From Squalus acanthias (taxonomy: Eukaryota): a DNA stretch of 64,000 nt. Shown piece by piece: positions 1-64,000 of the stretch (positions within the stretch are counted from its first letter, which is position 1; every line of letters starts with the position of its first letter). The stretch spans positions 82,462,001 to 82,526,000 of the forward strand of contig CM059432.1 in the NCBI GenBank assembly GCA_030390025.1, read 5' to 3'. A program made the translations under genes and the position numbers. The notes under the pieces are model-generated. The model did no database searches, was not told the DNA's origin, and saw nothing but the letters and a program-made list of their open reading frames with translations.

Positions 1-319
1 GACAATTCTGCTCTGACATGTTCAGGAAGGTGTGGTGGATTCTATAAAGCGTTGTGAGAGGTGCAGACAAAATGCCTCAAGTGTTGTTGCATCTTCATTT
101 ATTGGCTTCTCATGAACTCATCTTTATTATCTGCATCATGCAGCACTATTAACCCCCAAAGGAATTATCGTCCTCACCACGTAGTCTGGTGCTATTTAAA
201 TGGAAGCAGCAAACAAGAATTATGAATTAGTGGCAGTAAAAAAATGTAAAAATGGTGGATTAAAATAAACTAATGCATGGAGCAAAATGCAGCAACATTT
301 AACTGAAAGTGCAAAACAA

Positions 320-1330
320 CGAAATGGTACAATTTTAAAGGGGGTGCAGCAACAAAGAGAACTGGGGGTTCATACACACAAATCTTAGAGGGTGGCAGCA
401 CAAGCCGATAAGGCTGTTAAAAAAGCATATGGGATCCTGGGCTTTATAAATAGAGGCATGGGGGGGAATTTTAACCCACCCCCCCTCCACACGATAAGCA
501 GGAGAGCGTTGGAGGGTGGGTTAAATCGGCCAATATGTGAAACCCGACCCCAACATGCTGTGAACACGCCTGCTTCCATTTTAACCGCGACGTGTTTGAG
601 GTGTCCGAGTAACCCACTCTAGAGAGGCGGGTCAGTCATTATAATATCTTAATGAGGCTCCGTTCGTTATATTTTGGCAGCCATTTGAATTTAACGCTGG
701 CCAGCTGGGTACTGCAGGGCTTGGGAAACCCGGCATCTAAAGAGATCCGGGAGCAGCTGGATCCAGCAGCTAAGTGCTTTTCCAGCACTGCTTGTGGGCC
801 ACGAGGACCAGGAGTGCTCCTCCCGGCCCCTCAAGCAAATCTTCTGTCATGATCGAGCAACTCTCCCCCCTCCCCCAACCCTGCGATCTCTCCCGGTCCC
901 CCTTTCCTCCCGATTGCCAGTCCGACTCTGCCCCACCAATCTGTGATCTCTCCCGGTTGCCGGGGACTGTCCCCGGCTGTGGCCTTCTACCGCTGGCTTT
1001 CCCGCCCGGCAGCCAACCTGCCTGTCAATCTGGCCGGCTGCCAGGCAGGAAATGAAGTTAAAAAAAGATAATGATGTGGTCCTGCCGTTAAATTCAGCAG
1101 GACCTCCGCATTTCAGACGTTTCCAGGTTTCCCCCATAAACACTTGCCCGCTCCCTCCCAGCCTCCCGATAAATATCGTGGCCACAGAGTACAAAAGCAA
1201 GGAAGTTATGCTAAACCTTTATAAATCACTGGTTAGGCCTCAGCTGGAGTATTGTGTCCTATTCTGGGCACCACACTTTAGGAAAGATGTCAAGTCCTTG
1301 GAGAGGGTGCAGAGGAGATTTACTAGGATA
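320..1330 (+). mobile_element. CR1 LINE ORF2 3' fragment, interrupted by a MITE at 460-1182
   Basis: Translates to KAVKKAYGILGFINRG before the insertion and [35 protein letters not shown] after it, the typical CR1 ORF2 C-terminus. Boundaries approximate. Confidence 0.85.
460..1182. mobile_element. Harbinger-type MITE inserted in CR1
   Basis: CR1 sequence is split at AGAGGCAT|...|CACAGAGTAC (3-bp TSD CAT/CAC). Degenerate TIRs; internal similarity to 46523-47199. Confidence 0.7.
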
Positions 1331-3440
1331 AAGGGGAGCCAGTGGATGTAGTATATTTGGATTTCCAAAAGGCATTCGATAAGGTGCCACATAAAAGGTT
1401 GTTAAGCAAGATAAGGGCACATGGAGTTGGGGGTAATGTATTAGCATGGATAAAGGATTGGTTAATGGACAGAAAACAGAGAGTAGGGATAAATGGGTCA
1501 TTTTCAGATTGGCAGGCTGTAATTAGTGGAGTGCCGCAAGGATCAGTGCTGGGGCCTCAGCTGTTTACAATCTATATTAATTACTTAGATGAAGGGACCG
1601 AGTACAATACAATGTATCCAAGTTTGCTGACAATACAAAGCTAGATGGAAAAGTAAGATGTGAGGAGGACGCAAAGAGCCTGCAAAGGGATATAGACAGG
1701 TTAAGTGAGTGGGCAATAAGGTGGCAGATGTAGTATAATGTGGGGAAATGTGAGGTTATCACTTTGGTAGGAAGAATAGAAAAACAGAATATTTTTTAAA
1801 TGGTGAGAAACTATTAAATGTTGGTGTCCAGAGAGATTTAAGTGTCCTAGTACAAGAAACACACACAGTTAGCATGCAGGTACAGCAATCAATTAGGAAG
1901 GCAAATGGCATGTTGGCCTTTATTGCTAGAGGGTTGGAGTACAAGGGGGGGAAATTCGGTTGGTTTGCGCCCCCCGTTAGCGCCTTAAGAGGGCGTTAAT
2001 GGGGCGCAAAGCAACTAGCACCCGGGCGCGGCGATGTTTGCGCCGCTCGCTAAATTGATGACATTTTGCGGCAGCGCTAAACACTACCGCCATGATCTCC
2101 TGCACCCGCAGATCGTGACGTCAGTCAAGCGTGCAACGCCCCGGTAGCGCCCCGGACCGGATATTGAGTGGCGCTCCCTGCCTTACCGCCTGCCGCTAGC
2201 AACGACAGGATGAGGGGAGCGTTTTGCAGTTGGGAAGTGACTGGGGGAGCGCTATTTAAAGGTAACTGCTTCCTGCCTTTTTTGTCAGCGACATTTTTGC
2301 ACCACGCATTCTGAGTGAGAGAGACTTCTGGAGATATTCAACGCTGTGTTGAGGAGTTTTGGGTACTGAGCAGCATTTTGCAGGTTCATTTTGATTTGAT
2401 CTTCCTTGCATCGATTTAGAAGAGACTATGGGGGCTGCACTCTGAGCTCTTTCCCTGGGCCTCTCCATTGTTCTTTCCAGCACATTTGATGTACAGGTCT
2501 CTCCAGGCCGAGATTCAGGGCTGCAATGAGCAGGGTGTGGATGGAGAGCAAGATCGACCCTCCCCTTTAAGAACTGGCCGGCGCCAGTATGTCTGTGTTC
2601 CATTGCTGATTGACATCACATGAGCTTCGCCATCGCTCTGAGATAGCACTTCGCTCCTCGGCGTTAGCGCCTTAAGAGAGGTGTGTAGCGCCTGATTTAG
2701 CACTCCAATCACCTCCAGGGGCGATAGAAGCCAAGTTTGCAGTCAGAGGCGATAAGTAGTGCCAGGCGCTAAACTTTGCGCCCGGCCGATAATTGCGCCC
2801 CAAATGGGGCGATACCCAATTTCTCCCCCAAACAGTAAGGAAGTCTTACTATAATTGTACAGGGCTCTGGTGAGACCACACCTGGACTAATGTGCACGGT
2901 TTTTGTCTCCTTATTTAAGAAAGGATATACTTGCCTTAGAGGCGGTGCAATGAAGATTCACTAGATTAATTCCTGGGATGAGAGGGTTGTCCTATAAGGA
3001 GAGATTGAGTAGATTGGGCCTATACTCTCTGGAGCTTCGAAGAATGAGAGGTGATCTCATTGAAACATATAAGATTCTGAGGGGGATTGACAGGATAAAT
3101 GCTGAGAGATTGTTTCCCCTGGCTGGAGAGTCTAGAACTAGGAGCCATAGTCTCAGGATAAGGGGTTGGCCTTTTAAGACTGAGATGAGGAGTAATTTCT
3201 TCATTCAGAGGGTTGTGAATCTTTGGAATTCTCTGCCCCAAAGTGCTGTGGATGCTCAGTCGTTGAGTATATTCAAGGCTGAGATAGATAGATTTTTGGA
3301 CTCTAGAGGAATCAAGGGATTTGGAGATAGGGCAGGAAAGTGGAGTTGAGGTCGAAGATCAGCCATGATCTTATTGAATGCCGGAGCAGGTTCGAGGGGC
3401 CATATGGCCTACTCCTGCTCCTAATTCTTATGCTCTTATG
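1331..3440 (+). mobile_element. CR1 LINE RT/3' fragment (decayed), interrupted by the MITE at 1945-2829
   Basis: RT motifs [11 protein letters not shown] and [14 protein letters not shown]-terminus ...RGIKGFGDRAGKWS; 3' tail CCTACTCCTGCTCCTAATTCTTATG. Confidence 0.9.
1945..2829. mobile_element. Non-autonomous internal-deletion derivative (MITE) of the Harbinger family at 8008-12317
   Basis: 1945-~2440 aligns to 8008-~8505 and ~2441-2829 aligns to ~11927-12317. TIRs GGGGGGGAAATTCGG / CCAATTTCTCCCCC. Confidence 0.9.
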
Positions 3441-4044
3441 TTAATACCAGGGATGAGAGACTTCAGTTATGTGGAGCGATTAGAGAAGCTGGGACTGTTC
3501 TTCTTAGAGCAGAGAAGGTTAAGTGGAGATTTAATAAATGTGTTGTTTAATAGAGGAGCAGTAATTTGATGTGCTAATAGGGTGAGATGAAGTAAGGCTT
3601 CTGTTGTGCATAAACACCGCATAGACCAGTTGGGCTGAATGGCCTGTTTCTGTGCTGTAAATACTATGTAATGCTACATAATGTAATACTATGAGTTAAA
3701 AATTATGAGGAGTTTTGATAGTGTAAATAAGGAGAAACTGTATCCACTGGTAGGAGGGTTGGTAACCAGAGGACGCAGATTTAAGGTAATCGTCAACAGA
3801 ACCAGAGGGGAGATGAGACTTTACGCACCGAGTTGTTACGACCTTGAATGAATTGCCTTAAAAGTTCATGTAAGCAGATTCAATAGTAGCTTTCACAAGG
3901 AAATTGAATATATACTTTAAAATGAATAGAATTGCAGGGCTATGGGTAAAGAGCAGGGGAGTGGAGCTAATTGGATAGCTCTTTCAAAGAGACGGCCCTG
4001 GCATGATGGGCCAAATGGCCTCATTCTGTGCTGTAAGATACTAT
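3441..4044 (+). mobile_element. CR1 3' fragments (two nested or rearranged pieces)
   Basis: IPGMRDFSYVERLEKLGLF..EQRRL motif and two CR1-type 3' tails (CTGTGCTGTAA...CTAT). Confidence 0.75.
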
Positions 4045-4631
4045 GGGGGAAAAATTGGGTCGCGCCCCCTTTGGGACGCTAACTTCGCCGGGGCGTTACT
4101 TTTAGCGCCCCGAAAAAGTTAGCACCCCCGCGCCCGAAATTGGATGGTAGCGCCTCAAGAAGGAGGCGGGGCGCTACTGGAAGTGCTCCCCCTCCCTCTT
4201 GGGACGCTCCACCCCAGTATCGCGGCGCTACGTGCAGCATCGCCACGTGCGCCGGCATGTCGCGCTGAGTTACTGCAGGCCTTCCTCCCCTTATTGAAGG
4301 GGAGAGGCCTTGCGCAGCGCGAACCAGCGCCCTGCTGGGCCACCAGGGAGCGGGGTGCCAGCAAAAGAGTCCGGCACTCAAGAGACATGCCGGGCTGCTC
4401 AATCGCGGCCGGCACCCCGCAGGAGGAGGCCAGAAGGGGCAGGTACTGGCAGGAGGACAGCAAAAAAAATGGCCGCCCGGCACCTCCCCTTTAAATATCG
4501 CTGCCCCGGCTGCACGTACGCCCTCCTGACACTGTCAGACATAGCGTCCGACGGTACGTCAGGGGGCGCGACCCACGTTTGCAGCCGGGGCGCGACCGGG
4601 GCGCTGCGCAAGGCGATGATGTCATCGTCCC
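4045..4631. mobile_element. Truncated GC-rich Harbinger-type MITE
   Basis: Starts GGGGGAAAAATTGGG with subterminal TAGCGCC motifs like those of 8008-12317; right TIR not found. Confidence 0.55.
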
Positions 4632-5520
4632 AGCTTTTAATATCTCAGTTTCCCTGTTACAATTCATTCTTTTTGGTAAACCAGCCTTTTAAGATTTCAA
4701 GCCTCCACAAAGGTCCTTAGCAATGGTGGATACCAAACACACACAGCACAGATGGTGGATACCAAACACACACAGCACAGATGATAGGAGATGCTTGGAC
4801 TGCACTATGGGCACTGCAAGAGGCCGCACTTTCCTGGGCTAGAAAGCCAGGTTTCAGACTCCTGGCCACTATCTAGCAATTCCCACTGGGTAGCGCACAG
4901 GATCAGGCTTGGCTGTGATACTCCAATGGTTTGATAGCCTGCCAACACTCGGGTATTAAGATTGGCCACTTTGAAACCTGCCAGAGAGTGCCAACCAGTG
5001 GCCAGCCATAATCAATGCCTTTAGGAGAGGAGGGAAGCTCATTCCAACCCCCCTCCCGGGACTTTCCTGTGGGCCGAAATTGAGCTGCCTGGGGGCGTGC
5101 ATTAGGTATCCACAGCTCACCAGCCTACTTTAATTGAGGCCCGAGGCCCAATTTTAATCAGGCCGCAGGCCTACCTGTTCCAGCACAGGGATCTTTTCTT
5201 GCACCCAGTTCACAAGCAGGCCACTGCTAGGCAATTTCTACACCAATGTGTGAGGTGATGTACCTGTTCACCTAAAATAACTAGACTTGTGGGAGACGAT
5301 ATCTTGATTAATATCACAGGTGAAGAACAAAGAAGTAACTGAGCAGACTCGCAACATGAAGAACACCTGAATGTCAAGCAGCTATTTTATCAGAAATGCA
5401 TTTATTGTTCCTTATTTGATGATCTAAGCTAATCCTGATATACATGAAGGATAACCAATGAGGAATAAGATGCACAACCACAGCAGACCCTAGTTTATTG
5501 TGGTCCAAATTAGGGTTATA

Positions 5521-7960
5521 GGCCTAGAAATTGGATAAGAACCGAAAACAGCGCAGGCATCACGCAGTGCTTTGTGCCAGCACCCGTTAAAAGTGGTGCA
5601 GGGAGCACGCAAAATGCGTTCTGCCTGCTCATTATGATTGCAGCGCTGATCTTAGTGCTAAACGCGCTGCTGATTGGCTTAGTGCTGAACAGGGGGGCGA
5701 ATATCGGGTGCAGTCTACTGGCCAATAAATTTTGGCCTCGGCTCTCTGCACTACTTAAAGGGGAGGTGCTTAATGCACAGAGCCATGGCCCAACAGCCAA
5801 GGGAAACGGCAAGGAGATTTTCAGATGCGGCACTGGAGGCCTTGGTCCTGGGGGTACAAAGACACCGTGAGTTCCTCTACCCGCAGGTGGGCAGGAGGTC
5901 TTCAAGGCTGAATGCCAGAGGATCTCGGAGGAGATCGCTCTAGCCTCACACACTGCTCAATGCACCACACCCCCATCACTCACCTACCAACAATCTCCAG
6001 CAATCACCACTCATACCTCACAATCATAGCTTCACTTCACCCTTACCATTGCTGCAAGACTCACACCCACATCTCACACCTTGCACACACTGCCAGCTAT
6101 TCAACCGTGGCAGGCACATCACCCAAACACATTGCACCACAGTGACTGACAAACTTCCCTTTCTCTTGCACGCAAAGGAGGCACACAACCGCCGGGAGCA
6201 TCAACAATCGGGTGGTGGGGAAGCTAGACTTCAGAACCTCACGGAGCTGGAGAAAGCAGTTCTCAAAATAATTGGAGGGGCAGTCACAGAGTCCGTGGCG
6301 AGCAGGAAAGTTGAAAGTATTGCTGATGATGACGGTATGCTCATGCCTAATCCTTCTTCTTACATCCCACTTACCCATCATCTCACCATCTCTTCTCACT
6401 TACAAGCTGCTGATGGTGTATGCATGGATATCCTGCTTCTCCCTCCCCTCACCGCAACCCAACCCTTGTTTCTCCTTTCAGATACCCAAGAACTGCCAGC
6501 AGTCCAGCCTGTCCCTGAAGTGATGGAAGAGGACAGTGATAGAGAAGAAGACACAACGGCAAGGCATCTGACACTCGCAGACACCAGCTCACTTTAGAGG
6601 GTAGTATAGAGGCGGAATCTGCACATGGTGAGTCACCGGGCACGAGTGGGCTGCAACCAGGCCAGGGGAAAAGGGTAGCTTGCATGCCAGCTCCCCGGAG
6701 GGCGAGTTCGCACATGAGTTCTGCTGCACAGGACTTAGAAGATGACCTCGATGGGGTAGCCTTCAGAAGAAGAGTGATGGGCATGCACTCTGAAATGCTA
6801 GGTGCAATGGCAAGTCTGCCAGAGAGCCTCTTGTCAGTGTCAAGGAGCATGGAGGAGTCCAGTTCCAACATTGCACAGGACTCTGAGCGGAGTTTGGAGC
6901 CCGTGATTTCCAGGATGGAAATGATGGGCAACTCCATGGGAGTCCTTGAGGACCCAACCATGATGCTGCATGTGATGGGCGATGTCGCAGCATCCATTGC
7001 AGCACAGGCGGAAGCGACAGTGCTGCAGCGGAAGCTCACACTGTTGCCATCGTGGCTGGGTTTACGAGTGTGGAAAGGGGCTTGCAGGGTCTCACAGCAG
7101 TCCAGCAATCTGTCCCCCAACAGATGGCTAGGGATGCTGAGGTGCCACCCCGGGGGAGTGGCAGTGGGTCTGCGGAGCAAGAACCTGCTGTCCTCTCTCA
7201 GGATGACAGCATTCCTACTCCCACCACTGCCACTCCACCAGTGCCCTTGCTGCTATCTGTCATCCAGCCAGTCCAGACTGCTGCTGCCCATGCCGAGGTG
7301 GTGCAGTCTACAGCTGGGCCTTCTCAGCCCAGAGCTGCTCGAGGTCGTCCTCCAAGGCCATCTGCAGTCTCCCCCACTGAAAGTCAGCAGCCTTCCACCA
7401 GCCATGCTGCAGCCACTGGGGGAGCGCTTCGTAGGAGCACTAGAGTAGGAAAAGGTACACGAAAAACAGGCACTAAGGGAATGCACAAGGGTGATTAATT
7501 GATGTTGTTGTTTCCATTTGCATTTGATAAATTTATAAATTATGTTTGGAATGTTTGTTTTGTGGTGGCTCTCATTTCAGCTTTATGCCCAGGAAGACGC
7601 TGTGATGTTCTGTGACAGAGGGATGGTAAGATGGGGATGTGGTGAGCAATGGGGATCTAGGCTTTCATTCACTGGAACCGGAGTCTGATGAGGCACTCAC
7701 AGACAACCCATCAGGAACAGGGTTCTGCTACCTGCCTCCTCCCTACGTCCTCTTCCTCTTTCTCCTCCTGAGGTGGTCCCGGAACCCGTGGTGGCAAGGG
7801 CTGTGCGTTCATGATAACCAAGTTGTGGAGCATGCAGCAGACCACCACGAAATGGGACAACCACTCCAACATGAAATGAAGGCGCTGCAAAGTTCGATTT
7901 CAATGGCCCTTTAAATTGACTTCTGTGTGTCGCCTGATGGCTAGCTATGCTGGACACCTC
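5521..7960 (+). mobile_element. Decayed Harbinger transposon: Myb/SANT gene remnant (+) and transposase C-terminal remnant (-)
   Basis: ATG 5785 MAQQPRETARRFSDAALEALVLGV; exon 2 AKEAHNRREHQQSGGGEARLQNLTELEK; exon 3 runs to 7498 with frameshifts. Minus strand ~7700-7860 reads FVVVCCMLHNL...EEKEEED. Confidence 0.8.
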
Positions 7961-8492
7961 TTATAAACAATAAACAATCACTCAGTGTTGGGCAGGATAA
8001 ACTTTAAGGGGGAAAAATTCGGTTGATTAGCGCCTCCCGTTAGCGCCCTAAGAGAGCGCTAACGGGTCGCAAAGCAACTTGCGTCCGGGCGCGGCGATGT
8101 TTGCGCCGCTCGCGAAATTGACCAGAGTTTTTGCAGCGGCGCTAAACACTACCGCCACGATCTCCTGCGCCCGCAGAATGTGACGTCAGTCGAGCGTGCA
8201 ACATCCCGGTAGCACCCCGGATCGGATATTGAGTGGCGCCCCCTGCCTTTCCGCCTGCCGCTAGCAACGACAGGTAGAGGGGAACGTTTTGTAGTCGGGA
8301 AGGGGCTGGGGGAGCGCTATTTAAAAGCGGCCGCTTCCTGCCTTTTTTTGTCGGCGACATTTTTGCACCACGCATTCTGAAAGAGAGAGACTTCTGGAGA
8401 GATTCAACGCTGTGTGAAGGAGTTTTGGGTGCTGAGCAGCACTTTGCAGGTTCATTTTGATTTGACCTTCCTTGCATCGATTTAGAAGAGAC

Positions 8493-9651
8493 TTGGGGGC
8501 TGCACTGATTTGGGGCGTCGTCCTGCACCTGCAGAATCGGAGGCATCAGAGACGCAGAGAGAGAGAGTGGCAAACATGGCCAGAGGGAGGAGGGTCAACA
8601 GACCTCTGCACAGGAGACCTTACCCTCCCAGGGTATTCCAGGAGCATTTCTCCTACATTCATTTGTCTGAGGAGCAGTGTTTGCGCAGGCTGCGCTTCAG
8701 CAAGGAGGTGGTCACTGAGCTCTGCCACCTGCTGCAACCAGATCTGCAGCCTCAACTGAGGACCAGGGCGTCTCTGTCGGTGGCAGTGAAGGTGACAGTG
8801 GCTCTGAATTTTTATGCCAGCGGCTCCTTTCAAGCATCTACTGGGGACATCGCCAATATCTCCCAGTTCGCTGTCCATTGTTGTATCCGGGAGGTGACAA
8901 ATGCCCTGTATAAAAGGAGACGCCAGTACATCTCTTTTCCCATGACCCGGGCCAAACAGCATGAACGCGCATGTGGCTTTGCTAGGGTCGCGGGCTTTCC
9001 CATGGTGCAGGGCGCCATTGACTGCACGCATGTGGCATTGCGGGCACTGCATGAAAATGCAGAGGTATTCCGAAACCGCAAGGGCACCACTCCTTAAATG
9101 TGCAGTTGGTCTGTGACCACAGACGGCTCATACTCACCGTCAATGCCCGCTATCCTGGCAGCAGCCACAATGCTTTCATCCTGCGCCAGACTGGTGTGCC
9201 AGACCTTTTCCAGGCACCGCATGACCCAAGTGGATGGCTCCTCGGGGACAAGGGTTAGCCACTCTGCACCTGGCTGATGACACCGCTCCGTAACCCCAAC
9301 ACCCCTGCCGAGCTGCGGTATAATGAGAGCCATATCGCCACCAGGAACATCATTGAGCAGACGATCGGCGTGCTCAAGCAACGGTTCCGCTGTCTGGACC
9401 ACTCAGGAGGAGCCCTGCAGTACTCTCCTGAGCGAGTCTCCCTCTTCACAGTTGTGTGCTGCATGCTTCACAACCTGGCAATCCTCAGGACCCAGCCAAT
9501 GCCACCAGGGATTGGTGCACCACCTGAGGAGGAGGAGGAGGAGGAGGAGGATGAGGAGGATGATCAGCAGCAGCACCAACGTGGGAGGGAGGCGCACAAT
9601 GTTGAAACTGCAAGGGCCGTCCGTCAACGGCTGATAACAAGCCGCTTCTAG
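8493..9651 (+). pseudogene. Harbinger (HARBI1-like, DDE_Tnp_4) transposase pseudogene
   Basis: Motifs GAIDCTH, LLGDKG*, IIEQTIGVLKQRFRCL, VCCMLHN. Frameshift at ~9085 and TAG at 9256-9258. Confidence 0.9.
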
Positions 9652-9963
9652 GCCCCTACTCAGAAGATGGCTTCTGGTATGGAGAACAACATCATGGAAA
9701 GCAACCCCCACCCTCTATTGCCGGCCAAAGCTGTAATGATTCCAAAGGCCAAAAATGTACATTTTGAATACAACAACGTTTTTCTTTAACAAACTCTGTG
9801 TGTGTCATTTATTCAGGACAAACAATTAGAAACAAACACAACAAATCATGAATTAACAGAACTGGTTCTCACAAGATGGAGATAAACACCAAAACAGTAA
9901 ACAAATGTAATCACACGCACCTCAACCTTTACTACAAACATTCCCACCATTTATTTAGATCTC

Positions 9964-11954
9964 CTACTGTTTACCCTTCGAGGGTGATCTCCATCCCCTG
10001 CGCACTTCCCCCCTTCCCACCCTACTGCTCCTCCGTAATGGGGCCCCAGTGGCTGCGGCAAGGCTGGTGGAAGGCTGCTGAATGTCAGATGCAGAGACTA
10101 CAGATGCCCTTGAAGGACACCCTCGACCAGCTCTGGGCCTGGAGGGCCCGGCTGCAGACTGCACCAACTCTGCATGGGCGGCAGCAGTCTGGGTTGGCTG
10201 TGTTGCAGGCGGTGGCAAGTGCAATGGGGAAGTACCAGTGGTGGGAGCAGGAACGCTGTCGCACTGAGAGAGGACAGCACCTTCCTGCTCGACCGACACA
10301 CTGGTGATCCCACGGGGCAGTACCTCAGCATCCGGAGCAATCTGCTCGAGCACAGATTGCTGGCCTGCTGCGGCACTGAGAGCCCCGGGGCAATGTGGCT
10401 GACCCAGCGACGATTGCAGCAGTCAGTGCTTGTGTGACATCAATCTGAGACTGCATGAGAGCAGTCTGAGACTGGATGGCAGCAGCCAGTGACTGAATTG
10501 CAGCACTAAGCCGTTGCGTTGCGTCGGCCTGTGCTGCAGCGGAGTGCTCCACACTCCTTGCCAGTCCATCAATGCTTTCGGGCACCCTTGCCATTGCACC
10601 CACGAGCTCAGTGTTCATGCTCAAGGCCTGGCTATTCATTTCCGCGATGACACACTCCTCCTCTGTGTCCAGTGCAGCAGGGCTCGCTTGCCTACTCACC
10701 CTCCGGGGAGATGGCCCCCGAGCTTCCCTACCCCCATGGCGTTGCTGCAGCCCACCGGGTCCCGGAGCTTCGTCCTCATCAGATCCTTCCCCCCTGCTCT
10801 CCTCAAGGGAAGGCGTGGTCCCAGTGTGGGTATGGGCTCCCTCAGGAGACGCAGGCGGTGAGGCTCCGGCTTCCCCTTCCTCCTCGCCTGGGGCGTCGCT
10901 GCCACTGGTTGGTTGAGGGACGGGCTGGTCAGCTGGGGGTTCACTATCTGAAAGCAGGGAGGTACAAGAGTGGCTTTAGCGTCAGGACAGGGGGGCAGTA
11001 AGGGAGCAAGGACTGGAGACATTTAGTAAGTTGGATTGAAAGTGTAAAAGGCTGGTGTTGTGAGGGGCAAGTGGAATGAGAGAGGAGAGAAAGCTGATGA
11101 ACTTACCATTGCTGTCCCCAAGGGGGTCGACCTCTCCAGCGGCCACGGCACCTATCACCTGGCTGGCAACGATCCTGTGTACACGCGCCACCAAATCGCT
11201 GAGGGTCTGCAGCTCAGCCGGTCCTCCACCCGTGCGTTGCTGCTCCCGCCTGTTATGAGATAGCTTGGCCCGCAAGAAAAAGGACGGCGTCTGAGTGAAT
11301 GTGCAGCCATGTGCTTGCCTGATGTGCCTCCCATAGTTGAATAGCTCTTAATGTATGCAGGCATGTGCTTGCCTGATGTGCCTCCCATAGTTGAATAGCT
11401 CTTAATGTATGCAGGCATGTGCTTGCCTGATGTGCCTCCCATAGTTGAATAGCTCTTAATGTATGCAGGCATGTGCTTGCCTGATGTGCCTCCCATAGTT
11501 GAATAGCCCTTAATGTATGCAGGCATGTGCTTGCCTGATGTGCCTCCCATAGTTGAATAGCTCTTAATGTATGCAAGGTGTCGAATGTGCGTGTGTGTTT
11601 TATGAGATGGCCGTAGGTCTTGGATGAGTGTTGGGCATTTGGGGTTGTTAAACCCTCTGGGCACAGAGTGAGGTTGAGATGGAGGGATGTAGAGGTATTG
11701 AAAAGCAGTCACTCACCCTGACCACCCGAGTGAGGTCGTTGAACTTCTTCCCGACATTGGGAGTGGGTCCTGGGCACCATGTTCCTGGAGGAGACGTGCT
11801 GAGCCACCTCCCTCCACACTCTTCTGTATTCGCGTGGCAATGGCCTCCTGCCACTCTGTGGTTAGAGTACTGCCCTTCACCGCTCCACTGCGCCAACCAG
11901 AGCCACCAAGGCCCAGTCGCTGAAGTGCTGAGCTCTTTCCCTGGGCCTCTCCAT
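9964..11954 (-). pseudogene. Harbinger Myb/SANT-like DNA-binding protein gene, 3 exons, disrupted
   Basis: Exon 1 11954-11717 (MERPRERAQHFSDWALVALVGAV...KKFNDLTRVVR|gtgagt), exon 2 ~11270-11107 (|gtaagt), exon 3 from 10947 (tttcag|). Contains stops and frameshifts. Confidence 0.8.
11309..11575. repeat. 54-bp tandem repeat x5 in intron 1 of the Myb/SANT gene
   Basis: Unit ATGTGCTTGCCTGATGTGCCTCCCATAGTTGAATAGCTCTTAATGTATGCAGGC, near-identical copies. Confidence 0.95.
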
Positions 11955-13134
11955 TGTTGTTTCCAGCAGAATTGATGTACAGGTCTCTCCAGGCCGAGAT
12001 TCAAGGCTGCAATGAGCAGGGTGTGATTGGAGAGCAAGATCGACCCTCCCCTTTACAGAACTGGCCAGCACCAGTGTGTCTGTGTTCCATTGCTAACTGA
12101 CATCACATGAGCTTTGCCAGCGCTCTGAGGTAGCGCCTCGCTCCCCGGCGTTAGCGCCTTAAGAGAGGTGTGTAGCACCTGATTTAGCGTTCAAATCACC
12201 TCCAGGGGCGATAGAGGCCAAGTTTGCAGTCGGAGGCGATAATTAGCGCCAGGTGCTAAACTTTGCGCCCGGCCGATAATTGCGCCCCAAAAGGGGGCGA
12301 TACCGAATTTCTCCCCCTAAGAAATTTGCACTGAATTTTAAGATGCCCTCCTGTACTTGAGTGGTTGCTTCCTGCAGCTATTCTCACATCCAACGGAAAA
12401 GGGTCATCACTGTTGCCATGTGGAGATGCACCATTATGCATCCCTACCTCATTCTGCCTCGAAACCACCCAAAAACAATCCAGCCCTATATTAGCAACGT
12501 CACTTCGAGTGTTGACTCAGCAAACTATCTCTTTTCTACTTCTGTGGATGCTTGCAGCTTTGGGACGGAAGGTGGGGGTATATTTTGAATTCAGCAATGT
12601 TAAATTATCCTTAATCTTTTGAATACATTCATTTTTAAAATACTAAGTTAATGGAGTTAAGATACAGATCAACCATGATCTAATCGAATGGCGAATAAGC
12701 TCAAGGTGCAGAATGGCCTTCTCCTGTTCCTATGTTCCTAATTCGGTATTCTCACCAGTTCTTTTCTTTATTAGTTTATATTCCCACTCTCCGTGTTAGC
12801 AGATATTTTCCCACCAGCAGCATTTGGTCTCTCAGTGGCTGGCACCATGTCCTGATGCCCTTGAGCTTTGACTGTAAATGAATTTCTTCTCCCAGAAGCT
12901 GTAACACAATGAGTAATGTTCTTGGAATCATCCTGTATCACCAGGCACAGGAAAGAATGAGACCACAGGGGTAACCTCACCTTCTTGCAGCTGAGCTCTG
13001 CAGAAACAGATATTTGAACTTTCTGCATTTATCTCAAAATACTGCTCCAAATTTGTGAAAGATTCCATCAATCAATTCTATATAAAATAAAAAATGTTTT
13101 AACTTTAAACGGAAGCTAATGCTGCGAATTCCTT

Positions 13135-13289
13135 GGGGATAGAACTGAACTTTCACCGCCGGGCGGGAAACTAGCGGGAGCGGTTTGGCCGCTGAAGTCA
13201 ATGGAAAGGAAAATCCTGCAGGGTGTACAACGGGTGGCCGATCCACAATGCCGAGAGTACTACCTGTGGTGAAAGTTAAATCTACCCCC
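13135..13289. mobile_element. Short palindromic MITE
   Basis: Ends GGGGATAGAACTGAACTTTCACC / GGTGAAAGTTAAATCTACCCC; central GAAGTCAATGGAAAGGAAAAT shared with the split MITE at 34803-37467. Confidence 0.65.
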
Positions 13290-13382
13290 ATCATGATGTC
13301 CAAAATGTTGTGCCAATCCAATCAGAGGTGCTCAGCACATACATCCATAGATAAATAACGCTCTATTTTCATAGCAACTCCA

Positions 13383-13870
13383 GTTCACCAGACTGGTTCC
13401 TGGGATGGGGGGATTGTCCTATGAGGAGAGATTGAGTAGACTAGGCCTATATTCTCTAGAGTTTAGAAGATTGAGAGGTGATCTCATTGAAACATACAAA
13501 ATTCTTACAGGGTTTGACAGGGTAGATGCAGGGAGGATGTTTCCCCCGACTGGGGAGTCTAGAACCAGGGATCACAGTCTCAGAATAAGAGTTCGGCCAT
13601 TTAGGACTGAGATGAGGAGAAATTTCTTCACTCAGAGGGTTGTGAATCTTTGGAATTCTCTACCCCAGAGGGCTGTGGAGGCTCAGTCGTTGAGTATATT
13701 CAAGACTGAGATTGATAGATTTTTGGATATTAAGGGAATCAAGGGATATGGGGATAGTGCAGGAAAGTGGAGATGAGGTAGAAGATCAGCCATGATCTTA
13801 TTGAATGGCGGAGCAGGCTCGAAGGGCCAAATGGCCTACTCCTGCTCCTATTTCTTATGTTCTTATGTTC
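13383..13870 (+). mobile_element. CR1 3' fragment
   Basis: [32 protein letters not shown]...GIKGYGDSAGKW followed by the 3' tail. Confidence 0.9.
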
Positions 13871-14984
13871 ATCTCATCCCCTTGGAGGAGACGGTGCTGG
13901 CCATTCTCAGCAGGGGCATGGCTGAGCCCTTGGCCAGCAATGGGACTGAAAGGATACAAGATGCAGGTATCCTCATACGTTATCCTCCTCCTGGCCTACT
14001 CCTGCTCCTATTTCTTATATTCTTATGTTCTTGTGTAACTCTCCAGCCTCAGCACTGCATTTTAAAAGTGGAGGTTTATCAGTCAATTTCGTACTTTCAG
14101 CAGCCCGTGATTTTCTGTCTATTAATTTACTGTTGCCAATGTTAGTGGATGAATGCTCAATAACAATCTTTTATCTGCTACTTTAGCAGAGGTGTTAACT
14201 CATTTAAAATAAACAATTTAATGCCTCTATTAAAATAGCAGACAACAGAATATCATACAAATGTGTTACGGGTTTACCTGCTAAAATCACGAACAATTAA
14301 TAAATTAATTCAGGCCTATCGTTTTAATAGAGGATTTTCACTACTGCTGCCGATGCCAGCATATCTCCACTTTCAGGAATTACTGAGAACGTCAAAAAAC
14401 AGGCAGGCGACTGTAATCCACAGACAGAAAATTATGATCTCAGGTATGCGTCTTTCCTTGAAGGCAGAAAAATTGGTTGGCCTGCTGTTTATCCTCTTGA
14501 ATAGAGAATTATACAAGGTAGAGTGACCGAATAAGGAAGGGAAATAAATAAATTGCAATAAAGAATATGAGTAAAGTAAAAACAAAACACAACAGAGTGT
14601 CATGTAAAAAATTGCTTTTCCTCAAATGTTGAAGATGATAGTGTTCTGTATGTTGAAGCTGCTGAAGACAGTCAGTTCACATAAAGCACTAAGGAAGGAT
14701 CAAACTAGTAACTGGTTTCAACATCAGACTGCAGTAAACATCCAGGCACTGAACTGTGAGTCTGAGCACCAGCAGCCAATTTCTTTTCTCGCAGCATCCA
14801 ACAAAAACGTGTTACCCTCACAGAAGATGGGGGAATCTGCAGTTTGACTCATCTGGAACTACAATGTTGTGCTTGAGCAGGGTCTGTTTGTTTTATCTAC
14901 AACACGGCAGGCAGCTCTGTGACTGTGAAGCAGGCATAGCACAATTTCAGACACAGAAGATTCAGTCTGCTTTAAGTTACTACA

Positions 14985-16731
14985 ATCTGCCAGCCTCCCC
15001 TGGCCAGTCACGTCGGACGGAACTTTCTGGGGGGTCAGCGGGCGGGATCGGTGGTGCGTCGGGTGGGAAAGTGGTTTTTTTGGACAGCGGGTTGGGACCC
15101 TGCTGTCAACCTGCCGCCACGCATCTTTCCCAATGTCGAGTCTGTCAGCGCTGAGCAGACCCGACAGGCAGCGGCGGGGGACCCAATTAATCTTATTAAC
15201 ATCTAGTTGACAGATGATTAACAGGCTTTTTAACTTAGCTTTCACTTTAACTTCATGGCCAAGGGAACCAGGCTGTTCGGGGACCACAGCTGTCAACCTG
15301 AGGCGGGAGTTCAGTGGCCATTGCTCCAGCTGATTATTTGACAGCTTCAAATGTACACAGCCGCAAGCTGTATCTCAGTCCATTTCCAGCACAGATACTG
15401 CAGGCTTTCCACTTTACACTCTCCAACCACTCTCACCTCATTGGAAGAACTCTCTCACCATTGACAGAATGCTTCTGTCATCTCTACTTCACCTGCCATC
15501 TATTCCATCAACATGGGTGCCCTTTATACTGTCTCATCTTGGTCCTCAGAATCCAACTACAATCAGCCCCAACACCAGCAGCACCAGGCACACCAGCAGC
15601 ACCAACAACAACACCAACCTTCTCCGCAATTACCTGATGCTGCACAGGACAGAGGGCATCAGCACCCAACCACATTGCTGCCTGGGAGGCCAGGGATGGC
15701 CTCACCATGGCCAGATTTACTTCACTTGATGCTGTACACCCTGGCTGCCACATGATGCGCCAGGTTGGCACCACCCCACACCAACACCATAAAGCATCCC
15801 TACGATATCCAAGCCATTCCTTTCACACTCACCACCATTGTGGGGGGTACCGTTATGTCTCACCATTCACTGCAACTCACTAAGCCACCTCCAAAGGTGC
15901 ACACAAATCTGTCCAAGATCACAAAGTGTTTAAAATAAAGGTTTCAATGTTTGACACCACATTAACAGAACATGAACATTGGATGAAACACCCAAGTGAC
16001 TACCCTTGTATGTTGTTAGTTGGTATGATTTGACTAGGATGAGGGCGAGTGTGAAATGGGGATGTGATAATGTAGATAGAAAGGGATGGGTGGAGGTGCA
16101 AGGTAAGTTGGTGTGAGTAAGGATGTGCAGGGGTAGGGTAGGGAAGGCAGAGTGTTGGGGATGTGATGAGTGGCACAGCAGGATGAGGTTGAGTGTGGCT
16201 TTGTACTAATGTTTTGTGATCTAATGAGATCATTGAAATGTTTGCGCCACTGCACCCAGGTCCTCCTGACCACATCTCTGCTTGTGCCCTCCTCTGCAAT
16301 GTGCAACCAGGCTGTGTTGGTCTCCCAGGGAGGTCTCTTCCGCCCATCGGAAGGGAAGAGGACCTCCCTGAGTGCTGTGACTCCCTCCGTTATCATAAGA
16401 AGGGAGACATGGGAGAGCTTGGGTGCAGCCGTGCACCTCTGTGCAGTGCTTGTCAGTGTTTGCAGCACCTAAATGCTGTGGAACACTTACAACACAAATG
16501 TCAAAATAAAGTTGGCCGTGGTCCCTTTTAGGAAACCGCCTGATGACGCGTCATCAAATGACGTCACCAGACCTGCTTCCTCTAATTGGCCCGGCAAACG
16601 CGCTGGGCAGGCTTAACAAGCCCTATCAACGGAATGTCATTTCACAGAGTGGGATGGAGCCAGCAGTGGGCTCGGGACCTGCCACCGACATCGCCCGCCA
16701 CGGACCCGCCAAGGTAAGTAAAATCGCGGCC
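14985..16731. mobile_element. Internally deleted Harbinger related to 29023-33193
   Basis: 15513 MGALYTVSSWSSES + Q/H-rich stretch matches the N-terminus of the 29562 transposase; Myb exon-1 remnant on minus strand (REVLFPSDGRKRPP..AWLHIAEE..TWVQWRKHFNDL); right TIR AAAATCGCGGCC. Left end approximate. Confidence 0.8.
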
Positions 16732-17310
16732 GTAGTCATTGTTGAATAAGCATTAGAAGCTATAGCAATTAACTGCTGCAGGAAAAACTAAATTCAAAAT
16801 TAATCAGATATTCCTTCAATAAAAATGCTCTCAAAACATAATGGCCACACTTTTTAAAAGAACCCAGAAGGAGTATACCATGTACCTTCTATACACACTG
16901 GATTAAACATCTACTTACTGTATATAACCAAGGAAGTACACTTAATATTCTGAGACTGGTCAGCTTCAAAAAGCACTTCATTGACTGTGTAGCATTTTGG
17001 GACATTCTGAGGTCATGAAAGGCGCTATATAAATGAAAGTTCTTTCTTTCTTCATATAATTAATTCCTCTCAGTATATTAAACATTTCAAACACTGCATT
17101 GTTTCTTTTCTCAATCTCCTTTTTAACTCATTAAATAAATTTAGTTCTGCAACTCTCTCTCTTCGAGCCCTAATTCCTGAAATCCTCCTTATTGCTCTTC
17201 TCTGATCCCCCACCAATGCAGCCATGTGTTTTTGAAGGCGAGTTGGTCAAATGTGCAAACAAAAGTGGTAATTTTCTGACTACGTGCTTTTGACAGTAAC
17301 CTCGCCAGGC

Positions 17311-19249
17311 AGAACTGATACCGAGAGCGCAATACTGCAGAAAGCCTCGAGGAGTATAGACAGTGCAGGGGGGAAATTAAAAAGGAAATTAGGAAAGCAA
17401 AGAGAGGGCATGAAAAAATATTGGCAAGTAAAATCAAGGAGAACCCAAAGATGTTTTCTAAATACATAAAGAGCAAGAGAATAACTAAAGAAAGAGTAGG
17501 GCCGATTAGAGACCAAAAAGGTAACCTGTGTGTGGAGGCGGAAGACATGAGCATGGTTCTTAATGAATACTTTGTGTCTGTCTTCACAGAAGAGAGGGAC
17601 GATGCAGACATTGTAGTTAAGGAGGAGAGTGAAATATTTGATGGGATAAAGATAGAGAGAGAGGAAGTATTAAGAGGTTTAGCATCTTTGAAAGTAGATA
17701 AATCACCAGGCCCAGATGAAATGTATCCCAGGCTATTAAGAGAGGCAAGGGTGGAAATAGCGGAGGCTCTGACCATCATTTTCCAATCCTTTCTGGTTAC
17801 AGGCGTGGTGCCAGAGGACTGGAGAACTGTTAGCATTGTGCCATTGTTTAAAAAGGGAGAAAGGGATAGACTGAGTAATTACAAGCCAGTCAGCCTAACC
17901 TCAGTGGTGGGAAAATTATTGGAAAAAATTCTGAGGGACAGTATTAATCGTCATTTAGAAAGGCGCAGATTAATCAAGGACAGTCAGCATGGATTTGTTA
18001 AGGGAAGGTCGTGACTGACTAACTTGATTGAATTTTTTGAGGAGGTAACGAGGAGGGTCAATGAGGGTAGTGTATTTGATGCAGTCTACATGGATTTTAG
18101 CAAGGCTTTTACAAGGTCCCACATGGCAGGTTGGTCAAAAAAGTAAAAGCCCATGGGATCCAAGGCAAAGTGGCAAGTTGGATCCAAAATTGGCTCAGTT
18201 GCAGGAAGCAAAGGCTAATGGTCGACGGGTGTTTTTGTGACTGGAAGACTGTTTCCAGTGAGGTTCCGCAGGGCTCAGTACTAGGTCCTTTGCTTTTTGT
18301 TCTATATATCAATATTTTAGACTTCAATATAGGGGGCATGAATAAGAAGTTTACAGATGATACAAAAATTGGCTGTGTGGTTGATCGTGAGGAAGAAAGC
18401 TGCAGACTGCAGGAAGGTATCAATGGACTGGTCAGGTGGGCAGAAAAGTGGCAAATGGAATTCAATCCGGAGAAGTGTGAGGAAATGCATTTGGGGAGGG
18501 CTCTCAAGGCAAGGGAATACACAATAAATGATACTGAGAAATGCAGAGGAACAGATGGACCTTGGAGTGCATGTCCACAGATCCCTGAAGGTAGCAGGAC
18601 ATGTAGATAAGGTGGTTAAGAAGGCATACGGGATACGTTCCTTTATTAGCTGAGACATAGAATATAAGAGCAGAGAGGTTATGCTAGAACTGTAGAAAAC
18701 ACTAGTTAGGCCACAGCTAGAGTACTGCGTACAGTTCTGGTCACCACATTACAGGAAAGATGTGATTGCACTGGAGAGGGTACAGAGGAGATTTATGAGG
18801 ATATTGCCAGGACTGGAGAATTTTAGCTATAAGGAAAGATTGGATAGGCTGGGGTTGTTTTCTTTGGAACGGAGGAGGCTGAGGGGAGATTTGATTGAGG
18901 TATATAAAATTATGAGGGGCCTAGAGTGGATAGAAAGGACCTATTTCCCTTAGCAGAGAGGTCAATAACCAGGAGGCATAGATTTAAAGTAATTGGTAGA
19001 AGGATTAGAGGGGAGTTGAGGAGAAATGTTTTCACCCAGAGGGTGGTGGGGGTCTGAAACTCACTGCCTGAAAGGGTGGTAGAGGCAGAGACCCTCATCA
19101 CATTTAAAAAGTACTTGGATATGCACTTGAAGTGTTGTAACCTACAAGAGCTGGAAAGTGGGATTCGGCTAGCTAGCTCTTTTTCGACCGGCGCAGACAC
19201 GATGGGCCGAATGGCCTCCTTCTGTGCCATAAAATTCTATGATTCTATG
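17311..19249 (+). mobile_element. 5'-truncated CR1 LINE (~1.9 kb, decayed RT)
   Basis: [43 protein letters not shown]; ends ATTCTATGATTCTATGA. Confidence 0.92.
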
Positions 19250-20829
19250 AACTGTAAATTGGAAATTCACATGCGTGCTGCACACGACTTTCCAACTATT
19301 AATTAGATGGCCATGCAGAGTACTGGACGAATTTTTGATATGCACAAAGTTGGAAAATTTCCTCTACAATTCCAAATATGGCCTCACAAATTACCTGTTG
19401 TATAGGCTCGAATAATCCAGCTTGATTTATAGTCAAATACGCGTGAGATACATCTCACCAGGCATGTGCGTGATTGATTAATTTTGGCAGTAAAAGGTGA
19501 AATGTGTCATTTTCAAGACATGCGCTGATAACTAAACAGTTCGATGAGTTTCCTTTTATTTTAGAGAAAATGTGCGTTATCATTTCACTGACCGCGAATA
19601 TCTCAGAGGAAAAAATATAGATCGATGTCAAGAACCTTGGACTCAGAATATTGCTTTTGATGCTAGGAATGATTCTGCTTCATGTATTTTTAAAATATTT
19701 AAATGAACAACTGTACCACCAACACTTGAAGTTGCATTAGATTTGTTGAAAGCCAGAGCTGAAAAAGCACGAAGCCATGTGAAAAGCATTTGCCACTTTC
19801 AGCAAATAAAGCAGTGCATTTGTGTGATCTGTGAAAGGAATGACTGCAACTGAAGCAAATTTTAATATTTAGTCAGAAAGGAACACCAATTATGGGTAGA
19901 GAAATTTTGTTTGGTCAATTCCTTGTTCAGTGACTTGTCAAATTAGCAGTGAAAAATTGAGCATACAAAAGGCAACTGATAACAAAGCAATGCAAATAGC
20001 AGGCTTGGAGAAGATGTTCAATATTATAGCTGGACATAATACTGGCTGTAGTATTGACAACTATTGTACATTACTGTTGGAAATGCCACAGAGAACTGTG
20101 TTGCCTTATGCAATTTGCAAGGGAGAAGACATTCTGCATCACTTTGACAATTGCCGAGTTAATATAATGAAGAGATGCATGACAACTGGCATGCTCTGCT
20201 AGAGATTGGGAGAGTAAAGAGTTATGACACTTAACGTTGGATCCAGTGCTAAAGTTATCGGGGAGATTTTCTTTCCGCCTCCCCCTGCACCAGTACTGGA
20301 TAGGAACAGAGCACCCAAAATGTGCTGCTCCTGTACAGATCCAGTAGCACTATATTTCCTGTCCTGTGCCTAGTGTCAGCAGAAGGGGGGAGTTATTTTG
20401 AACACAGCTGCAAGTCTCTCAAGCTGCTGAGATCAGAGTCTTCTGAGGATGAAGATCAGGAAGTACAAGGCCCTAATTGCATTAAGCATCCTGGGGAGTG
20501 GAGAAAATTAAAATGTTCACTTTCTCATCTTTGACCTGCTTCTGGACCCCTGCCGTCCCTCCAGTCGTCGCATTCAGGTAGCACCAGGTTTCACTAGGAG
20601 CCCCTATGCTGGGGCATTGAGTGAGCGGAGTCCCAGGAAAATTAGGCAGGAAGCTGGGAACGCCATCCCACCTCATTTGCATGCCTATGTGGGCATTCAG
20701 TAGGCACAGCTTGGCCATTATTGCCAGGGGACAAAGGTCAGGAAAATCAGCCTCTTACTGTGTACTACACCCAGAAAACTTATTGTATGCATTTTGTATG
20801 AAAAAAGTGATATAGTTATGAAGACCATG

Positions 20830-21590
20830 ATACAGTTATGAAGAAATAGATGTGTAGGCCTAGATGTGATGGGGACTTGGGCTCGTGACTGGCAAATGAA
20901 GATTAACTTAGAAAAGTGCAGTTTTTTGTATGTGAGCAGGGCAAATGCTGAACATACATACACCCTTCATAGAAAAGTACTAAACTGGAGAAAGAGATCT
21001 GGGTGTTCTAGTTCATAGATCTCTAAAGGTTCATGAACAACATCGTGGAGCTATAGCTTGAGCGAATAGGGTGCTGGGGTGAATTTATAGGACAATTCAC
21101 TTTAAGACAAAGCATACTATTTTGTCCTTGTACAAGATCTTGGTTAGGTCTCAGTTAGAATACTGTGTCCAGTTTTGGTCTCCTCACATGGTGGGTGATA
21201 TTGAGGCTTTGTAAAGGGTGCAGAGAAGGGCCACAAGATTCATTCCCAGTTTAAAGCATTAGTTATCAAGATAGGCTCAAAGAGCTGGGACTTTACATTT
21301 TAATGAAGCGTAGACTTTGGGGTGATTTGATCAAGGTTTATAAGATGATTAAGGGGATAGTTTGTGTTTGTGTAAACAACTTGCTTCAACTCAATAGGTT
21401 AGGGAGGACCAGGGATCACAATTTTAAGTTACATAAGGCCAGAACTAGGTTAGATGTCAGGAAGTCGTTCTTTTTCCAGAGAATAGTAGACCTGTGGAAC
21501 AAGCTGCCGGCTCATGCGGTGCACGCCGATGCACTGAATTCCTTCAAGCGAGAGCTGAATCTGATTGTGAGTTTGACATTGCTGTCATAA
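20830..21590 (+). mobile_element. Older CR1-clade 3' fragment
   Basis: KRRLWGDLIKVYKMIKG...RTRDHNFKL...FFFQRIVDLWNKLP. Confidence 0.75.
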
Positions 21591-21720
21591 GAACATAACA
21601 TAAGAAATAGGAGCAGGAGTAGGCCATTCGGCCCTTCGAGCCTGCTCCGCCATTCAATGAGATCATGGCTGATCTTCTGCCTCAACTCCATTCACCGGCC
21701 CTATCGCCATATCCCTTGAT
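21591..21720 (-). mobile_element. CR1 3' tail fragment
   Basis: Reverse complement of the CR1 tail (AAGAACATAAGAAATAGGAGCAGGAGTAGGCCATT). Confidence 0.8.
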
Positions 21721-22843
21721 TTGAGCATGTTCAGCTTATGCCTGCAGGGGAAGAGATAAACCATCCAATGAATGGTGAGTAGTGGAAGACGTAATGACAA
21801 GTTTAAAGTCTTCTGGAAGATCATCAAAACTTCCACACATCAGTATTTCCTTGTCTGGAAGAATAATCAAATAGCCCAGATATTTTCTCTCAAAGTTTCC
21901 AAATAGAATATTAGAAACTGCAAATTATATAGAAAGATATAGTATAGGATTTATACTTTAAATACCATGGTGCCCTCTAATGACTATGTCACCCTGGTCA
22001 AACCACTCATGAAAATGTAAGAACCCATCAATAGAATATCCTATATGCGCACTTGTGCGGCGTCACTAGAGCATACTATGGTGTAGAGTAGAATACTGAG
22101 ATTATCCCACTTGAGAAATGAACCTTTACAACCCACGTATGACTGTCATTCTCGACTGTAAGGAAATGGCACAGAACGGACAAGAGCTGTCACAAAACTA
22201 TTGTGAGAAAATGAACTTCTGCTATTGATATGAGAAACAGAAAAAAATAAGTGATGCAGGACCTTCAAAAGACAGGAGAAGATAAACCAACAGTTGTGGA
22301 ATAAAAAAGATAACAAATTACTAGCAAGATCACTTCTGTAAGAAAGATACATTCTTAATATCTATTTTCTTAAGATATTTATTCAGGATATCTCAGTTGA
22401 GCTGGAAAAATTGTTTAAAGTATAACAGATTCCTGTTCAGTGGTGGCTAATAAAGAAAGGGACAGAGAAAAAAGCTGGAGCTTCTGCAGACCTTTGAGGG
22501 GTGGAGATGTGGTAGGACGGGACATCCACCCTTGCTATGGAGAGCCATTAACCTGCCCACAATCCCAGGGACAGGGTCAAACGAAATGAAGTAGTTGTGC
22601 ATGCGCAGTTCCAGTGTTTTTTTGGTTGTTCGCTAACTAGGGAAAAAAATCACTGCTGCCGAACTGAGCCGCGTCAGGAAAAGCAAATAAAATTTAAAAG
22701 TTGAATTCGTGTTTCTATTGGCTTATGAAAGTTAACATTTAATAAAAAATCTGAGTTAAATAAAAGTGAAAAATTCAATGTTTTCTTTTTTAACAAAAAA
22801 GCCACAGCTTTGCGACTATTTCCGTGCCTCACTGCATTCCTGA

Positions 22844-22846
<3 letters not shown>

Positions 22847-22882
<36 letters not shown>
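22847..22882. repeat. (GA)n microsatellite
   Basis: Direct reading. Confidence 0.95.
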
Positions 22883-22886
<4 letters not shown>

Positions 22887-22970
22887 TCTTCATCTTCTCT
22901 GGGAATGAGAGAGTCAATGACCGAGGGGGGCTCCTGTGCCAGCAAAACTCAGCAAACATCCATTTTTATT

Positions 22971-23721
22971 GGCCCGGATTTTGCGGTACAATGACAGCGT
23001 ACGTCGTAAGCCTTGTAAAAGGCCCCGCAAGTTTGGGGTTTCCGCATGCGCTGCACATGCACGAAATGCCAGAACTTGCGATCTGTCAAGGTTCGCCTTG
23101 ACCGATCTACCGCACCAACCCAAAAATCACTTTCGCTGGCGCAGAGTTGAGCTATTTGCCCAACTACTGCCCAGAAAATGCCCACAAAACCCTTACACCT
23201 GGTAAAAGCAGGCGTAGGTCTTGCTTTCACCAGCGTAAGGGTTAATATAAATCTTAAATTAAAAATTTAAAAATAAAAAATCATGCACAAACATTTAAAA
23301 TTAGTTTATGTAAATTTTGGCCCAGATTAAAATGTTTAAAATTATTTTTCAAAACATTAATTTTTTTATTGTAAATGCTTCATTGAAGGGAATTTATTTA
23401 ATTTGGAGAATGGGAACATTAATTTTTATTCCAGTTGTATAAATTATTTAATTATTTGGAGATTCCTCAGATGCTTATGGGGATTCCGTCCGTAAATGGA
23501 ATCCCTATAAGCATATGAGGGATCCTCCTTTCTGATTGGAGAACCTGGCCCACGTGATCCCAGAGGCGCTTCTGAACCGCCTGCGTCCCTGGGATCCGTG
23601 GGCCTTTATGCAGGCGACGCAAGTCTTTGAAGCCCGGGAGCCTGAAGGTAGGTGGGTATTTTTTTTTAATCGGGTCGGAGGCGTACTCCAGAGATACGCC
23701 TCCGACCGCAAATTCTGGCCC
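22971..23721. mobile_element. Harbinger-type MITE (~750 bp) with AT-rich core
   Basis: TIRs GGCCCGGATTTTGCGG / CCGCAAATTCTGGCCC; flanks ATT/AAT. Confidence 0.75.
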
Positions 23722-25369
23722 AATATTTTTCTTCTCCTTTTCCCTTCACACGGAGCTTATTTTTTTTCTTCTCGTTGATTTATGCGCAGAATAGCTTCCG
23801 ATTCGTTGGCAGCAGTCACTCTGCTCAAATATTTGGAGTGGGCATCCTGCGTCTGTAGCAGTGCAACAGAGATATCCGTGCCACTGAAGAGGCCATCATT
23901 GGTGCAGTGCTGCTGTAAAAGCGGGCACAGGAAGCCCGAATCAGCTTTTCCTGAGTTGGTGGAATGCTCGCTGCCTGGGTCAATGACTAGTAGCATAAAG
24001 CTGGGGTCAGAATAATCCAATTTAGAGCTAAAGCTGTATCTCTGGATAAGAGGCATCCAAGGTGTGGAGAGAATGGGCTGTCTGTTAAGTTTGCACCAGC
24101 CTCATACACAAACATTCCACCATCTTCAATTAGAAACTTCTTCAATTTGAACAAATTGTATTTTGGAGTAATGCAAAAACCCTAACTTGAACTGTCCTGA
24201 AAATGCTAATCAGACATACACTCAAAATGACATGAACATGCTTCAAAAGTCATCAAGCTTACTTCCAATTATGCTTTGACTGGTAATTACGAGCCGGATT
24301 GCATGGCAAATTTTGGAATATTCTGGTTTCCAACTAACTGTCTAATTAATACATTAGATATATCGTAAAGTTCTGTCTACTTTGGCCAGTATGCCTCAGC
24401 CCCATCCTTCTACAGCACCAGCATGACATACCCTACACCAGCCATTCTTATGCCAGGACCCTGAGAGCTGGCAGAGAGAAGGAGCTTGCATCTTATTATC
24501 TGGGTTGGATCTGAGCCCGGGTACCAGAAAGGAAATGAAAAATTTCTAATCTACTGTGCCACTCATTTGCTGGGATCTAATGCACTCTTACAAGCTATTA
24601 TATTTACTGACATCTTGCTGATAAACTTGATAATATGATTACTGAAGCAGGATGATACGTAACTTATACCTGCTTTTTTTTTAATAGATTTAACATTCTC
24701 AAGGTTAAAGCTATTTATGCTGTTTATCTGAAGATCTCTGGCAAGACCTTGGAATGAAAAAAGATCAGTATCTGCATGGATTGTGTTTAGCATAAACAGG
24801 CTGTTATCTGCAGTACCTAGTGAGAAATACCTTCATTTACCATTTCTTTTTTCAAAATTAGAGACAGATTTGTGAGGGTTCACTGTGGCTGTATCACCAG
24901 CGTCTGACAGTTTTAGAGTGTGAAACACTTTAGAAAGGTCACTAATGTAATTCAGGTATAGTAATGAAGCAAAGGGGGGACTAAAGGAATGTATTTCCAC
25001 TAAGCTTAAAATAGATATTCAGCATTCAGAGAATTGCAAATCTCCCAATTGCAGAGTCTGTTTGCTCTCTTCACTTGCTTTATTTTCTTCATTTTACACA
25101 GATCAAAAGTACCAAGCAGGACAAATCAGTATAGACCTAGAGGACCCACATAAATGAAGACCCTTTGACACAGTTGGGAAAGGAGGCAAGACACTGTAAG
25201 GAATGCAGAGTAGATCCAGAAGGGAGACCACAGAGAAGGCAGTGGCCTAGCCAGCAGAAATAGAAGCCAGGAGGAATACAGGCAGCAGTCGACAGAAACA
25301 GAAACCAGATGGATTACAGAGGAGGCAGAGAGGGCCGTTGTGATATAGAGGCAGCTGCAAACAGACAAA

Positions 25370-26134
25370 GGGGGAGAAATTCGGAATAGCCCCGTTTGCG
25401 ACGCTAAAACTTTAAAAGTGAAAAATTAGCGCTAGGTGCTAATCATTCTCGCCTCCCATGAAATTCAGTTTTAGTGTTCCAAGAGGGAAGTGGAACGCTA
25501 AATCAAGTGCTAACCACTTCTCTTAAGGGGCTAAACTGTGTGAGAGGGGCAGTAGTGGCAGAGCGCTGAAGAATGTGCAGTGCAGTGCCATCGGCATCAG
25601 AGGCTCCTTCCCTCACTTAAAGGGAAGGGCCAATGATGGTTTGCAACATTCTTCGTCTTAGTTCTGTGGGGCCAGGGGACCTGCGCGACTTCCAATACAG
25701 CCCCAATCACTCTCAGAGAGTGGAGGGCTTAGGCATCGCGCAGCAATGAGGCTTCAAAAACTTTCAGCAGGCACCAGACTGGTGTGAAGAATAAAGTTTG
25801 GCCTATCTGACCACCACTACCTTTAATTACCGTTCCCCAAGCGGCCAGCCGAAGTGACAACGCCTCCTGTTGCTGCCGTTGTTGACGCCCAGCGATACAG
25901 CAGGGGGCGGGAGCGAATTTCACATCCGGGGCAGTAACGGGGCACTGCGCACTTGGTGACGTCACAATCTACAGGGCGATAAGTGTGGGTGGTAAGTGTG
26001 AGCGCCAGTGCAAAACCGCCAGGGAAGTTCGCGGGCGTCGCTGAATTCGCCACACCCGGTCGGTAACCCCTTAGCGCCCCGTTACCCCCCCACAGGCACT
26101 AACAGGAGGCGCAAAGCAGCCGAATTTCTAGCCC
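25370..26134. mobile_element. Harbinger-type MITE (~765 bp)
   Basis: TIRs GGGGGAGAAATTCGG / CCGAATTTCTAGCCC and TAGCGC subterminal repeats; TSD not clean. Confidence 0.7.
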
Positions 26135-26897
26135 TTAAAGCATTTTCCAAGCAAACCACAGTTACTATCACTCAATGGATAGGGGAGGAACAAGAGAAAT
26201 GAAGGAAAATTAAAGAAAGGAAAATGCACAAAAGAGGCCAGCTAGAATAATAAAATGTACTGAAAAGATCACAGTTTTAAGGGATTTCCTAATATGCAGT
26301 GAGCTTGTGCTGGATAGTGCAGTAAGAAGCATCTCCAGATGGTTCACATGAACCATGAACCACTCTAAGCAGATGGTCTCAGTGCACAGCTCTGTCATTA
26401 ACTATTTTTTGTGTGAATAGTGCTTTTGCCATGTTAACGTTTTGTCTCAGTTTGACTTCAGCTTGCATTAACCAATTTGAAAAGCAATTCTGATTAATTA
26501 CGCATTGCAAGCAAAACACTGAATCAGCATTCTCTTCCAAATATATATAGATTTTCTTAAATGAGTTATCAACAGATTATTAAATACATATTTTGAGTGC
26601 ATAAATCTGAGTCATTAGTGAAAGTGAAATATTTATCCAAAAATTCAGCTTTAAGGGGAACTATAGCTATTTAAGTGGACATGTAAAACCTCAATATCAC
26701 TTAGGAAAAAGCTGTGTTCTTACTGGTTATCAGTCAGAAGAGATTAAATGTCAGATAAAATTTTGTCCTTGGAACCTAATATTGATCAAATCCAAAAGAT
26801 GAAAATGAAGGTTGTTCCAGCTAGCAACGAAGGAACCTCTGTTATCCTGTCTGTCAATAGAGGGAGGCTCACATCTGACTGTCCCTTAAGACTGACT

Positions 26898-28295
26898 GGG
26901 GGTGAAATTGGATCTTATTTTTACAGGGCCATGTCTCGCGCCCCAAGGGTACCTGAAATACATCCGATGCCATATTGGCTCAGACATCCCTGGTGGCCGC
27001 CTTAAATGGGCATTAGGCGCCTTCCATATGCTAATGAGTGTTTAAGGACCCCTCTGACTGCACCGGGCATGCTCTACTCAGGTTTTCCAGTTTCTTCTGC
27101 AACCTAACCGCTGGAACCTGCCAACAGAAAGGAAAGTTTTTTTCTTTTTAACTTAGTTAATGTGGAGCCAGGAGGAGCAGAGGTGTGCCCCCTGGCTCCA
27201 CGGCATGACTGTAGGCCGCTGCAGGCCCACGTTCGCCTCCCCATCCTCCCAGAACCTATCTGAGCACTGCTGTTAACATAGAAGATAGGAGCAGGAGTAG
27301 GCCATTCGGCCCCTCGAGCCTGCTCCGCCATTCGATGAGATCATGGCTGATCATCTAAACTCAGTACCCTGTCCCTGCCCTCTCCCCATATCCCTTGATA
27401 CCTTTAGCTTTAAGAAATATATCTAACTCATCCTTGAATATATTTAATGAATTCACCTCAACTACCTTCTGTGGTAGAGAATTCCACAGGTTCACCACTC
27501 TCTGGGTGAAGAAATTCTTCCTCATTTCTGTCCTAAATGGTTTACCCCTTATCCGTAGATTATGACCCCTGGTTCTGGACTCTCCGACCATCGGGAACAT
27601 TCTTCCTGCATCTAGTTTGTCCAGACCTGTCAGAATTTTATATGTTTCGATGAGATCCCCTCTCATTCTTCTATACTCCAGTGAGTATAAGCCCAATCGA
27701 CCCAATCTCTCCTCATATGTCATTCCTGCCATCCCAGGTATCAGCCTTGTGAATCTTCGCTGAACTCCCTCCATGGCAAGAACATCCTTCCTCAGATAAG
27801 GCGACCAAAACTGCACACAGTACTCAAGGTGTGGTCTCACCAAGGCCCTGTACAACTGCAGCAGGACATCCCTGTTCCTATACTCAAACCCTTTCGCTAT
27901 GAAGGCCAACATACCATTTGCCTTCTTCACCGCCTGCTGCACCTGCATGCTTACTTTCAGCGACTGGTGCACAAGGACACCCAGGTCTCGTTGCACTTCC
28001 CCTTCTCCCAATCTATTGCCATTCAGATAATAGTCTGCCTTTCTGTTTTTGACTCTGCCTTTCTGTTTTTGACTCTGCCTTTCTGTTGTTGGTATCATAG
28101 CTGGCTCAAATTAGTCTAAAAGAAACCGGCAAGCTGCCTCAGGAGGCCCGACAGGCGCCTGCAATTCAGAGGAATTATTCAACTGAGGCCCAAGACCCAA
28201 TTTCAGATGAGCTTCGGGCCTTCGACTTCTGGCGCATGCTGTGAGCCCGCCGACCATTTTGAGTCCGAAAACAGACCTAGATGAATTTTTCCCCC
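26898..28295. mobile_element. Harbinger-type MITE carrying a nested CR1 fragment
   Basis: TIRs GGGGGTGAAATT / AATTTTTCCCCC; flanks ACT/ATT. Confidence 0.65.
27275..28087 (-). mobile_element. Young 5'-truncated CR1 (open ORF2 C-terminus)
   Basis: Uninterrupted frame [38 protein letters not shown], plus 3' tail. Confidence 0.92.
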
Positions 28296-28629
28296 ATTTA
28301 GAGGAAGGTTCACTAATCTGACCATATCTCAGACTGATATAGAAGGAGGCTCACTATCCATCTTTTCTTGGCTCACTATTCTGTCAGATTTATCTAGAAG
28401 GATCTGGACAGATGTTCACTATCCCTATTGCCCTCCAGCTGATCTGCAAGGAGGCTCACTATTCTGCCTGTGTCTACTAAATGCACAAGACCAAACAAAT
28501 GTGAAAATGTTTTCAAAAATTAAAAAAAGTACCTTGAAGAATGATTCAAACAAATACACCCTCACTGGGGTAAAAAAGGTAAACATAGTTTGACTTCAAC
28601 AGTTCCAGGTGTTCATGACATCTCATTTC

Positions 28630-28870
28630 TGTAAAATAAAAAGGAAAAAGTGCAAATGCTGGAAATCTGAAATAAAAGAGAAAATGCTGAAAATACACTG
28701 CAGGTCAGTCAGCAGCTATAAAGAGATAAGGCAGGTTATAACATTTCACATGTATACCCTTCATCAGAACAATGAAAGGTGCACACCCAAAATGTCATAA
28801 TCTGTCTTTTCTCTTTACAGAGGCTGACTGACCTGCTGTGTATTTCCAGCATTTTCTCTTTTATTTTACA
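28630..28870. mobile_element. Inverted pair of Penelope-like 3' terminal repeats (degenerate fold-back element)
   Basis: Arms AAATAAAAGAGAAAATGCTGAAAATACACTGCAGGTCAGTCAGC / GCTGACTGACCTGCTGTGTATTTCCAGCATTTTCTCTTTTATTT, homologous to 37278-37379; degenerate CTGATGA..GAAA core. Confidence 0.75.
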
Positions 28871-29561
28871 TCTTTCATCTGATTGTTTTAATAATGTCAA
28901 ATTATCCTGTAGCTACAGCTTTTATAAAATGTTCTTCATGTCATAACATAAAGAATGACCTAATCCAATTTTACTGCAGACATCAGGATCATCCTTGGGA
29001 GAGTGGGAATGGCCAAGACTGTGGCCGCGATTATGCCGGCGCTCAGAGGGCGGGTGTGGAGGCGGGTCAGAGGTTAAATTCATTTTGATTGACGGCGGGT
29101 TCCGAACCCGCCATCATCCCGCCTCCACGCAACTTTGCCAAGTGTCGGGTCTGGGAGTCCCGATGGGACCCGCCACCAAGCGACGGGAGAGGCACTTAAG
29201 GCAGTTAACAGCTTGTTAACTGCCTACATAATCCCATTTTAACAGCCTCTTCCCATTTTACAACATTTTCAGCGTGTTCCACATCATTCGCAAAACACAC
29301 CAGCTGATTGTGCTGGGTTCAGCAACTAGGCGAATTCTTGACAGCTGCACCTGCAGCATAAAAGCGGACCTGTAACATGGCTGACTTTCAGATGACAGAA
29401 CTTTGTGTTTTGAGGTGTTGGAACACATTTTGCAGGTCTATTGAGCTTGTAAGTGGTTAAGCTGAGATCCATATGCACTGTGACCTCCTTGGAAAACCGT
29501 CTCCCCACATTGACTGACCACTTATAACATCTATTCCTCAACTGAGATATATACCAGCGGA

Positions 29562-30776
29562 ATGGGAACCATTTATACCCTCTCATTCTGGTCCTCAGAA
29601 TCGGAGGAAGAGCAGCTGCGGCAGCAGCAGAACCAGGCACAACAGCAGCAGCAACAACAGGAGTGGCAACCTCCTCCTCAGCCACCTGATGGTGCACAGG
29701 GCAGAGGGCGTCAGCGCAGGGCTGCACCTCACCACAGGAGATACCCCCAACACAAGGTTTACAAGCAGAGGATGAGCTTCCTCAACATGAGTGAGGAGCA
29801 GTGCCAAAGGAGGCTGAGACTTTCGCGAGAGGTAGTCGCTGACATCTGCGCAATGCTGTACCAACACCTGGAGCCCAGAGGAGTGGGTGGACACTCCTTA
29901 CCAGTGGCTGTCAAAGTCACCACCGCACTCAATTTTTTTGCTTCAGGGTCCTTCCAGGGATCATCAGCAGACATCAGCGGCATCTCCCAGTCGGCCGCAC
30001 ACACTTGCATCACGCAGGTTACCGATGCCCTCTTTGGAAAGGCGCACAATTACATCCACTTCTCCACGGATGAAGCAAGTGTAACCGCGCGTGCGGTTGG
30101 CTTTGCAAATATGGCAGGCTTGTCAAGGGTGCAGGGCGTCATAGACTGCACACATGTGGCTATTAGGGCACCCCATCACAACCCAGCTGTATTTGTCAAC
30201 CGCAAGGGCTTCCACTCCCTTAACGTCCAGCTGGTGTGTAACCACAGGAAGAACATTATGCATGTTTGCAGCAAGTTCCCTGGCAGTTGCCATGACTCGT
30301 TCATCCTGCGGCAGTCTACTGTGCCTCAGCTCTTCAATCCACCAACCCAACTTTCCGGATGGCTACTTGGAGACAAGGGCTATCCCCCAAAGACGTGGCT
30401 AATGACACCGTTGAGGAAGCCATCAAACAAAGCTGAGGAGCGCTACAATGTGAGCCACATTTCCACCAGAGCCATCATCGAGCAAACCATCGGCTTGCTC
30501 AAAATGCGATTCAGATGCCTCGACAAATCAGGTGGAGCCCTACAGTACTCACCAGCCAGGGTCTCCAAAATCATCGTGGTCTGCTGTGCACTGCACAACA
30601 TCGCACAGCAGCGTGGCTTACCGCTGCCTGAGGAACAAGTGGCTCAGTGCACAGGCTCCTCGGAGGAGGAGGAGGAGGAAGACCTTGCGGAGGCGGATGT
30701 GCCAGTTCCACCAGCACGCGAGCAGATTGTTGGTCGTGATGCAAGGGATGCACTAATCCATGCCAGATTCACTTAA
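29562..30776 (+). CDS. Harbinger DDE transposase (HARBI1-like), intact 404 aa
   Basis: ATG-to-TAA open frame with [44 protein letters not shown]-rich N-terminus and acidic tail. Confidence 0.93.
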
Positions 30777-31039
30777 GTTTAAGAAGCAAACACATGTGGC
30801 TGCCACCTTCTTAACACACCATACACCATCTGTACAATAAACTGTGGGTTCCTATCACTCTCACCACCATCATTACAGATGAAAGGCGCCCTGACCCCTC
30901 ACTGTGACACTTCCATTTCTGGGCACACATAGGCCAACTCTTTGAATCTTTGCCATCGCATTTCTTTATTACAATTGAAATGACGATGATAATCTTCAAT
31001 TTGTATTACATCAAAACACCCAAGTGACTACCCTTGTGA

Positions 31040-32954
31040 CTATTTGTGTGCTAACTTTCTCTTACGCGTGATTCTATGTGGTGCTTCCCCTGTGGCTTCA
31101 GTAGATGTAGAGGCACCTTGCTCACTTTCATGCTGCTCCTGCTTCGACACCTTCGGTGGGCGTCCTCTGGGTTTGGGAGCCTGGGAGGGCTCAGCAACAA
31201 TCTGCTCCTCCTGCGGCTGTGCAGGGGCTGAGACGGCCATCTCAGTTGGGTGAGGAATCTGGGGCTCTGACTGAGGGCTCCGCAGTGGCATGGGAGTGTG
31301 AGCGCTTGGAGAGGAGCTCACACTTCCTTGTTGTCAACCACCAACATCCCTCTCATGGATTACCCGCACTTCACTGCTAGCAAGTAGCTGGAGAGCACCT
31401 AGCTGCACATCAGTGGGGCCATGAGGACCCGTCTCTGTACTGACAGTCCTCATAATGGGGATGTCCATGTACCTCTGGTGTCTCTCCTCAATAGCTGCCC
31501 ATCTGTCCTCCATAGCAGAGCATCTATTTAGAAGAGTCACCATGTTCTGTTGAGTCTGGCGACTTATGTCCTCCAAGGAGGTTGCCACCCTCTCCATGGT
31601 GGCACGTTCATGCGCCATTGCCTCCACAATGGCATTGCTTATGTTTGAGATGGACTCCTCCATTCTCTGCACACTCGCAGTTACCGTGGATGCAAAACCT
31701 GCCAGAGACTCCTGCACTTGTTGCTGAAGTTCCAGCACCACTCTCTTTCTGGATGGCCCCAGAAGCACAGGGTCCACATGCAGCTGAGCAGAGCTAGGAG
31801 CGCCCTACGGCCTCCGCCGAGGACTCTCCACTGCTGTCCCTGTCTCCACCATCTGCTGATGCTCACTTGTGAGCTGTGATACACCAGGTGACAACACTAG
31901 TCTATCTCGCGAATGACCCACCGAGGTGTGCGTCTCTGCGCTGGTGCTGGGTGCGCTCAATTCTGCTGACACTGCACCCTCAGAGGTTGCAGCTTCCTCT
32001 GAGGAGTCTTCCGGCTCTTCCTCCTGGACAGTGGGGAGGGGGGCTCTCGATGGTCCTGTGGGGGAGTAAAGGCATGAGTTAGACATGTGATATTAACGTA
32101 GCATGCACATTGAATTGTGCAGATGATCAGAACTCAATCTGTATGAACATCAGATGCCATATCAGTCACTCATGCAATCTAAATGAGAGGGTTGCAAATC
32201 TATTCTGTCACCAGCTTGCTCTACTGCGCCCGTCTGACCGTCCCCCACTTCCAGATCCTCAGCACCTCCGACGATGTCGAGAACAGCCTCCTCAGCGGTG
32301 GTCAAGTGGGCAATCGAAGGTGGCCCTCCTCCTGTCCTGCCCCTCCCCCTCTTATTGTGGGCTCTCTTTTCCTGCAATGAGGGACACAAGTGGAGCTTGA
32401 GTGAGAATGTTGGAGTGAGTGTAGAGAATCCATTGCATAGATGCTTAGAGGGAGACAAAGATGGAGTGAGGTGCCAATACCAAGGGCCCTCCCTGTGCGT
32501 TGTTAGTTGTTATCATTGCATAACAGTGATAGCGAGTGTGAGGGGTGCATAGTAGAATGGTGGAGTCATTCTGTACATAGAGAGAGAGGGATGGTTAAGG
32601 GTGCAAGGGATGTACGGGTAAAGTGGGATGTGCAGGAGTAAGTTGACAATGCAGAGTGCTGGTGATGAGAGGAGATGGGGAGCAGATTGAAGGTAAGTGT
32701 GATGTTATACTCACTTTTGCTGAGCATAGCAGGTCATTGAACCTTTTCCTGCACTGAACCCAGGTGCGTGCACACAAAGACCTGGCGCTCACCTCCTCAG
32801 CAATTTGCAGCCAGGCTGCCTTGGTTTGCTGAGGAGGCTTCCTCTGTCCATTTGAGGGGAACAGTACCTCTTGACGCCCTCTCACTCCCTCCACAAGAGC
32901 ATGGAGGGAGTCATCATCGAATCTGGGAGATGCCTTTGGTCTTGAAGCAGTCAT
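31040..32954 (-). pseudogene. Harbinger Myb/SANT-like partner gene, 3 exons, ~471 aa, two in-frame stops
   Basis: Exon 1 32954-32715 (80 codons, AWLQIAEEV..RTWVQCRKRFNDL|gtgagt), exon 2 32371-32212, exon 3 32055-31040. Frame is preserved, with TAG at 31805-31807 and TGA at 31334-31336. Confidence 0.85.
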
Positions 32955-33284
32955 TTCGATATGTGCCACACCGAGAAGCAGCAGAATAGGAATGAACAAC
33001 AACAAGGCTGCATGGGCCCCTTAAATGCAGCTGGATGAAAGACGTCAGTAAAGGTGAGCAGCAGACCCGAACCCACTGATTGGACCGCGTAGCGCGCATG
33101 ACGGGCTTAATCAGCCCACTTAAGCAAAAATCGCAATTCCAGGGCTGCTGAAACCGGCAGCAGGACCGGAACCCGCCGAACATCAACGCGGCCTGTGTGT
33201 CTATGCGTGATGCAATGGTTTGCACATATTATTTGGAATGGTTATTTTTGTATGTGGCACTGGGGTGTTGTTCGAAGTGACATT

Positions 33285-34042
33285 GGCCCGTAATTTGCGG
33301 TCAGCTGTGAAGCAAAGGCGGTCGCCGCTGGTCCCGAAGAAAGTTTCCCACAAAGATCTCACGATCTCTGTGGCGAGAAGTTCAACTTTTTCGACGATCA
33401 GTTGAGATCAGTGCAGTGGGAATTCCAACTGCTGTGACATCAACAAGCTGTCTGAGCAGCCAATCACAATGCAGAATTCTCAGACAGGAAGTGAAGAAGT
33501 GCTTTTATTCTGACTTTCTAAAAATGTTAGAGAGAGCAAAACAAAGATTGGGGCTCTCACATGAGGAAAAGGTAAACCCGAAATAAATATGAACAAACTT
33601 TAAAAAAATATAATTTTTTGAAAGTTTCTTAAAAATTTTAATTTTTATTAAAATGGAGAAATTTGACACTCCACAAAATTAAAATTAGTTTTTCAGCGCT
33701 ATAATGTTTGTTTAGCAGTCAATACGCTATTAAAAGCCCAATTACATCTAATCCAACATGATCTAACTTTTAATGGGGTATTTAACAGCGATATTACCAC
33801 GGAAAAGCCAAAGTTTTAGTCAGTTTTACTGATTTCACTGATTACACTGATTGCCGGCTATGTGTGTGTGGGGGGTGGGGGGGTGGGGACAGCACAGCCA
33901 GTGTCGGAGCAGTGAATGACTGACCGCAACTTCAGGATTTCCGTGTTAGGATGTGCTAAATCCTGACGTTGCGGTCAGTTTCAAAGGGGTAATAACAGAA
34001 TGCTGTTCGTTAGCTGTTATTTCCCACCGCAAATTCCGGGCC
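33285..34042. mobile_element. Harbinger-type MITE (758 bp)
   Basis: TIRs GGCCCGTAATTTGCGG / CCGCAAATTCCGGGCC; flanks ATT/ATA. Confidence 0.8.
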
Positions 34043-34907
34043 ATAGTATATTTGAATTTTTTCGTGTAATATTGTGCCTTCATTTTGAAGACACACTTTT
34101 TAAACTGCGACGTGTAAGCAGGTTCAATCAAAGTTGCTAACTGCATGTTTTCTTGATCAATGCTCTGATTACTATCAATATCAAAAGTAATTACAACAAA
34201 TTACCAAGAGAAGCACTCTGATTAGTAATCTGCAGATCATGCATTGCATCATTTATGCTATTACAAGTAAACAGACAGATACACCTGTAACAGCATAAAT
34301 GATACAATACATAATCCTCCCAAATTAGGGCCTCTATTTATTAGGCGTAAATCAACATTTTAAGTACAAGTCTTAAAGGAGTGATGTGCTGTTTTACCAT
34401 GGTCCTTTAATGTACCCTATCCTTTCTAGCAGTAGCTACCGCCCCCAATTGCTTTCACATGTATTTCAAAATAATTGCACTGGCCTGCTCAAGTCGGTTT
34501 CTTAAAAGAAAATCACTTTGAGTTGCTGTTCAAAATGTTCCTCTTTTCATCTGTTTGCAATTATATTCTGCTGCCTTTTTCTCCATGCATGAGTTAGTTT
34601 TGAGGTCGAGTCCACCATTTTTGCATCCCCACCCCCCTTCCCCGCCCCATACTTTCTTTCATGATTTTTGTTTGCAACTGCCTTTTAAATGACGCATTAC
34701 AAAGTAATGTGAACAGGAATTCCTTTAGGGGGGTTCTGAGCACGTTGCATGATTTGGTCGAGAAAGAGGAGTTCAGGAGGGGCCAGCAAACACAAATATA
34801 ATACGGCCGATTTTCATTTTCAGCATGGGGGTAAAACTGACAATATCAGATTGGCCGCTTGTTAAACATCCCGCACAATTTTCCTTTCTATTGAAGTCAA
34901 CAGAATC

Positions 34908-36098
34908 CAAATCAAAGGTGTTGCTATGGGAACCTGCATGGGCCCTAGCTATGCCTGCCTTTTCATGGGATATGTGGAATATTCTTTGTTCCAGTCCTAC
35001 TCGGGTCCCCTCCCTCACCTCTTTTTCCGGTACATTGATGACTGTATCGGTGCCGTTTCCTGCTCTCGCCCTGAACTAGAACATTTCATTCGCTTTGCTT
35101 CCAATTTCCACTCTTCCCTCACCTTCACATGGTCCATCTCCGACTCTTCCCTTCCCTTCCTCGACTTCTCCGTCTCCATCTCTGGGAATAGACTATCGAA
35201 AAACATTCACTACAAGCCCACTGACTCCCACAACTACCTGGAATACACTTCCTCCCACCCCGCCTCCTGTAAGGACTCTATTCCCTTCTCCCAGTTTCTC
35301 CGTCTCCGCCGCATCTGCTCTGACGATGCCACCTTCCATACCAGTGCTTCCGACATGTCTTCCTTTTTCCTCAACCGAGGATTCCCCTCTACTGTGGTTG
35401 ACACGGCCCTCGACCGTGTCCGTTCTATCTCCCGCACTTCTGCCTTCACCCCTGCCCCTCCCTCCCGGAACCACGATAGAGTTCCCCTTGTCCTCATCTT
35501 TCACCACACCAGCCTCCACATTCAACGGATCATCCTCCGCCATTTCCGCCACCTCCAGCGTGATCCCACCACCAAACACATCTTCGCCTCACCTCCCCTT
35601 TCAGCATTCCGAAGGGACCACTCCCTCCGAGACACCCTGGTCCACTCCTCTATCACCCCCAACACCCCTTCCCCTTCGCCCAGCACCTTCCCGTGCAAGC
35701 GCAGGAGATGCAACACATGCCCTTATACCTCTCCCCTTCCCACTGTCCAGGGCCCCAAACACCCCTTCCAGGTGAAACAGCGATTTACTTGTACTTCTTG
35801 CAATTTAGTATACTGTATTCGCTGCTCACGATGTGGTCTCCTCTACATTGGGGAGACCAAACGCAGATTGGGTGACCACTTTGCGGAACACCTCCGTTCA
35901 GTCCGTAAGGGGGACCCCAAGCTTCCGGTCGCCTGTCACTTTAATTCTCCGCTCCACGCCCACTCAGACCTCACCGTCCTCGGCCTCCTGCATTGTTCCA
36001 CTGAAGCTCAGCGTAAGCTCGAGGAACAGCATCTTTCGATTAGGCACTTTACAGCATTCTGGACCCAACATTGAGTTCAACAATTTCAGATCATAACC
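34908..36098 (+). pseudogene. Penelope-like RT C-terminal half plus GIY-YIG endonuclease
   Basis: QIKGVAMGTCMGPSYA, RYIDD, LPFLD, YKPTD, CKRRRCNTC linker, LVYCIRCSRCGLLYIGETKRRLGDHFAEH. 5'-truncated, frameshift near the C-terminus. Confidence 0.9.
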
Positions 36099-36397
36099 TG
36101 GCCCCTATCATATATATATTTTTTATCCACACTTTTTCTTTGTGCCTTCTGTTCTTCTCTCCCACATGGCAGCTGTCTTTCATTCTGCCAGCGCAATTTA
36201 CACTTCATCTAGAGCCATCCTTTGTTTCTTAACCTGTCCCATTACCATCTCCTTTTGCCTTGAATATCTCTTAATGCCTCTTAACTTCTCCTGCCTTCTA
36301 TCCTATCACAGACCTTCCCTTTTGTTCTTTCATCCCCTCCCCCCTTTCCCAGCCCCTACACTTGCTTAAAAATCTGTTCCATTTCCTGCCTTTTTCC

Positions 36398-36430
36398 AGT
36401 TCTGACGAAAAGTCATCGACCTGAAACGTT
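36398..36430 (+). ncRNA. Minimal hammerhead ribozyme motif (family 1), interrupted; 3' strand of stem I lies at 37278-37281
   Basis: AGTT-CTGACGA-A-AAGTC-ATC-GACCT-GAAA-CG-TT | AACT. Confidence 0.7.
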
Positions 36431-37274
36431 GGGCTGGATTTTGTCAATGGGGACATGATGGAGGCGGGACTCCCACTTTTTGGGTTGTAGTCCCGCCTCC
36501 ATCGACTTGTGGCCAACCCACTCGATTTTCCCTTGATTGACCTTGTTGAGCCCGCCCAGTGGGCTCAGCAGGCCAATTAAGGGCCACCCGGCAACAGGTG
36601 ACGTCACAGATTGACATTTTATCTGTCAAGAGCTTTTGACAGATGAAATATCAGCGTTTGACAGCTCCTTGAAGCTGTCAAACACGGACAATCTGTCCTC
36701 TAAGTTAATTCCTTCCTCTCAGGCTGATTTAGAGATCTCTGCAGAACAAAAAGCAGAGGCTGCAGCTTTTGACAGCTCAACGGCCATTCTGCTTTCTGTG
36801 CCGGTGAGATTTCTGACTCCCAAGACCTGAAGGGCTGACACCTGCAGGAGGAAGTTAAGGTAAGTAAAACTTTTTTCCACACTTTACACTTACCTTACAC
36901 ACTTACCTCTGCACACATGCACCCATCACTCACCTGCCCACTGGACATCTCGACCCCTCCAACCCCTGCAGACCGACGGTCCACCTCGCTAAATCGGCGT
37001 GGTTCGGACCTGTTGGAAAGCCCACACTTCATGGCTAAAAATAGGGATTAGGCAAAAAATTGCCTGTTAACTACCTGTTAACAGGCAGTTTATTGGCACT
37101 AATCCCCTTCCCGCCTCGGGGAGGCGGGTTCCAGCACAGGTCGGATACCCGCCTCCTGTGAAACTGGCATGGAGGCGGGTTAGGGGCGGGATGGGTTCGG
37201 GACAACCGAATCTGCAATTTTAACCCCCCACACGCCTCCAAACCCGCCTCCAGGGGTCAATGGAAATTCTGCCC
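36431..37274. mobile_element. Harbinger-type MITE (844 bp) inserted in the Penelope terminal repeat
   Basis: TIRs GGGCTGGATTTT / AAATTCTGCCC, perfect GTT TSD; right end shared with 61495-62202. Confidence 0.85.
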
Positions 37275-37599
37275 GTTAACTCTGTTTCTCTCTTCACAGA
37301 TGCTGCCTGACCTGCTGAATATCTCCAGCATTTTCTGTTTGTATTTCAGATTTCCAGCATCCGCAGTATTTTCTTTTTGCAGAAAGGAAAATATGGTGGG
37401 GTGTATAAAGAGCGACCGATCCAAAACTGCCAGCTTTCCACCACCAGCGAAAGTGAAAATGACCCCCAATGATTTCTGAGGAGTTTTGACCACACCTGTC
37501 ACCACCCTGGGACCTGCATTTACTGACCCCCTTCACACGTGCTTTATTACATCCTCCAGTGCTTTACAACCAGTGGATTCACTTTTAAATAAAGTTTAC

Positions 37600-40500
37600 T
37601 GTTGTTATGTAAGCAAACACAGGTCCTACAAGCAACAAATGAGCTAAATGATCAGTTAATCTGCTTTTAGTCGAATAGCTAAGGGAAGAATGTTGGCCAG
37701 TCTGCTAGGAGAATTCCCTGTTCTTCTTTCATTAGCACCATGAGATCTTTTATGGTCACCTGAACAAAAAGACAAGGCCTCAGTTTAACATCTCATTCAA
37801 AAGAAGGCAGCTCTGACAAAGTAAAGACGTAGCACTCCCCCAGTAAAGACGTAGCACTCCCCCAGTAAAGACGTAGCACTCCCCCAGTGAAGACGTAGCA
37901 CTCCTCCAGTAATGACGTAGCACTCCCCCAGTGAAGACGTAGCACTCCCCCAGTGAAGACGTAGCACTCCTCCAGTAATAACGTAGCACTCCCCCAGTAA
38001 TGAAGTAGCACTCCCCCAGTAATGACGTAGCACTCCCCCAGTGAAGACGTAGCACTCCCCCAGTAAAGACGTAGCACTCCCCCAGTGAAGACGTAGCACT
38101 CCCCCAGTGAAGACGTAGCACTCCCCCAGTAATAACGTAGCACTCCCCCAGTAATGAAGTAGCACTCCCCCAGTAATGAAGTAGCACTCCCCCAGTGAAG
38201 ACGTAGCACTCCCCCAGTAATGACGTAGCACTCCCCCAGTGAAGACAGTAGCACTCCCCCAGTAATAACGTAGCACTCCCCAGTAATGAAGTAGCACTCC
38301 CCCAGTAATGAAGTAGCACTCCCCCAGTAATAACGTAGCACTCCCCCAGTAATGAAGTAGCACTCCCCAGTAATGAAGTAGCACTCCCCCAGTAATGAAG
38401 TAGCACTCCCCAGTAATGAAGTAGCACTCCCCAGTAATGAAGTAGCACTCCCCCAGTAATGACGTAGCACTCCCCCAGTAATGAAGTAGCGCTCCCCAGT
38501 AATAACGTAGCACTCCCCAGTAATGAAGTAGCACTCCCCCAGTAATGAAGTAGCACTCCCCCAGTAATGAAGTAGCACTCCTCCAGTAATGACGTAGCAC
38601 TCCCCCAGTAATAACGTAGCACTCCCCCAGTAATGAAGTAGCACTCCCCCAGTAATGAAGTAGCACTCCCCCAGTAATGACGTAGCACTCCCCCAGTAAT
38701 GAAGTAGCACTCCCCCAGTAATGACGTAGCACTCCCCCAGTAATGAAGTAGCACTCCTCCAGTAATGACGTAGCACTCCCCCAGTAATGACGTAGCACTC
38801 CCCCAGTAATGACGTAGCACTCCCCCAGTAATGACGTAGCACTCCCCAGTGAAGACGTAGCACTCCCCCAGTAATGACGTAGCACTCCCCCAGTAATAAT
38901 GTAGCACTCCCCCAGTAATGAAGTAGCACTCCCCCAGTAATAATGTAGCATTCCCCCAGTAATAACGTAGCACTCCCCCAGTAATGACGTAGCACTCCCC
39001 CAGTAATAACGTAGCACTCCCCCAGTGAAGACGTAGCACTCCCCCAGTAAAGTCGTAGCACTCCCCCAGTAATAACGTAGCACTCCCCCAGTAATAATGT
39101 AGCATTCCCCCAGTAATAACGTAGCACTCCCCCAGTAATGAAGTAGCACTCCCCCAGTAATAACGTAGCACTCCCCCAGTAATGACGTAGCACTCCCCCA
39201 GTAATGAAGCAGCACTCCCCCAGTAATAACGTAGCACTCCCCCAGTAATGACGTAGCACTCCCCCAGTAATAACGTAGCACTCCCCCAGTAATAACGTAG
39301 CACTCCCCCAGTAATGACGTAGCACTCCCCCAGTAATAACGTAGCACTCCCCCAGTAATAACGTAGCACTCCCCCAGTAATGCAGTAGCACTCCCCCAGT
39401 AATAACGTAGCACTCCCCCAGTAATGACGTAGCACTCCCCCAGTAATGAAGTAGCACTCCCCCAGTAATGAAGTAGCACTCCCCCAGTAATGACGTAGCA
39501 CTCCCCCAGTAATAACGTAGCACTCCCCCAGTAATGAAGTAGCACTCCCCCAGTAATAACGTAGCACTCCCCAGTAATGAAGTAGCACTCCCCCAGTAAT
39601 GACGTAGCACTCCCCCAGTAATGACGTAGCACTCCCCCAGTAATAACGTAGCACTCCCCCAGTAATGACGTAGCACTCCCCCAGTAATAACGTAGCACTC
39701 CCCCAGTAATGAAGTAGCACTCCCCCAGTAAAGACGTAGCACTCCCCCGTAATGAAGTAGCACTCCCCCAGTAATGACGTAGCACTCCCCCAGTAATGAA
39801 GTAGCACTCCCCCAGTAATAACGTAGCACTCCCCAGTAATGACGTAGCACTCCCCCAGTAATGAAGTAGCACTCCCCCAGTAATAACGTAGCACTCCCCA
39901 GTAATGACGTAGCACTCCCCCAGTAATGACGTAGCACTCCCCCAGTAATAACGTAGCACTCCCCCAGTAATGAAGTAGCACTCCCCCAGTAATGACGTAG
40001 CACTCCCCAGTAATAACGTAGCACTCCCCCAGTAACGAAGTAGCACTCCCCCAGTAATAACGTAGCACTCCCCCGTAATGACGTAGCTCTCCCCCAGTAA
40101 AGTCGTAGCACTCCCCCAGTAATAACGTAGCACTCCCCCAGTAATGACGTAGCACTCCCCCAGTAATAACGTAGCACTCCCCCAGTAATGAAGTAGCACT
40201 CCCCCAGTAATGACGTAGCACTCCCCCAGTAATGAAGTAGCACTCCCCCAGTAATGACGTAGCACTCCCCCAGTAATGAAGTAGCACTCCCCCAGTAAAG
40301 TCGTAGCACTCCCCCGTAATGAAGTGGCACTCCCCCAGTAATGACGTAGCACTCCCCCAGTAATGAAGTAGCACTCCCCCAGTAATAACGTAGCACTCCC
40401 CAGTAATGACGTAGCACTCCCCCAGTAATGAAGTAGCACTCCCCCAGTAATAACGTAGCACTCCCCTAGTAATGACGTAGCACTCCCCCAGTAATGACGT

Positions 40501-40875
40501 AGCACTCCCCCAGTAATGACGTAGCACTCCCCCAGTAATAACGTAGCACTCCCCCAGTAATGAAGTAGCACTCCCCCAGTAATAACGTAGCACTCCCCCG
40601 TAATGACGTAGCTCTCCCCCAGTAAAGTCGTAGCACTCCCCCAGTAATAACGTAGAACTCCCCCAGTAAAGTCGTAGCACTCCCCCAGTAATGACGTAGC
40701 ACTCCCCCAGTAATGACGTAGCACTCCCCCAGTAATGACGTAGCACTCCCCCAGTAATGACGTAGCACTCCCCCAGTAATGCATTGAATTGTCTAGATTG
40801 CGTGCTCCAGTCCAGGACTGGGGCTAGACTTCTGACTCAGAAATCAGAGTGTTCCAAGTGAGTAAAACTAACACT
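37600..40875 (-). mobile_element. Decayed Deu-domain tRNA-SINE hosting the minisatellite
   Basis: 37600-37818 and 40782-40875 are colinear with the reverse complement of the SINE at 50512-50981. Confidence 0.75.
37821..40781. repeat. 22-bp minisatellite, ~135 units
   Basis: Consensus GTAGCACTCCCCCAGTAATGAC; variants end in AATAAC, AATGAA, GAAGAC, AAAGAC, AAAGTC; occasional 21-bp units. Confidence 0.98.
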
Positions 40876-41549
40876 TGTTATATATGCTAGTATATTGCTA
40901 TTTATAAATGTTCTGCCTGCAGTAATGCCAACTCAAGCGATTTAATTGTGTGACATGTGACTTTTAATGAAAATCCCCCCCACTCGCGATCTGATGGTTC
41001 ACCTCAGAAAACTCACAAGTTGAACGGTTGAGTAATTCCAAACCAGAACTTCTGTACAGAAAAAAAAGCGAACTCCGCCTGTGTGCCCCGTGCGCCTCTA
41101 TATATAATGTTCCAATTCCGAAAGGGAACAGGCTCCCATTAACTGGACAATGATTGATTGACGAGTACTTTTCGATGGATTCTTCACAAGACATAAAGGA
41201 GGCGTGACCGTGCCAGTAGACACTGACTGATTAACCCTGCAGGATGATCCGGGGGGAGGAGGGAGGGGCCAACTGGTTCAAAACTACAAGGTGTGCAACA
41301 GAAGGCTTCCTTTAATCCATGTGGGAAATCCAAAAACTAAGCTGTGAGGGGAGTTGTAGCAAAAAGGGGAAACAGTTTATAAAGGTCGGTGTAGGAAATA
41401 TGAACAATAAATCCTGCACAAAGGCCACAATGTATAATATTGTATTGAAAAATTCTAATGTGGAATCTCTCAGTTCAAAGGCATCAGACATTAATTTTCT
41501 TAAATTGTCTTCACTTTATTTTGTCTAAAATTTCACTGAGTGAGTTGAG

Positions 41550-42210
41550 CTGGTTTTTCAAGGTGAGGAGAGAAGCGAGAGGTGGAGGGGTTTAGAGAGG
41601 AAGTTCCAGAGAAAGAGACGAGGCGGCTAAAGGTTCTGCCACCAATAGTGAGGCGACGGCACTGGGAACACACAAAAGCCCAGAGTCAAAAGGCTAAAGG
41701 ATGCAGGAGGTGGTATAAAACTGGAGGCGGTTGCAGAAAGTTGGGTTGAGGTCGTGAAGGGATTTGAAGATACCGACAAAGATTCTAAGTTTAAAAAGTG
41801 TTGGGGGACACGCAGCCAAAGTTAGTTTGTGAAAATGGGGACAATGGGCGAACAGGACTGAGTGCAGAAAAGAATAAGAGGGATAAGTTTTGGACAAATC
41901 CGAAATTAGGGAGGTAGGAGAGTCAGAGCCAGAAAGAGGACATTGGAGAAAAATATTCTGTCGGTGACAAAATCATGGATAAAGCATTTCAGCAGTGCAG
42001 GAGTTGAGGTAGGAGCAGAAACAGACAGTGTTGCAGAGATGGAAACAAGAAGTTGTGGTGATGGGTAGACTGCTGTTTGGAGCTCAGCTCTGGATCAAAC
42101 AGAGGTCAAGGTCTCACATTGTCTGCTTCAGCCTGACTGAGTGGCTGGGGAGGAGGATGGAGTAAGTAACAAGGAGCAGAGTTTGTGGTGGTGGGCAAAA
42201 ACAATGATAA
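41550..42210 (-). mobile_element. Decayed L2-clade LINE 3' fragment
   Basis: Minus strand reads LFDPELS..ITTTSCFHLCN..AEM..IHDFVT, resembling the L2 ORF2 C-terminus. Confidence 0.65.
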
Positions 42211-42218
42211 AACGTATT

Positions 42219-42982
42219 GGCCCAGAAATTCACCTCTCCGGCTTGCTGCGGGGGTAAGGATCGCGCGCGCTCTTATCCACCGCGCCTGCCGTTGTGTTTT
42301 GGGCGCACGGGAACTTCGGGTCCTGGGCCTCTCCCAACTGCCGGCGCGCAGTGCTTGCGTGTTCCAGGGGCGCAGTTAGTGCGATGTGACCCCTGGGATC
42401 ACGTGGGCCATGGAGAGCCAATGGCAGCAGACCATCTTTCATTCATAGATTTGACAGAGACCTGTCAAATCTGTGAATTGAAATCGGCCCCAAAAGAACA
42501 GCTAAACTTAAAATAAATTTTTTTTAAAAACCATCACATTTATAAAATAACTATAGTTAAATAAATTAACCACTTTAAACAAAAATTTAAATTTTTGAAA
42601 AAATTAAAATACTTTTTAAAAGTTATAAAAATAAACTTACCTTTCTTTAAAGTATCTAAAAAAGATAAACCTGTTGAAAAAAATTTAAAATTATACTTAA
42701 TTAACCACTTACCTTGTTCAAAACGGGTCTTGCGCTTCCTTTTCATTAGCGTAGTATCTTCCATACTTAACCTCACGTAGAAACCTGAAAAAAAATCTAA
42801 GTGTGCTGCGTGCGCACAGCCTCTAGCGCGCACGCGGTTCACCTAGGAACCGCCCCCTTCACCATACCGGAAGTTCCGGTTTCCCGCGCATGCGCAGTGC
42901 ATGCAGGAAACCGGCACTTCGGGAAGCAATACGGGTGAGTACACAGTGCGTACTCACCCGGGAAGTGCCGAATTTTGGGGCC
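42219..42982 (-). mobile_element. Harbinger-type MITE (764 bp), inverted copy of 62604-63367
   Basis: TIRs GGCCCAGAAATT / AATTTTGGGGCC; colinear with the 62604 copy over the full length. Confidence 0.88.
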
Positions 42983-43452
42983 AATGTTACTTCTGGACCA
43001 TCTCAGACACAGCATGTATAATAGAGTAGGTTTGGGCTTTGGTTCACAGGAGAGTTGAGGCTTGATTTTAACATCAGGCATCAAACAGGCGGGCAGTGGG
43101 CGGAATGCTTGCCTCTTCCTACTGGCAGGTGGCCCAGGCCATAAATATATTGTATGACTAATTTATATTAGTCATTGTAACCTTAAACTGAGATACATGG
43201 CAGCATGGTGATAACGGGTAGGATTTTTAAAATGTTTTTTGTAAAGCATTTTCAGACGCAGTAATACAGGACTGAATTTTAATCCTTTGGTGAGTTGGGA
43301 GCAGAAGCGGTCGGGAAAGCCAGGAGAACGGGTTTAAGAGTTTGTCTCATGATTTATGAGACGGTGGGTTGGCATTACTGTGCCTGAGTCACAGCACATG
43401 CTGGGCATTGTCTCACAGTCTGCTTTCATAACTAGTTTAATTGGCTGGTTAC

Positions 43453-43902
43453 AAAGAAAGAAAGACTTGCATTTATATAGCGCCTTTCACAACCACCGGG
43501 CGTCCCAAAGCGCTTTACAGCCAATTACGTACTTTTTGAAGTGTAGTCACTGTTGTAATGTAGGAAATACGGCAGCCAAAATTGCGCACAGCAAGCTCCT
43601 ACAAACAGCAATGTGATAATGACCAAATAATCTGTTTTTGTTCTGTTGATTGAAGGATAAATATTGTCCAGGACACCGGGATAACTCCCCTGCTTTTCTT
43701 CAAAATAGTGCCATCTTTTGTGGGATCTTTTACATCCACCTGAGAGAGCAGACAGGGCCTCGGTTTAACATCACATTCGAAAGATGGCAACTCCAACAGT
43801 GCAGCACTCCCTCAGGACCACAAGTCCCTGGAGTGGGACTATGAACCCACAACCTTCTGACTCAGAGGCGAGAGTGCTACCAACTGAGCCACAGCTGACA
43901 CT
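43453..43902 (-). mobile_element. tRNA-derived Deu-domain SINE (SacSINE1-like)
   Basis: A box TGGCTCAGTTGG, B-box-like GGTTCATAGTCC, core ..TTAAACCGAGGCCCTGTCTGC.., tail GCGCTATATAAATGCAAGTCTTTCTTT. Confidence 0.85.
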
Positions 43903-45480
43903 GTTTCTATAAAGCTGCCCTCTAATAACAAATACAATAAAGTTATTCATAGGAAAGCAGTTTTGTCCACTGTAGTCTATGTAATCTATACAACAGCATC
44001 ACAGCATTCAACATAATGTACATAGTGTAAAAATTACCATTTAATTCATTCTTTAAAAACATATAATTACAAGCAGACACATTTTAAATTGAAGGAGCAA
44101 GATGTTTTGTTTGCATTATTTCTATATTTTACATGATGGTGTATTCCGCCCTCAATTCTCTATGGGTACTTTTAATATATTTCCTCTTTATTATTTATAG
44201 AATTGCTTTCAAAAAATCCGAAACCAGCTGGTCCAATCTCCCTCCAGATCAGTTGGTCTGACTGACACTTATCACGTCTGTCACTGACCATTGCACTGCC
44301 TGCTGAACAGGATCAGAATGCCAAAGCATGGGAATCCACAGCTGCAGTCTCCCCACATTCAGAACATTGCCCCTGGCAGGATAGCACCACCACCACTCTG
44401 CTTCAAACATAAAAATAGGCTTCATTTTTATTTCTCAGTTATATTTTTTACTCCAATATTGTTAGTAGAAATCCAATATTCATGGTTCCACCACTGTCAA
44501 TTATGGGATTAGATTTTTATGTTAATAAGTGTGTTTGCATTAAGATTCTATTTGACAAAGACTATAAGAGAAAGGACAAATGTACGCACAAATCTAATCT
44601 TCAATCCAAATATGTTGATTTCATATCATTACTCATAGTATGACGATGAATGAGTAAAGGATGTATATAAGCATTCAGAAACTGAATCTACTAACAACTC
44701 CAAAAATGGTGAACATCTCCTAAATACTCAATGTACCTTTTAAAAAACAAGTACACTAAGTCACTGGATATTTTGGAAGATCCCCAAGAGATGAATTTGC
44801 CAAAGTAGAAAAGAATCTAATAATTCACCTCCTATCACAAGTGTGTGAGATTTGTCATAATTAAACATTTTACTACCTCAGATTCAGTCCTGAGCCAATA
44901 AGCTTGAACTGTTAAATTATCTGTCTATAAGTGCACATAAATAGGGTGCAGAATCTAACAAAAGAGTAAATCCTACAATGTAGTGTTTTTAATTGCAATC
45001 AATAGCAAAATTAACTTTCCAGGAAAGGATTAATGTGCTCAGGAGTTCAAAATAAATTAACATTGTGGCTTCCGCTGACAAGTATCTGCCACTAATTCAG
45101 ACAAATCCCCGTAACAAGGTCCCCATAACGGCTGAAGAGCTTGCAAAAGGAACATTTTGGAGAAGCCTATTTTCTCCCCTACTCAGGAGTGATATTACTG
45201 ATTCCAACAAACGCCATCAGCTGCAGTTACTTTATAAATATAATCAAAGCGAACCAACAGCATTTTTAACAAAAAACATGGCACCTTTATTAATGTAAAT
45301 TTTAACAAAAAAGATCAGAAGATTGAATATTTGTAGATGTAGTGCTCCTCGATTTTGTTTGGCATTGTTATCTTACACAGGCATTGTTATCTTGATGCGG
45401 AGATGCCGGTGTTGGACTGGGGTGGACAAAATTGAGAGGTCGCACAACACCAGGTTATAGTCCAACAGTTTTATTTTAAA

Positions 45481-45518
45481 TCACAAGCTTTCGGAGTTAC
45501 AACTCCTTCGTCGGGTGA
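45481..45518 (-). ncRNA. Minimal hammerhead ribozyme motif (left arm; core variant CCGACGA)
   Basis: TCAC-CCGACGA-A-GGAGT-TGTA-ACTCC-GAAA-GC-TT-GTGA. Confidence 0.65.
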
Positions 45519-46002
45519 AGTGAGGAGATACAGAATCGTCAAAGCATATATAGATAGAGAACAATGCATGTGTAACTTACAATTGCAGACAACTAAATTC
45601 AATCATCCTGACTGTTTATCTGCCGAGGTGTGATAAAGTTAATCAGGTCAGCCAGGAAGGTACCACATCAAAGACATAGCAAGATACAACTGAGACAATG
45701 AGGTGGAGTCGCATGGGGTCTAACGTGTCAAAAGCTGCCGTCTGTATAAAAATTTTAAAGTTAATCGTTTTACATACAGACGGCAGCTTTTGACACGTTA
45801 GACCCCATGCGACTCCACCTCATTGTCTCAGTTGTATCTTGCTATGTCTTTGATGTGGTACCTTCCTGGCTGACCTGATTAACTTTATCACACCTCGGCA
45901 GATAAACAGTCAGGATGATTGAATTTAGTTGTCTGCAATTGTAAGTTACACATGCATTGTTCTCTATCTATATATGCTTTGACGATTCTGTATCTCCTCA
46001 CT

Positions 46003-46040
46003 TCACCCGACGAAGGAGTTGTAACTCCGAAAGCTTGTGA
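46003..46040 (+). ncRNA. Minimal hammerhead ribozyme motif (right arm; core variant CCGACGA)
   Basis: Same motif as the left arm, on the opposite strand. Confidence 0.65.
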
Positions 46041-46217
46041 TTTAAAATAAAACTGTTGGACTATAACCTGGTGTTGTGCGACCTCTCAATTGTTATCTTG
46101 CACAGGCAATGTATATAGTAAGACTCCGAGAGGCAACGTGCTTTGATGCTCCTTTAGCCAGATCTATCTTTAACACATTTCCCCTTTATGCACAATATTG
46201 ATCCACTCACTTATAAC

Positions 46218-46359
46218 TAATGTTCCCTTTAATTTTTTTTGGGTGCGCGGCCCATTCAAATCTTCACACATGCGCGGTTCTTCCAACTGAAAAGCCAGTG
46301 AGTGGCCTGCGCGGGACCTCCAGACCGCTGCACAGCCACGCAGCTTAACAGGAACATTG
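46218..46359. mobile_element. hAT-type MITE (142 bp)
   Basis: Perfect 8-bp TSD CTTATAAC (46210-46217, 46360-46367); TIRs TAATGTTCC / GGAACATTG. Confidence 0.85.
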
Positions 46360-46522
46360 CTTATAACCCCTCATCACATAATCACCTTCAGCAATATTCC
46401 TAGATCATGATCAGATTTCGCAGAGAACTTAAGCAGTCATTTTCAATGTGGCTCAGAAACAATGAGACGGTAATGTCCTGTAGTTTAATGGGGTTTGCTG
46501 TTTTCCCTGCTCAAGAGAAATT

Positions 46523-47199
46523 GGCCTTGATATTAAACACCACGACAGGCGGGAGAGGGTAAAAATGAAAAAATAGGGTAAGCGTCCCCAACCCCGTTTG
46601 CTGTTTTTACAGCGGTGGATTTCATGGTGTCCACCTGTCTTGTCATGGAGAGGCGGGGCACTTTATTAACATATTTAAATCGGGCTCCCACAGTGCCTCT
46701 CCCTCCAGCCGATCATGGCCAATTCCACCATCCCCCAAGCCCGATCACTGACTTCCCCCTCCCCCCCACTTCCACAACGGTCTCTCTCCCCCTCCCCCAC
46801 ACCAAGCCCGATCACTGACCTTCCCCCCACCCCCCTTCCCACTTCCACAACAGTCTCTCTCCCCCTCCCCCACACCAAGCCACGATCGCTGACCTCTCCA
46901 TGCCGCAATCGCAGGCATTTTCTCCCTATCCCCCACCCCACCCCCCTCACAGCCCCAAACGCCGACCTTCCCCCTCTCGACTGCCGGGAACCATCCCCAA
47001 GGGTCCATGTCCTCCTGCCACTGGTTTTCCTGCCGGGCAGCCGGCCGGGCAGTCAATTTGACCAGCTGCAGGGTGGGAAACGGAAGAAAAAAACGATAAT
47101 GAGATTTTGCCATTAAGTTCGGTAGGATCTCCACGTCCCGGCCTTGCCAGGTTCCTCGGTCGTTTTCCACCCCCCCTGCCTCCCTGTAAATATCGGGGC
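46523..47199. mobile_element. Harbinger-type MITE with internal C-rich ~70-bp duplications
   Basis: TIRs GGCCTTGATATT / AATATCGGGGC, perfect ATT TSD; related to 460-1182. Confidence 0.8.
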
Positions 47200-48734
47200 A
47201 TTGAGTTTCTTCATGGATCTGGACCCTCTACAGATATCTGCTCCTTTCAGCAGAGAAGGCAAGATAGCAAAATGAAGGATAAAAAAACAGAATAAGAAGA
47301 AATCCACTCCCTTCTCTCCTGTGTATTTTTATCTTTGCTAAGCCTTAACTATTGGCTTCCTGAAAATAGTTCCTATCCCTCCTCCCCCGGACAAGCTGCT
47401 TTTTGTCCCACACTTCCATTAGACCATCTGTTACACTGATTCCTAGGATTTACACTTGCAATCTATATCTTTTTTTTGAAACATCCGTATTCAGGCTACA
47501 TTCTGAAATGTATATATTTGTTTAATCAATATTTGAGTTTTAAAATGTTTCAATTACAACCAATGGCTTTCACCCTCCTAAAAGGCTCCAACTTTGCAAG
47601 AAGTTGCTGGCTGCCCTGTAACAGATCCAGTTTACATCAGCAGTTATTACAAATTTCACATCCGCTGTAGATGTTCTCTCAGGTTCAGTGACACTGGTCA
47701 TTCCTGTAAGTGGATCATACATCTCTGGCCTTCCAGAGTTAACTCACACTGCCCAATATTCACCTATACGATAACGTCACCCAGGAGATGTAACAATACA
47801 TCCCCCTTGTCATACAAACTGTGTCTTTCGCATGTGCCCTCATGTTCACTGCTCCAGAGGCAGAACTGATGAACCCTCTCGCGAGCTGAGGTTAATGAAA
47901 AATCAAGAAGCTGGTTTATTTTCCAGAACGCGCATGACTGAACGGGGTAGTATTGCCATACTTTTTTTAAGCTTCTTCTGTAACGCTTCTCATGACATAT
48001 AAAACAACAAAACTGCACTACACTATCCCACATTGGCAGGCAGAATTCCCATTGTTGGAATTTTCCTGTCAGTGGTGAGTTTTGAATTAAAGTACAGTAG
48101 TTTAAACACTTCGCCTTACCCTTTCTGTGGAAAAATGATCAAAAATCGCAAAACACGGCAGCAATCTTTAGACCAAGCGTGCACCCTGTGGATACAGGTG
48201 TCATTTTTATGGGTCTCCACTTCTATTTCCTCTCCTTAGTGCACCAGGGATTGGAGCACATAGAGCATTAGGCACAGGAAAATCAAGGACTTCTGAGTTG
48301 ACACCCAGATCAACAAGACCAACCTCAGGGTAGGTCTAACTACAGAGCATATTCAAAATTATGTTACGGCCTACAATATAAATTGGCAACCAGTCTCATC
48401 ACCCTGTTTTTTCTTATTTTAATGTAAATGTACCAAAATGTAAATATATATGTGTATCTATGTAAACATAGCATGTGCACACATGCATAATAGTTTGTTG
48501 GAAGTATTTTGTCTGTTTAGATTTTAGCACCGAGATGCCAAAAGCAACTGGTGTGAAATTACTGCACATGATGGCAGGAATATGAAACAATGAGAGCATG
48601 TACAGTAATTTATTTAGTGTTTCCAGCACTATAAAACCAGAGGCTCCACTGGAAACAGAAAACAAAAAAAATAACAACTTTGAATATTGAGCCTGTAATG
48701 CAGTTCTGAAATTCAGTATTGATGTGTTACAAAG

Positions 48735-51700
48735 TATTACAAAGTACTTACAGCACAGAAACAGGCCATTTGGCCCAACAGGTTTATGTTCCACACAAGC
48801 CTCCTTCCACCCTCTTCATCTACGCCCATCAACATATCCTTCTATTCCTTTCTCCTTCAAGTGCTTATCCAGTTTCCCCTTAAATGCATCTATGCTATTC
48901 GCCTCAACTACTCCTTGTGGTAGCGAGTTCCTCATTCTAACCACTCTCTGGATAAAGAAGTTTCTCCTGAATTCCCTATTGGATTTATTAGTGACTATCT
49001 TATATTTATGGCCCCTAGTTCTGGTCTCCCCACAAGTGGAAATATCTTCTCTACGTCTACCCTATCAAACCCTTTCATAATCTTGAAGACCTCTATCAGG
49101 TTACCCCTCAGTCTTCTCTTTTCTAGAGAAAAGAGCCTCAGCCTGCTCAATCTTTCCTGATAGGTATAACCTCTCAGTTCTGGTATTAATCTAGTGAATC
49201 TTTTTTGCACCTTCTCCAGTGCATCTATATCTTTTTATAATACGGAGACCAGTATTGTACACGGTACTCCAAGTGTGGATTAACCAAGTTTCGATACAAG
49301 TTTTCCATAACATCTCTGCTTTTCAATTCTATCCCTCTAGAAATAAACCCTAGTGCTTTGTTTGCTTTTTTTATGGCCTTATTAACCTGCAAAGCTACTT
49401 TTAGTGATTTGTGTATCTGTACCCCCAGATCCCTCTTTTCCTCTACCCCATTTAGACACTTATTTTCCAAGGAGTATATGGCCTCCTTATTCTTCCTACC
49501 AAAATCTATTACCTCGCACTTATATATATTGAAGTTCACTTGCCAATTACACGCCAATTCTGCAAGTTTATTAATGTCTTCTTGTAATTTGTTGCAGTCC
49601 TCCCCTGTATTCAATACACCCCCAATTTGGACTCATCTGTAAAATTTGAAATTGTGCTTCCGATTCCCGAATCCAAATCGTTTATGTAAATGGTGAACAA
49701 CAGTGGTCCGAGCACTGATCCTTGTGGAACACCATTTCCCAATATGTGCCAATCTGAGTAACGGTTTTCTGTTTTGTAGCCAGCTTGCTTTCCATTCTGC
49801 TACTTGTCCCCTGACTCCACATGTTCTGACCTTAGTCATAAGTCTACTATGTGGTACCTTAGCGAAGACATTTTGAAAATATATTACATCTATTACACTA
49901 CCCGCATCTACCCTTTCTGTTACTTCTTCAAAGAATTCACTAGGGTTGGTCAAGCATGACCTTCCCTTTTGGAATCCATGTTGACTATTCTTTATTATAT
50001 TTTCAGTTTCTAAATGTTTGTCTATTACATCTTTGATTAAGGATACCATTGTCTTTCCTACCCCCAACGTTAGCTTATTAATGTTTAGTTTTCTGGACAT
50101 GTTCCATCTCTCTTTACATATATATATATATATATATATATGGGCATCACATTAGCTGTCCACCAGTCCTCTGCCACTATTCTCTTTTCTAATGAATTTA
50201 TATTTCTTCTGTTGTTTAGGTGTCTATAGAACACTTTACTATTCCTTGATAATGTAATTTTGTAGTTTCTCTTTTCCTTCCTAATTTTTTTTTTGACTTC
50301 CTTCCTAACCTTTTCGTATTCCCTTTTGTCATCCTATCCTTTGTTGTCTATGTACTTGGTTTATGCCTTTTTCTTTAGTTTCAATTTTGCCCTTATTCCT
50401 TTATTCCTCCATGGTGTGTCATTACTGGCTAGTTTGCTTTTTAGTGGGATATATTTCTCCTGGACTATATTGATCACTGCTTTAAATGTTTCCCACTACT
50501 TTTCTATTTCTGAGTGTCAGCCGTGGCTCAGTTGGTAGCACCCTCGCCTTTGACTCAGAAGGTTGTGGATTCAAGTCCCACTCCAGAGACTTGTGCACAA
50601 AATCTAGGCTGACACTCCAGCGCAGTGCTGAGGGAGTGCTGCAGTGTCGGAGGTGCCGTCTTTTGGATGAGACATTAAACCGAGGCACCATCTGCTCTCT
50701 CAGGTGGACATAAAAGATCCCATGGCATAATTTTGAAGAAGAGCAGGGGAGTTATCCACGGTGTCCTAGCCAATATTTATCCCTCGATCAACATCACTAA
50801 AACAGATTATCTGGTCATTGTTACATTGCTGTTTGTGGGAGCTACTGTGCACAAATTGACTGCCGCATTTCCTACATTACAACAGTGACTACACTTCAAA
50901 AAGTACTTAATTGGCTGTTAAGCGCTTTGGGATGTCTGGTGGTCGTGAAAGACGCTCTATAAATGCAAGTCTTTCTTTCTTTGTCAGTAAGTTTCCCACT
51001 GCTGTTCTATTTCTTTGTCAGTAAATTTTTCCAGTTTATTTTCCCTCGTTCCATTCTCATCCCTTTAAAATCAGTTTTTTTCCAATTTATTACTTTTGTC
51101 TGTCTTACTTATGTTCTTCTCAATCTTTATCTTAAACCTTATTATGTTGTGATCGCTATTGCCTAGATGTTCCGCTAAACTTACTTCTCTTATGTGTCCT
51201 GGTTCATTTCTCATTATTAGATCCAGCAGTTCTCCCTCTCTTGTTGGGCTTTTTACATACTGGGTAAGAAAGGAGTTCTGCACACATTGTAAAAACTTCA
51301 TTCCCTGTACCCCTTTTGATGTCTCTTCTTGCCAGTTTATTTGGGGGTAGCTAAAATCCCCCATGATTATTATTCTATGTCCTTAACTCATTTCATATAA
51401 TTGGTTATATATTACCACCTCCACCTCCTTTCCACGATTAGGTGGTCTATAATATACCCCTATTAGCGTGATCAATCGCTTCTTTTATTTTATTTCAATC
51501 CATATAGATTCTGTTTCTAACCTTCTGTTAGTTATGTCCTTTTTTTCTACTGCCATTATGTTATCTCTAATTAGTAGAGCTACCCACCCCCTTCTTCCTT
51601 CCCTATCCTTTCTGATTATGTTATAACTTGCAATATTTAGTTTCAAGTCCTGTTCTTTATGTAGCCATGTATCAGTGATTCCTACTACATCTGGTTCCTC

Positions 51701-52500
51701 GCTACGGATTATTGCCTCCAGTTCCCCCATTTTATTTTGGATGCTGTGTACATTTCTGTACAGGCAGTTTAACTCGTCTTTAATAGTTGTTCCTTTTACT
51801 TTATTTTTAACAGTCCTTTTATGCTTCTTTTTAATAACTGTATTTGTTCCCTGACCCTTTATGTTATCCTTGTTCCACACTTTGCTCTGAACTTTACTTT
51901 CATCCCCTTTTTTTTCACCAGATCCCTCCCCCCATCTTACTAGTTTAAAGTCCTATCAACAGCCCTATTTATCCTTTCCTCTAGGCCACTGGTCCCACTC
52001 CCAGTGGTACAGCTCCTTCCTGTCCCAGTATTGGTGCCAGTGTTCCAAGAAATGGAACCCCTCCTTCCACACCAGTCTTGCAGCCACGCTTTCACCTTCC
52101 TGATCTGCCTAACCCAATGACAATTAGCATGTGGCTCAGTAGTAATCCCAAGATTACCAGCTGTGAGGTCCTGTTTTTTAATTTGGTTCCTAACTTCTGA
52201 TATTCCCTTAGCAGGACCTCCTCCCTTTTCTTCTCTATATCATTGGTCCCAACATGGACCACGGCAACTGGATCTTCCCCCTCCCTTTCCAAGTTCCTCT
52301 CCAGTTGCTCCGAGATATCCTTTACCTTTGCACCAGGTAGGCAACACACCCTTCTGGACTCTCAGTCGCGACTGCAGAGGACACTATCTATCCCTCTAAA
52401 TATTGAATCCCCTATGAATACAACCTTTCTATTCTGCTCTTTCCCCCTTGGACCGCCTCCTGCTCCATGGTGCCATGGTTAGCATTCTGGCTGTCCACCT
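48735..52500 (-). mobile_element. Long decayed CR1 LINE (ORF1 esterase, APE endonuclease and RT remnants)
   Basis: CCLPGAKVKD..VHVGTND; YRNVHSI..VVGITDTW; MGDFSYP..LGNSDH; QHGFQKGRSCLTN; C-terminus and tail. Confidence 0.9.
50512..50981 (+). mobile_element. Full-length tRNA-derived Deu-domain SINE (SacSINE1-like) inserted in CR1
   Basis: A box TGGCTCAGTTGG, B box GATTCAAGTCC, core GGTGCCGTCTTTTGGATGAGACATTAAACCGAGG...AAAAGATCCCATGGCA, (CTTT)n tail. Confidence 0.88.
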
Positions 52501-52659
52501 ACAGCCTGTGGCATTACAGAGTCTATTTATTGCAAATGAGCCATCAGCCTATTACAAAACTGTGATGGAGAATTAACATAAAAGAAGTCAGGAGGAGGAA
52601 GAGTTTAAACTAAAGTGACCCACTAATTCCAGCTTATTTTTTTGAATGTACTGTCAAAG

Positions 52660-53340
52660 TAAAGAAAATGAGAAGTCGCACAACACCAGGTTATAGTCCA
52701 ACAGATTTATTTAATTTTACAAGCTTTCGGAGCTGTCGCTCCTTCCTCAGGTAAGTTAGCAGTGAGAGAATCTCCCAGAATTCACAATTTAAACACAGAC
52801 AAAATCTATTCAAATCTTTCCCTACATCAAAGACACAGTAAGAGCACAGCCAAGACAATGAGATGTGTCCCAGGGGGTCCAACGTGTCAAACCACCTGCT
52901 GGCTGCATATCCTGTCAATTTGTGTTGGTTCTTGTGTTAGTCTTTTTAAAAAAAACACCTGGGAAGACCGGCCATGATGTCAAGTCACGTTCTGTATCGT
53001 GACATGAACCCGATATCGCGATTGAGGCCATCCTCATGAGTGCGGAACTTGGCTATCAGTTTCTGCTCTATGATTTTGCGCTGTCGTGTATCCCGAAGGC
53101 CGCCTTGGAGAACGCTTACCCGCAGATCCGAGGCTGAATGCCCCTGGCTGCTGAAGTGTTCCCCGACTGGGAGGGAACCCTCCTGCCTGGCGATTGTTGC
53201 GCGGTGTCCGTTCATACGTTGTCTCAGTGTCTGCATGGTCTCGCCGATGTACCATGCTCTGGAGCATCCTTTACTGCAACGTATCAGGTAGACAACGTTG
53301 GCCGAGTCACATGAGTATGTACCGTGTACCTGGTGGGTAG
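52660..53340 (-). mobile_element. Penelope-like 3' fragment (family 2): GIY-YIG domain plus terminal repeat
   Basis: YSCDSANVVYLIRCSKGCSRAWYIGETMQTLRQRMNGHR...EQKLIAKFRTHEDGLNRD, followed by a UTR with the hammerhead motif and AATAAA. Confidence 0.9.
52717..52754 (-). ncRNA. Minimal hammerhead ribozyme motif with intact core
   Basis: TTAC-CTGAGGA-A-GGAGC-GACA-GCTCC-GAAA-GC-TT-GTAA. Confidence 0.78.
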
Positions 53341-54009
53341 AAAGATTGTGGGGGCATGCAGATTGAAATCAAAACCAAATCTATGTATTAACATTAGTGG
53401 GCCATCAGGCAGTATAGCTTGTGCATAGTCTTCGCCTTTTCCTATCATTTAAAAGGAATTTTACAACCATCATATGATGAAGCAGGAAGAGCTCTGTTAA
53501 CGTGCATCTTCAAAGCTAGAGAACCTGACGGCACCATTCACCAGACTGGCACTGGCATGGATCAGGAAACACTAAGCTTTGCCTTCTAGCTGATGCATGC
53601 ATCATCATGACAGGAAAACCTAACTGATTCATCCAATTAAAAGTACAACATTTTCTTCTCCCTATTTAAGTTTGTGTCACCACTCCTGAAAAAATCCTAA
53701 GAGATAAGTGGCGTACACCGCACACAGGCAACGTAGGGAGCCATATACTGCTGGGTAGCTGGTGGTCACCAATTTTCTATTTGTGAATGTCTCAATGGCA
53801 GAAGAACTGTGTATCTGCCATCAGCAGTAGTCCTTTAAAGTGAAATTCTTTTATGTAGGTTTCTTTTTTTTCTCTGACTTTCAGAAAACTATAAGTCATT
53901 CCTCATTATAAAAATTCTCTGGAAACCACACAAAAGCAGGGCTACAGCAGCAGCTGTTTTATGACAACGGGTTGGGAACGCCAGTTCAACAACAATTAAT
54001 TAGAGAAAT

Positions 54010-54556
54010 ATAAACAGAAAATGCTGGAAATACTCAGCAGGTCAGACAGTATCTGTGGAAAGAAACAGAGTTAATGTTTCAGGTCGATGACCTTTAGTCA
54101 GAACTGGAAAAAGTTAGAGATATAATAGATTTTAAGCAAGTGCAGGGCAAGGAAAGAGGGGAGGGGAGGAAAGAACAAAAGGGAAGGTCTGTGATAGGGT
54201 GGAAGGCAGGAGAGACTAAAAGACAAAAGGGATGATGGTGTAAGGCAAAAGGGGATGGTAATCGACAAATAGAGGAGCTGTAAATGACAACAGCAGAACA
54301 TTACCAGAACTTGCTGTCCAAAGAAATGGGAGCAGTGGTTATGGTCTGAAATTGTTGAACTCAATGTTGAGTCCAGAAGGTTGCAAAGTGCTTAATCGAA
54401 AGATGAGGTGCTGTTCCTTGAGCTTACGTTGAGCTTCATTGCAACAGTGTAGGAGGCCGAGGACAGAGAGGTCAGAGTGGAATGGAGAACTAAAATGGCA
54501 AGCGACCGGAAGCTCAGGGTCACGCTTGCAGACTGAACGGAGGTGTTCACAAAGCA
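54010..54556 (-). mobile_element. Penelope-like 3' fragment (family 1) with mutated hammerhead at 54069-54105
   Basis: EHLRSVCKRDPELPVACHF..EQHLIFRLSTLQPSGLNIEF; AGTT-CTGACTA-A-AGGTC-ATC-GACCT-GAAA-CA-TT-AACT. Confidence 0.88.
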
Positions 54557-55810
54557 TACTCCATGATCTGGGGAACATCTTCTGAGACTATAAATTGGAA
54601 TCTTCAAATAAGCTACAACTAACTGTATGTGCTGTAACGTAGGCTGTGGTTGGACCCAAAAGTTAAATGCGGGTGAATGTAGCAAAAAAACTGATTCTAC
54701 ATTTGCAGCAGAAGCGTATTATTTTAGTATTAATTGTTTGGATTATCCTAATAAAACTCAACACAATGGATACCTCACAGCAAAGCTCGAGTGGTTTACA
54801 ACTGCCATATAAATTCCAAAATAAGATTATAGCCTTCAAATCCCTTGACAAAATCTAGTATTATTAAGTCAGAAGATACGGTTTTATAATGACAGGAGTA
54901 TTATACCACATAACACAAAATGCATTATTATACAGGAAGGGGAGTGCTTATATCTTAATAATCCTTTTCTAATGCGGGTAAAAGGACGGCCGTGAGAAAA
55001 ACAATCGGATGTTAACATGCTACTGCGTTTAACAATGTAGGCAGGAGATTAAAATGGCAGGGGTTTGCAGTGCATTCCAGAAGCACACCGCTCCCCACCC
55101 CCACAATCCCCCACCATTTAAACTTGCCTGAACTCAGGAATGCGAAAGCTGAACGCCCCAGAGAAGCAGGGTCCTAAATTCAATGGCAAAGTCCTGTCCC
55201 GTTGACCTCAATGGGATGTGCACCCCATTTTAACCGCGTGCCCGACTAAGCCACGCACAATCTACAACCCACCAGCGAAAGCTGACAGCAACAAGAATTT
55301 TGACTCCCATCCGCCGGGGGTGGCATCATGCCCGCCAGCTTCAGGGCGGGGTGGAGGTCAGTGTCGGGTCGTATAAATGAGACTCATGAGTTCAAATCTC
55401 CCGGGTCTCGGGTGGTGACGAACTGTTCGTCCCAGCACCCCCAATTCTCATCCTGAGTTAAAATCAGGGTTTAACTTACCAGCTGAACTCTCTGAGGGGA
55501 CAATGCTGTAAATAGACACATCTACGTCAATTAGAGGCTAATTGCTGTTTCTCAAGGAAGTTTGACAATGTTAAAATTTGGCCGCCAACCTCTGAGTTCC
55601 ACGATCAGCTGCTGAACATGCAGTATCTTGATACTTCTGTCCGCCCAGTGGCTCAATGCTGACTCCTCCAGTAATTGTGGGGTTGGATAATTTTACATTT
55701 CTGGGCACTGGGAGACCTGAAAAATTCATGTGGGAGGGAGCGGAGGAAGTAGTCCTGAAGGACGCGAGCGCAGGATTTGAAGCTGGGTCTGCACCTAGCA
55801 AGCTGAAGAA

Positions 55811-57300
55811 ATGGTTCCAATGAGAACTACTAAGAGGAGAGCTGCAAACTCGCTTAGAGAGTGATGTTAATCATCTGCTTATTGAAATAAGGCACAGGAG
55901 CAATGCAATGGTGGGCATGGGTGTAGGTGGGAAGAGACCCCCCAATACAGTAGCTAGAACCACATGGAATAAGGTGGCACAGTCAGTGAGTGGCAACTCC
56001 CTAACCCCCAGGTCCCTTCTCTAGTGTAGGAAGAAATGTAATGACTTCACAAGCTCAGCAAAGTGCATGTGATGGTAGCAGGCTGCCATTCATCGAGATT
56101 TTAAACTTTTCAGACTACAACTTCAGCGTATAACCCTGTGAATTCAATGAATTCTACAGACTCCTTCAAATGGAACAATAGAAGTATATCACTGGAGTAT
56201 CATGCAATGCAAGCATGGTATTTAAGGCATCATTTTCTCTCTGAGAACTCCATCAGAGAAGTAATAAGAGTTCTCCAATAGTCGTGAAATAAACCAGTCT
56301 GCGTCTGAAAGTAAAATGCTTTCTGCTCTAATGTAGGGAAAATTGGTGCGTAGACCTGTGAATGACAAGCTACAAGAGGAGAAACTGCAGACATTCATCT
56401 AGCAACCCAGCAGGAGGAGGAAGCAATGGATGTACTGGGCTCCAACTCAGCAGTGTTGATAGAGGAAGGAGACATGGGAGGTCTCGTACCCACGGTTGGT
56501 TTGTGCAGAACTAGTGCCAATGTTAAACAATAAAAACAATTTTAATTTCTGAAATTTATGCTGAGGTGATCATTACATAAGTAGAACAGTAAGGAAAAAG
56601 ATAGTATGAAATTCTGCATTTCTCTATCTTTTTCTCTCTCTACAAGAGCTGGGGATATGAAAGTGACCTTGAGCAGCAGTGACAGCCAGCAAAAGTTCAC
56701 CCATTACGTCATTCACCAGCCCAGATGGACAGGGTGATACAGATAGTGTAGGTAAGGGGTGGACACTGGGTGATGCGCAATCCACAAGGAAACCAGAGAA
56801 AGAGAAATTGGGACTGGACAATGATGTTCCTAAGTGGTGGCGAAGGAAAAGTCAGTATCTCACTGAAGAGCATTCAGAGGAACATCTCAGGGCACTGCAC
56901 AGCCTCAGTGAAAAATCTCAGGGCACTGCACAGCCTCAGTGAAAATGTGCAGCAGAATGCATGGATGCTGCAATTCTTTGCAGCAATATCTGAGAGCAGC
57001 AGCTATGAGAGTTCTGGGCTTTGGTAGGATGGAGGAAGCTTCTGGGGTATGACAATGGTGTAGAGGGGGCACCTCTGGTTTGTTAACACTGGAGTTTGAA
57101 CGTGGGATTTGATTTACGGGACGATTCCTGGGGTCTAGCAGCAATATGGCGGGGGGGCGCGCTGGTCCCAGGATTCAGGAGCACTGAGGGGGGTAATAGG
57201 ATCTGTCAGCATTGAGAGTGGAAGGTTCCAGGAGGTTTCACCATTAGGGAAGTTGCGAGTGTATAGAAGACTGAGGAGATCTACCATGTGTTCTTACTTT
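55811..57300 (+). pseudogene. Old Harbinger Myb/SANT gene remnant
   Basis: ..KRPPNTVARTTWNKVAQSVS..PRSLL*CRKKCNDFTSSAK|gt at ~55930-56065; downstream exon-like remnants; right extent uncertain. Confidence 0.6.
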
Positions 57301-57551
57301 ACACCAAGGAAAGAGTCCGGGAGCGGGAGCAGTCAAATAACAACAACTGCGAAACCGCTAAAGTGACGTCATAACCAGGGAAGGAGCTGACTGGTAAGTA
57401 GGACCTGGTGAGTATTTCTACAGTCCAGTCGTTAAAGTAAAAGTAAGGTCTCTAGTTTAGAGTAAGTAGTGTTTAAAGGGAAGTAAGGTCCCTAGTGTAT
57501 TTAATATTCTTTAATTTAAAGGAAGCAAAGGGAGTAAATTAAGGGTAGGAC

Positions 57552-58501
57552 ATGGCAGGGCAGCTCGGCAGCGTGGAGTGTTCCTCTGTGTTATGTGGGA
57601 AGTCAGGGACACTTTCGGTGTCCAGGGCGAACACATGTGCAGGAAGTGCCTCCAGCTGCAGCTACTCGAAATCTGCGTTTCGGAGCTGGAACTACGGCTG
57701 GAGTCACTGTGGAGCATCCGCAAAGCTGAGATCTTCGTGGCTAGCACGTTTAACGAGGTGGTCACACCGCAGGTGAAGAGTGCACAGGCAGACAGGAAAT
57801 GGGTGACCGCCAGACAGAGTAAAAGAACTAGGAAGGTTGTGCAGGAGTCCCCTGTGTCCATCTCCCTCTCCGACAAATTTTCCGTTTTGGATACTGCTGG
57901 GGGAGATGGTTTCTCAGGCGAATGCAGCAAGAGCCAAGTCCGTGGCACTACGCGTGGCTCAGCTGCACAGGAGGGGAGGAAAAAATGTGGGCGAGCAATA
58001 GTGATAGGGGATTCTATCGTAAGGGGAACAGACAGACGTTTCTGTGGCCGCAGATGTGACTCCAGGATGGTATGTTGCCTCCCTGGTGCCAGGGTCAAGG
58101 ATGTCACTGAACGGCTGCAGGGCATTCTGAAGGGGGAGGGCGAACAGTCAGAGGTCGTGGTTCACATTGGTACCAACGACATGGGTAGAAAGAGGGATGA
58201 GGTCCTGCAACAAGAATTTAGGGAGCTAGGTAGCAGATCAAAAAGCAGGACCTCAAAGGTTGTAATCTCTGGATTACTCCCGGTGCCATGTGCTAGTGAG
58301 TATAGGAATAGGAGGATAGAGCAGATGAATGCGTGGCTAAAGAGTTGGTGCTGGAGGGAGGACTTTAGTTTCCTGGATCACTGGGTCTGCTTCTGGGGAA
58401 GGTGGGACCTGTACAAGTCGGACGGGTTGCAACTGAACCGGAACGGGACCAACATCCTTGCGGGGAGGTTTGCTAGTACTGTTGGGGGGGGTTTAAACTA
58501 A
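57552..58501 (+). pseudogene. CR1 ORF1: zinc finger, leucine zipper and SGNH esterase
   Basis: CxxC..CRKC, heptad leucines, GDSIVRG, HIGTND, DGLQLN. Frameshift at ~57585; the usual catalytic His reads Gln. Confidence 0.9.
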
Positions 58502-58620
58502 CTTGGCAGGGGGATGGGATACGGAGTGGAGCTATAGTAGGGGGTGATGCACAGCCAAATATAGAGGAAAAAACAAGTCAGCCTGGAAGGCAGAGCAAAT
58601 ATGTAACAGCACAAGGGAGT

Positions 58621-61422
58621 ATGGCAAGGCTAGATGGCATTTATTTCAATGCAAGGAGTCTTGCGAGTAAGGCAGATGAATTGAAGGTGTTGATGAATAC
58701 ATGGGAGTATGATATTGTTGCTATCACAGAGACATGGTTGAGGGAGGGGCAGGACTGGCAGCTCAATATTCCGGGGTATAGAATCTTCAGGCGAGACAGA
58801 GGAGGGTGTAAAGGAGGAGGGGGTGTCGCAATATTAATCAAGGAGTCAATTACTGCTGTAAGGAGGGATGATATCTTAGCAGGTTCCTCTAATGAGGCCA
58901 TATAGGTCGAACTTAAAAACAAAAAGAGGGCAAGCACTTTGCTGGGAGTGTACTATAGGCCCCCAAACAGTCAGGGGGAGATAGAGGAACAGATATGTAG
59001 GCAAATCTCAGAGAAGTGTAGAAATAATAGGGTAGTAATAGTTGGGGATTTCAACTTCCCCAATATTAACTGGGATAGTCAGAGTGTGAAAGGCTTAGAG
59101 GGTACGGAATTCTTAATGTGCATCCAGGAGAGCTTTTTGAGCCAGCATGTAGAAAGTCCTACAAGAGAGGGGGCGGTACTGGACCTAATTCTAGGGAATG
59201 TAGCCGGGCAAGTGGTAGAAGTGTCAGTAGGAGAGCATTTTGGTGACAGTGACCATAATTCGGTGAGATTTAAGGTAGTCATGGTAAAGGATAAAGATGG
59301 ACTGGAAATAAAGGTTCTAAATTGGGGGAAGGCCGATTTTAATATGCTAAGGCAGGATCTGGCCAAAGTGGACTGGGATCAGCTACTTGTAGGAAAATCC
59401 ACATCAGAGCAGTGGGAGTCTTTCAGAAAGGAAATAGAGAGAGTACAACGCCAACATGTTCCCGTAAAGGTCAAGGGTGGGACCAACAAGCCCAGGGAAT
59501 CCTGGATGTCAAGGGATATACAAGAATGGATTAGGAAAAAAAGGGAGGCTTTTGGCAGATACAAAGGACTAAAAACAGTGGAAGCCCGAGAGGAGTATAG
59601 AAAGTACAGGGGGGTACTTAAAAAAGAAATTAGGAGAGCGAAAAGGGGGCATGAAAAAACACTGGCGGGCAAAATAAAGGAAAATCCCAAGGTGTTTTAT
59701 AAGTATATTAAGGGCAAGAGGATAACCAGGGAAAGAGTAGGGCCCATTAGGGACCAAAGTGGCAATCTGTGTGTAGAGCCAGAAGATGTAGGTGAGGTTT
59801 TAAATGAATATTTTGCATCTGTGTTCACTATGGAGAAGGACGATATAGGCATAGAAATCAGGCAGGGGGATTGTGATATACTTGAACAAATTAGTATTGA
59901 GAGGGAGGAGGTACTAGCGGTTTTAGCGGGCTTAAAAGTGGATAAATCCCCAGGCCCAGACGAGATGTATTCCAGGCTGCTGTGTGAGGCAAGGGAGGAG
60001 ATTGCAGGGGCTCTGACACAAATTTTCAGAACCTCTCTGGCCACAGGGGAGGTGCCAGAGGACTGGAGAACAGCTAACGTAGTACCATTATTCAAGAAGG
60101 GTAGTAGGGATAAACCAGGGAATTGCAGGCCAGTGAGCCTAACATCAGTGGTAGGGAAATTATTGGAAAAAATTCTGAGGGACAGAATTAGTCTCCACTT
60201 GGAGAGGCAAGGATTAATCAAGGATAGTCAGCATGGCTTTGTCAGGGGGAGATCATGTCTAACCAATTTGATTGAATTTTTCGAGGGGGTGACTAGGTGT
60301 GTGGATGAGGGTAGTGCAGTTGATGTAGTCTACATGGACTTCAGTAAAGCTTTTGACAAAGTCCCGCATGGGAGACTGGTCAAGAAGCTAAGAGCCCATG
60401 GGATCCAGGGCAATTTGGCACATTGGCTTAGTGGCAGGAGGCAGAGGGTGATGGTCGAAGGTTGTTTTTGTGACTGGAAGCCTGTGTCCAGTGGTGTACC
60501 GCAGGGATCGGTGCTGGGTCCTTTGCTGTTTGTAGTGTACATTAATGATTTAGATATGAATGTAGGAGGTATGATCAGTAAGTTCGCAGATGACACGAAA
60601 ATTGGTGGAGTGGTAAATAGCGAGGAGGGAAGCCTCAGGCTACAGGACGATATAGACGGGTTGGTCAGATGGGCAGAACAGTGGCAAATGGAATTTAACC
60701 CTGAAAAGTGTGAGGTGATGCACTTTGGGAGGACTAACAAGGCAAGGGAATACACAATGAATGGTAGGACCCTAGGAAGGACAGAGGATCAGAGGGACCT
60801 TGGTGTGCATGTACATAGATCTCTGAAGGCAACAGGACAGGTAGATAAGGTGGTTAAAAAGGCATATGGGATACTTGCCTTCATTAGCCGAGGCACAGAA
60901 TATAAGAGCAGGGAGGTTATGATGGAGCTGTACAAAACGCTAGTTCGGCCACAGCTGGAATACTGTGTGCAGTTCTGGTCGCCACACTATAGGAAGGATG
61001 TGATTGCATTGGAGAGGGTGCAGAGGAGATTCACCAGGATGTTACCTGGGCTGGAGCGCTTCAGCTATGAAGAGAGACTGGACAGGCTGGGGTTGTATTC
61101 CTTAGAGCAGAGAAGGCTGATGGGGGACCTGATTGAGGTGTACAAAATTATGAGGGGCATAGATAGGATAGATAGAAAGGAACTTTTCCCCTTAGTAGAG
61201 GGGTCAATAACCAGGGGGTATAGTTTCAAGGTAAGGGGCAGGAGGTTTAGAGGGGATTTGAGGAAAAACTTTTTCACCCAGAGGGTGGTTGGAATCTGGA
61301 ACTCGCTGCCTGAAAGGGTGGTAGAGGCGGGAACCCTCACAACATTCAAGAAGCATTTAGATGAGCACTTGAAACGCCATAGCATACAAGGCTACGGACC
61401 AAGTGCTGGAAAATGGGATTAG
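58621..61422 (+). pseudogene. CR1 ORF2: APE endonuclease plus reverse transcriptase
   Basis: [42 protein letters not shown]. One in-frame TAG at 58903-58905 and an apparent small in-frame deletion at ~60420. Confidence 0.93.
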
Positions 61423-61494
61423 AATAGACAGGGCTTGATGGTTGGTGCGGACACGATGGGCCAAAGGGCCTCTTTCTGTGCTGTATAACTCTAT

Positions 61495-62202
61495 GGGCTG
61501 GATTTTGATACTGGGGCGGGTTGGGGTCGTGTCATCCACTTTTCGTGTTATCCACCCGACTGCAATTGGATATGGGAGATTGATGCGATTTTCACCTAAA
61601 TGGGCAATTGAGTTCCAGCATGTGGGAACCCCTGACCCAATTAGTGTTTTCAGTCTGAAAGTCGCCTCTGATGATGTCATCATTGCTGCTGCATTGAAGG
61701 TCTGCAAAGACTGCCTGGCCTTTGCTGTGAGAGGACCTGGATGCAAAATGAGCAGCAGCAGCCCTAAGTCTGCTCCCAGATATTTTTGCACCACCACTCC
61801 TAGATATGTCTCCCATCCACCACCACTCCCAGATATGTCATCCATCCATCCTCCACCACCACTCCCACATCGATCAGCCAGCCCGCCAGCCAGCCAGCCC
61901 ACCCGCCCGCCCGCCCGCCCCGCCAGGTTTCACATTCGTCGTTCAGAACAGGCGTGCTTCACGTAGAAAAAGGGTTAAAATCACAAAGGCCTTTCAAAAT
62001 GGCATTATAGAGGCAATTTCGTGCTTGTTAAGGGCCTTAACAGCCTATCCCACCTCTTAGAGGCGGGACGGAGTCGGGACCAGCAGACACGATTTAATGA
62101 AAATTGCATGGAGGCGAGCTTGTGCCTGCCCGCCAGTTTTCGCAATTTTAACCCCCCACACGCCTCCAAACCCACCTCCACAGGTCAATGAAAATCCACC
62201 CC
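61495..62202. mobile_element. Harbinger-type MITE related to 36431-37274
   Basis: TIRs GGGCTGGATTTT / AAAATCCACCCC; shared right subterminal AACCCCCCACACGCCTCCAAACCC. Confidence 0.75.
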
Positions 62203-62603
62203 TCAGTGTTGCTAAGACCAGGTGAACCATTTTGAAAATTAAAAGATCCACCACATGGAGTGCAATTGATCACAGGGCAACTGATCCGCTCTCCTCTACC
62301 AGCACTTCATGTGGGATTTGTCAGATACTTTTCCCTTGCCAGGTGTAGGATGCTCCTTTAAGCTGCTGTAGGGACCAGAGTCTTGCAGCAGCAGAGATTT
62401 TCCACTCCACCCACCAGTGGACTCTGCTGCAAACCAGAATCCCCTGCAGGAGCCTGCCAAAAAAGGATTAAAAGCAGCAGACAGAAGAACGTCACACGAG
62501 CAGGTCAAGTGTTCATCTGCTGATATCACCGACAGTAATTTTGAGACTCATCTGCTTCTCTGCAATGTCAACATGACATTGATATGTGTGTGCTCAATAC
62601 ATT

Positions 62604-63367
62604 GGCCCAAAACTTCGGCTGAATACGGGAGAGTACGAACTGTGTACTCTCGCGCATTCGGTCCCGAAGTGACGGTTTCCTGCATGCACTGCGCATGCGC
62701 GGGAAACCGGCACTTCCGATATTGCTAAGGGGGCGGTTCCTAAGTGAACTGCGTGCGCACTACAGGCTGTGCGCACGCAGCGCACTTAGGTTTTTTTTCA
62801 GGTTTCAACGCGAGGGTAAGTATTGAAGATTTTACACATGAAGAAAGGAGGCGTAAGACCCCCTTTTAACAAGGTAAGTAGTTAATTAAGTATTATTTTA
62901 AAAATTTTCAACAGGTTTATCTTTTTTAGAGACTTTAAAGAAAGGTAAGTTTATTTTTATAACTTTTAAAAAGAATTTAAATTTTTTCAAAAATTTTAAT
63001 TTTTGTTTAAAGTGGTTAATTTATTTAACTATAGTTACTTTATTAATGTGATGGGTTTTTTTAAAATTTATTTGAGGTTTAGCTGTTCTTTTGGGGGCAA
63101 TTTGTATTCATAGCTTTGACAGCTCTTCCTGTCAAAGCTATGAATGAAAGATGGTGTGCTGCCATTGGCTCTCCATTGTCCACCTGATCCCAGAGGTCGC
63201 ATCGAACTAACTGCGCCTCTGGGACACGCACACACTGCGCGCCGGCACCAGGGAGAGGCCCGGGACCCGAAGTTCGTGTGGGCCCGAAACATAAAGGCAG
63301 GCGCGGTAGGTAAGATCGTGCCGGATCCTTACCCCCGCGGCAACCATCGAAGTCTAATTTCTGGGCC
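62604..63367 (+). mobile_element. Harbinger-type MITE (764 bp)
   Basis: TIRs GGCCCAAAACTT / AATTTCTGGGCC, perfect ATT TSD. Confidence 0.9.
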
Positions 63368-64000
63368 ATTGTTTCCCCAAAACCTACCAAGCTAAGTTAT
63401 ACTGCCACAGTGTGTAGAGGATATGGAATGAAGACTGCTGCTGTGTACTGATACCAGGTTCAGTAGTGTGTGGTTTCAGGAACAAAGTAGCATGCCTTTT
63501 GGCAGCTTGTGACAAACTTGGGCAAAGGGCTGACTTTGCTGTATAATGCAAGATCACCTAACTACCGCCTTAGCCCTGGAAATTAGGCGTATAAAGCTCA
63601 GTCAATTCAATCTTGATTCTGCTCATATTTACTAGTTTCTGTTTTTTCTACTTCAATTCTGTGGACCTGGAGGTTTAGAGAGTGTTGGTCTGGACCATGC
63701 TATCTCATTGGTGCATCAATTCTAAATTGAACACCAAGATCTGTTAGTATCAGCAACTTAAAATATATGTAAATTAATGGGAGCACTGATTTAAATCAAA
63801 TTTGCAAGTCCCAGCAGCAACAATGGGCCTCACAGACATCAGGTACAGGTCAGAAAACCGGGCACCTGCTTTTGCATTCCAATTCATGGGACAGCCGATA
63901 TTCCAAGAGGTGATTTGATAGCAAAAGGTGAGGATATGCTATTGACATGCATGGCATTATTTCAATATTTACAACTTGCATTTATACTGCACCTTTAACA

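Follow-up and report, generated by a model that had tools for sequence, protein, structure and literature searches.

Penelope-like elements (PLEs) typically carry an inverted, 5′-truncated copy beside their 5′ end, together with a tail of 30–40 bp at either end, according to PMC8557442, and this layout is also described in PMC8969392. Inverted pseudo-LTRs (pLTRs) with target site duplications (TSDs) of 8–10 bp have been reported as well, and palindromes at their junctions were read as the result of self-priming (PMC3846280). In addition, pairs of minimal hammerhead ribozymes (min-HHRs) lying ~100–700 bp apart on opposite strands have been linked to truncated PLEs (PMC4209133). The inverted truncated-copy layout with a one-sided tail is therefore already published for PLEs. 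In vitro, the protein of PAc, a lizard PLE (Anolis carolinensis, Poseidon-type; Frangieh et al. 2024, PMC11167929), cleaves both strands, extends them and favours ATT, two RT start sites on the RNA delimit the tail, and the hammerhead is dispensable for insertion; inverted products are not shown in the sections of that paper that were covered. The non-LTR retrozymes of animals, which have been reported in a cartilaginous fish, are ORF-less units of ~300 bp with a type I hammerhead and a PLE pLTR origin, arranged as head-to-tail tandem repeats, from which two or more ribozymes on the same strand set circles free (PMC7229834 and bioRxiv 10.64898/2026.07.22.740005).

We analysed a palindrome within a 64-kb stretch of Squalus acanthias DNA (the window), and we conclude that it is very probably the scar of a truncated PLE insertion. 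Our best explanation, which we consider probable, is that two 5′-truncated PLE 3′ ends were joined head to head, likely in one event that involved a snap-back, and that the product is likely immobile now. As in the canonical EN+ PLE units (Penelope/Poseidon, Neptune and Nematis; PMC8557442, PMC3846280 and PMC8969392), there is 5′ truncation, a head-to-head copy and a 30–40 bp tail at one end; the target is duplicated over a short length, and the pLTR contains a hammerhead. The locus differs from these units in that both copies are cut before the ORF, which leaves only UTR and a near-perfect palindrome, in that the tail lies on the shorter copy, and in that there is an extra 19-bp target duplication. 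It resembles the PAc system in the ATT at the target and, under the mechanism that we propose below, in a stem-loop tail set by two start sites and in the cutting and extension of both strands. The link to PLEs made in the original prediction, including the inverted pseudo-LTR arrangement with its one-sided tail and the minimal hammerheads, was thus borne out.

The inverted arms occupy positions 45430–45747 and 45774–46091, and 318 of 318 positions pair around a 26-bp spacer (45748–45773). The left arm is a 5′-truncated PLE 3′ UTR, or pLTR, with its sense on the minus strand, and the right arm is an identical 318-nt copy with its sense on the plus strand and without a tail. The tail, an extension of 35–37 nt (45395–45429, minus strand), belongs to the left copy only and is predicted to form a 9-bp stem with the arm end. 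The inverted 5′-truncated copy lies at the 5′ end, so that the arms stand head to head with their 5′ ends 26 nt apart; the right copy is tail-less and 26 nt longer, the spacer being its extra 5′ length (plus strand), and the left copy is shorter and tailed. At the junction of the two arms, there is microhomology of 1 nt only. A putative AATAAA signal, read from the sequence, is found at 46046–46051 (plus strand), with its mirror at 45470–45475 (minus strand). No ORF was found in the palindrome: stop-free stretches reach at most 65 codons, and those that begin with ATG at most 32. Direct comparison confirmed the identical arms, the spacer, the one-sided tail and the absence of an ORF that had been predicted, and the expected hammerhead and AATAAA near each outer end are both present in each arm, in that arm's sense direction.

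The palindrome is bounded by a 12-nt direct repeat (45383–45394 and 46089–46100, plus strand), which would arise by chance in two 50-nt flanks with a probability of ~4e-4. It had been predicted to be a TSD of ~12 bp; the repeat itself stands, but its reading as a TSD is ambiguous, since the first 3 nt of the right copy overlap the arm end and the tail, to judge from family contigs whose alignments start at 45393, may take in the last 2 nt of the left copy. Next to the left copy lies the first copy of a 19-bp local target duplication (45364–45382, plus strand), which is alike at 18 of 19 positions with 46089–46107.

The arms could be assigned through a sister element outside the insertion (52665–53341, minus strand), a 5′-truncated PLE that consists of an endonuclease C-terminus, a 3′ UTR and a CUGA hammerhead, with no tail. 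The arm is collinear with the sister 3′ UTR (52665–52909) at both ends, with 82% identity in an outer block of 109 nt and 78% in an inner block of 87 nt (E 7e-12), and with little match over a middle part of roughly 70–100 nt. Hence, the proposed match of the outer ~100 bp to the terminal repeat of the GIY-YIG element was correct, but the statement that the inner part shares only short patches with it was not, as the 87-nt block is collinear. The stop codon of the sister precedes the inner arm end by ~75 nt. Residues 527–642 of a 643-aa shark protein with an RT domain match the sister ORF at 92% identity, and 52 of 120 candidate homologues pass an E value of 0.001; the named ones all come from sharks, and full-length relatives have ~880 aa. 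A Pfam search with the sister endonuclease fragment matched 0 families, and we take the fragment to be of the GIY-YIG type from its motif and its homologues. In P0011, a gene model from another shark that represents an endonuclease-bearing PLE, the endonuclease, UTR, hammerhead and tail are read through in this order, and residues 162–229 match the arm end and the tail (E 9e-13). From these comparisons, we infer that the arm is the 3′ UTR of a GIY-YIG PLE, the parent being approached through a sister that is 80% alike.

The palindrome itself has no coding sequence, and the clade of its parent is read from the proteins of its relatives. A CX2-5CxxC linker is found in 27 of the 52 sister-element homologues, P0001 included, and this linker is assigned to Neptune and Nematis in PMC8557442. 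The parent is thus probably a Neptune-type element, judged from sequence motifs, and the linker of the shark proteins points to Neptune/Nematis and not to Poseidon, the clade of PAc, which is not the family of the palindrome. Several annotated shark gene models (P0010, P0011, P0023, P0025 and P0043; XRCC5, septin 5a and others) contain PLE endonuclease pieces, which would reflect either exonisation or an annotation artefact.

A second PLE family has made the same head-to-head shape at 28638–28871 in the window. This fold-back is older, with arms of ~100 bp that are 80% alike, a tail on the left only and a CUGA core at 28767 (minus strand), and it derives from a different PLE family, that of the RT/GIY-YIG element at 34866–37378, whose 3′ end it represents. 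Pieces of this second family lie at 34866–37378 and 54005–54548; the 3′ end of the long copy is apparently split by an insertion (~36420 to 37270), and the ORF at 34866–36071 has a Pfam match to GIY-YIG that is below the cutoff (E 0.0096). The window also holds a tandem array in which a 22-bp unit is repeated more than 100 times (37684–40836) and whose minus strand is open in all of three frames, and an uninterrupted 838-aa frame (58906–61422) that resembles a CR1/L2-type LINE ORF2. The frames at 8486–9651 and 29514–30776 resemble Harbinger-type transposases, and frames near them are Myb/SANT-like.

We then examined whether the insertion is supported by contigs from sequencing runs; this evidence covers 4 of 24 listed runs and 31 of 34,455 pieces listed, and the summed depths are not copy numbers. 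In organism A, the left junction is contained in a contig from sample S1, which may be the assembly's own sample (44700–45410, 0 differences), and in a contig from sample S2 of another study (44733–45412, 1 difference), with the junction crossed by 16–18 nt in the two. In a related species (organism B), a contig joins 45375 to 46101 and thus represents the empty site, which is 725 bp shorter. The insertion is therefore real, being present at its left junction in two samples from two studies and absent from the empty site of the related species. Among the 31 of 34,455 pieces listed, none spans the centre or the junction on the right; over the right flank (46107–46173), contig cover is 0.17 in run X1 and none in run X5, of which 55% was read, a gap that proves nothing. 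The contigs that cross the left junction unbroken suggest that S1 and S2 are without an empty allele.

The 19-bp target sequence occurs once in organism B and twice, plus the 12-bp piece, in organism A; the local duplication (45364–45382 and 46089–46107) is thus absent from the related species. The extent of the TSD is ambiguous: it could be 7–12 bp inside an older 19-bp duplication, or 16–19 bp with a short re-copied piece. We lean slightly towards an older 19-bp duplication that took a TSD of 7–12 bp, because the two 19-mers differ at one position. As for age, 0 differences over 318 positions place the divergence of the arms below 0.94% (95% bound), and divergence between the two species is 3.3% (22/676). 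The insertion would hence be young but common to two samples, and its age could be masked if one arm was converted by the other. The description of the unit as very recent was overstated, given the left junction in two samples from two studies and an arm identity that sets an upper bound on divergence.

The centre of the palindrome could be resolved with contigs from other members of the family. On the plus strand, their alignment starts at 45747 and crosses the spacer before it enters the right arm (86 nt in all, with 7 differences and 1 gap). Their upstream continuation, of which at most 25 nt is common to them, is shared by nine contigs in X5 and five in X6 (agreement 1.0 and 0.97, respectively) and is not the left arm. 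Since family contigs pass through the spacer into common upstream sequence and not into the left arm, the palindrome centre is a truncation point, and the spacer is further family sequence that adjoins the right arm and has the same sense. Its orientation is taken from these contigs, as the sister UTR is too distant to orient it (neither orientation gave a significant match, with 486 and 117 of 1000 shuffles scoring as high). At the other end, 137 contigs in X1 and 121 in X5 end at 45393 with flanks that are mostly unrelated (agreement 0.38), and this tail end is a common terminus of the family. Before the tail (45387–45394), the loose-end consensus of other family copies has the same six final letters in three runs, although the copies agree poorly overall. 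In the sense direction, the last base of the tail would be the first of an ATG, a hint of an ORF start in tandem copies.

Contig joints were also examined for head-to-head junctions. Thirteen of the 15 joints listed (168 in all) link left-arm to right-arm coordinates, at varied points and with offsets of 0–58 nt; the other two were dropped, one being a skip within an arm and the other lying outside the element. Head-to-head junctions thus seem to recur at varied places, with the reservation that the joint sides are short (19–33 nt) and come from contigs of a very abundant repeat, where library chimeras or sister-family hairpins are possible. Several sister-family joints have their midpoint in the loop that closes stem II of the hammerhead (45493–45496 and 46025), as if a cDNA had folded back, although library chimeras could produce these as well.

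We next looked at the hammerhead motifs. A custom descriptor of the minimal hammerhead, written after the motif was seen and allowing CUGA or CCGA, gave three matches in the 64-kb window, two in the arms (core at 45514, minus strand, and at 46007, plus strand) and one in the sister element (52750, minus strand), and 0 matches in each of 10 order-1 Markov controls. The motifs in the arms are minimal type I hammerheads, at 45481–45518 (minus strand) in the left arm and at 46003–46040 (plus strand) in the right arm. The right-arm motif has a 4-bp stem I, a 5-bp stem II with one extra nt before it, and a palindromic AGCU instead of stem III, and its predicted cut is after 46036. The structural features of the min-HHR are all present, i.e., stems I and II, the extra nt after A9, the G10.1-C11.1 pair and the palindromic 15.2–16.2. 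The core, however, reads CCGACGA in both arms (in the right arm, C3 at 46007 and U4C at 46008) and not the consensus CUGANGA, and is thus a core variant. A core variant named for the min-HHRs of metazoan PLEs by Cervera and De la Pena 2014 (PMC4209133) is U3-A8, compared to U4C here. A contig of 123 nt from another sample carries the exact CCGA sequence (45952–46074, 0 differences, depth 220), which fits the alternative, raised in the original prediction, that CCGA is a trait of the family.

In Rfam, there were 0 matches at the gathering threshold, and no hammerhead model matches the palindrome; the nine sub-threshold matches to 45300–46200 were all to hairpin-type miRNA or tmRNA models and reflect the hairpin. 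Between the arm and sister hammerheads, 9/9 stem pairs are kept, two of them changed on both sides, which is suggestive only, since covariation with two sequences is not significant (150/500 shuffles reach the same count). The U4C change probably weakens cleavage, by analogy with a viroid ribozyme in which it is reported to make activity considerably lower in vitro (PMC3088659). Among min-HHR motifs, monomers did not cleave and dimers cleaved little (PMC4209133). Each strand of the palindrome has one sense hammerhead, always in the second arm transcribed, and in the predicted folds of both strands (~-620 kcal/mol) the hammerhead core is fully paired; these models agree with the earlier expectation that a read-through RNA would bury its ribozyme in dsRNA. 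Given the U4C core, the single sense motif per strand and the full pairing of this motif in the predicted fold, cleavage from the palindrome locus appears unlikely. The hammerheads, which are of the dimer type, would then be passengers, buried in the dsRNA of any read-through RNA.

The palindrome is likely a dead by-product of PLE insertion, and we propose a series of snap-back steps for its formation, although our confidence in these steps as written is evenly balanced. The element's endonuclease would have nicked both target strands, and reverse transcription would have been primed at the right nick from the inner start site, giving no tail, and at the left nick from the outer start site, giving the tail. 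The right-hand cDNA would have stopped after ~345 nt, its 3′ end would have paired within the last 26 nt, and extension from there would have copied the arm. The snap-back copy would finally have annealed to the left-primed cDNA, and repair would have closed the site. Of 285 end points, three have 8 or more paired nt at their terminus, and the putative cDNA end (45747) is one of these; its stem, however, is weak (-0.7 kcal/mol), lies 2 nt out of register with the actual junction and was noticed only in hindsight. A plain fold-back of a tail-primed cDNA is excluded, unless the spacer was flipped later, because it would place the spacer antisense on the top strand, where it is in sense. The fold-back of a tail-less cDNA alone was also rejected, as it cannot make the tail. 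Since neither single cDNA fold-back explains both the sense of the spacer and the tail, priming at both nicks followed by snap-back is the simplest fit.

The same PLE scar could have been made by another route, either from independently truncated cDNAs that were joined end to end or by self-priming on antisense RNA (PMC3846280), and recombination between the arms may later have reset their identity and the orientation of the spacer. We consider this unlikely, although the extension of both strands in vitro, the 1-nt microhomology at the junction and a spacer in sense with the tail-less arm, unlike the outcome of a tail-primed fold-back, would all suit it, and an antisense template is argued for in PMC3846280. 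Independent truncations are difficult to reconcile with end points only 26 nt apart and with a putative cDNA end that can pair within the spacer. All 13 counted cross-arm joints, moreover, have offsets of at most 58 nt, with the reservation that short contigs favour short offsets.

The original prediction of a distinct non-autonomous unit mobilised in trans was not supported, as the arm comes from a PLE 3′ UTR and the spacer simply continues the family sequence; that each arm is the 3′ UTR of an autonomous element, the outcome which had been set against such a unit, is largely what we found. A dedicated non-autonomous palindromic element, for which an autonomous PLE would copy in trans either the 700-bp unit itself or a source RNA with CCGA and no ORF, has only a small chance of being correct. 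In its favour, the interior of the arm is highly repeated in organism A, with no depth for it in organism B at 88% likeness, and the exact 123-nt CCGA contig, from a run that is possibly RNA, leaves room for an expressed subfamily source. There are also precedents: in a rotifer, pLTRs alone mobilised a host gene in trans (PMC3846280), and non-autonomous PLEs exist in Chlamydomonas (PMC8557442). However, the family contigs run past the spacer into upstream sequence and not into the other arm, the centre junction has no second copy among the 31 of 34,455 pieces listed, and the junctions that are listed are varied. Moreover, the tail is the last part of the palindrome, but in vitro the lizard PLE requires RNA that extends ~55–60 nt past the RT start (to +172, with the start at 111–118; PMC11167929), and a read-through RNA of the palindrome would be almost wholly dsRNA in the modelled folds. 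If RNA beyond the tail is needed, as in the lizard element, remobilisation of the palindrome would be unlikely.

A species-specific ORF-less PLE subfamily could nevertheless be imagined, with a dampened U4C hammerhead, that is transcribed and copied in trans and whose snap-back hairpins feed small-RNA silencing of the entire family, an idea to which we give very little credence. A scan for the arm-end pattern found 0 loci in metagenome contigs and 0 in viral contigs. In the literature covered, i.e., main texts with few subscription papers, we found no propagating palindromic PLE derivative and no shark PLE hairpin. If the idea were true, a transposon would build its own silencing triggers in the form of perfect 300-bp hairpins.

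An assembly or sequencing fold-back artefact, in which a one-arm insertion was rendered as a palindrome, is hardly tenable, since the perfect arm identity and the lack of a listed contig bridging the centre or the right junction are outweighed by a left junction that is exact in two samples, a related species that joins the two flanks, a palindrome that stops at the pLTR end before the target resumes with a duplication, a spacer of real family sequence, and a decayed pair at 28638–28871 (80% alike) that cannot be a read fold-back. Among other classes of element, DIRS and MITE readings were rejected because of the PLE 3′ UTR that forms the arm and the tail that is present on one side only. A non-LTR retrozyme was also rejected: the arm shares the size, the type I hammerhead, the lack of an ORF and the pLTR origin of these elements, but in contrast to their head-to-tail tandem units, the palindrome is an inverted pair with one sense hammerhead per strand.

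In summary, the palindrome provides, at a single locus, a clean example of the published PLE layout. How the inverted ends and the tail of PLEs form is called unresolved in PMC8557442 and PMC11167929, and this locus offers a footprint of the process, in which the empty site, a tail borne by the shorter arm and the sense of the spacer together favour double priming followed by snap-back. For the annotation of genomes, such scars mimic MITEs and miRNA hairpins.
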